A DNA stretch of 35,927 nt, taken from IMG/VR virus record IMGVR_UViG_3300007863_000006, positions 1-35,927 of that record; one strand, given 5' to 3'. This document shows positions 1 to 35,927 of this stretch, one piece after another; position 1 is the first letter of the stretch, and each line of letters opens with the position of its first letter. A model generated the notes under the pieces. The model searched no databases. It was not told where the DNA came from and saw only the letters and a program-made list of their open reading frames with translations. The position numbers and the translations under genes were made by a program. Origin of the DNA: a virus. Its lineage: Duplodnaviria > Caudoviricetes.

Positions 1-123
1 AGTTGCTGGTAGAACAAACACAGGAGGAAGATTCCAGTTTTATACAAACAATACTAATGATGCTGCAGATTATACCGTAACACCAGATGGTATAATGACT
101 ATGACTATGACTGAAACTGGCAA
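1..123. repeat. Terminal direct repeat, left copy (identical to 35805..35927); circular-assembly overlap
   Basis: AGTTGCTGGT...GAAACTGGCAA (123 bp) occurs at both ends, and the reading frame is preserved across the join. Confidence 0.97.
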
Positions 124-2083
124 CGTCGGGATTGGAACGACTAGTCCAGAGCATAAATTAGTCGCTATGGGTACTATTGGTTTTGGCGCTGGTGGTTACA
201 ACGGTGGTGTATTTGTAAACAATACTTCTACATCAGTTGATGAAAATTGGGGATTAGAAGTACAACGAACTAGTGGAGTTTCAGACTATAACACTAGGCT
301 TAAGTATTACCCAGTTTCAGGGGGTACAAGAAAAGCAGGTATTTACAACTCGCAAACAAGTTCTTTTTCACTTTACTCAGATTCTAATAATAATCCAAAT
401 ATAATTATACCTGACGGCAACGTCGGGATTGGGACGACTAGTCCTGGTAGCAGAAGGTTAAGTGTTGTTAAAGATACTGGTATTACATCTGGGTTTAATG
501 ATATAACAGAGTTTTTAGATACAACTTTGGGTGGTGGTGGTTCAGTAAGTTTAAATGTTGGTAGAGCAAATAGTAGTAAAAACTTAGGTAAAATGGCGTT
601 TAAATACGTTAGTTCAGGCTCTAATAGTAATGCATTGAACTTTGGGTTTTATGATGCTGATAATTTGATGACCATACAGGCGGGTGGCAACGTCGGGATC
701 GGGACGACTAGTCCTAGTGTAAAGTTACATATAAAAGGAATTGCCAATGGAACTGACGGTAAGTTATACATAACTGAAGACGCTTCTAATGGATCGTTTT
801 TTAAATATGATGGAGCTACAAATAGAGGTTCTTTAGGAGGTTTGTCTACTGGCGGAGAAGGTATTGTTGTGGATTGGTCAAGAACTGGTAATGAGGTGAG
901 GTTTTTAACAGGCAATTCAGAAAGAATGCGTATTGATTCTTCAGGCAACGTCGGTATCGGAACGACTAGTCCTGGGTTTAAGTTTGTAGTTCAAGACGAT
1001 GGTACAGATCAAATGATAGCAGATTTTAGAGATTCAAATAGTGTTTATGGATTATTGTTGAGCTCAACAGGGACAGGAGGAAAAATTGAAGGAAGAGGAA
1101 CAAACCACGATTTAACAATAAATACATCTGGGACAGGGGATATTACTTTAATACCAGGCGGCAACGTTGGTATTGGAACAACTAGTCCTAGCGCTAAGTT
1201 AGATGTAGCAGGTTCAATAAACACAAGTGGTAGTATAAATCTAACAAACGCTGGTTTAAACACAATAGCTGCTAGTAATTCTAGTAATGGTTATTTAAGG
1301 TTTTTAGTAGACCAACAAGGTGTTGCACTAACTCTTAACGCTGATACAACTTCTACGTTTGGAGGTAGAATTTATGCTGTTGATGGAAATAAAGCTACAC
1401 CAGGTTATTCCTTTGCTAGTGATCCAGATACTGGTATGTTTAGAGCCTCTGCTAATGTTTTAGTACTTGGAGTAAATGGAGATACTAGAATCAAGATAAG
1501 TAATACCGATATAGTAACTTACAAACCTCTTGCTGTTAATACTACTTCAATTACCTCTGGTGTTGCATTAGACGTTGGCGGAGTTGGTTTAATAGGAGAT
1601 TCTGGCGTTGGTGATTTTTACTTAGGCAACTACGCAACTGCTAATCATTTTAGATTTCACACTAACAATTCAAATACATATTTTGATATGAATTGTGGTG
1701 ATATATATTGGAGACAAGGAACGTCTACTAGATATCAGTTCTTTGCTTCAACCGCTAATATGACTATACAAGGTACGTTAACTCAAAATTCTGACGCAAG
1801 AACTAAGGAAAATGTAATTGAAATAAGTGATTGTATTAGTAAGGTCAAAGCTATGAGAGGTGTTTACTATAATAGGACTGATTTTAATACAGAAGTTACT
1901 AAAGTTGGTGTTATAGCACAAGAAGTTGAAGCTGTGTTACCAGAACTTGTTTTAGAATCACCTGAGACAGGATTAAAATCTGTAGCTTACTCAGAATTAA
2001 CATCAGTACTAATAAACGCAATAAAAGAGCAACAAGAAATAATAGAAGATTTAAAAACAAGAATAACTAAATTAGAAAACTAA
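2..2083 (+). CDS. C-terminal part of the giant tail fibre (continues from 30610 across the junction), with a peptidase S74 intramolecular chaperone domain at about 1790..2083
   Basis: Five GNVGIGTTSP repeats. The C-terminus SDARTKEN...GVIAQEVEAVLPELV...VAYSELTSVLINAIKEQQ...LKTRITKLE is the S74 autocleavage motif. Position 95 equals 35899, in frame with ATG 30610, so ATG 95 is internal. Confidence 0.93.
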   Translation, partial: VAGRTNTGGRFQFYTNNTNDAADYTVTPDGIMTMTMTETGNVGIGTTSPEHKLVAMGTIGFGAGGYNGGVFVNNTSTSVDENWGLEVQRTSGVSDYNTRLKYYPVSGGTRKAGIYNSQTSSFSLYSDSNNNPNIIIPDGNVGIGTTSPGSRRLSVVKDTGITSGFNDITEFLDTTLGGGGSVSLNVGRANSSKNLGKMAFKYVSSGSNSNALNFGFYDADNLMTIQAGGNVGIGTTSPSVKLHIKGIANGTDGKLYITEDASNGSFFKYDGATNRGSLGGLSTGGEGIVVDWSRTGNEVRFLTGNSERMRIDSSGNVGIGTTSPGFKFVVQDDGTDQMIADFRDSNSVYGLLLSSTGTGGKIEGRGTNHDLTINTSGTGDITLIPGGNVGIGTTSPSAKLDVAGSINTSGSINLTNAGLNTIAASNSSNGYLRFLVDQQGVALTLNADTTSTFGGRIYAVDGNKATPGYSFASDPDTGMFRASANVLVLGVNGDTRIKISNTDIVTYKPLAVNTTSITSGVALDVGGVGLIGDSGVGDFYLGNYATANHFRFHTNNSNTYFDMNCGDIYWRQGTSTRYQFFASTANMTIQGTLTQNSDARTKENVIEISDCISKVKAMRGVYYNRTDFNTEVTKVGVIAQEVEAVLPELVLESPETGLKSVAYSELTSVLINAIKEQQEIIEDLKTRITKLEN
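119..1189 (+). repeat. Linker copies 18-22 of the in-frame 30-bp repeat array (starts 119, 416, 686, 944, 1160)
   Basis: For example GGCAACGTCGGGATTGGGACGACTAGTCCT at 416 and GGCAACGTCGGGATCGGGACGACTAGTCCT at 686. Confidence 0.95.
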
Positions 2084-2096
2084 TAATTAAATAAAT

Positions 2097-2113
2097 TTGT
2101 ATATTTGTAGAAA
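2097..2113 (+). promoter_or_regulatory. Putative Bacteroidota-type promoter (-7 box TATATTTG at 2100..2107)
   Basis: The 17-mer TTGTATATTTGTAGAAA is identical to 3223..3239, is intergenic, and matches TAnnTTTG. Confidence 0.65.
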
Positions 2114-2122
2114 ATAATAATT

Positions 2123-2455
2123 ATGGCAAATACATATTCTTGGGACATTCCAGCAGTAGATTGTAGACCTTTAGAAGAAGGTAATACAGATGTAGTTTAT
2201 AACGTACATTGGAGATATTCTGCATCGGATGACGTAGCAGAACCTGATACTAAGCAAGCTACAATAATTGGCACACAAACAGTTGCAGCGCCTGAAGGTG
2301 ATTTTATACCCTTTGCTGATTTAACAACTGATATAGTTGTTGGATGGATAACACCAGAAATGGATATGGATGAATTAAAATCTAATTTAGATGCACAAAT
2401 AGCTGAGTTAGAAAATCCTACAAGTGTGACATTGCCATTACCTAACAACGAATAA
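2123..2455 (+). CDS. Acidic tail-fibre-associated protein (possible fibre assembly chaperone)
   Basis: Lies directly after the S74 fibre. The MANTYSW...VVYNVHWR...FIPFADLT...GW pattern resembles small proteins that follow marine phage fibre genes. Confidence 0.55.
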   Translation: MANTYSWDIPAVDCRPLEEGNTDVVYNVHWRYSASDDVAEPDTKQATIIGTQTVAAPEGDFIPFADLTTDIVVGWITPEMDMDELKSNLDAQIAELENPTSVTLPLPNNE

Positions 2456-2502
2456 TCAATAATTACCAAGCAACGAATAATTAATAATAAACAAAAACAA
2501 AA

Positions 2503-2742
2503 ATGGGGAATTTAACTGAAGAAGAGTTCAATCAATTAAAACAATTAGAAGGAACTAAAAATGCTATACACCACGATCTAGGTGCATTAGCTACACAACA
2601 AAAAAGACTACACAAAGGTTACGAAAATTTAGAAGAACAAAGTGAAAAATTCAGAAATGAATTAGTTGAAAAGTACGGAAAAATTAATGTAGACCTTAAA
2701 GACGGATCATTTAAAGAAGTAGAAGAAGAAGTTAAAGAGTAA
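2503..2742 (+). CDS. Small coiled-coil hypothetical protein
   Basis: 79 aa, heptad-like and charged, ending KYGKINVDLKDGSF. TAATG coupling to the next gene. Confidence 0.7.
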   Translation: MGNLTEEEFNQLKQLEGTKNAIHHDLGALATQQKRLHKGYENLEEQSEKFRNELVEKYGKINVDLKDGSFKEVEEEVKE

Positions 2743-3212
2743 TGGCATATATTAATGGAACATCTTTTGGACTGTTTCATAATGAAATATTGCTAGGACA
2801 TTCTACAAGCGCTAGTTTTAATCTTAACGTAGACTTACCTAAATCAACAACTAAAGCATCTGCTGGTTTTCAAGAAGTTATTGCTGGTGTTAAATCAGGC
2901 ACTATATCAGTATCTGGTTTAATAGATTACAGTGATACATTTGGCTTTGAAGAATTTAGTTCAATGGTACTTACAAGAGAACTAAATAAATTTGTGTTTA
3001 CACAACAGGCTTTTTTAGGTATGACACTAACTGGCACTGGTTACATTGTAAATGTAGAGGCTATAGCTGAGGCAGAAAATGTTGTTAGCTATGATTTAGA
3101 AATACAATTGACTGATTTTTTTAGCATACAAGATGATAGAAGTGGTCACAGATATTGGAATACAACAGATGTATTTTGGAATAATGCTAACTTCAATTGG
3201 AATCTTGCATAA
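2742..3212 (+). CDS. Tail-tube-like protein (paralog of the major tail protein) with a Trp/Asn-rich C-terminal extension
   Basis: Aligns by eye with 3263..3670 (NGT, LGHST/LGHTT, DLPKSTTK/DLPEATTK, GFQEVIAGV, GLIDYSD/GLVDYSD). Confidence 0.75.
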   Translation: MAYINGTSFGLFHNEILLGHSTSASFNLNVDLPKSTTKASAGFQEVIAGVKSGTISVSGLIDYSDTFGFEEFSSMVLTRELNKFVFTQQAFLGMTLTGTGYIVNVEAIAEAENVVSYDLEIQLTDFFSIQDDRSGHRYWNTTDVFWNNANFNWNLA

Positions 3213-3222
3213 TAAATAAATA

Positions 3223-3239
3223 TTGTATATTTGTAGAAA
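3223..3239 (+). promoter_or_regulatory. Putative promoter (-7 box TATATTTG at 3226..3233)
   Basis: Identical 17-mer to 2097..2113, upstream of the major tail gene. Confidence 0.65.
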
Positions 3240-3262
3240 TAAAATATTATAAAATTTAAAAA

Positions 3263-3670
3263 ATGGCTACAACATCAGTATTTAATGGAACTAACCTATT
3301 ATTGAAAATCGAAACAGTAACTCTTGGACATACAACTAGTTGTTCAATGACGTTATCTAATGATTTACCAGAAGCTACAACAAAGGATTCAAACGGATTC
3401 CAAGAAGTAATTGCTGGTGTAATAAGTGGTGAAATTTCATTTGAAGGATTAGTAGACTATAGTGATTCATCAAACGCAATTCAAATGGCTGATTTCTTAT
3501 TAGCTAGAACACAGATTACTTGTGTATTTGGTACAGCTGAGACTGGCGATTCTGTTTATACAGCAGAAGGATTTTTATCTTCATTAGAGCAATCTGCTGA
3601 AATGGAAAGTCCTGTAAGTTATTCTGGTTCAATTACGTTAACTGGCGCAATTACTAAGTCAACAAACTAA
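3263..3670 (+). CDS. Major tail (tube) protein
   Basis: 135 aa with a TP901-1/GTA-like tube pattern (E.TTKDS.GFQE.I.G..SGEISFEG...YT.EGFLSSLEQSA), upstream of the chaperone and tape measure. Confidence 0.85.
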   Translation: MATTSVFNGTNLLLKIETVTLGHTTSCSMTLSNDLPEATTKDSNGFQEVIAGVISGEISFEGLVDYSDSSNAIQMADFLLARTQITCVFGTAETGDSVYTAEGFLSSLEQSAEMESPVSYSGSITLTGAITKSTN

Positions 3671-3686
3671 TATTAAAAACACATAA

Positions 3687-4064
3687 ATGGCAAATAGGAA
3701 AAGGGGTTACTACACCATTAAATTGGGTGGTAAAAGTCGTACAATGCATTTTTCAATGAATTTTTGGGCGAACTTTACTGAATCATTAGGTATATCATTA
3801 GACCAAATAGGCGCTATCTTTGAAGGTGGCGTTTCTATTAAAAACATAAGAGCGTTGATACATTCAGCGCTTTTAGCTTTTGACCAAGAAGAGAATAATG
3901 AAATTGATTACAATGAATTTACAGTAGGTAATTGGTTAGCTGATTTAGAAGCATCTAAATTAGAAGATATTGTTTCTGTAATGTTAGAATCTAAAATTCT
4001 TGGTAATGATTTAAACGTTGGTATAAAACGTAAGGTCACAAAAACTACAAAAAAGGGAAAGTAA
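3687..4064 (+). CDS. Tail assembly chaperone (lambda gpG-like)
   Basis: Sits between the tail tube and tape measure genes and ends in the slippery sequence G GGA AAG TAA. Confidence 0.85.
   Translation: MANRKRGYYTIKLGGKSRTMHFSMNFWANFTESLGISLDQIGAIFEGGVSIKNIRALIHSALLAFDQEENNEIDYNEFTVGNWLADLEASKLEDIVSVMLESKILGNDLNVGIKRKVTKTTKKGK
4049..4061 (+). other. Programmed -1 ribosomal frameshift site
   Basis: In-frame A AAA AAG (4049..4055) overlaps G GGA AAG (4055..4061, identical to the lambda G/GT site). The -1 frame is open to TAA at 4393. Confidence 0.88.
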
Positions 4065-4393
4065 AAGCGTCCATTAGTTGGGACGATATTTTAGATTATT
4101 ATATCGGTCAAATAGGGATTTCACCAAGTGATTTTTGGACGCATACTTGGGGTGAAAATCAATTACTAGGTGAGTCCCATATGATCAAGCAAAATTTAGA
4201 GTGGGAACGTGTACGATATTTATCTATGATTTTATTTAATATAAATGTAGACAAGCGTGCCAATATGATTACACCAGATAAATTATTTCCACTACCACAA
4301 GATGTTTATTTAGAAAAAGATAAACCCAAAAGCACTAGAGAACAATACGACAGATTTTTAAAACAAGTCAACAAAAGTAAAGAGAAAAATTAA
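4055..4393 (+). CDS. Frameshift extension of the tail chaperone (gpGT-like fusion 3687..4393, about 235 aa)
   Basis: The -1 frame reads GKVKASISWDDILDYYIGQIGISPSDFWTHTWGE...MIKQNLEWER and includes track ORF 4181..4393. Confidence 0.85.
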   Translation, partial: GKVKASISWDDILDYYIGQIGISPSDFWTHTWGENQLLGESHMIKQNLEWERVRYLSMILFNINVDKRANMITPDKLFPLPQDVYLEKDKPKSTREQYDRFLKQVNKSKEKN

Positions 4394-4408
4394 GAGTCTT
4401 TTTTTTTG

Positions 4409-4416
4409 TATTTTTG
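4409..4416 (+). promoter_or_regulatory. Putative -7 box TATTTTTG upstream of the tape measure gene
   Basis: Intergenic TTTGTATTTTTGTTA, same motif family as the copies at 2097 and 3223. Confidence 0.45.
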
Positions 4417-4431
4417 TTAAAATTCTAAGAT

Positions 4432-6795
4432 ATGGCAACACAACCATTAAGAGTAAAAATAAATGGTGATGCTAGTGGCTTAAATAAAGCTGTTTCAAGT
4501 GCATCAAGCAAATTAAAATCATTTGGTGGTAAACTAAAAGGACTAGGCTCTTCTTTGCAAGCTGTTGCATTGCCTATGGCTTTGTTAGGTGGTGCTAGTG
4601 TAAAAATGGGATTAGACTTTGACAAGTCTATGACTAAAATTAAGGCACTTGTAGGAGTTGCTAGTGATCAGGTAGATAAAATGGGAGAAAGTGCTAGAAA
4701 AATGGCACTAGAAACAGGTATAAGTAGTAGTGAAGCAGCTAACGCTTTATTCTTTATAACCTCTGCTGGTTTAGATACTGCTGAATCATTAGAAACTTTA
4801 AAATTTGCTACAAAAGCCGCAGCTGCTGGGTTAGGTGATACTGCAACTATTGCCGATCTAACTACTTCAGCAATGAATGCATATGCTGATGGGTCTTTAA
4901 ATGCTGAATCTGCAACAGATGTTTTAACAGCTGCTGTACGTGAGGGTAAATTAGAGTCAAGTGAATTAGCTGGTGCAATGGGTGGTGTTATACCAATAGC
5001 ATCTAATATGGGTGTATCGTTTGACCAAGTGGGTGCTGCGATGGCAGCTATGTCAAGAACAGGTACAAACGCTGCTGTTGGAGCAACACAGTTGACAGCA
5101 ATACTATCTTCATTAAAAAAACCAGCAGCTGAAGCTGAACAAGCATTACAAGCGATGGGACTTAGCACAGATGGTGTGCAAAAAAGTTTAGCAGAAGATG
5201 GGTTAATGAATACCCTAGAAATGTTAAAAGGCAAAACTGAAGAATTTGGTGTTGACATAACAAGTATATTTCCAAACATTAGAGCCTTAAAAGGTGTGCT
5301 AGATTTAACTGGTGCTGGTATGGAAGATGCTAAAAAAATATTTGACTCACTATCTAAAAGTGCTGGGTCAACTGCTAAAGCATTTCAAATAACACAAGAA
5401 AGTGCAAGTTTTCAATTTCAAAAAGCATTAAATGGCGCAAAGGAAACTTTAGCTAGTTTAGGGCAACAATTATTAGTTGCTGTAGTGCCTTTATTACAAA
5501 AGGCTGCAACGTTTGTACAAAATCTATATCAAAGATTTAACGAATTAAGTCCTAGTACAAAAAAATTACTTATAGCTTTAGGTGGCGTAGCAATAGTCTT
5601 ACCAACAATTATAACTTTGGCAGGTACACTTACAGGTATTTTAGGTGCTTTACTATCACCAATTGGTTTAGTAGCAGCTGGTTTAGCTGGCATAGCTTAT
5701 GTAATAAGTCAAAATTGGAATGAAATTTTGCCTGTTGTAGTAGGTCTTTACAATCAATTTGTAGATTTATATAATTCGTCAAGGTTAATAAGAACAGGAA
5801 TTGCAGCTATAGGTTCTGTCTTTAAATCAGTTTTTATAGCCGCTAAAGCATCTGTAATGAAATTCGTCAATGTTTTTGAAACAATGTGGAGATTAATTAA
5901 AGCGTTTAGTAAAGATGGTTTTGATGCATCTTTTGGCGATATATTAAAAGAAGGATTTGCTGAAAGTGGCAAAATAACTAAAGATGCAGCAGAAGATATA
6001 GCAACAGAATTTACTGACGGTTATACCAATGCGCTTGGTAATAATTTAGAAAAGAAAACGGTTGAACAAGTACAAAAAAGCTTAAATAATGCTGTTACTA
6101 AATTAAAAACTATTACAAGAAATGCGGTAAATTCTATTTTTTCTGGTGGAGGTGGTAGCGGTGGTGATTCTACACAATCAGGACTTGCACAAGGTATGAC
6201 ACAAATTAATCAGCCATCTGCTTTAAGTCAATTAACATTGCCAGATATAATATTAGGTAAACCAGAAGAAACTGATGAAAAAATTAGTGGCTTTGTAACA
6301 AAAATGCAAAATTTAGGTTTAAGTATTGATGGTATTATGAGTGAAGTTGGCAATTCTTTTATGTCAGCATTTTCTGCTGTTATGGAAGGTGAAAATTTTG
6401 TAAAGGCATTAGGACAAATGCTTGGTCAAATTATAAAAAAATTAATTGCAGCTGCAATGGCTGCCTTAGCACTATCTGCTATATTAGGTGGATTAGGCAT
6501 AGGCACGTTTCAAGGTGGTGGCACAGGTGTCAAAGATATATTTGGTAAACTATCTGGATTCGGAGCATTTGCAAACGGAGGTATTGTTAGCGCACCTACT
6601 ATGGGTCTAGTTGGCGAATATCCTGGTGCAAGAAGCAATCCTGAAGTAATAGCACCACTAAGTAAATTAAAAGGTATGCTAGGCAATAATAACAACGCAA
6701 GTAACGTACAAGTTGGAGGGTCATTTGAGCTAAGGGGACAAGATTTAATTGTTGCTTTAGAGCGTGCAAATTCTACTAGAAATAGAATTATATAA
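4432..6795 (+). CDS. Tail tape measure protein
   Basis: 787 aa, Ala/Gly/Leu-rich and helical with a TP901-type core (FDKSMTKIKAL...), hydrophobic mid-segments, and C-terminal FANGGIV..PT.GLVGE....PEVIAPL. Confidence 0.93.
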   Translation: MATQPLRVKINGDASGLNKAVSSASSKLKSFGGKLKGLGSSLQAVALPMALLGGASVKMGLDFDKSMTKIKALVGVASDQVDKMGESARKMALETGISSSEAANALFFITSAGLDTAESLETLKFATKAAAAGLGDTATIADLTTSAMNAYADGSLNAESATDVLTAAVREGKLESSELAGAMGGVIPIASNMGVSFDQVGAAMAAMSRTGTNAAVGATQLTAILSSLKKPAAEAEQALQAMGLSTDGVQKSLAEDGLMNTLEMLKGKTEEFGVDITSIFPNIRALKGVLDLTGAGMEDAKKIFDSLSKSAGSTAKAFQITQESASFQFQKALNGAKETLASLGQQLLVAVVPLLQKAATFVQNLYQRFNELSPSTKKLLIALGGVAIVLPTIITLAGTLTGILGALLSPIGLVAAGLAGIAYVISQNWNEILPVVVGLYNQFVDLYNSSRLIRTGIAAIGSVFKSVFIAAKASVMKFVNVFETMWRLIKAFSKDGFDASFGDILKEGFAESGKITKDAAEDIATEFTDGYTNALGNNLEKKTVEQVQKSLNNAVTKLKTITRNAVNSIFSGGGGSGGDSTQSGLAQGMTQINQPSALSQLTLPDIILGKPEETDEKISGFVTKMQNLGLSIDGIMSEVGNSFMSAFSAVMEGENFVKALGQMLGQIIKKLIAAAMAALALSAILGGLGIGTFQGGGTGVKDIFGKLSGFGAFANGGIVSAPTMGLVGEYPGARSNPEVIAPLSKLKGMLGNNNNASNVQVGGSFELRGQDLIVALERANSTRNRII

Positions 6796-6800
6796 TATTT

Positions 6801-8810
6801 ATGGCATACGGTGTTAAATATAGATTAGAATTTAGTGATGTTTTAACCTTTGGAAAAAGGGTAGAAATACTAAAAAAAGATTATACAGGCATTGTTAATG
6901 ATATGATTGGTCAAGCAGAGCCAGTTGTAATTAAATGGAATGCTAATGATGATTATTATAATTCTCCAATTGTAGGGTCTGTATGTTCTTTAAATTTATT
7001 CACAACAGACAATGTAAGCTATGATAATTTTTATGAATACGATGAGCGTGAATATCAAATTAAAGTTCTTTACAAAGACTCTAATAACAATTACCAAACA
7101 TATTGGTTAGGCTATATAGTAGTTGACAGGCATATTGAAGAGTATAAATCAAATCCTGTTGCATTTACTTTAAAAGCATATGATGGATTAGGTACATTAG
7201 ATAATTATTCAACTCCTTTATATACATCACCAGTTAATGAAAATATTGGTATAACTAATAGAACGAGAATAGCAACTATATTAGCACATTTAGATTTAGA
7301 TTTAAATATAAAAGTACAAGCAGATATAACGCCATTCTTTGCGTCAACTCCTACTTATCCATCACGTAAAGCTGTTATGAAAAGCACATTAATTAATGCT
7401 GGTCGTAATGAATTAATAAATAAATTTGATGTACCAACTTGCAAAAAACAATTAGAAGCTATACTTAAAAGTTATAATTGTAGAATATTTCAATCTTATG
7501 GATGTTGGTATATTGTAGAAAATACTAATATATTTGATTACAATGTAAAAAATACAATATTTACAACCTTAGCTAGTGGTGGTAGTGTAAGTAATATTAG
7601 AACAAGTATAAAAAATCAATTAGTTAGTTCTTCAGATGAAGTTGTACAAACCGATTTATATAATACAAGTGGTGTTTATCAATCTGCTAGTAACGACTCT
7701 GTTTTAAGAATAGTGCCTACTACATTAAAAAGTGTTGGAGGTGATTTAGTTAGAGAATATATACAACCTTTAAATAAGGCTCGATATAATTTTAAAACTA
7801 CACAAGCTAATATATATGAATTTACTAGAAATGTAGGGTTTGAATATGGTTCTTATGGATGGACCTTAACAAGTTATGCGTCTTTAATAACTGATGAAAC
7901 AGATCAGCAAGGTAACAAAGCTATTAAGTTAGTTTCTGCGCCATCTAGTGGTACAACTTTAATGTTTGAATCATTACTTAGCACAGCAAAATCTTGGAAT
8001 CAAAACAATTCTGGAGTCATAGCACAAATAGGAGTGTTTCCAGAAAAAAACCAAAATACACTTTCTTCATTTAAGATACAATTTCAAATATTAGTAGTAG
8101 CTGGTCCTAATACACATTATTGGGATGCTGAAAATAGTACTTGGACAACAACTGCAACTACAATACAAAGAGACATAGAAACCTTTAATAATTGGCAAAC
8201 TATAAGTATAAATTTAAGTGGTAATGGTTACCCAACTAGTTTAACAGGTCAACAAATAGGTATAAAAATATTTAATTGCACGTATTCTGGAACTGGTTTA
8301 GTAGATATTTATTTTGATAATGTCGGTATTATAGGTAACTTTTTTAGACCAGACGGTACGGCTGTTACAGGTGATACTAATGTAAATATACCTAGCACAT
8401 ATATAGAATTTGCAGAACGTAATAATAGTACACTAGTTTTTAGTGATGAAAAAACAATTACTGGTACTTACTACTTTGGTGGTGTACCAACTACTGATTA
8501 TGCATTTCATAGAACTAGAGATTATAATACAAGAAAACCAATATTTGAACGACATTTACAAAACATAATGAATGACTATAGAGCTTTTGTTGTTAGATAT
8601 GAAGGCACTTTTAGAAATGAAATACAAAACCCATTGTCTATGCACAATAGATTATGGTTTAATTTTGGTGCATCAATAGCACAAGACGAGCAAAGCTGTT
8701 TTATAAATGGCTTAGAATATAAAGTTAAATCTGCTTATGCTAAAATCATAGCACATTTACCAAATGATGATGATGATATTGATTTAAAGTTTAGAATTAC
8801 AACAGAATAG
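6801..8810 (+). CDS. Tail tip/baseplate hub-like structural protein
   Basis: 669 aa directly after the tape measure, beta-rich, with YWLGY...FTLKAYDGLGTL and a CBM-like insert (NVGFEYGSYGWT...IYFDNV). Confidence 0.65.
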   Translation: MAYGVKYRLEFSDVLTFGKRVEILKKDYTGIVNDMIGQAEPVVIKWNANDDYYNSPIVGSVCSLNLFTTDNVSYDNFYEYDEREYQIKVLYKDSNNNYQTYWLGYIVVDRHIEEYKSNPVAFTLKAYDGLGTLDNYSTPLYTSPVNENIGITNRTRIATILAHLDLDLNIKVQADITPFFASTPTYPSRKAVMKSTLINAGRNELINKFDVPTCKKQLEAILKSYNCRIFQSYGCWYIVENTNIFDYNVKNTIFTTLASGGSVSNIRTSIKNQLVSSSDEVVQTDLYNTSGVYQSASNDSVLRIVPTTLKSVGGDLVREYIQPLNKARYNFKTTQANIYEFTRNVGFEYGSYGWTLTSYASLITDETDQQGNKAIKLVSAPSSGTTLMFESLLSTAKSWNQNNSGVIAQIGVFPEKNQNTLSSFKIQFQILVVAGPNTHYWDAENSTWTTTATTIQRDIETFNNWQTISINLSGNGYPTSLTGQQIGIKIFNCTYSGTGLVDIYFDNVGIIGNFFRPDGTAVTGDTNVNIPSTYIEFAERNNSTLVFSDEKTITGTYYFGGVPTTDYAFHRTRDYNTRKPIFERHLQNIMNDYRAFVVRYEGTFRNEIQNPLSMHNRLWFNFGASIAQDEQSCFINGLEYKVKSAYAKIIAHLPNDDDDIDLKFRITTE

Positions 8811-8840
8811 ATATTCAGAATCCCCTTTCTGTTTGCGAAG

Positions 8841-8877
8841 AAATCCCTAATTTTTTTTTAATTTTAGGGGTTTTTTT
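8841..8877 (+). terminator. Putative intrinsic terminator ending the tail operon
   Basis: CCCTAA...TTAGGG stem followed by a T-run. Confidence 0.55.
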
Positions 8878-8882
8878 ATGTT

Positions 8883-8907
8883 AATTGAAAATTTTTTTTT
8901 ATTTTTG
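8883..8907 (+). promoter_or_regulatory. Putative early promoter/operator (-7 box TATTTTTG at 8900..8907)
   Basis: The 25-mer AATTGAAAATTTTTTTTTATTTTTG matches 9976..10000 with 3 mismatches. Confidence 0.5.
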
Positions 8908-8928
8908 TTTAAACTTTAAAATTAAAAT

Positions 8929-9123
8929 ATGTTTGAAAATCTATTTAAAGACGAACTAAAAAGTCTTAAATTAAAACGGTATGACGTGTGCGAAATTCTT
9001 AAATGCACAATGCCTACATTAAAATCAAGAATACAAAACCCTGACACATTTACTATAAGTGAATTAAATATTTTACGTGATTGTGGTTTTGAAAATTCAG
9101 TTAAAAATTTAATAAACAATTAA
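8929..9123 (+). CDS. Small HTH DNA-binding protein (Cro/XRE-like)
   Basis: 64 aa. LKRYDVCEILKCTMPTLKSRIQNPDTFTISEL fits a helix-turn-helix. First gene of the early region. Confidence 0.7.
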   Translation: MFENLFKDELKSLKLKRYDVCEILKCTMPTLKSRIQNPDTFTISELNILRDCGFENSVKNLINN

Positions 9124-9135
9124 ACAATTAATAAT

Positions 9136-9609
9136 ATGAAAACAATTAACATTAAAGGTAATAAATATGTTACCGTAAATGAACGACTAATTTATTTTAG
9201 ACAACAAAAACAATTTAAAAACTGGCAAATATTAGAATCTTTAGTGTCAATAGATACTATAGAAGGTATCTTTAAATGTACTATAAATGATGCAGATGGC
9301 AATATAGTTGCAGTTGCTCACACGCAAGAGTATCGTGACAGTTCTTATATTAATAAAACTTCTTTTGTAGAAAATGGATTTACATCTGCATTAGGTAGAG
9401 CATTAGGTTATTTAGGTATTGGTATAGATACTGCAATAGCATCTAATGACGAAGTTACAAACGCCAAAAATAATCAAGTCTGGTTGACAGCTTCACAATT
9501 TGAGGCAACACTAAAAGGATCTGAAAAGGCAGCATTAAATGTTTTAAAAGCCTTTAAAATGAAAGATGAATACAAAGAAAAAATAAATAATCAATTTAAC
9601 TTTAAATAA
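9136..9609 (+). CDS. Putative single-strand annealing protein (Rad52/Sak-like recombinase)
   Basis: IKGNKYVTVNERL..FR...FVENGFTSALGRALGYLGIG...IAS.DEV pattern; adjacent to SSB and near an exonuclease. Confidence 0.6.
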   Translation: MKTINIKGNKYVTVNERLIYFRQQKQFKNWQILESLVSIDTIEGIFKCTINDADGNIVAVAHTQEYRDSSYINKTSFVENGFTSALGRALGYLGIGIDTAIASNDEVTNAKNNQVWLTASQFEATLKGSEKAALNVLKAFKMKDEYKEKINNQFNFK

Positions 9610-9614
9610 TAATT

Positions 9615-9902
9615 ATGAGTGAACAAAAAAAATCAATCTATGTAAACGGTGTAAGATTTTTCCCAAAGGGAGATAAAGCGCCACAAAATTTATTAGCTAA
9701 TGGTGTAATTACACCAAATGAATTAATAAAATGTTTAAAGCAAGCTGAAGTACAAGATGCTAAAACAGAATACAAAGGCGAAACACAGTTTAAAATTAAC
9801 CTTTGGCAAAATGATGACAAATCAGTTTCTATGAGTTTTAACACTTGGAAACCTGAGGGATCTAAAGAAGCAGATGAGGGGGATGGCGATTTACCTTTTT
9901 AG
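9615..9902 (+). CDS. Putative single-stranded DNA-binding protein
   Basis: 95 aa, beta-rich, with an acidic tail ending EADEGDGDLPF. Follows the SSAP gene. Confidence 0.65.
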   Translation: MSEQKKSIYVNGVRFFPKGDKAPQNLLANGVITPNELIKCLKQAEVQDAKTEYKGETQFKINLWQNDDKSVSMSFNTWKPEGSKEADEGDGDLPF

Positions 9903-9918
9903 GTTATCGTTTTATAAG

Positions 9919-9949
9919 AAGGGATTCAGCAATGAGTCCCTTTTTTTTT
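9919..9949 (+). terminator. Intrinsic terminator
   Basis: AAGGGATTCA-GCAA-TGAGTCCCTT hairpin (GNRA loop) running into a T9 tract. Confidence 0.88.
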
Positions 9950-9975
9950 AAAGTTTTTTTTCATTTATGTTGTGA

Positions 9976-10000
9976 AATTGAAAATATTTTTTTACTTTTA
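9976..10000 (+). promoter_or_regulatory. Putative early promoter/operator, second copy
   Basis: AATTGAAAATATTTTTTTACTTTTA, a near-copy of 8883..8907, lying between a terminator and ATG 10023. Confidence 0.45.
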
Positions 10001-10022
10001 AATAAACAATAAAATTTATATT

Positions 10023-10178
10023 ATGATAACACAATTACAAGATTTAAAAGTTAAGTTAAAAGATGTTGAATCAAACATTAAATATTGCAAATATATAGGC
10101 GCACAAAATAAGCCAATATATAAATATTTTTTAGATAGACGTGACATTATTATTTCAACAATAAATAACATAAGATGA
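10023..10178 (+). CDS. Hypothetical protein, 51 aa (not in the ORF track)
   Basis: MITQLQDLKVKLKDVESNIKYCKY...INNIR*, with an ATGA overlap into the next ORF. Confidence 0.65.
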   Translation: MITQLQDLKVKLKDVESNIKYCKYIGAQNKPIYKYFLDRRDIIISTINNIR

Positions 10179-10258
10179 AAAATAGAAAATACGAAGCAAA
10201 TTTAATAGTATTTACCATATCAATAGTTAGTATGTTTTTAATATTAATAATAGCATAA
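10175..10258 (+). CDS. Single-TM micropeptide, 27 aa (not in the ORF track)
   Basis: MKNRKYEANLIVFTISIVSMFLILIIA*, coupled by ATGA upstream and TAATG downstream. Confidence 0.6.
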   Translation: MKNRKYEANLIVFTISIVSMFLILIIA

Positions 10259-10626
10259 TGGAAGTCAATAAAGAAAAAAGAAAACAAATACCACTATATA
10301 GTGGCTTGTTAAAATATTTCCCAGATGCATTATGTGAAGTTGCTAAAGTTAGTTACATAGGTAGCAAGCAACACCATCCTAATGAACCTTTGCACTGGGA
10401 TAGAAATAAATCGACTGATGATCTTGATGCATTAATGCGACATCTTATAGAATCTGGTAAAACAGATGTAGATGGCATATTACATACTGCAAAAGTTGCT
10501 TGGCGTGCTTTAGCACATTTACAAAAAGAATTAGAGAGTAAAAATGTAAGAAGCCAACAATGGCACGAAGACCAATATAATCGTAATAGATTGCCAGAGG
10601 ACCAAATAATATCAGGAACTGAATAA
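10258..10626 (+). CDS. dATP/dGTP diphosphohydrolase-domain protein (DUF5664-like)
   Basis: FPDALCEVAKVSYIGSKQH...W...DALMRHL...DVDGILHTAKVAWRALA matches this all-alpha family. Confidence 0.75.
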   Translation: MEVNKEKRKQIPLYSGLLKYFPDALCEVAKVSYIGSKQHHPNEPLHWDRNKSTDDLDALMRHLIESGKTDVDGILHTAKVAWRALAHLQKELESKNVRSQQWHEDQYNRNRLPEDQIISGTE

Positions 10627-10641
10627 ATAAAAAAAATAAAT

Positions 10642-10869
10642 ATGGAAGCAAATAAATACACACCTGTAGAAGAAGCAGCACTTTTTTTACACCAAAGAGT
10701 CAAAGCTATGGAAATAGAAATTGATAGATTAAATGATGTTAATGAATCATTATTTGATCAATATGAAATACAAAACGCTGAAATAGCTAGACTAGAAGAA
10801 TTAGTTATAAATATTAACAAACTTAAAGAAGAAAATAAACAATTAAAAAAAGCACTTATAGGATGTTAG
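10642..10869 (+). CDS. Coiled-coil hypothetical protein
   Basis: 75-aa heptad pattern, overlapping the next start. Confidence 0.65.
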   Translation: MEANKYTPVEEAALFLHQRVKAMEIEIDRLNDVNESLFDQYEIQNAEIARLEELVININKLKEENKQLKKALIGC

Positions 10870-11618
10870 TACAAAAAGATAGTAATGAATTATATCATCA
10901 ATCACCTGGTATTAGTGCAAGTGGTTTAAAGACAATATTTAAAAAATCTATATACCATTATTTAAATCAAAAACCTTTTGAGTCTAGTTCTATGGCTTTT
11001 GGTTCAGCTGTACATTGTGCAATGTTAGAGCCAGACGAGTTTTATAAAGAATATCACGTAATGCCAAAATTAGATCGTAGAACAAAAGATGGCAAAAGTC
11101 AATATGAATTGCAAAAACAAAAAGCAAGTGGCAAAATATTATTAAGTTATGATGACTTTAAAAAAATAGAACAGATATTAGTTAATTTTAGAGAACACGA
11201 TTTGGCACAAAAATTTTGTAAAGGTGATATTGAATACTCACACTACACTAAATATGACGATATAGAAGTTAGAATAAGACCTGACGTTTTAAACAAAGTA
11301 GGTAATTTTATTTGTGATGTAAAAACTTGTCAAGACAATTCACCAATGGCATTCAAAAGAGATGTGTATAAATATGCATACCATTTGCAAGCTGCATTCT
11401 ATATGGATATGTTAGGCATAAATGATTGGCGTTTTGTAGCTGTACAAAATACTTATCCTTATACTGTAGAGGTATATGCATTAGGTGAAGAACTAATAGA
11501 ACAAGGTAGAAGAGCTTGGCAAAAAGCATTTTCAGACTATAAATTATATATAGAATGTGGCATTGTATCAGGTTATAATTGGAACGATTTTAAAGATGAC
11601 GGAAGTCTAGTAATATAA
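10863..11618 (+). CDS. RecE/exodeoxyribonuclease VIII-like PD-(D/E)XK exonuclease (DUF3799-like)
   Basis: YH...ISASGLK, FGSAVHCAMLEP, RIRPD, DVKT and YHLQAAFY motifs. Confidence 0.88.
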   Translation: MLVQKDSNELYHQSPGISASGLKTIFKKSIYHYLNQKPFESSSMAFGSAVHCAMLEPDEFYKEYHVMPKLDRRTKDGKSQYELQKQKASGKILLSYDDFKKIEQILVNFREHDLAQKFCKGDIEYSHYTKYDDIEVRIRPDVLNKVGNFICDVKTCQDNSPMAFKRDVYKYAYHLQAAFYMDMLGINDWRFVAVQNTYPYTVEVYALGEELIEQGRRAWQKAFSDYKLYIECGIVSGYNWNDFKDDGSLVI

Positions 11619-11981
11619 ATGGATATATATAGAGAAATTATAGAAAGATTTTATAATATTAAATTAGATAACAAAACAAGAGAAAGAAAATACGTGTATG
11701 CTAGAGCTATCTATTATTATGTATCTAAAAATTATAGTAATTACAATATATCACAAATAGCTAGATCACTTAATAAAAATCACGCAACTGTTATATATGC
11801 TTTAAAAGAATTGCCTAATATGCTTAAATTTGACAAAAATTTAAAACAAGATTTTTTCTTTATACGTGAACTATGTAATTTCCATAATAAGCCAGATATG
11901 GACTTAGAAGAATTATTACATAAATACAATACTTTAGTAATTGAATATGATATATTAAAAGAAAAGTGTAAAAAAAGATAA
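11619..11981 (+). CDS. DnaA C-terminal (domain IV)-like DNA-binding protein
   Basis: TRERKYVYARAIYYY...ISQIARSLNKNHATVIYALK resembles the DnaA signature R...ARQ.AMYL...IG..F.RDHTTV.HA. Confidence 0.75.
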   Translation: MDIYREIIERFYNIKLDNKTRERKYVYARAIYYYVSKNYSNYNISQIARSLNKNHATVIYALKELPNMLKFDKNLKQDFFFIRELCNFHNKPDMDLEELLHKYNTLVIEYDILKEKCKKR

Positions 11982-12011
11982 ATAAAATTTTAAATTTGTA
12001 TTAAAACTACT

Positions 12012-12383
12012 ATGCGAGAAAATCCATTTAATAAATATTTAACAAAAGAGGATAAGTTACAGCATAGAATTATTAGTTATTTAAAATATCAATATCCTAG
12101 AGTGTTATATACACACGTTCCAAATGAAGGTAAACGATCTGTATTTGAGAGATATAAATTTAAGTACTTAGGAGCTAAAGCAGGTGTGCCAGATTTATTA
12201 ATATTTAAACCTAATAAAACATATTGTGGCTTGGCATTAGAATTGAAGGTGGGTTATAACAAACCTACTAAGTTACAAAAAGAATGGTTAAAAAATTTGG
12301 AGGATAATAATTGGTTAGCGTTATGTCTAAATAATTATGAAGAAATTGTAGAAACAATAGATAAATATTTAAAAAATGTATAA
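12012..12383 (+). CDS. VRR-NUC domain nuclease (putative Holliday junction resolvase)
   Basis: E..LQ..I, HVPNEGKR, GAKAGVPDL, LELK and TKLQKEW motifs. Confidence 0.88.
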   Translation: MRENPFNKYLTKEDKLQHRIISYLKYQYPRVLYTHVPNEGKRSVFERYKFKYLGAKAGVPDLLIFKPNKTYCGLALELKVGYNKPTKLQKEWLKNLEDNNWLALCLNNYEEIVETIDKYLKNV

Positions 12384-12612
12384 AGTGTATTTTGACTCAA
12401 ACAATCAAAAGGTAAGATGGACGCAAACATCTACAGACAATTTACATTATGATTATCAATATGTTGGCGCAATGACTAGAGTTGAATTTGATTTATTAGT
12501 TGAGGTCTTATGGGAAATCTTTGAAGATAAAGATATACCGTTTGAAGATTTTAAAAAATATTTTAATGATATTAGAGTTTTTTGCGACAAGATAAAGGTC
12601 TTAATGGAATAA
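12376..12612 (+). CDS. Hypothetical protein
   Basis: 78-aa ORF overlapping the upstream stop, within the operon. Confidence 0.65.
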   Translation: MYKVYFDSNNQKVRWTQTSTDNLHYDYQYVGAMTRVEFDLLVEVLWEIFEDKDIPFEDFKKYFNDIRVFCDKIKVLME

Positions 12613-12622
12613 GTAACAGACA

Positions 12623-13501
12623 ATGAAAATAAATAAAATAATAAAACCTAAGCGTTTTGCACGCTTTACTGTAATTCCATCTGCCATATTTAGATTTAAA
12701 AATATAAGTATTGGTGCTACAGGCTTATATGCTTATTTGTTTAGTCACGACATCAAACAAGAAATTACAATTACATTTATTTGCAATCATTTTAAAGATG
12801 GTAGAGATGCCATTAATAGTAGATTTAAAGAACTTATAGAAAAGGGTTTTATAATACGTGAAAAAGTAAGAATTAAAGGTAAATTTGTTGGTACTAATTA
12901 CATACTTAATGATGTACCACAAACGGAAAAACCACAGACGGAAAAACCACGTGTGGCAAATCCTCAACAAAGTAATACTAATAGTATATATACTAATAAT
13001 AATAAAAGTAATATAAGTACTAAAAATAAAATGCCAATAAAATATAGTGAAACATCCAAAAAGGCATTTAATTATTTTGTACAATTATTTCCAGAAAAAA
13101 ATAAGCCAAAAACAAAAGCACAAAAAACTAAATGGTTAGACTGTTTAGATAAAATAGAAAGATTAGATAAATATGATTTGCGTGATGTTTATGCTGTAAG
13201 TAGAGAATTAAGAAATGATGCATTTTGGAAAAATAATTTTTTAAGCATTTTAAAATTAAGAAACATTGATAAGAATGGCATAAAGTACATAGATCGTTTT
13301 ATGTTAGCTAAAGAAGATGATGTTCATACTATAAAGAAAAAAATACAAGGTGCTATAAAATTTTATAAATATAACGAGACAAATGGCAATACAGCTATAG
13401 GTGTAAAAACAATTAATGGTGATATAGATTATACAATGTTAAAAACAATGTTAGATAAAAATGATATAGATATAATTTTAAATAATATTGATGACATTTG
13501 A
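12623..13501 (+). CDS. Phage replication initiator (N-terminal winged HTH, internal iteron linker)
   Basis: FTVIP......ISIGATGLYAYLFS...DGRDAINSRFKELIEKGFI pattern, followed by PQTEK repeats and an Asn-rich linker. Confidence 0.78.
   Translation: MKINKIIKPKRFARFTVIPSAIFRFKNISIGATGLYAYLFSHDIKQEITITFICNHFKDGRDAINSRFKELIEKGFIIREKVRIKGKFVGTNYILNDVPQTEKPQTEKPRVANPQQSNTNSIYTNNNKSNISTKNKMPIKYSETSKKAFNYFVQLFPEKNKPKTKAQKTKWLDCLDKIERLDKYDLRDVYAVSRELRNDAFWKNNFLSILKLRNIDKNGIKYIDRFMLAKEDDVHTIKKKIQGAIKFYKYNETNGNTAIGVKTINGDIDYTMLKTMLDKNDIDIILNNIDDI
12916..13030. other. Candidate replication origin inside the initiator gene
   Basis: Three 15-bp tandem units (ACCACAAACGGAAAA, ACCACAGACGGAAAA, ACCACGTGTGGCAAA), then an AT-rich tract containing the palindrome TAGTATATATACTA (12982..12995). 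Confidence 0.55.
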
Positions 13502-13910
13502 AGATATTTTTGAATTGGAAAGGCAATTAGTTTTTCTACTAAATCAAAGTGGTTGGAACTTAGAGTGGGACAAAGATGAATATAGTTTCTTTGATGCAAA
13601 AGGTTATGATAAAAATGGCGATAGTTGTATTGTAGAAATGAAATTTAGAAATCAATACTACTTAAATAAAATGTTAGAAGAAAAAAAATACAATAATTTA
13701 ATAAACAATAAAAACTACAAAAAAAAATATTATGCTGTAGTTGATAACAAAGGATGTTTTATTTACGATTTACACAATGTAGATATAACATTAACTAAGT
13801 CAATAGAATGTCCAGTAAAAACAATAACCGATAAAAAAGTAACAAAAATTAAAAAAATAATTTTACTTTTATATCACGACGCAATGAAATACAATTACAA
13901 ATTTTTTTAA
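13488..13910 (+). CDS. Putative PD-(D/E)XK nuclease-like protein
   Basis: E...YSFFDA...IVEMKFR...EKKY motif arrangement. Confidence 0.55.
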   Translation: MMTFEDIFELERQLVFLLNQSGWNLEWDKDEYSFFDAKGYDKNGDSCIVEMKFRNQYYLNKMLEEKKYNNLINNKNYKKKYYAVVDNKGCFIYDLHNVDITLTKSIECPVKTITDKKVTKIKKIILLLYHDAMKYNYKFF

Positions 13911-13920
13911 ACAATGAAAA

Positions 13921-15600
13921 ATGTCTTACTACAATGATCTCACAGAATTAGGAATAATACTGAAAAAAACAAGTGGCATATGTAAAGTAAAATGTCCTGA
14001 ATGTTTACATACTAGAAAAAACAAAAAAGATACACCACTATCAGTAAATATAGATGAGGGTTTATATAATTGTCATAACTGTGGCTATTCTGGTAATGTT
14101 AAATTTAAATCTAAACCAGAGTACATAGTACCAGTAAAACAAAATGCAGAAGTAACTGAACGTGTTTTGAAATGGTTTGCTACAAGAAAAATATCTGAGC
14201 CAACTCTAGTGCATTGGAAAGTAGGCGAATCTTTAGAGTATATGCCACAAGTACAGAAAAAACGTAGAGTTGTAAATTTTAATTACTACAGAGAAAATAA
14301 ATTAGTTAATGTAAAATATAGAGATTCTGAAAAAAACTTTAAAATGGTTTCAGGAGCTGAACTAATATTTTATGGTCTTGATAATATAAAAAACTCAGAT
14401 TCAGTTTACATAGTAGAAGGCGAAATGGATGCACTTAGTATGCACGAATCAGGAATTTATTCTGTATGTAGTGTACCTAATGGAGCAAGTAAAGGCAATC
14501 AAAAACTAGAATACTTAGACAACTGTTATCAATATTTTAAAAATAAAAAATCTATAATTATTTGTACGGATAACGATGAAGCAGGTTTAATGCTTAGAAA
14601 TGAATTAGCTAGAAGGTTTGGTTTTTATAAATGCAAATATGTTGATTTTGGCGAGTTTAAAGACGCTAATGATGTTTTGTTATTAAAAGGTACAGAAACA
14701 CTTAGAAGTGTTGTTAAAAACGCTAAAAACTTTCCTCTCGAGGGTGTTTTAAATATAAATGACATATGGCAAAACGTGTTAAGCTATAATGAAAAGGGAA
14801 TAAAAAATTATTCCATAGGTATGGGACAATCTGATGAATATTGGAAATTAGCATTTGGAGAATGGACCGTTGTTACTGGCATACCAAATAGTGGTAAAAG
14901 TGATGTAGTTGACCAAATCTGTTGTAATCTAGCTACACAATATGGTTTTAGATGTGCAATGTTTTCACCAGAATCATTTCCATATGAAGGGCATATTAAG
15001 AGAATAGCAAATAAATTAAATAAAACAAATTGTAATACTGATGAGCTTAACAATACGAAAGATTTTATAGAAGAACATTTTAATTGGATAAAAATAGATT
15101 TAGAAAATTTAACATTAAAAGGTATTTTAAACGCATTTAAAGAATTAGTATTTCAAAAAGGTATAAACGTTTGTGTTATAGACCCTTACAATATGTTAGA
15201 TCACTCTGCGCAACGTGACCACTCCTATGTAGGTAAACTATTAAGTGAAATAACACAGTTTTGTCAACAAACTAAAACACATTTATTTTTAGTAGCACAT
15301 CCTAGAAAAATAGAAACTATAGAAGGCACTTACAAAAAACCAACTTTATATGATATATCTGGTAGTGCAGATTTTTTTAATAAAGCATACAACGGATTGA
15401 TTGTTTATAGATGTATTGGTCAAAAATCTAAATACAAAAGTGATTTAGTTAAAATGTATGTAGAGAAAGTAAAACGTAAAGAAAACGGTCAACTAGGTGA
15501 ATTTGAGATTGCACCAGATTTTAATGCAGGTGGTGTTTATAAGCATTTAGAATTGGCTAAGAAAAAGTTTGAAGTAATCAAAGATAATATTCCTTTTTAA
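13921..15600 (+). CDS. Bifunctional primase-helicase (T7 gp4/Twinkle-like)
   Basis: Zn finger CPEC...CHNC, Toprim VEGEMDALS and DND, Walker A TGIPNSGKS, Walker B VIDP, VAHPRK and DISGS. Confidence 0.93.
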   Translation: MSYYNDLTELGIILKKTSGICKVKCPECLHTRKNKKDTPLSVNIDEGLYNCHNCGYSGNVKFKSKPEYIVPVKQNAEVTERVLKWFATRKISEPTLVHWKVGESLEYMPQVQKKRRVVNFNYYRENKLVNVKYRDSEKNFKMVSGAELIFYGLDNIKNSDSVYIVEGEMDALSMHESGIYSVCSVPNGASKGNQKLEYLDNCYQYFKNKKSIIICTDNDEAGLMLRNELARRFGFYKCKYVDFGEFKDANDVLLLKGTETLRSVVKNAKNFPLEGVLNINDIWQNVLSYNEKGIKNYSIGMGQSDEYWKLAFGEWTVVTGIPNSGKSDVVDQICCNLATQYGFRCAMFSPESFPYEGHIKRIANKLNKTNCNTDELNNTKDFIEEHFNWIKIDLENLTLKGILNAFKELVFQKGINVCVIDPYNMLDHSAQRDHSYVGKLLSEITQFCQQTKTHLFLVAHPRKIETIEGTYKKPTLYDISGSADFFNKAYNGLIVYRCIGQKSKYKSDLVKMYVEKVKRKENGQLGEFEIAPDFNAGGVYKHLELAKKKFEVIKDNIPF

Positions 15601-15800
15601 TGACTAAAAAACATTATAAAGCAATACAATGGTGTATAAATAATAATATTTATGTTAGTGCTTATCCTACTACGTTAGGCACAAAAGTAGAAATAAATAA
15701 TAATGGTAAAACCTTTATTTCACCTAGTACTTACAGTAAGAAACAGTTAGATTTTAAAATATGGGAATTATATTTGTATCTTTATGACCAAAATAATTAA
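15600..15800 (+). CDS. Hypothetical protein
   Basis: 66 aa, TAATG-coupled to the helicase gene. Confidence 0.65.
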   Translation: MTKKHYKAIQWCINNNIYVSAYPTTLGTKVEINNNGKTFISPSTYSKKQLDFKIWELYLYLYDQNN

Positions 15801-15802
15801 CA

Positions 15803-16180
15803 ATGGCTAAAAGACAAAATCCAACGCTTAAAAAAGCAATGATAAAAGCAATGGAGAAATGTATGGGAATAGTTACTACAGCTGCTAAGATGGCTGGCAT
15901 TAACAGGTCTACACATTATGAATGGTTAAAAACAGACTTAGAGTATAAAGACAAAGTAGAAGCATTAGAAGATTTAATATTAGATTTTGCAGAAACTAAT
16001 CTACACCAACAAATAGAAGAGGGTAATACAACTGCTACAATATTTTTACTTAAAACTAGAGGTCGCAAAAGGGGATATATAGAACGTCAAAACATTAAAA
16101 TGGAAGCTGACATTAATACAACAAAAATATCGCCTGAAGGACAAAAGAAAATTGACGATATTTTGAATGACGAATATTAA
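15803..16180 (+). CDS. terS: Terminase small subunit
   Basis: HTH (GIVTTAAKMAGINRSTHYEWLK) and ATIFLLKTRGRKRGYIE, directly upstream of the large subunit. Confidence 0.8.
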   Translation: MAKRQNPTLKKAMIKAMEKCMGIVTTAAKMAGINRSTHYEWLKTDLEYKDKVEALEDLILDFAETNLHQQIEEGNTTATIFLLKTRGRKRGYIERQNIKMEADINTTKISPEGQKKIDDILNDEY

Positions 16181-17525
16181 CGGATTAATAAAAGATAAGT
16201 GTCAGGATTCATTACTTTTTTTTACTAGATATATATTTAAAGAAAATACTGGTAATAAGTTTGAAGTTGCTGAATTTCACAAAACATTAGCTAATACTTT
16301 ACAAAGTGTTTATGATGGCGATATAAAACGTCTAATTATAAACATACCTCCACGTTATGGTAAAACAGAAATAGCTGTAAAGATGTATATCTGTTGGGTG
16401 TTGTCAAAAAATCCATATGCTAAATTTATACACTTATCTTACTCAGATGCATTAGCATTGGATAACAGTTCACAAACTAGAGAATACATACAGTCAGATG
16501 CGTTTCAACGTGTATGGGACATAACACTTAAAAAAGACAGCCAATCACAAAAGAAGTGGTACACTACACAAGGAGGTGGTGTTTATGCTACTGCTAGTGG
16601 TGGTGCTATAACAGGATTCGGTGCAGGTAGTGGTGGTGCTATAATAATTGATGACCCACTAAAACCAGATGATGCAACTTCAGATGTAAGAAGATCTTTT
16701 ATTAATAACAGATATAATACAACTATTAGGTCTAGGGTAAATGACAGAGATGTGCCAATAATTGTTATTATGCAACGATTACACGAAGAGGACTTAAGTG
16801 GTTATCTTTTAGATGGCAACAGTGGTGAAGAGTGGCATCATTTAAAATTATCTGCAATACAAGAAAACAATGTGCCATTATGGAAAAGTAAACATTCTTT
16901 TGAAGAACTAGAAGCAATAAGGCAAGCAGATAGATATACCTTTAGTGGTCAGTATTTACAAGAACCTGCACCATTAGAAGGTGGTGAATGGCGAATAGAT
17001 TGGTTTAACATAATTAATAAAGCAGAAGTACCTAATGATATAAATTGGGAAATGTTTGTCGATGGTGCTTATACAAAAGACACAAAGAACGATCCAACAG
17101 GAATACAGATAAGTGGTAAAAGTGGTGATAATTTATATATACTTAAAAGTATAGATAAATATTTAGAAATGCCAGAACTTAAAACTTTTATAAGTAGTTT
17201 TATAAAAAACTGTGGTGTTAATATTAGTCAAATACTAATAGAGCCTAAAGCATCTGGTAAATCATTAGTGCAATTGTTAAGGCGAGAAACAAATTACAAT
17301 GTGTCAGAATTAAAAACTGATTTTGTTAGATACAGTAAAATAGAAAGAGCTAGAGCTTCATCACCATTTATTGAAGGTGGGCGAGTTTATTTAATTAAAG
17401 ACTATTGGAACGATGGTTATTTACAACAAGTTAGCACATTTCCTAATGCAAAACACGATGAACATATTGACGTTACATCTTACGCAATAGAGCGCAATTT
17501 ACTAAAAAATTTCTTTATTGTATAA
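16167..17525 (+). CDS. terL: Terminase large subunit
   Basis: Walker A INIPPRYGKT, Walker B IIIDDPLK, MQRLHEEDL, YLQEP and nuclease motif FPNAKHDEHID. Confidence 0.96.
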   Translation: MTNINGLIKDKCQDSLLFFTRYIFKENTGNKFEVAEFHKTLANTLQSVYDGDIKRLIINIPPRYGKTEIAVKMYICWVLSKNPYAKFIHLSYSDALALDNSSQTREYIQSDAFQRVWDITLKKDSQSQKKWYTTQGGGVYATASGGAITGFGAGSGGAIIIDDPLKPDDATSDVRRSFINNRYNTTIRSRVNDRDVPIIVIMQRLHEEDLSGYLLDGNSGEEWHHLKLSAIQENNVPLWKSKHSFEELEAIRQADRYTFSGQYLQEPAPLEGGEWRIDWFNIINKAEVPNDINWEMFVDGAYTKDTKNDPTGIQISGKSGDNLYILKSIDKYLEMPELKTFISSFIKNCGVNISQILIEPKASGKSLVQLLRRETNYNVSELKTDFVRYSKIERARASSPFIEGGRVYLIKDYWNDGYLQQVSTFPNAKHDEHIDVTSYAIERNLLKNFFIV

Positions 17526-17536
17526 ATACTTTTAAA

Positions 17537-17554
17537 TTTTGTATTTTTACAAAA
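17537..17554 (+). promoter_or_regulatory. Putative late promoter/operator dyad upstream of the portal gene
   Basis: TTTTGTA-TTTT-TACAAAA inverted repeat containing a TAnnTTTA box. Confidence 0.45.
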
Positions 17555-17576
17555 AATTTATTATAAGCAAAAAAAT

Positions 17577-19142
17577 ATGGCTTCACTTTTTGACCGCTTC
17601 AAATCCATAATTAATAAAAATTCACAAAATACTGCTGAAGGCTATAATAGAGCTATATATAATTGGCTTGGTGAATCTATTATATGGAATCCTGAAAATG
17701 ACGATTCTTATATCAATGAGGGTTACAGAAAAAACGCAACAGTTTATTCATTAGTTAATATTATAACAAAAGCTGCAACAACAATACCATTTCAGATTTA
17801 TGAAGTAGAAAACATAAATGATTATAAAAGATATAAATCATTAACAAGTGGTACTATTGATTCTACCGTAATGCAAAAAGCAATGATGCTGAAAAATAAG
17901 TCAATGGTAGAATTGCACGATACAGAACTGCATATGTTGTTAGACAGACCTAATCCTGCGCAATCTTATAATAGTTTTATTACAGAATTAATTGCGTTTG
18001 GTAAATTAACAGGTAATAGATACATTTATGGTTTATCACCAGAGACTGGTAATAATGCTAATAAATATACTGAGTTATATGTAATGCCTTCACAAATTAT
18101 GGAAATAGTAAGTGGTGGTTTAATGAATCCTGTTTCTAAATACAAAATACAATACAATGGCACATATGAAATGGATGCTGCTGACATATGTCACATAAAA
18201 GATTTTAATCCATATTATGATGGTACTGGTTCACACTTATATGGTCAATCGCCATTACGTGCAGGTCTAAGAGCATTGACAACTAATAACGAAGCAATAC
18301 AAACAGGCGTTAAATACTTACAGAATCAAACAGCTCGTGGTGTTTTAATGTCCGAAGAAGGTGATTTAAATGAAGTACAAGCACAACAATTAAAAGATAA
18401 ATTCAAAAATCAGTTTACTGGTTCTAATAATGCTGGTGAGGTTTTAATAACACCTAAAAAATTATCTTGGGTTAACTTTGGTTTAAATGCAGCTGATGTT
18501 TCTTTAATAGAACAATATAATGCATCTGTCAAAGATTTATGTAATATTTACAACGTGCCAGTGCAATTGTTAAATAATACAGATTCTAATACATATAACA
18601 ATATGAAGGAAGCTAAAAAAGCATTATATCAAAATGCTGTTATTCCTGAGTTAGTCAAAATTAGAGACGAGATAAATAGATGGCTATGTCCTCAGTATGG
18701 TGACAAATATAAATTTGATTTTGATTTTACTTGCATTCCAGAACTACAAGAAGAAAGCGACAAAGTAGTTGAACAACTGTCTAAGGCTTGGTGGATAACA
18801 CCAAATGAAAAACGTTCAGTAATGAATTATGGCGAAGATGAAGAAAATGAAGCATTAAATGATTATTATATACCAGCAAACTTATTGCCAGTAAATGCAG
18901 AGAATATTGATATTCCTGTAGAAGAAACTGTTAGAGAATCTGTAGATATAGATGTATCAAAATATTTAAAAGAAAATCCAAAAAAACATATTGACGATAA
19001 ACTAGCTGATCGTGATTTATATACTACAAAAGAATTAGCTGAGTTAAGAGCTATAGAAATGGGTGGTAGTGGGTCACATAAAATAGCAGGGCATTATATG
19101 CCATTTAAAAGTCATAAAGAATATGTTGAATCAAAGAGATAA
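17577..19142 (+). CDS. Portal protein (HK97 family) with a C-terminal extension
   Basis: LLDRPNP, KLTGNRYI, ICHIK, YGQSPL, IYNVP..LL, TYNN and ITPNEKR motifs. Confidence 0.95.
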   Translation: MASLFDRFKSIINKNSQNTAEGYNRAIYNWLGESIIWNPENDDSYINEGYRKNATVYSLVNIITKAATTIPFQIYEVENINDYKRYKSLTSGTIDSTVMQKAMMLKNKSMVELHDTELHMLLDRPNPAQSYNSFITELIAFGKLTGNRYIYGLSPETGNNANKYTELYVMPSQIMEIVSGGLMNPVSKYKIQYNGTYEMDAADICHIKDFNPYYDGTGSHLYGQSPLRAGLRALTTNNEAIQTGVKYLQNQTARGVLMSEEGDLNEVQAQQLKDKFKNQFTGSNNAGEVLITPKKLSWVNFGLNAADVSLIEQYNASVKDLCNIYNVPVQLLNNTDSNTYNNMKEAKKALYQNAVIPELVKIRDEINRWLCPQYGDKYKFDFDFTCIPELQEESDKVVEQLSKAWWITPNEKRSVMNYGEDEENEALNDYYIPANLLPVNAENIDIPVEETVRESVDIDVSKYLKENPKKHIDDKLADRDLYTTKELAELRAIEMGGSGSHKIAGHYMPFKSHKEYVESKR

Positions 19143-19950
19143 TTGGCAACGTGCTTTTGAAAAGCAAATGGGTATTGCTGAAAGACGTAATCTTGCTAAA
19201 ATAAAAAAATACTACAAGACAGAATATAAAAAAGGTGTAGATTCTTTTTTGTCTATGAATCAAACCAATTTTAATATTTTATTTAACGTAACTACATTAT
19301 CTAAATTATATAGAGATTTATATCAAGATATAGGAATGCAATTTGCTAAATGGTATGCAAGACATTTTGATAAATATATATCTAAAGGCGTAAACCCAAA
19401 ACAATATGAGTCATTCTGGATGGAAAGATTTGCTTACTTTGGTTCAGTAATAGCAGCGCAAAGAGTAACATTAGTTTCTAACACAGCTAAACAAACACTA
19501 ATAACACTTACACAAAGATTAATGTCTGACCCTGAATTTATGATGATGGGCGTGGCTCAACAAGCTAGAATTTTGAACAGTAGATTCGGACAATATTCTT
19601 TAATGCAAGCAATTAGATTAATTAGAACTGAAGGCACGAACATTGCAAACTATGCTACTATGCAAAGCGCACAATCTATATTCCCTGCTTCACAATTAAA
19701 AAAAGAATGGATAGCTAGTTTTGATGATAGAACTAGAGACGCACACGCTGAGGCTGATGGTCAAATAGTAATGCAATCTGACCCATTTTTAGTAGGTGGT
19801 GAACAATTATTATATCCTGGTGATCCAGCTGGTAGTTCTACTAATGTAATAAATTGTAGATGTAGTGTTGCGCCATTTCCAGTAGAAAATGCTGAAGCAG
19901 ATGGTACAATTGAAAATATTGGCTTAGGCTTGGGTGGTCAATTAGCATAG
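19123..19950 (+). CDS. Head morphogenesis protein (SPP1 gp7/MuF-like)
   Basis: RLIRTE, KKEW...DDRTRDAH...DGQ and YPGDP......INCRC motifs. Confidence 0.92.
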   Translation: MLNQRDNWQRAFEKQMGIAERRNLAKIKKYYKTEYKKGVDSFLSMNQTNFNILFNVTTLSKLYRDLYQDIGMQFAKWYARHFDKYISKGVNPKQYESFWMERFAYFGSVIAAQRVTLVSNTAKQTLITLTQRLMSDPEFMMMGVAQQARILNSRFGQYSLMQAIRLIRTEGTNIANYATMQSAQSIFPASQLKKEWIASFDDRTRDAHAEADGQIVMQSDPFLVGGEQLLYPGDPAGSSTNVINCRCSVAPFPVENAEADGTIENIGLGLGGQLA

Positions 19951-19963
19951 CTAAAATTTAAAA

Positions 19964-19979
19964 TTTGTATATTTACAAA
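19964..19979 (+). promoter_or_regulatory. Putative late promoter/operator dyad upstream of the prohead protease gene
   Basis: TTTGTA-TATT-TACAAA inverted repeat, same as the motif at 17537. Confidence 0.45.
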
Positions 19980-19989
19980 AATTTTTTCT

Positions 19990-20679
19990 ATGAATACTAT
20001 ATTATATAAACAAGCACCTATTGGAGAGCTTTTAGATGCTGACGAAAACGCAGGAATTATAAAAGGTTACGGATCATACTTTGGAAACAAAGATTCAGAT
20101 AGTGACATTATTGTAAAAGGTGCTTACACAAAAACAATACAAGAAAACGGAGAACGTGTTAAATATTTATATCAGCACGATATGAACCAACCAATTGGTA
20201 AAATGCGTGAATTGTATGAAGATGATAAAGGTCTTGTATTTGTAGCAGAAATAGCTAAAACACAATTAGGTAAAGATGTAGTAGAGTTAATGAAATCTGG
20301 GGTTATTACAGAAAACTCTGTAGGTATAATGCCAATACAAAAAGAAAACAAAGGCGACTATAGAGAAATCAAAGAAGTAAAATTATATGAAATTAGTGCT
20401 GTAACATTAGCTGCTAATGACCAAGCAAAAATATTAGATGTCAAAGGTAATGTAGATTTAGAAAAATTATCTAAAAGATATGACAATCTAAGTAAATTAA
20501 TCAGAAAAGGTGACATATCCGATGAATTAGGATATGCTATCGAAGCTGAAATACTAAAACTGAAATCATTATTTGTAGAGTTCACAAAGCCGACAGAAGA
20601 AGTCACTTTGCCGAATGTTGAAGCTAAAGCAAATGATTTAGATATATACAACTATTTAATTAATTCCTTAAAAAAATAA
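19990..20679 (+). CDS. Prohead maturation protease (HK97 family)
   Basis: GYGSYFGNKDS..D....GAY, LYQHD...PIG, EDDKGL, SVG and LYEISAVT.AAN motifs. Confidence 0.95.
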   Translation: MNTILYKQAPIGELLDADENAGIIKGYGSYFGNKDSDSDIIVKGAYTKTIQENGERVKYLYQHDMNQPIGKMRELYEDDKGLVFVAEIAKTQLGKDVVELMKSGVITENSVGIMPIQKENKGDYREIKEVKLYEISAVTLAANDQAKILDVKGNVDLEKLSKRYDNLSKLIRKGDISDELGYAIEAEILKLKSLFVEFTKPTEEVTLPNVEAKANDLDIYNYLINSLKK

Positions 20680-20681
20680 AA

Positions 20682-21875
20682 ATGGAAGAAAACGTAAAAA
20701 ATCAATTAGATCAGTTAAATACTGCTATTGATTCAAAAATTGAAAAAGCTAAAGACATTGCTGTTGAAGCATCTGTTGTACAAGCTGACGAAATCGTAAA
20801 AAGCCAAGTGTCAGAAATGACTACTAAGTTTAACGATAGACTAGATGCTATTGAAGTATCTAACAAAAAAACATTTGATGCTAGCCAACCAAGAGATTTT
20901 AAATCTGCTTTAGGAAAGGCTTTATCAGAAGGCGCAATTGACTCATTAACTAAAGGTAATTCAAGAAGTGCATCATTTCAGATTAAAGCTGATATGACTA
21001 CTGCAGCTGACTTTAGTGGTGAAGTAATACCTGCTGATAGAGTACCAGGATATTTTTTCGATCCTACTAGACCAGTACACGTAAGAAGTTTAATCTCTGG
21101 TGGTTCTACTGTAAGTGATGTAATAAGATATGTAACAGAATCTGCATACAATAATGGTGCTGCACCAGCTGCTGAGGGAGCAACATTAGCACAGTCTGAT
21201 TTTAATATGACTGCATCAACTGCATTAGTGCAAAAAATTGGTACTTACTTCAGAATTTCTGAAGAAATGCTAGCTGACACGCCACAATTAACATCTTATT
21301 TATCTGCAAGAGCGCCAGAAAAATTATTAGAAATAGAAGATGCACAACTTTTATCTGGTAATGGTTCTGCTCCAAATTTAAGTGGTATCATTGGTGCTGC
21401 TGCTGATTTTGATGTAAGTTCAAATGGTAAGTTCTACCACGCTGTAGAAAGTGCTAATGAATTTGATGTAATTGTTGCTGCTTTAAATCAATTAAGTCTT
21501 GCTAACTATAGCGCTGATTGTATCTTATTAAATCCAACTGATTTTCATAAGATATTATTATTAAAAGATACAACTAACAACTATATCAAGGACCAAGTAT
21601 ATGCTGGGTTACAACCAACGTTTATGGGTGTTAAAGTTATCTTAAATACAGCTATGGCTGCTGGATCATTCTTGATTGGTAATTTTGCTGCTGGTTCACA
21701 AATGTGGATTAGAGAAAACCTAAACGTAGAGTTCTTTAGAGAAGATGGAACTAACGTAAGAGATGGTTTTGTTACAGTAAGAGTATCTGAAAGAGTTGCT
21801 TTAGCTAACTATTTGCCAAATGCTTATGTAAATGGCGCATTTAGTACAGCAAAAGCTGCACTAGAAACAGCGTAA
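20682..21875 (+). CDS. Major capsid protein (HK97 fold, N-terminal coiled-coil scaffold domain)
   Basis: AEGA..., KIGTYFRISEEMLAD, QLLSGNG, LNPTDF..I...KD and VRVSERV motifs. Confidence 0.96.
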   Translation: MEENVKNQLDQLNTAIDSKIEKAKDIAVEASVVQADEIVKSQVSEMTTKFNDRLDAIEVSNKKTFDASQPRDFKSALGKALSEGAIDSLTKGNSRSASFQIKADMTTAADFSGEVIPADRVPGYFFDPTRPVHVRSLISGGSTVSDVIRYVTESAYNNGAAPAAEGATLAQSDFNMTASTALVQKIGTYFRISEEMLADTPQLTSYLSARAPEKLLEIEDAQLLSGNGSAPNLSGIIGAAADFDVSSNGKFYHAVESANEFDVIVAALNQLSLANYSADCILLNPTDFHKILLLKDTTNNYIKDQVYAGLQPTFMGVKVILNTAMAAGSFLIGNFAAGSQMWIRENLNVEFFREDGTNVRDGFVTVRVSERVALANYLPNAYVNGAFSTAKAALETA

Positions 21876-21894
21876 TCTAATAATTACACTAACT

Positions 21895-21924
21895 AAAGAG
21901 GGCGCTTCGGCGCTCTTTTTTTTT
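21895..21924 (+). terminator. Intrinsic terminator after the capsid gene
   Basis: AAAGAGGGCGC-TTCG-GCGCTCTTT hairpin with a C(UUCG)G loop, plus T-run. Confidence 0.92.
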
Positions 21925-21986
21925 GCCTAATCTTATCTGTAAAATAATAAAATGAAAAAAAACTTTTAAATTAAATGAAAAAATAT

Positions 21987-22016
21987 TTTGTATTTTGTAA
22001 ATAAATGTTATCTTTG
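21987..22016 (+). promoter_or_regulatory. Bacteroidota-type promoter of the moron (TTTG ... TATCTTTG)
   Basis: TTTG at 21987..21990 and -7 box TATCTTTG at 22009..22016, 18 nt apart. Confidence 0.65.
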
Positions 22017-22049
22017 TATAGAACAACAATAACAATTAAATTATATATT

Positions 22050-22196
22050 ATGAACTATCAAGAATTTATTCTAAAAGCTTTACAAGTTGTAGCAATAAAA
22101 CCAACAAAAGAAGAAATGCAATTTGCATATATAGTATTGTATAATGGTTTTGGTTTATCAGTAAAAGAATCAATAATAGAGTCAATTAAATTATAA
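22050..22196 (+). CDS. Hypothetical protein, 48 aa (start revised from 22005)
   Basis: The promoter box lies within the longer ORF call, and ATG 22050 has an A-rich leader. Confidence 0.6.
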   Translation: MNYQEFILKALQVVAIKPTKEEMQFAYIVLYNGFGLSVKESIIESIKL

Positions 22197-22206
22197 AAAC
22201 AATAAT

Positions 22207-22317
22207 ATGCAATCAATAATCACATTTATTAAAAAAGACAAAGACAATTGGAAATGGCTATTAGGTTTTTATGCCATAGCTACAGTATTAACTTTACTTT
22301 TAACAATACAAATATAA
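22207..22317 (+). CDS. Single-TM micro-protein, 36 aa (not in the ORF track)
   Basis: MQSIITFIKKDKDNWKWLLGFYAIATVLTLLLTIQI*, TAATG-coupled to the next ORF. Confidence 0.65.
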   Translation: MQSIITFIKKDKDNWKWLLGFYAIATVLTLLLTIQI

Positions 22318-22451
22318 TGGATGCTAGAGATTACTTAGATAATTTATTAGACCCTTACAATCAATTTGAACACGAATGTCCTGTATGTGGTAGACCACAG
22401 AATTTTAAAACTGCTTGTAGTTCAATTTGTGAAGAAGCTGAAATGATATGA
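22317..22451 (+). CDS. Small Zn-finger protein, 44 aa (start revised from 22248)
   Basis: MDARDYLDNLLDPYNQFEHECPVCGRPQNFKTACSSICEEAEMI, with C-X2-C-X9-C-X3-C. Confidence 0.7.
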   Translation: MDARDYLDNLLDPYNQFEHECPVCGRPQNFKTACSSICEEAEMI

Positions 22452-22591
22452 ATAAAAAACAAATTAATTTTTGGTTAAGTGTTTTATTAATTTTTTTTAC
22501 AATAAGGCAAGGTTTGTTATTTTATGACGTGTTAGGTTCTTTATTTTTCTTAATTTTGACATTAGCTATTTTAAGTAATAGAAATATATAA
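22448..22591 (+). CDS. Two-TM micro-protein, 47 aa (not in the ORF track)
   Basis: MNKKQINFWLSVLLIFFTIRQGLLFYDVLGSLFFLILTLAILSNRNI*, with an ATGA overlap. Confidence 0.62.
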   Translation: MNKKQINFWLSVLLIFFTIRQGLLFYDVLGSLFFLILTLAILSNRNI

Positions 22592-22605
22592 TTATTTGTT
22601 AGTCT

Positions 22606-22643
22606 AAAAAAGCCAACTGTTTTAATCGATAGTTGGTTTTTTT
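22606..22643. terminator. Intrinsic terminator, possibly bidirectional
   Basis: AAAAAAGCCAACTGT...ATAGTTGGTTTTTTT hairpin. Confidence 0.8.
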
Positions 22644-22655
22644 GTATATTAGAGC

Positions 22656-23027
22656 GTGGACAACAATATGCGAGGCTGTTACGCTGAATACAAATTTGCT
22701 ACTATGGCAATGGAATGTAATATGCTAGTATCTATGCCACTTCTTGATTCATCGCCTTACGATTGTATTGTTGAACTTCCTAATGGTAAACTAAAAAAAA
22801 TACAAATTAAATCTACAAATAAAAGCGAACATCCTAAAGGTATTCATATTACTTTACGATATTCTGACATTAGCTATACTACAAAAGAAGTTGATTATTT
22901 TGCCATATGGATAAATGTACGCAATGGATTTTATATAATTAAAAATAATGGTAAAATGGCTGCATTTAGAATATCTAAGAATGGTAAATATTCAAAAAAT
23001 TTTAATAACTTTGCTAAAATTGTTTAA
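22656..23027 (+). CDS. Free-standing PD-(D/E)XK endonuclease (group I intron-associated/I-Ssp6803I-like family)
   Basis: G..AE..F......VSMPL.DSSPYDCIVE......KIQIKS...YT..EVDYFA motifs. Confidence 0.8.
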   Translation: MDNNMRGCYAEYKFATMAMECNMLVSMPLLDSSPYDCIVELPNGKLKKIQIKSTNKSEHPKGIHITLRYSDISYTTKEVDYFAIWINVRNGFYIIKNNGKMAAFRISKNGKYSKNFNNFAKIV

Positions 23028-23047
23028 TTTTATTGTTTTCATTGTCG

Positions 23048-23084
23048 AAAAGGTGCTACAAATTTATTGTGGCACTTTTTTTTT
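23048..23084. terminator. Intrinsic terminator
   Basis: AAAAGGTGCTACAA-ATTTA-TTGTGGCACTTTTT plus T-run. Confidence 0.8.
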
Positions 23085-23105
23085 ATCTTTACAAAAAATA
23101 ATATT

Positions 23106-23318
23106 ATGAAACTAAATGTATTAATGCCTTTAAATCATAAAGGCAAAGTTTATCAAAATGGTGATTCAATAGACGTACCTGTTGAGAAAGTAGCAATATT
23201 TATTAATAAGGGGTGGGCAGCTAAATTTGAAAAGAAAGAAGCTAAACCAAAAAAAGTAACAAAAGAATTAAAAAAAGATTCTATAGAAACTAAAAGCGAT
23301 GCGACAAATAAAGATTAA
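23106..23318 (+). CDS. Small head-associated protein (start revised to ATG 23106)
   Basis: MKLNVLMPLNHKGKVYQNGDSIDV...FINKGWA with a Lys-rich tail, typical of small genes between capsid and connector. The track start falls inside the terminator. Confidence 0.6.
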   Translation: MKLNVLMPLNHKGKVYQNGDSIDVPVEKVAIFINKGWAAKFEKKEAKPKKVTKELKKDSIETKSDATNKD

Positions 23319-23817
23319 TTCTGTAACAGGTAGTGAAATTATAACAACATCTAATGTCAAAGACTATGTAAGAATAGACACAAGTGCTGATGATAGTATT
23401 ATATCAAGAATGATAGTACAAGCTAGAATTTGGTGTGAAAATTATATATCGAAAGATATAGTAGCTAAAACTAGATCGTATTACATACCAGAAACTAATT
23501 CAGGTATATTTGATTTACCTTTTGCGCCTGTTGCTAGTATTCAATCAATTACTATAGATAACACAGCTGCTACTTATGAAATTTTAGGTTTAGATAATGA
23601 AACTATAGAGTTAGATGCTGGTCCTGCTAGTAAGGTTAAAATTAATTATACTACTTCAGGATTATCTGACGATTTATTAAAACAAGCTATGTTACAATTA
23701 ATATCTACTTATTATGACAACAGAGCTGATTTTGTAAGCGATACAAAAGGCTCTATTGATGAAGTGCCAACGTCAACAAAAAATATTTTAAACTCATATA
23801 AAACAATGTTTTTATAA
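23299..23817 (+). CDS. Head-tail connector (HK97 gp6/SPP1 gp15-like)
   Basis: VKDYVRID..ADDSII...I..AR..CENY and LKQAMLQLISTYYDNR motifs. Confidence 0.9.
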   Translation: MRQIKINSVTGSEIITTSNVKDYVRIDTSADDSIISRMIVQARIWCENYISKDIVAKTRSYYIPETNSGIFDLPFAPVASIQSITIDNTAATYEILGLDNETIELDAGPASKVKINYTTSGLSDDLLKQAMLQLISTYYDNRADFVSDTKGSIDEVPTSTKNILNSYKTMFL

Positions 23818-24143
23818 TGAATGCTGGTAAACTAAATCAAAGAATAACTATAAAGAGATTAACTAAATCTAGTGATGGTTTTGGTGGATTTAATTCTACA
23901 TTATCAAATGTTAAAACTTTGTGGTGTTCTTTAAAAGAAACAAGTGGAGAAGTAAAAGATGAGTTTGGTAAACGTGAAAGATATGTTGAAGTTGAATTAT
24001 TAGTTAGAAAAAAAACTGCTGATGATATAACTATAGGTGACATATTTATAGCTGAAGGTAATACAGATGAATTTAGAATTAACAATATGTATCAATCTAA
24101 ATTAGATTTTTATGTTGAAATTAAAGCTACAAAAATTAATTAA
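23817..24143 (+). CDS. Head closure/stopper protein (SPP1 gp16-like)
   Basis: MNAGKLNQRITI......DGFGG.......LWCS motif. Confidence 0.9.
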   Translation: MNAGKLNQRITIKRLTKSSDGFGGFNSTLSNVKTLWCSLKETSGEVKDEFGKRERYVEVELLVRKKTADDITIGDIFIAEGNTDEFRINNMYQSKLDFYVEIKATKIN

Positions 24144-24583
24144 TGAGAGCTAGTATAAAAATAAATCAAAGTGATTTAAACCAACTTAATAAAAAATTAA
24201 ATTTTTTTAAAAATTTTGATAAAAAAGTTTTATCTAGTGAGTTAGGAAGAACTGCTTTAGACATTTCAAGATTAGCAAAAAGAACTGTGCCTGTAGATAC
24301 AGGTGGTTTAAAAAATTCTATTACAGCAGAAATTCAAGGCAAAACTGTTTCTGTTGTAGTTAATAAAGATTATGCGCCATATATAGAGTTTGGTACTGGT
24401 AGTATGGTAAAGATTGACGATATGGTAGCATTAGGCATTCCTCCAAGTTATGCAATGCAATTTAAAGGTAAAGGATTACGAGAAGTTAATTTACCAGCAA
24501 GACCATTTTTATTTAGTAGCGCAAGAATAGAATACAACAAATTATTGAATAGGTTAAATAATAGAATAAAAAAAATTAGATAA
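24143..24583 (+). CDS. HK97 gp10-like neck/tail completion protein
   Basis: AK..VPVDTGGLKNSI, YAPYIEFGT and LPARPFL motifs. Confidence 0.9.
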   Translation: MRASIKINQSDLNQLNKKLNFFKNFDKKVLSSELGRTALDISRLAKRTVPVDTGGLKNSITAEIQGKTVSVVVNKDYAPYIEFGTGSMVKIDDMVALGIPPSYAMQFKGKGLREVNLPARPFLFSSARIEYNKLLNRLNNRIKKIR

Positions 24584-25020
24584 TGTTAGAAGCAATACAT
24601 TACGTCAGAAAAGCTATAATAGCCAAATTAACGAACAACGTTACTATAGACAGCACAACTATCCAAATTTATAATAGAGTGCCTAATAACGCTTCTTATC
24701 CATTTATACGTGTATATTCTGTATCTAATAATGAAATAGACCAAAACCAAACACAATACAATTTTGAGACAATAACAAGAATTGAATGTGTAACTAGATT
24801 TGTGTCAGACGATGGTGGCGAATTAGATGTTAATTTAATGATGTCACAAGTTTTACAACAAGTTAGAACAAGACCAAACAATTATATCGATTTAAGTACA
24901 GATGGTTTTAATGTATATACTAGTGTTAACGCTGGTATTACGTATTTGACTGACGACCTTAGTGATCATACATATTACAGAGCAATATTAGAATTATCAA
25001 ACAGAATAACACAAGATTAA
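24583..25020 (+). CDS. Tail terminator protein (DUF3168-like)
   Basis: IYNRVPNNASYPFI motif and position after the gp10-like gene. Confidence 0.75.
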   Translation: MLEAIHYVRKAIIAKLTNNVTIDSTTIQIYNRVPNNASYPFIRVYSVSNNEIDQNQTQYNFETITRIECVTRFVSDDGGELDVNLMMSQVLQQVRTRPNNYIDLSTDGFNVYTSVNAGITYLTDDLSDHTYYRAILELSNRITQD

Positions 25021-25023
25021 AAA

Positions 25024-25332
25024 ATGGCACAACCTCCACAACTTGGCGAAGAAACAAAAGTTACTTTAGATTTAAAAACAATAGGTTTAATTGTTGGTTT
25101 TACTATTAGTCTAGCTACTACTTATTTTACTCTTAAAAGTGAAATAGTTTTAGCTAAGGAACTTCCTAAACCAGAAATAACTGCTTTAGAGTTTTCTTAT
25201 AAAGATGAACTAATTAGGTCTAATTTAGAAAAAGCAATACAACAAGTTAATAATATAGAAAACGATGTTAATGAAATTAAAGAATCATTAGCAAAGATGG
25301 AAGAAAGATTATATGAAATTAGTAAAAAATGA
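25024..25332 (+). CDS. Membrane-anchored coiled-coil protein (spanin/holin-like architecture)
   Basis: One TM segment (IGLIVGFTISLATTYF) followed by a C-terminal coiled coil. Confidence 0.6.
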   Translation: MAQPPQLGEETKVTLDLKTIGLIVGFTISLATTYFTLKSEIVLAKELPKPEITALEFSYKDELIRSNLEKAIQQVNNIENDVNEIKESLAKMEERLYEISKK

Positions 25333-25667
25333 AAAAATTAATTGTACTATGTTTATTTATAACTAATACAATAATTTCACAATCTTATAAAGATGGTGTT
25401 AGTATTGTACAATATAGCGCACCATTTGTAACAGACGCAGAGCTATCTTTAAAAACCTTTAAAGATCATAATACATATACTTTTTACCTAGATAAAAATC
25501 CAAAAATATTTGATAAAGAAAAAATAAATTCTTTACCTACTATTTGTCTTTATAACAATGGCGAATTAATTTTAAAAATTGAAAGTGGTATATCTTTAAA
25601 ATTGCCAGAAAATTCTAAAAGAAAATTAGAAAAAGAGATTGATAAATTATTAATTAATAAATTTTAA
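25329..25667 (+). CDS. Exported thioredoxin-fold-like protein lacking CxxC
   Basis: Signal peptide MKKLIVLCLFITNTIISQ. IVQYSAPF and KINSLPTICLYNNGE resemble thioredoxin strand 2 and the cis-Pro region. Confidence 0.55.
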   Translation: MKKLIVLCLFITNTIISQSYKDGVSIVQYSAPFVTDAELSLKTFKDHNTYTFYLDKNPKIFDKEKINSLPTICLYNNGELILKIESGISLKLPENSKRKLEKEIDKLLINKF

Positions 25668-25668
25668 A

Positions 25669-25746
25669 ATGAAAAAAATAATAATCAAAATGAAATCATT
25701 ATGGAACTCATTTCTATATAAAATAACTTTTAAAAACTATAAATAA
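25669..25746 (+). CDS. Basic amphipathic micropeptide, 25 aa (not in the ORF track)
   Basis: MKKIIIKMKSLWNSFLYKITFKNYK* fills the gap exactly and is TAATG-coupled to the next gene. Confidence 0.5.
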   Translation: MKKIIIKMKSLWNSFLYKITFKNYK

Positions 25747-26819
25747 TGAAAAAAATATTATTACTATTATTATTACTTAGCTTTAATATACAAGCACAAA
25801 TACTTAATGATATATTTAAATATTCTACAGTATATGGTGCATATAGTCAAAGCAATTCAATACAAGCAGATAAAACGTTTTATGTTACTCAATTAAGTGA
25901 GTTAATAGAAACAACACAGAGAAACCCAGCAGATGAAATTAAAACATTTGGATTTAGAAAACTGGCACACTTTGGTTATGAAGATAAAGAAAGATTTTAT
26001 GATGGTGAAGAACAAAACAATTCTTTAAATTCTAATATAGGTAATGTTAAAGGCTTTGAATATTTGTTAGAATACCAAGAGGGTAAACAACAAGGCAGAG
26101 AATTTAAAAACAAACAATTATTTGTAAGATATTTAGCTAAATGGTGGCTTGTAAAAGCAGAATACAATAAAAATGAGTTAGTAGATATAGATTATAAATC
26201 TGCTGACTTACGCTTAAGAATACCAATAGTCAAAAAACTATCTTTAAGTATTGGTGCAGTATATAGAACTTATGACAAAGCCTATGGTCATAATCCGATA
26301 CAAAAGTATTTAGAAGAAAATGCTTGGTGGAATTTAAGCTATGATTACTTTAATCATACAGATCAAGCATATAGTTATGAAAATTTAAACACTGGACAAA
26401 CAGGCTATGATTATTTTTGGTATAACGCACAAGGAGAACTAATAAGCAATAGTGATTTAGATTATAGAAACAACATTTATGGACAATTAGTAAATCAATA
26501 TAATAAAGAACAACTATCGCAGATTGGTAATTTTGCAGATATATCTACAGCAATTGGTTTAGACTTTTATCATTACAGAAATAATCATTGGATTCACTTT
26601 TATGGCTCTATATTACCACATCACAAATTACTAAAAGGGGATGATAGATATTCCTATGGTAATTTTATAGAAAAAGACAATTGGATTGATTATAAATACG
26701 GAGGTGTATTTGGTGTAAAAATAAATAATAAACTAGGTTTGTTTAGTGAAATAACTATGCAAAAATATTGGGACAGAGAAATCAAAGTAATAAAAGCTGG
26801 TATTAACTTTAAATTATAA
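25746..26819 (+). CDS. Exported protein, probable outer-membrane beta-barrel
   Basis: Signal peptide MKKILLLLLLLSFNIQA|Q, many alternating amphipathic aromatic-rich strands, and terminal strand IKAGINFKL. Confidence 0.6.
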   Translation: MKKILLLLLLLSFNIQAQILNDIFKYSTVYGAYSQSNSIQADKTFYVTQLSELIETTQRNPADEIKTFGFRKLAHFGYEDKERFYDGEEQNNSLNSNIGNVKGFEYLLEYQEGKQQGREFKNKQLFVRYLAKWWLVKAEYNKNELVDIDYKSADLRLRIPIVKKLSLSIGAVYRTYDKAYGHNPIQKYLEENAWWNLSYDYFNHTDQAYSYENLNTGQTGYDYFWYNAQGELISNSDLDYRNNIYGQLVNQYNKEQLSQIGNFADISTAIGLDFYHYRNNHWIHFYGSILPHHKLLKGDDRYSYGNFIEKDNWIDYKYGGVFGVKINNKLGLFSEITMQKYWDREIKVIKAGINFKL

Positions 26820-26821
26820 TA

Positions 26822-27229
26822 ATGACTAAAAATTTTACAAAAGACGAATTCGATTCAAACTGTGGTTGTGAAATGCCTATTAATGTATATCATAATATTG
26901 TAAAAGTAGCTAACCAACTACAAGTATTACGCAACGAAATAAAAAAACCAATACACATAAATAGTGCTTATAGATCTGAATGTTGGAATGAAAAAATAGG
27001 TGGCGCACATAAAATAGATAAAAAAGGTAATAGAATTGAAACATCACAGCACGTATTTGGCAGAGCTGCTGATATTGTTATAAAAGGTATGCGTCCTGTA
27101 GAAGTAGCTGAAGTAATTGAAAGACTAATACAGAATGGAGATATGTTACAAGGTGGGTTAGGAATTTACGAAAAAAAAGGATTTGTACATTATGATATAA
27201 GAGGTACTAAAAACAGATGGAATGGCTAA
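26822..27229 (+). CDS. Endolysin, peptidase M15A family
   Basis: NF...EFD..CG, INSAYRS...N..IGGA, SQH..GRAADI, GGLGIY and FVHYD motifs. Confidence 0.92.
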   Translation: MTKNFTKDEFDSNCGCEMPINVYHNIVKVANQLQVLRNEIKKPIHINSAYRSECWNEKIGGAHKIDKKGNRIETSQHVFGRAADIVIKGMRPVEVAEVIERLIQNGDMLQGGLGIYEKKGFVHYDIRGTKNRWNG

Positions 27230-27650
27230 AAAATTATTTAAAGACACAAAGATTGGAAAATTTTTATCAGCAAATGGTTCTGGTATAGTAAATTCTTTAG
27301 GTGATGTATTACCTAATAATGGTATCTTTGGTTTAGTAAAAAATCTTATAGATAAAGACGACAAAATGCCAAAAGAAGATAAAGAAAAGGCTATGAAATT
27401 ATTAGAAATGGAAATGACAGAAATGCAAGAAATTAGTAATAGATGGTCAGCAGATATGTCAGCGTCAGGAACTTTCTTATCAAAAAATGTACGACCTATA
27501 ACATTAATGTTTTTTTCTGTAAGTTATGTAATTGGATGGTATTTAAATTATGAGTTAGACTCTATTACTGGTTTAGTTTCACTAATTGTAGGTTCATATT
27601 TCGGAAGTCGTGGTGTAGAAAAAATAATGGGTAATAACAAGCATAAATAA
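27222..27650 (+). CDS. Putative holin (GTA 3TM-holin-like)
   Basis: RWSADM.....LSKNVRP followed by hydrophobic helices and YFGSRGVEK. Adjacent to the endolysin. Confidence 0.72.
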   Translation: MAKKLFKDTKIGKFLSANGSGIVNSLGDVLPNNGIFGLVKNLIDKDDKMPKEDKEKAMKLLEMEMTEMQEISNRWSADMSASGTFLSKNVRPITLMFFSVSYVIGWYLNYELDSITGLVSLIVGSYFGSRGVEKIMGNNKHK

Positions 27651-27790
27651 TGGCAAGAAATCAGGCACAATTTATTAAATTAGATAAACCAAAAAAAAAA
27701 CGTAAAGGGGTTCATTCAAAGTGTAAATCTTCGAATTATAAAGGTTCTAAGAATTACAAAAAAAAATATAAAGGACAAGGCAAAAAATAA
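27650..27790 (+). CDS. Very basic small protein, 46 aa (not in the ORF track)
   Basis: MARNQAQFIKLDKPKKKRKGVHSKCKSSNYKGSKNYKKKYKGQGKK*, TAATG-coupled to the holin gene. Confidence 0.7.
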   Translation: MARNQAQFIKLDKPKKKRKGVHSKCKSSNYKGSKNYKKKYKGQGKK

Positions 27791-27792
27791 AT

Positions 27793-30609
27793 ATGGCTAC
27801 ATTATTCGGAACTAAAATACAGGACACTTATGACGGACTCTTAAAAGTTACCGATAACATAGGTATTACTGGTACTAAAAAATTTATTACTGATGGTCTA
27901 GGGGTCAATTCTAGTGTAAAAATATCTAGTTTAGATTTTGAAGTAGCTAACTTTTTTTTTATAGACGTTTTAAGTGGTCAAGACCCATCCAATTATAAAG
28001 TAGGTATAAACACATCATCGCCAACACAAATGTTACACGTTGTTGGTAATATGCGTTTAACAGGTGCTTTTTATGACTCTAACAATGTTACAGGTACGTC
28101 AGGACAAATATTAAGTTCAACTGCATCTGGTACTGATTGGGTAGATATAACTGCTATACAAACATTAAGTGGTTCTGGTACAGCAAATTATTTAACTAAA
28201 TGGACTAATACTACTGTTCTTGGTAATAGTATATTATACGAAACTAGTTCTAAAATAGGAATAGGTACAACATCGCCTACTGAAAAATTACACGTTAATG
28301 GTAATTTAGCTTTACAAGGGCAAATAAACTTAATGGTAGTAAATGAAATATATGGTATTATAAAACCAGAGTTTGCTAAAATTAATTATTATTTAGATGA
28401 TGGCGCTACTACTACAGGCACACCTACTATTACAATGTCTGGTGACGGTCATTCGAGATTAGGTATTGGTGTTGCTAGTCCTAGTGAAGCATTACACGTT
28501 ATTGGTGATGCACTTATAACAGGTGATTCACACGCTGATGCGTTTAAACCAGCAGTAACAGCTAATGCTATAAAATTTAAAAATTTTGCTAGTACAGAAT
28601 TAATGCGTATTACTGACACTGGTTTAGTTGGTATTGCTAATAACAGTCCATCTTATACATTAGATGTAACAGGTACAGCTAGAGTTTCTGGCGACACATA
28701 TTTTGTAACACAAGCTAATAGTGATGATAGTAATAAAGTTGCTACAACAGCTTATGTTAAAAACTTGATAGAAGAAATACCAGCAGGTTTAATTTTTCAA
28801 GGCACTTGGGATGCACTTAATAATACGCCTACTTTAGCAAGTGGCACAGGTACAACAGGGCATTTCTATATAGTATCAACTGATGGCTCTACTAACTTAG
28901 ATGGTATAACAGATTGGAAGGTAGGCGATTGGGCAGTTTTTGTAGAGCAAGGAGTAACAGATCAATGGGAAAAAATTGATAACTCTTCTGTATTAGATGG
29001 ATTTGGCACAGGTGGGACTATAACTGCGTGGGCTGGGTCTGGTACTTCAAATACTTTAACTAACTCTCCTATAACTTTTTCAGGTAATGATGTATCTTTT
29101 GCAGGGGACATTACTGTATCAGGCAATCAATTTTTTAATGGTGAGTTTATTGAAGGTGACGGAAAAGAAATGTTTAGATACACCGATGGCTGGCTTAGAA
29201 TAAATGAAGATAATGATTTTGGAAGTGGTATATATTGTGGAACTGGTTTATTAAGAACTGATGGTGAATTTCAAGTAGGAGGTAGTGGGCAATATGCTAA
29301 AATTACATCTACAGGTGCTGCAACTTTTGCAGGTGACATTACTAGCGCTGGCTTAACAGTTGACTATACAGGTAATCGTACTGGTGATGCTGGTATTTTA
29401 GTAACTAACGACAATAGTGATTGGGGTATAAAAGTAGATAAAGACGGTACAACTGACTACGGTATCTTATCGCAAACAGATGGTGAAAATGCAATAGTTG
29501 TAAGAAATGCAGCTGGTGTTAATAAGATACAGCTACAAGGTGATGGTGACGCAACTTTTGCAGGTGATATAACTTTAGGTGATGATTTAAATTTTACTAC
29601 AAATGGCTTTGCAGATATATCAAATACTGGTACGGGCGCTATGCGATTTAAACCAAGCAGTCAAACACTTGCTTTAACTTTGACAGGCGCTAACGCAACT
29701 TTTGCAGGTTCAGTAGGAATAGCTGCAGCACCATTACAATCTAAATTGGATATATTAAATAATGGAGATTATGATTCTCATACTGGACACGCATTAGCAA
29801 TAAATTCAAACGCATCTAACGCTTATACATCTATGTATATGGGTGCTGATGATAGTGTTGATGCTGCATATATACAATCAGCAGGAAGAAACACATCTTT
29901 TACAAGTAAGAAATTACTATTAAATCCAAATGGAGGAAATGTAGGAATTGGACTAACAAATCCACAAGCTCCGTTGTCATTTGCTAAGTTAGTTGGTCCT
30001 AAAATAGATTTTTACCACAATACAGTTAATAGTGATAGATATGGTATAGAAGTACAAAGTAGTGAACTAAGAATACACAGTGGTGCGCAAGGAAACAGCA
30101 CTGGTGGTATTACATTTGGTAAAAAAACAACAAGTACTTTTACTGAAGCAATGCGTATTACCAATGCAGGCTCTGTGGGAATTGGAACAACTAGTCCTAA
30201 TACAAAATTACAAGTCTATGGAACTTCCGCAGTCCCATCGGTTAGTGGAACTTTGCAAGGAGGTATTTTTTCTATAAAAGGAAGCTCAACGGTCTTACTT
30301 GATATGGGTACTACAGGTTCTCCAGGATATTATACTTGGATGCAGGCTCACGATGCAGGTAATGGTGTAAATTATAAATTAGCTATTAATCCACTTGGCG
30401 GAAATGTCGGAGTTGGGAATGCTAATCCTCAATCAAAACTACACGTTGCTGGTGGTATTCAAATGGCTAATGACACAGATACAGCTTCAGCTAGTAAAGT
30501 AGGCACACTAAAATATTACACGTCAGGAAATAACTCTTATGTTGATATGTGTATGCAAACAGGCGCAACAACATACGAATGGATTAATATAGTACAAAAT
30601 AATTGGTAA
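27793..30609 (+). CDS. Tail fibre protein 1 (proximal fibre, 938 aa)
   Basis: Gly/Thr/Ser-rich with about 7 degenerate VGIGTTSP motifs, ATFAG repeats and KVATTAYV. No S74 domain. Confidence 0.85.
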   Translation: MATLFGTKIQDTYDGLLKVTDNIGITGTKKFITDGLGVNSSVKISSLDFEVANFFFIDVLSGQDPSNYKVGINTSSPTQMLHVVGNMRLTGAFYDSNNVTGTSGQILSSTASGTDWVDITAIQTLSGSGTANYLTKWTNTTVLGNSILYETSSKIGIGTTSPTEKLHVNGNLALQGQINLMVVNEIYGIIKPEFAKINYYLDDGATTTGTPTITMSGDGHSRLGIGVASPSEALHVIGDALITGDSHADAFKPAVTANAIKFKNFASTELMRITDTGLVGIANNSPSYTLDVTGTARVSGDTYFVTQANSDDSNKVATTAYVKNLIEEIPAGLIFQGTWDALNNTPTLASGTGTTGHFYIVSTDGSTNLDGITDWKVGDWAVFVEQGVTDQWEKIDNSSVLDGFGTGGTITAWAGSGTSNTLTNSPITFSGNDVSFAGDITVSGNQFFNGEFIEGDGKEMFRYTDGWLRINEDNDFGSGIYCGTGLLRTDGEFQVGGSGQYAKITSTGAATFAGDITSAGLTVDYTGNRTGDAGILVTNDNSDWGIKVDKDGTTDYGILSQTDGENAIVVRNAAGVNKIQLQGDGDATFAGDITLGDDLNFTTNGFADISNTGTGAMRFKPSSQTLALTLTGANATFAGSVGIAAAPLQSKLDILNNGDYDSHTGHALAINSNASNAYTSMYMGADDSVDAAYIQSAGRNTSFTSKKLLLNPNGGNVGIGLTNPQAPLSFAKLVGPKIDFYHNTVNSDRYGIEVQSSELRIHSGAQGNSTGGITFGKKTTSTFTEAMRITNAGSVGIGTTSPNTKLQVYGTSAVPSVSGTLQGGIFSIKGSSTVLLDMGTTGSPGYYTWMQAHDAGNGVNYKLAINPLGGNVGVGNANPQSKLHVAGGIQMANDTDTASASKVGTLKYYTSGNNSYVDMCMQTGATTYEWINIVQNNW

Positions 30610-31391
30610 ATGAGTAAAAAATATACAACAAATTTTTTAGAAGATACAAATGGGTCAACTGGCGCATCTAATCAAGTTTTAATATCTACGCCTAGTGGTA
30701 TAGACTGGGTCGATGGCTCAGGGTCAAGTATTATAGGTGGTCCTTACTTACCACTTACAGCTGGTTCAACAAAACCTTTGACAGGTACTTTGTATGGAAC
30801 AAATACAAATTGGAGTGGTAGCGGAGATTACGCTGGCAGTATGACTTTAGGTACAGGAGCATCAACTGCTGAAGCTCATTTGACAATTGGGCAGGGAAGA
30901 ACAGACAATGGTTATTCATATATTGATTTAGTAGGAGACGCAACATATACAGATTTTGGTCTTAGAATAATTAGAAGTAACACAGGACCAAACACTACAT
31001 CAGGTATATATCATAGAGGTACAGGTAATTTAGAGATACAAGCTACAGATTCTGCTTCAATATTATTAAAAACTAACAACACGTTAGCATTAACTTTAGG
31101 TTCAAACCAAAACGCAACTTTTGCAGGAAATGTAGGAATAGGAGCAGCGCCAGTAGGAAACCCAGGTACTAAGTTTTTAGCTGTTGGTACAGCAGGTTCG
31201 GTAGCTGGTGGAATACAATTATGGGCAGCTAATAACCAAGCACATTATTTACAATTTGGAGATGCTAATAGTGGTGGTGAAGTTTATAGGGGTGGTATTG
31301 GTTATAATCACTTATCAGAAACTTTGTTATTTCTTCAAAATAGTTCTACTGCTTTAAGTTTTACAGGTAGTCAAGTAGCAACTTTTGCAGG
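29320..31391 (+). repeat. Five exact copies of the 14-mer GCAACTTTTGCAGG (ATFAG) at 29320, 29551, 29695, 31114 and 31378
   Basis: Read directly. The copies span both fibre genes, with partial copies near 29071 and 29092. Confidence 0.88.
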
Positions 31392-34300
31392 TGTTATAGG
31401 TGTAAATGGTTCTACAACTGCTAATGTACCTATTACTGCAACTACAACTTCTGGTTACGAAGATGTTGCTTATTTTAAATCATTAGGAACAAACATAGAT
31501 GCAAGGATTAATTTAATACCAACAGGAACTGGTGATGGGGTTGTAAACTCAACAGCTAATGGTTTAATATTACAAGCAAGTGGTGTTGATAGAGTTAATA
31601 TTACAAATGCAGGCAACGTCGGGATCGGGACAACTTCGCCTGTTGGTAAATTGAACGTTGCTCTACCTGCTGATAGTACTGGAAATGTTGCTAGTTGGAG
31701 TTCTAATCAAGTTGTATTTACTAGAGGGGGAACAAGTACTTCTCAAGGTTTAGGTTTTTCTGTACACGATGTAAATAACACCGCTACAATATCTTCTTTG
31801 ACTCCTGCGGTTACGTGGTCTGATTTAAATTATAGAGCAAAAAATCACGCTTTTTATAGTAATGGCGCTATCCTAGGCATATATCAGAACATATCCGGCA
31901 ACGTCGGGATTGGAACGACTAGTCCTAGCGCTAAGTTAGAAGTAGCAGGTGGAGCAGATTCTATAGTTAAAGTACTAGGAACAACCACAGCCGCAAGATT
32001 AGATTTACAGACTAATTCATATCATAAATTTATACAAACAATAGAGTCTAATGGTCGTTTTAGACTTTATAACCAAACAACAAGTTCAGAGCAATTAACA
32101 GTTTTAAACAACGGCAATGTCGGGATAGGGACGGCTACGCCTAGTCAGAAACTAGAAGTTAATGGTATTGCAAGAGCCGAAGCTGTTAACGTGTATGGAG
32201 CAGGAGATAGTTCTTCAACCTCTCCACAGATTTATAGTCCATCAACAGGGGCTTTTGCTATTAGTGGTAATGGTTCAGAAAGAATGCGTATCACCTCAGC
32301 TGGCAACGTTGGTATCGGGACGACTAGTCCTTCCCAAAAACTAAACGTTAACGGTAGTATTGGTTTACCATATACAGGGTACTTACTATCCACCACAGAT
32401 GTAGGAAATAAAATAGAATTACATAACGGAAGCGGTATAATGAATTTTTATACCAACGCGTCTCCTAGATTAAGTATAGCCTATGCCACAGGCAACGTCG
32501 GTATCGGAACGACTGGGCCAGTGAGTTTGTTACATATAAAAGGAGCTGACCCGGTATTTACAATACAAGATAGTTCTACTGGTACCGCTCAAGCAAGCTC
32601 AACTCTTCGTTTGGGGGAGTCTGGTTCAGGCGGTGTATTAGACGTTTATTGGGATATAAAGCAAGCATCTGACGCTGCAAACACTCACTTAGAAATAAAT
32701 CATAGTACAAGCGGAAACGCTCTAACTATATTAGATAATAAAAACGTCGGAATCGGGACGGATAGTCCTGCCACGAAATTACAAGTAAACAGTGGATCTG
32801 TTACCGCCTCTGCGCAGTTTACTGGAACATCATCGAATTCCGAAGTATTTATAGGTACTAGTGGAGTACAATCTGGGTATGTTAATTTAGTATTTTATAG
32901 TAATAGTGGTAACGCTCAAATCTGGAAAAGTGGAACTGGTTACTCAGGTTATGGTGGTACTAGCGCTTTAAATATTTATAATAGTAACGGTAAGATAGCA
33001 TTCCATCCTGCTGGCAATGCTAATGCAATGCTTATTGATACTAACAGCAACGTCGGGATAGGGACGACTGGGCCTGCAACTAAATTAGAAGTATCGTCTA
33101 GTTTAACAAGTGGAATTAAAGTTACAAATTCAGGTACTATTAATGGCGAAGCGGGTATTGAAGCATACCACACTGGGGCGCAAGCCGGCACTGCTTATGC
33201 AGGGTATATAACTAAAACAGGAGCTGGGGGTACCAATGTTGGAATTTATACAGCCGCGAGCGGCGCTACAAATAATTACGGATTAATTGTTGGTTCTGGA
33301 AACGTCGGTATTGGAGATACAACTCCTACAAGTAAACTTACTATTTTAGGAACAAGCACTGCTGCTTCTAACACGCCTTCTGATGCTATTGTTGATATAC
33401 ACGGAACTTCAACTGCTCATTTACTTATGGGAGTTGCTAATGTTTCTCCTTATGGTGCGTGGATAAATACTGACGCAACTGGTCAACCGCTTATTTTACA
33501 GGGCGTAGGCGGCAACGTCGGGATTGGGGCGACTTCGCCTGATGGTAACTTAGAAGTTGTCACTAGCGCAATTGTTAGTGGAGCGTCAGATACTGTAAAC
33601 AATGTTCTTATAGGTTTACAAGCGGCAAACAGACCTACTATTATATTAGATACGGCAGATACTACATATACAAATAGAACTTGGAATATAACAAACGTTG
33701 GTTCTGCAGGTAAATTATTTATTGGCAGAAATGGACTTGATGTTATGGTAATGGACAATAGCGGCAACGTCGGTATTGGGACGGCTAGTCCTGCTGTTAA
33801 ACTACAAGTTGCAAATGCTGGTGAAGTAATAGTTAGATCTTCAATGACAGCTGCTGATGGTTATAGAGGTGGTTTTGAAGCTGACAACCAACATACTGGA
33901 GGTACTATTTGGTCAATGTTTTCGACTAATGATAGTGATGGTTATTTTGGTGGTGGAAAATATGTTATAGCTAATGAATCTATGGGTGGTGTTGATGCTA
34001 ACACTACTGCTAAATTTGTTATTGATGGTAGTGGAAAAGTCGGGATCGGGACTACTTCGCCGGCTGTAAAACTTCACGTTGTTGATACTACTACTTTAGT
34101 TGGTGCTTTTGTAAGTAACAATACAACAAGAACAGAGTTAGCTATAGATAATACATCAACAAATAATGTTAGATTAGGTTTAAAAGCAACACCTAGCGGT
34201 GCAATTATAGACAGTACAAATCACTATGGAAGTAATGTACAGCCTTTAATATTTCAATTGAGTGCATCAGAAAAAATGCGTATTACAAGTGGCGGCAACG

Positions 34301-35927
34301 TAGGTATCGGGACGACTAGTCCTAATGGTAAATTACATATAGATAAAGATAACGCTAACAGTTCTGTAATAATATCAAGGTCAGGTAATAATATAGCTGC
34401 TTCGACAGGTATAGGTAGTATTACATTTCCTGCGGAGTACAATTCATCATATACAGACTACGCTGCTATCCAAGCTTACTCAAATAACTTAAGCTCAGTG
34501 AGAGGTTCTTTAGATTTTAAAGTTAAATCTACAAGTGGAAATCTTTTAACTGGTATGACTGTTTATGGAACTATGTCAGGTCCAAACGTCGGGATCGGGA
34601 CGGCTAGTCCTACTACTACATTAGATATAAGGACAGATACAGGAGTACTAATAAAAGGAGCAACTTCAGCATCAAACGGTAAACTTAAGTTTATACCAGC
34701 TTCTGGTGGACGTCAATATAACTTTGAAAACGATAGCTCTAGTTTTAAAATAGTTGATGCGTCGGCGGGTTCTACTAGAATGTATTTTCATTATAATGGA
34801 AACTTAGGTATTGGGACGACTTTGCCTTCAAATCAATTACACGTGCATACAGACACCGATAATTCCTATGGAATAAGAATAGAAGGTAGCACTAATAACG
34901 CCGCGGGTGTTTGGACTGGTTTAGGTATTGGAGGAGAAAGTTCTAACACTAAATCGGCTGTTTTATTTGTAGATGCAGGATTAAGTTACGCTAGAGGAAA
35001 ACTTCATTTATGCGTAAACAATGCTCAAGATCAAACTAGCGCAACCCCAGCAGACGCTAAATTAACAGTAAGTAATGACGGTAACGTCGGGATTGGTACA
35101 ACTACACCCCTTACTAAGTTAGAAATTAAGGGTACTGCTTCAACAAGAAACGCTCTGTCTAACATACTTACTATAAATGGGGGTGAGAACGTAAGTAATC
35201 CTTATGACGGCTTTGGCGTAGGCACAGTATTTAGAGGTAGAGATTACAGTAATGCGCTTAGAGATTATGCGTATATTTATGGAGTTATACAAAATCAAAC
35301 GTCTTCTAGTACACCCGCTGGAGACCCTGGATTTAAAAGTCAATTACGTTTTTATACTAATACTGGAGGGGCTTCTGCAACTTTGCCCACACAAAAGATG
35401 GTTATTACCTCTGACGGCGACGTAGGGATCGGGACGACTAATCCTGCGGCTAAGTTAGATATAGCATTAACCACTGGACCTCAACTAAGATTAACAAGAA
35501 ATGCTGGAACAGAGTACACAACACTATACTCAGACAGTGCTGGTGGACTAGTAATTTCTTCATACTCTAGTGGCACATCTAATTATCAAATATTTAGTAT
35601 AAACTCAAGTGAAAAAGTAAGAATAATTAACAATGGCAACGTCGGGATCGGAACGACTGTTCCTGGAGAAAAACTTCACGTTGTTGGTAACGTTTTTTTA
35701 AATGCGAATAGTGCTTTTAAAGCAAGTTACAATAATACTGATAATTATCACGGCAGTACGAGGTGGGCAGGTTTGCAGTTAGGAAACAATGGAGTAAATA
35801 AAATAGTTGCTGGTAGAACAAACACAGGAGGAAGATTCCAGTTTTATACAAACAATACTAATGATGCTGCAGATTATACCGTAACACCAGATGGTATAAT
35901 GACTATGACTATGACTGAAACTGGCAA
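30610..35927 (+). CDS. Giant tail fibre 2, N-terminal part; full gene 30610..35804 plus 1..2083, 2,425 aa (missing from the ORF track)
   Basis: Manual translation from ATG 30610 (MSKKYTTNFLEDTNGSTGASNQVL...) found no stop to the window end. It joins in frame to the ORF ending at 2083. Confidence 0.93.
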   Translation, partial: MSKKYTTNFLEDTNGSTGASNQVLISTPSGIDWVDGSGSSIIGGPYLPLTAGSTKPLTGTLYGTNTNWSGSGDYAGSMTLGTGASTAEAHLTIGQGRTDNGYSYIDLVGDATYTDFGLRIIRSNTGPNTTSGIYHRGTGNLEIQATDSASILLKTNNTLALTLGSNQNATFAGNVGIGAAPVGNPGTKFLAVGTAGSVAGGIQLWAANNQAHYLQFGDANSGGEVYRGGIGYNHLSETLLFLQNSSTALSFTGSQVATFAGVIGVNGSTTANVPITATTTSGYEDVAYFKSLGTNIDARINLIPTGTGDGVVNSTANGLILQASGVDRVNITNAGNVGIGTTSPVGKLNVALPADSTGNVASWSSNQVVFTRGGTSTSQGLGFSVHDVNNTATISSLTPAVTWSDLNYRAKNHAFYSNGAILGIYQNISGNVGIGTTSPSAKLEVAGGADSIVKVLGTTTAARLDLQTNSYHKFIQTIESNGRFRLYNQTTSSEQLTVLNNGNVGIGTATPSQKLEVNGIARAEAVNVYGAGDSSSTSPQIYSPSTGAFAISGNGSERMRITSAGNVGIGTTSPSQKLNVNGSIGLPYTGYLLSTTDVGNKIELHNGSGIMNFYTNASPRLSIAYATGNVGIGTTGPVSLLHIKGADPVFTIQDSSTGTAQASSTLRLGESGSGGVLDVYWDIKQASDAANTHLEINHSTSGNALTILDNKNVGIGTDSPATKLQVNSGSVTASAQFTGTSSNSEVFIGTSGVQSGYVNLVFYSNSGNAQIWKSGTGYSGYGGTSALNIYNSNGKIAFHPAGNANAMLIDTNSNVGIGTTGPATKLEVSSSLTSGIKVTNSGTINGEAGIEAYHTGAQAGTAYAGYITKTGAGGTNVGIYTAASGATNNYGLIVGSGNVGIGDTTPTSKLTILGTSTAASNTPSDAIVDIHGTSTAHLLMGVANVSPYGAWINTDATGQPLILQGVGGNVGIGATSPDGNLEVVTSAIVSGASDTVNNVLIGLQAANRPTIILDTADTTYTNRTWNITNVGSAGKLFIGRNGLDVMVMDNSGNVGIGTASPAVKLQVANAGEVIVRSSMTAADGYRGGFEADNQHTGGTIWSMFSTNDSDGYFGGGKYVIANESMGGVDANTTAKFVIDGSGKVGIGTTSPAVKLHVVDTTTLVGAFVSNNTTRTELAIDNTSTNNVRLGLKATPSGAIIDSTNHYGSNVQPLIFQLSASEKMRITSGGNVGIGTTSPNGKLHIDKDNANSSVIISRSGNNIAASTGIGSITFPAEYNSSYTDYAAIQAYSNNLSSVRGSLDFKVKSTSGNLLTGMTVYGTMSGPNVGIGTASPTTTLDIRTDTGVLIKGATSASNGKLKFIPASGGRQYNFENDSSSFKIVDASAGSTRMYFHYNGNLGIGTTLPSNQLHVHTDTDNSYGIRIEGSTNNAAGVWTGLGIGGESSNTKSAVLFVDAGLSYARGKLHLCVNNAQDQTSATPADAKLTVSNDGNVGIGTTTPLTKLEIKGTASTRNALSNILTINGGENVSNPYDGFGVGTVFRGRDYSNALRDYAYIYGVIQNQTSSSTPAGDPGFKSQLRFYTNTGGASATLPTQKMVITSDGDVGIGTTNPAAKLDIALTTGPQLRLTRNAGTEYTTLYSDSAGGLVISSYSSGTSNYQIFSINSSEKVRIINNGNVGIGTTVPGEKLHVVGNVFLNANSAFKASYNNTDNYHGSTRWAGLQLGNNGVNKIVAGRTNTGGRFQFYTNNTNDAADYTVTPDGIMTMTMTETG
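31612..35927 (+). repeat. Linker copies 1-17 of the in-frame 30-bp repeat array (starts 31612, 31897, 32113, 32302, 32491, 32740, 33046, 33298, 33511, 33763, 34033, 34294, 34582, 34798, 35080, 35416, 35635; copy 18 starts at 35923)
   Basis: Consensus GGCAACGTCGGGATCGGGACGACTAGTCCT, with a period of 189-336 bp that is always a multiple of 3. Confidence 0.95.
35805..35927. repeat. Terminal direct repeat, right copy
   Basis: Identical to 1..123. Confidence 0.97.

Follow-up and report, generated by a model that had tools for sequence, protein, structure and literature searches.

Integrons and shufflons are repeat-spacer arrays whose units are gained, lost and reordered by an integrase or an invertase; the integron has a hairpin and a fixed crossover, and the shufflon has inverted sites. 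Exchanges in gp37 and gp38 of T-even phages occur in or near conserved motifs (Tetart et al. 1996, 1998, via PMC3157838). According to the passages of that paper on fibres and adhesins, such motifs alternate with hypervariable segments, and the population as a whole holds a library of parts. In the T4-type phages RB49 and phi1, short repeats in PeSL cassettes mediate modular shuffling and mini-circles are formed; as described in the relevant part of PMC2839356, PeSLs are intergenic promoter/terminator elements that flank whole genes. Rad52-like phage recombinases act on short, diverged homology, which in the exchanges treated in the pertinent section of PMC3945230 is incidental. On the protein side, the Bdellovibrio MAT fibres have an S74 chaperone, trimeric beta-helix units and tips that were exchanged in evolution, and a motif of the form described below makes the capping loops by which a surface cleft of the trimeric beta-helix is bounded; the MAT passages of PMC10769870 treat this loop as structure and mention neither DNA-level conservation nor a crossover role.

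The locus analyzed here lies in a 35,927-nt window, by which we mean the whole stretch of DNA that was analyzed. It represents a circular phage genome of ∼35.8 kb, the last 123 bases of the window (35805..35927) being identical to its first 123 (1-123) and ending with the first 5 bases of linker 18. Family searches with the 43 ORFs identified HK97-like head genes, a long-tail module and a primase-helicase, with the fibre gene at the end of the HK97-like structural module; no Rfam match and no tRNA were found in the window. There was no close cultured relative (best terminase, 39%; best capsid, 34%), and a blastn search of 50,697 phage records with the array returned only 6 weak linker-level matches. 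The sequencing runs in which pieces of the array occur are recorded as marine. Because the terminases of module-sharing phages resemble those of Flavobacterium and Cellulophaga phages (44% to elemo phages), with a Flavobacteriia host in the record name for 86 of 87 terminase-related records, we infer that the window phage infects marine Flavobacteria.

The giant tail-fibre ORF, which has PHROG tail-fibre matches, occupies 30610..35927 (+) and continues over the join to 2083, its 3' part (124..2083, +) containing modules 18-21, the tip region and the S74 chaperone. The whole ORF encodes 2425 aa with zero internal stops, and its C-terminal Peptidase_S74 chaperone domain (1790..1954, +; PF13884, E 6e-13) scored above the cut-off. 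Upstream lies a second fibre gene of 938 aa (27793..30609, +), and downstream a DUF7936 gene (2123..2455, +), homologues of which lie close to the array at 88 of 137 DNA-selected viral loci. Within the giant ORF we located 22 copies of a 30-bp linker (17 at 31612-35664 and 5 at 119-1189), all of them direct repeats within one reading frame, on the + strand, separating 21 modules of 159-306 bp (53-102 aa). With matches to the consensus out of 30 given in brackets, linkers 1 to 22 lie at 31612..31641 (26), 31897..31926 (28), 32113..32142 (25), 32302..32331 (28), 32491..32520 (25), 32740..32769 (24), 33046..33075 (26), 33298..33327 (21), 33511..33540 (25), 33763..33792 (27), 34033..34062 (23), 34294..34323 (28), 34582..34611 (26), 34798..34827 (22), 35080..35109 (23), 35416..35445 (27), 35635..35664 (27), 119..148 (27), 416..445 (29), 686..715 (30, the consensus itself), 944..973 (28) and 1160..1189 (25; the last copy, which is more AT-coded). 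Linker 18 at 119 is the copy that starts at 35923, its first 5 bases being duplicated at 35923-35927.

By analogy, exchange at this linker works like motif exchange in T-even fibres and like PeSL shuffling, and the general principle is already known. As in the T-even genes, crossovers are spread over the motif, with breakpoints in or near it. In contrast to them, whole modules of 53-102 aa move singly and change order, passing between siphovirus-like and podovirus-like phages, and the linker DNA is written in rare, strand-polarised codons; "synonymous" is not a word in the available text of PMC3157838. Unlike the intergenic PeSLs, the linker is coding, in frame and free of a stem-loop. The likeness to Rad52-like recombinase exchange lies in the short, diverged homology, with a Sak-like fold and an exonuclease VIII predicted in the window and Erf in partner phages, whereas in the linker array a single repeated motif serves as the standard joint. 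Units of the linker array are gained, lost and reordered as in an integron or shufflon, but with no integrase, invertase, hairpin or fixed crossover.

The linker peptide matched the Bdellovibrio MAT entries 8OND, 8OML, 8OJN and 8OL4 (phmmer, aa 335-797), the matches being centred on the motif with E values from 2e-11 (8OND) to 3e-4. This capping-loop match makes it likely that each module is one beta-helix unit with its own cleft. MATs differ in being displayed on the cell surface and in having a signal peptide and an N-terminal domain of ∼130 aa that is conserved, as described in the sections of PMC10769870 on their architecture. The MAT consensus as printed there is one position shorter than the linker peptide, probably through a lost symbol.

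An earlier note on this DNA had counted 22 linkers and 21 largely unrelated modules, and our recount agreed, with a single blastp pair (E 0.007) among the 21. Its six hand codon counts on the consensus GGC AAC GTC GGG ATC GGG ACG ACT AGT CCT were exact: GGC in 15/19, AAC in 19/20, GTC in 17/21, GGG in 13/22 and 14/22 and ACG in 16/20 copies, compared to frequencies of 0.16 (GGC), 0.23 (AAC), 0.05 (GTC), 0.04 (GGG) and 0.05 (ACG) in 38 other ORFs. Isoleucine, an addition to those counts, was ATC in 11/22 linkers (background, 0.04). The bias that the note had read from these codons was far stronger in linkers than genome-wide (binomial p 3e-9 to 7e-19) or in the modules (p 4e-8 to 7e-26), these values being descriptive, as the copies are not independent. 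GC3 was 0.53 in linkers, 0.19 in modules and 0.13 in other genes. The linker signal is a choice of rare codons more than copy identity, the copies being moderately alike, with a mean pairwise identity of 23.6/30 versus 21.4 for codon-resampled copies (maximum 22.3 in 1000 draws).

The note's argument that protein selection alone is insufficient was borne out by the upstream fibre gene, which served as an internal control. In this gene a similar peptide motif recurs 7 times (1/7 being GNVGIG), and GC3 at linker codons 1-7 is 0.12 there versus 0.70 in the array; a further AT-coded GNVGIG lies at 31126, immediately ahead of the array. Since the similar peptide of the adjacent gene uses ordinary AT-rich codons, peptide selection fails to explain the bias.

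Phages have exchanged fibre modules one at a time, with breaks at the linkers. Among module pairs with at least 88% nucleotide identity, 172 of 186 matched from module start to module end, and in near-identical pairs identity was 0.9-1.0 on the module side and at background beyond the far side of the linker. Neighbours were non-homologous at 182 of 197 scorable junctions in non-duplicate arrays, a count that omitted modules >350 nt; 72 "dup-array" pairs, tallied separately, gave 11 different and 115 same junctions. Every blastn match into the array spanned one module only, those of contigs L349 and L094 ending at +31 and +55 of linker 18, and 7 of the 21 window modules had homologues at ≥60% amino-acid identity in other contigs. 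At the nucleotide level, module 1 (31642..31896) had a homologue in L407 (78% over 332 nt including linkers), module 14 (34828..35079) in L176 (81%), module 17 (35665..35922) in L349 (96%) and module 18 (149..415) in L013 (73%), the last two with a different next module. Module 5 (32521..32739) recurred in L050 (78%) with both neighbours different and as single-module pieces in sequencing runs X1, X2, X3 and X5, and module 8 (33328..33510) recurred in L005 (94%) and L113 (82%) among other neighbours. Module 9 (33541..33762; like the foregoing, on the + strand) was 97.7% identical in L067 and 93.7% identical in the close relative L009, with both neighbours differing each time. L067 belongs to G006, a podovirus-like genome of 66 kb with a terminase and portal of a different family, GroEL and a crAss-like muzzle; exchange therefore crosses phage groups.

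Close relatives shared almost none of the window's modules: L009 shared 1, and L028, L119 and L120 shared 0 each. In L009 and L028 the adjacent DUF7936, tube and chaperone proteins are 97-100% identical to those of the window, and L119 has 95% nucleotide identity to the window downstream. Comparisons among other arrays revealed linker-bounded reordering (L020 versus L068; L050 versus L325), insertion of a single module (L044 versus L211), deletion of three modules (L027 versus L215) and a three-module duplication (L033). Among cultured phages, S-TIM54 shares modules 4 and 7 with S-TIM61/66/5 (85% and 96.5%) amid other neighbours. The results agree with the earlier note in its reading of the linker as a DNA crossover site at which modules are gained, lost and swapped in frame, and blastn homology started and ended at linkers between differing neighbours, the pattern that the note had proposed to look for; we observed neither a fixed module order with breakpoints unrelated to linkers nor a linker bias as low as that of the modules. 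They provide base-level, population-scale evidence that marine phages rebuild their attachment fibres by single-module exchange at one joint, and that this exchange spans unrelated phage groups. The module library is a natural catalogue of stackable trimeric domains, which are predicted to bind receptors.

The linker spelling recurred in many marine viral contigs: a 26-nt version of it matched 86 stretches in IMG/VR, at least 132 listed stretches in metagenomes (∼460 estimated) and 2 stretches in 596 Gb of cell genomes, and a second linker variant matched 60 viral stretches. Full flanks were used for the first 80 loci of the IMG/VR and metagenome linker searches. After arrays contained in longer ones had been dropped, the dataset comprised 273 arrays, 1716 linkers (up to 24 per gene) and 1370 modules in 1053 clusters, the clustering omitting modules <60 or >600-700 nt. 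The codon bias was retained in 471 linkers without a query match and was weaker in 141 protein-selected linkers (ACG 0.38, CCT 0.67). Cultured pelagiphages, S-TIM, S-SM2, S-PRM1, S-CBP1 and phiFa have the peptide in other spellings, and the cultured phages closest to the linker spelling are S-CRES1/2 (23-27 of 30). Because cultured phages spell the same peptide differently, the spelling is a property of the gene pool and not of the peptide. In the literature outside subscription journals, we found no description of this linker.

The linker is thus the point of module exchange, and we consider it likely that it works by providing short shared homology at which a phage exonuclease and a Rad52-type annealase join two fibre genes, in frame and with no site-specific recombinase. 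During co-infection or intragenic recombination, resected 3' tails would anneal across two linkers, with the annealase being a predicted Sak-like protein in the window phage and Erf in partner phages. The peptide would form the capping loop between trimeric beta-helix units, so that any linker-to-linker swap should give a foldable fibre, and the modules are predicted to supply different surface clefts for host receptors. This bears on the old question of whether the mosaic boundaries of phages arise through illegitimate recombination or through short homologies in linkers; with a 30-bp site, two candidate enzymes and a predicted direction now named, the question becomes testable.

The candidate catalyst is the ORF at 9136..9609 (+), predicted by structure-model comparison to be a single-strand annealing protein of the Rad52/Sak type. 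The top six of 48,161 chains compared with its model (pLDDT 68) were RAD52, Mgm101 and phage Sak (Z 6.2-8.0 over 78-101 residues, rmsd 2.8-3.5), and the best Foldseek E value was 3e-3. A profile search of PDB sequences gave no match, a single-sequence fold model reached a pLDDT of only 35, and an Atlas search returned PF27148 only. Overall, the modelled fold indicates that the protein is likely a Rad52-superfamily annealase. A 95-aa ORF at 9615..9902 (+) with an acidic C-terminal tail and no family match is, we assume from its position and tail, possibly an SSB. The exonuclease VIII/DUF3799 gene (10863..11618, +; RecE-like by family match, with presumed 5'-3' resection) lies 1.3 kb downstream of the annealase-fold gene. 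In both partner genomes examined (2/2), Erf is encoded next to the same exonuclease family (DUF3799); the annealase family of the window was absent from 5/5 partner records in a search that had no positive control. The longest exact run between window linkers averaged 10.4 nt, with 2.2% of pairs reaching 20 nt and 7.8% reaching 23 nt if one mismatch is allowed; exact runs are thus shorter than the 23-27 bp of homology quoted for Red-beta in the passage concerned of PMC3945230.

Alternatively, recombination might be non-specific or illegitimate, with only breaks at linkers yielding fibres that fold, and the GC-rich spelling might be a relic of an imported ancestral linker. Such structural filtering would agree with the motif being a structural boundary in MAT fibres and with the swaps observed at AT-coded linkers as well (in S-TIM and, in L324, in the upstream fibre gene), which indicate that the GC spelling is not required for swaps. 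It would also agree with the finding that closeness to the consensus predicts module mobility weakly: 8% of modules were mobile when the linker matched the consensus at ≤19/30 and 14-19% above that, with no gradient. However, a relic should decay, yet linker GC3 exceeds module GC3 (∼0.2) in 162 of 167 arrays (mostly DNA-selected), and the bias reaches into non-conserved flanking codons. Moreover, near-identical modules are flanked by more diverged linkers, which points to turnover inside the linker. We regard filtering alone as unlikely.

The synonymous sites of the linker are polarised. From codon -2 to codon 3 the third positions are rich in C and poor in G, and from codon 4 to about codon 13 they are rich in G/T and poor in C; the switch from the C-rich 5' to the G/T-rich 3' side falls at nt 9-12, and the polarity fades into the flanks by about codons -3 and +13. 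At Gly1, GGC is favoured and GGG avoided (675 versus 21), with the reverse at Gly4 and Gly6; Thr7 is ACG, whereas Thr8 is the common ACT. At variable positions the polarity is independent of the amino acid: in the codon before the linker C is enriched in 7/7 residue classes (Ala 0.21 versus 0.08; Asn 0.60 versus 0.33), and at codon 9 G is enriched in 4/4 four-fold classes (Ser 0.62 versus 0.06). Query-matching linkers were excluded from the Gly/Thr position, covariation, array GC3 and 471-linker tests and included in the flanking-codon analysis (1608 contexts). Exceptions to the polarity are Ile5, which is ATC, and Gly6, where GGA is common and GGT rare; the polarity is missing in the S-TIM and pelagiphage arrays.

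Rare linker codons could instead slow translation to allow co-translational folding or trimerisation of each module, with swapping as a side effect of the conserved peptide. GTC, GGG, ATC and ACG are indeed among the rarest codons of the genome and stand exactly at domain borders. The position-specific choices within one linker (Gly1 versus Gly4/Gly6, Thr7 versus Thr8) and the unbiased similar peptide of the upstream gene argue against pausing, which we judge very unlikely.

Under the annealing mechanism, repeated annealing would convert linkers toward the pool consensus, and this conversion would be directional. In the order of mismatch stability, a mismatch is best tolerated where the strand undergoing extension has G or T. 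The strand whose 3' tip is extended would accordingly tolerate mismatch best when carrying G or T, so that the 3' half of the linker would gain G/T on its top strand and the 5' half would gain them on its bottom strand, leaving C on top. Directional conversion would hold the GC-rich spelling against AT-rich mutation pressure; since neutral homogenisation should drift to AT, a conversion bias would be needed. The polarised gradient, with its exceptions, suggests such directional conversion. Deamination of exposed strands would yield the same C-to-G/T pattern. It is conceivable, albeit doubtful, that the linker is a self-reinforcing connector, maintained by strand-biased annealase conversion, through which sipho- and podovirus-like phages of marine Flavobacteria trade single modules from a recombinase-free, ocean-wide pool of >1000 fibre modules, each virion displaying up to two dozen receptor-binding clefts in series. 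If so, the polarity of recombination could be read from the footprint of a C-to-G/T switch in any phage gene.

As for the earlier suggestion that the linkers are homogenised by recombination, a weaker form of it stood. Third-position linker identity was 0.56 within arrays versus 0.49 between them, and the 7 sites at which S-CRES1 and S-CRES2 differ in a 5.5-kb stretch are all in or ≤9 nt from linkers 3, 5 and 7, where the S-CRES2 alleles match further linkers of that gene. These data suggest that linkers convert one another. In-place turnover was seen in the S-CRES pair only, and 90 same-context pairs showed no excess (0.012 versus 0.010 mismatches per base). Short-read consensus errors at repeats could also produce differences of the kind seen between S-CRES1 and S-CRES2.

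The note's other suggestion, recognition of the linker by a protein as in integrons, found no support. Such a dedicated site-specific recombinase or nicking nuclease, phage- or host-encoded and acting as in an integron or shufflon, might account for the partial dyad around nt 13-14, at which three synonymous pairs are complementary, and for the switch at nt 9-12, which is sharper than expected of a diffuse crossover zone; two window nucleases have unassigned targets (by family match, VRR-NUC at 12012-12383 and PD-(D/E)XK at 22656-23027). Against it, at least 24 of the 57 junctions conflict with whichever single cut point is assumed, no stable hairpin formed in 8/8 linker folds (z -0.5 to 1.2 versus shuffles), consensus dyad pairs did not covary (z 0.5, 0.9 and 0.6), the tyrosine recombinase family PF00589 was found in 0/5 genomes (positive control detected in 14/14), no integrase or invertase family occurred among the 43 window ORFs, and linker spellings are lineage-specific. 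We consider recognition by a dedicated protein even less probable than pausing. A hairpin or dyad site was rejected on the folds and covariation, an integron on the missing tyrosine recombinase, attC-like hairpin with covarying arms and fixed crossover, and a shufflon on the 22/22 direct repeats and the lack of a recombinase family. A diversity-generating retroelement was likewise rejected, its hallmark, a reverse transcriptase gene, being absent from the 43 window ORFs. A fixed cut might also have been blurred by conversion afterwards.

In seven runs, Logan contigs carried single modules at very different depths, several of them continuing into unlike sequence, with at most 0.26 of the array's words present in any public run. 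Their joints were not used as evidence, the sides being 20-53 letters (mostly ≤30) and mostly linker-to-linker, and uncovered modules are uninformative. Because none of the Logan contigs listed spans two adjacent window modules, the window's own module order is without independent support. That the mosaics are assembly chimeras, formed at a repeat of roughly small k-mer length, is most improbable: most comparisons are of metagenome contigs, two genomes are joined in record G007, linkers are where Logan contigs break and the window itself closes inside the array, yet swaps are present in cultured isolates, identical long arrays recur across assemblies (L010/L054, L015/L058, L008/L025), many of the swapped modules were assembled separately and have 72-95% identity, and an artefact could not create codon bias. 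In the upstream fibre gene, the first three modules are in the same order in the close relative L223, and one is replaced in L324.

Two linker arrays, designated L027 and L215, lie on a single record of 129.5 kb (G007). This record has two terminase genes, separated by about 64 kb, and is probably two related genomes joined together. Comparison of the two arrays revealed a three-module difference, with the deletion located at linkers. We further observed that three modules in another array, L033, are apparently present in exact tandem duplication within the assembled sequence (modules 7 to 12), with linkers at the bounds.

In arrays with at least five linkers, terminal linker copies were more degenerate, the first and last matching at 22.5 and 23.1 of 30 positions, respectively, against 24.6 for internal copies, as would be expected if copies at the ends undergo less frequent conversion. 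Over all arrays, linker nucleotides 9 and 12 were linked, with C9-G12 and A9-T12 as the two haplotypes; relative to shuffles made within arrays, the association had z = 6.3.

Another joint fixed at the DNA level, GCA ACT TTT GCA GG (peptide ATFAG), was present in both fibre genes of the window, at positions 29320, 29551, 29695, 31114 and 31378, with a degenerate copy at 29092. Its codons were highly conserved in related arrays (GCA in 89/92, ACT in 89/92, TTT in 88/92 and the second GCA in 82/92), and two of the copies, at 29320 and 31378, were starting points of Logan contigs matching parts of the window. Since this joint is AT-coded, it may represent a second crossover family.

Close relatives also differed at the fibre tip (window 1208-1975), which was replaced in loci L117 to L120, L065 and L142, all of which rejoin the window at ∼1976, directly past the Pfam match to the S74 chaperone domain. 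Further, the stretch separating the capsid gene from the PD-(D/E)XK nuclease gene (21875-22656) contains sequence that is absent or different in the relatives L223 and L224, whose homology to the window breaks at 22054-22189.

Beyond the fibre, DUF7936 (window 2123-2455) was found near the array in 88 of the 137 loci selected by linker DNA spelling; its product may serve in fibre assembly or at the tip. The window ORF at 9136-9609 belongs to PF27148 (Slr1353_N, "dsRBD-like"), a family with 1132 relatives whose members appear to be Rad52/Sak-type annealases. The only two cell-genome matches, in a Paceibacterota MAG (L162) and a Proteobacteria MAG (L161), both carried arrays of the linker-module kind, and one L162 module had homologues in phage arrays (50 to 60% identity).
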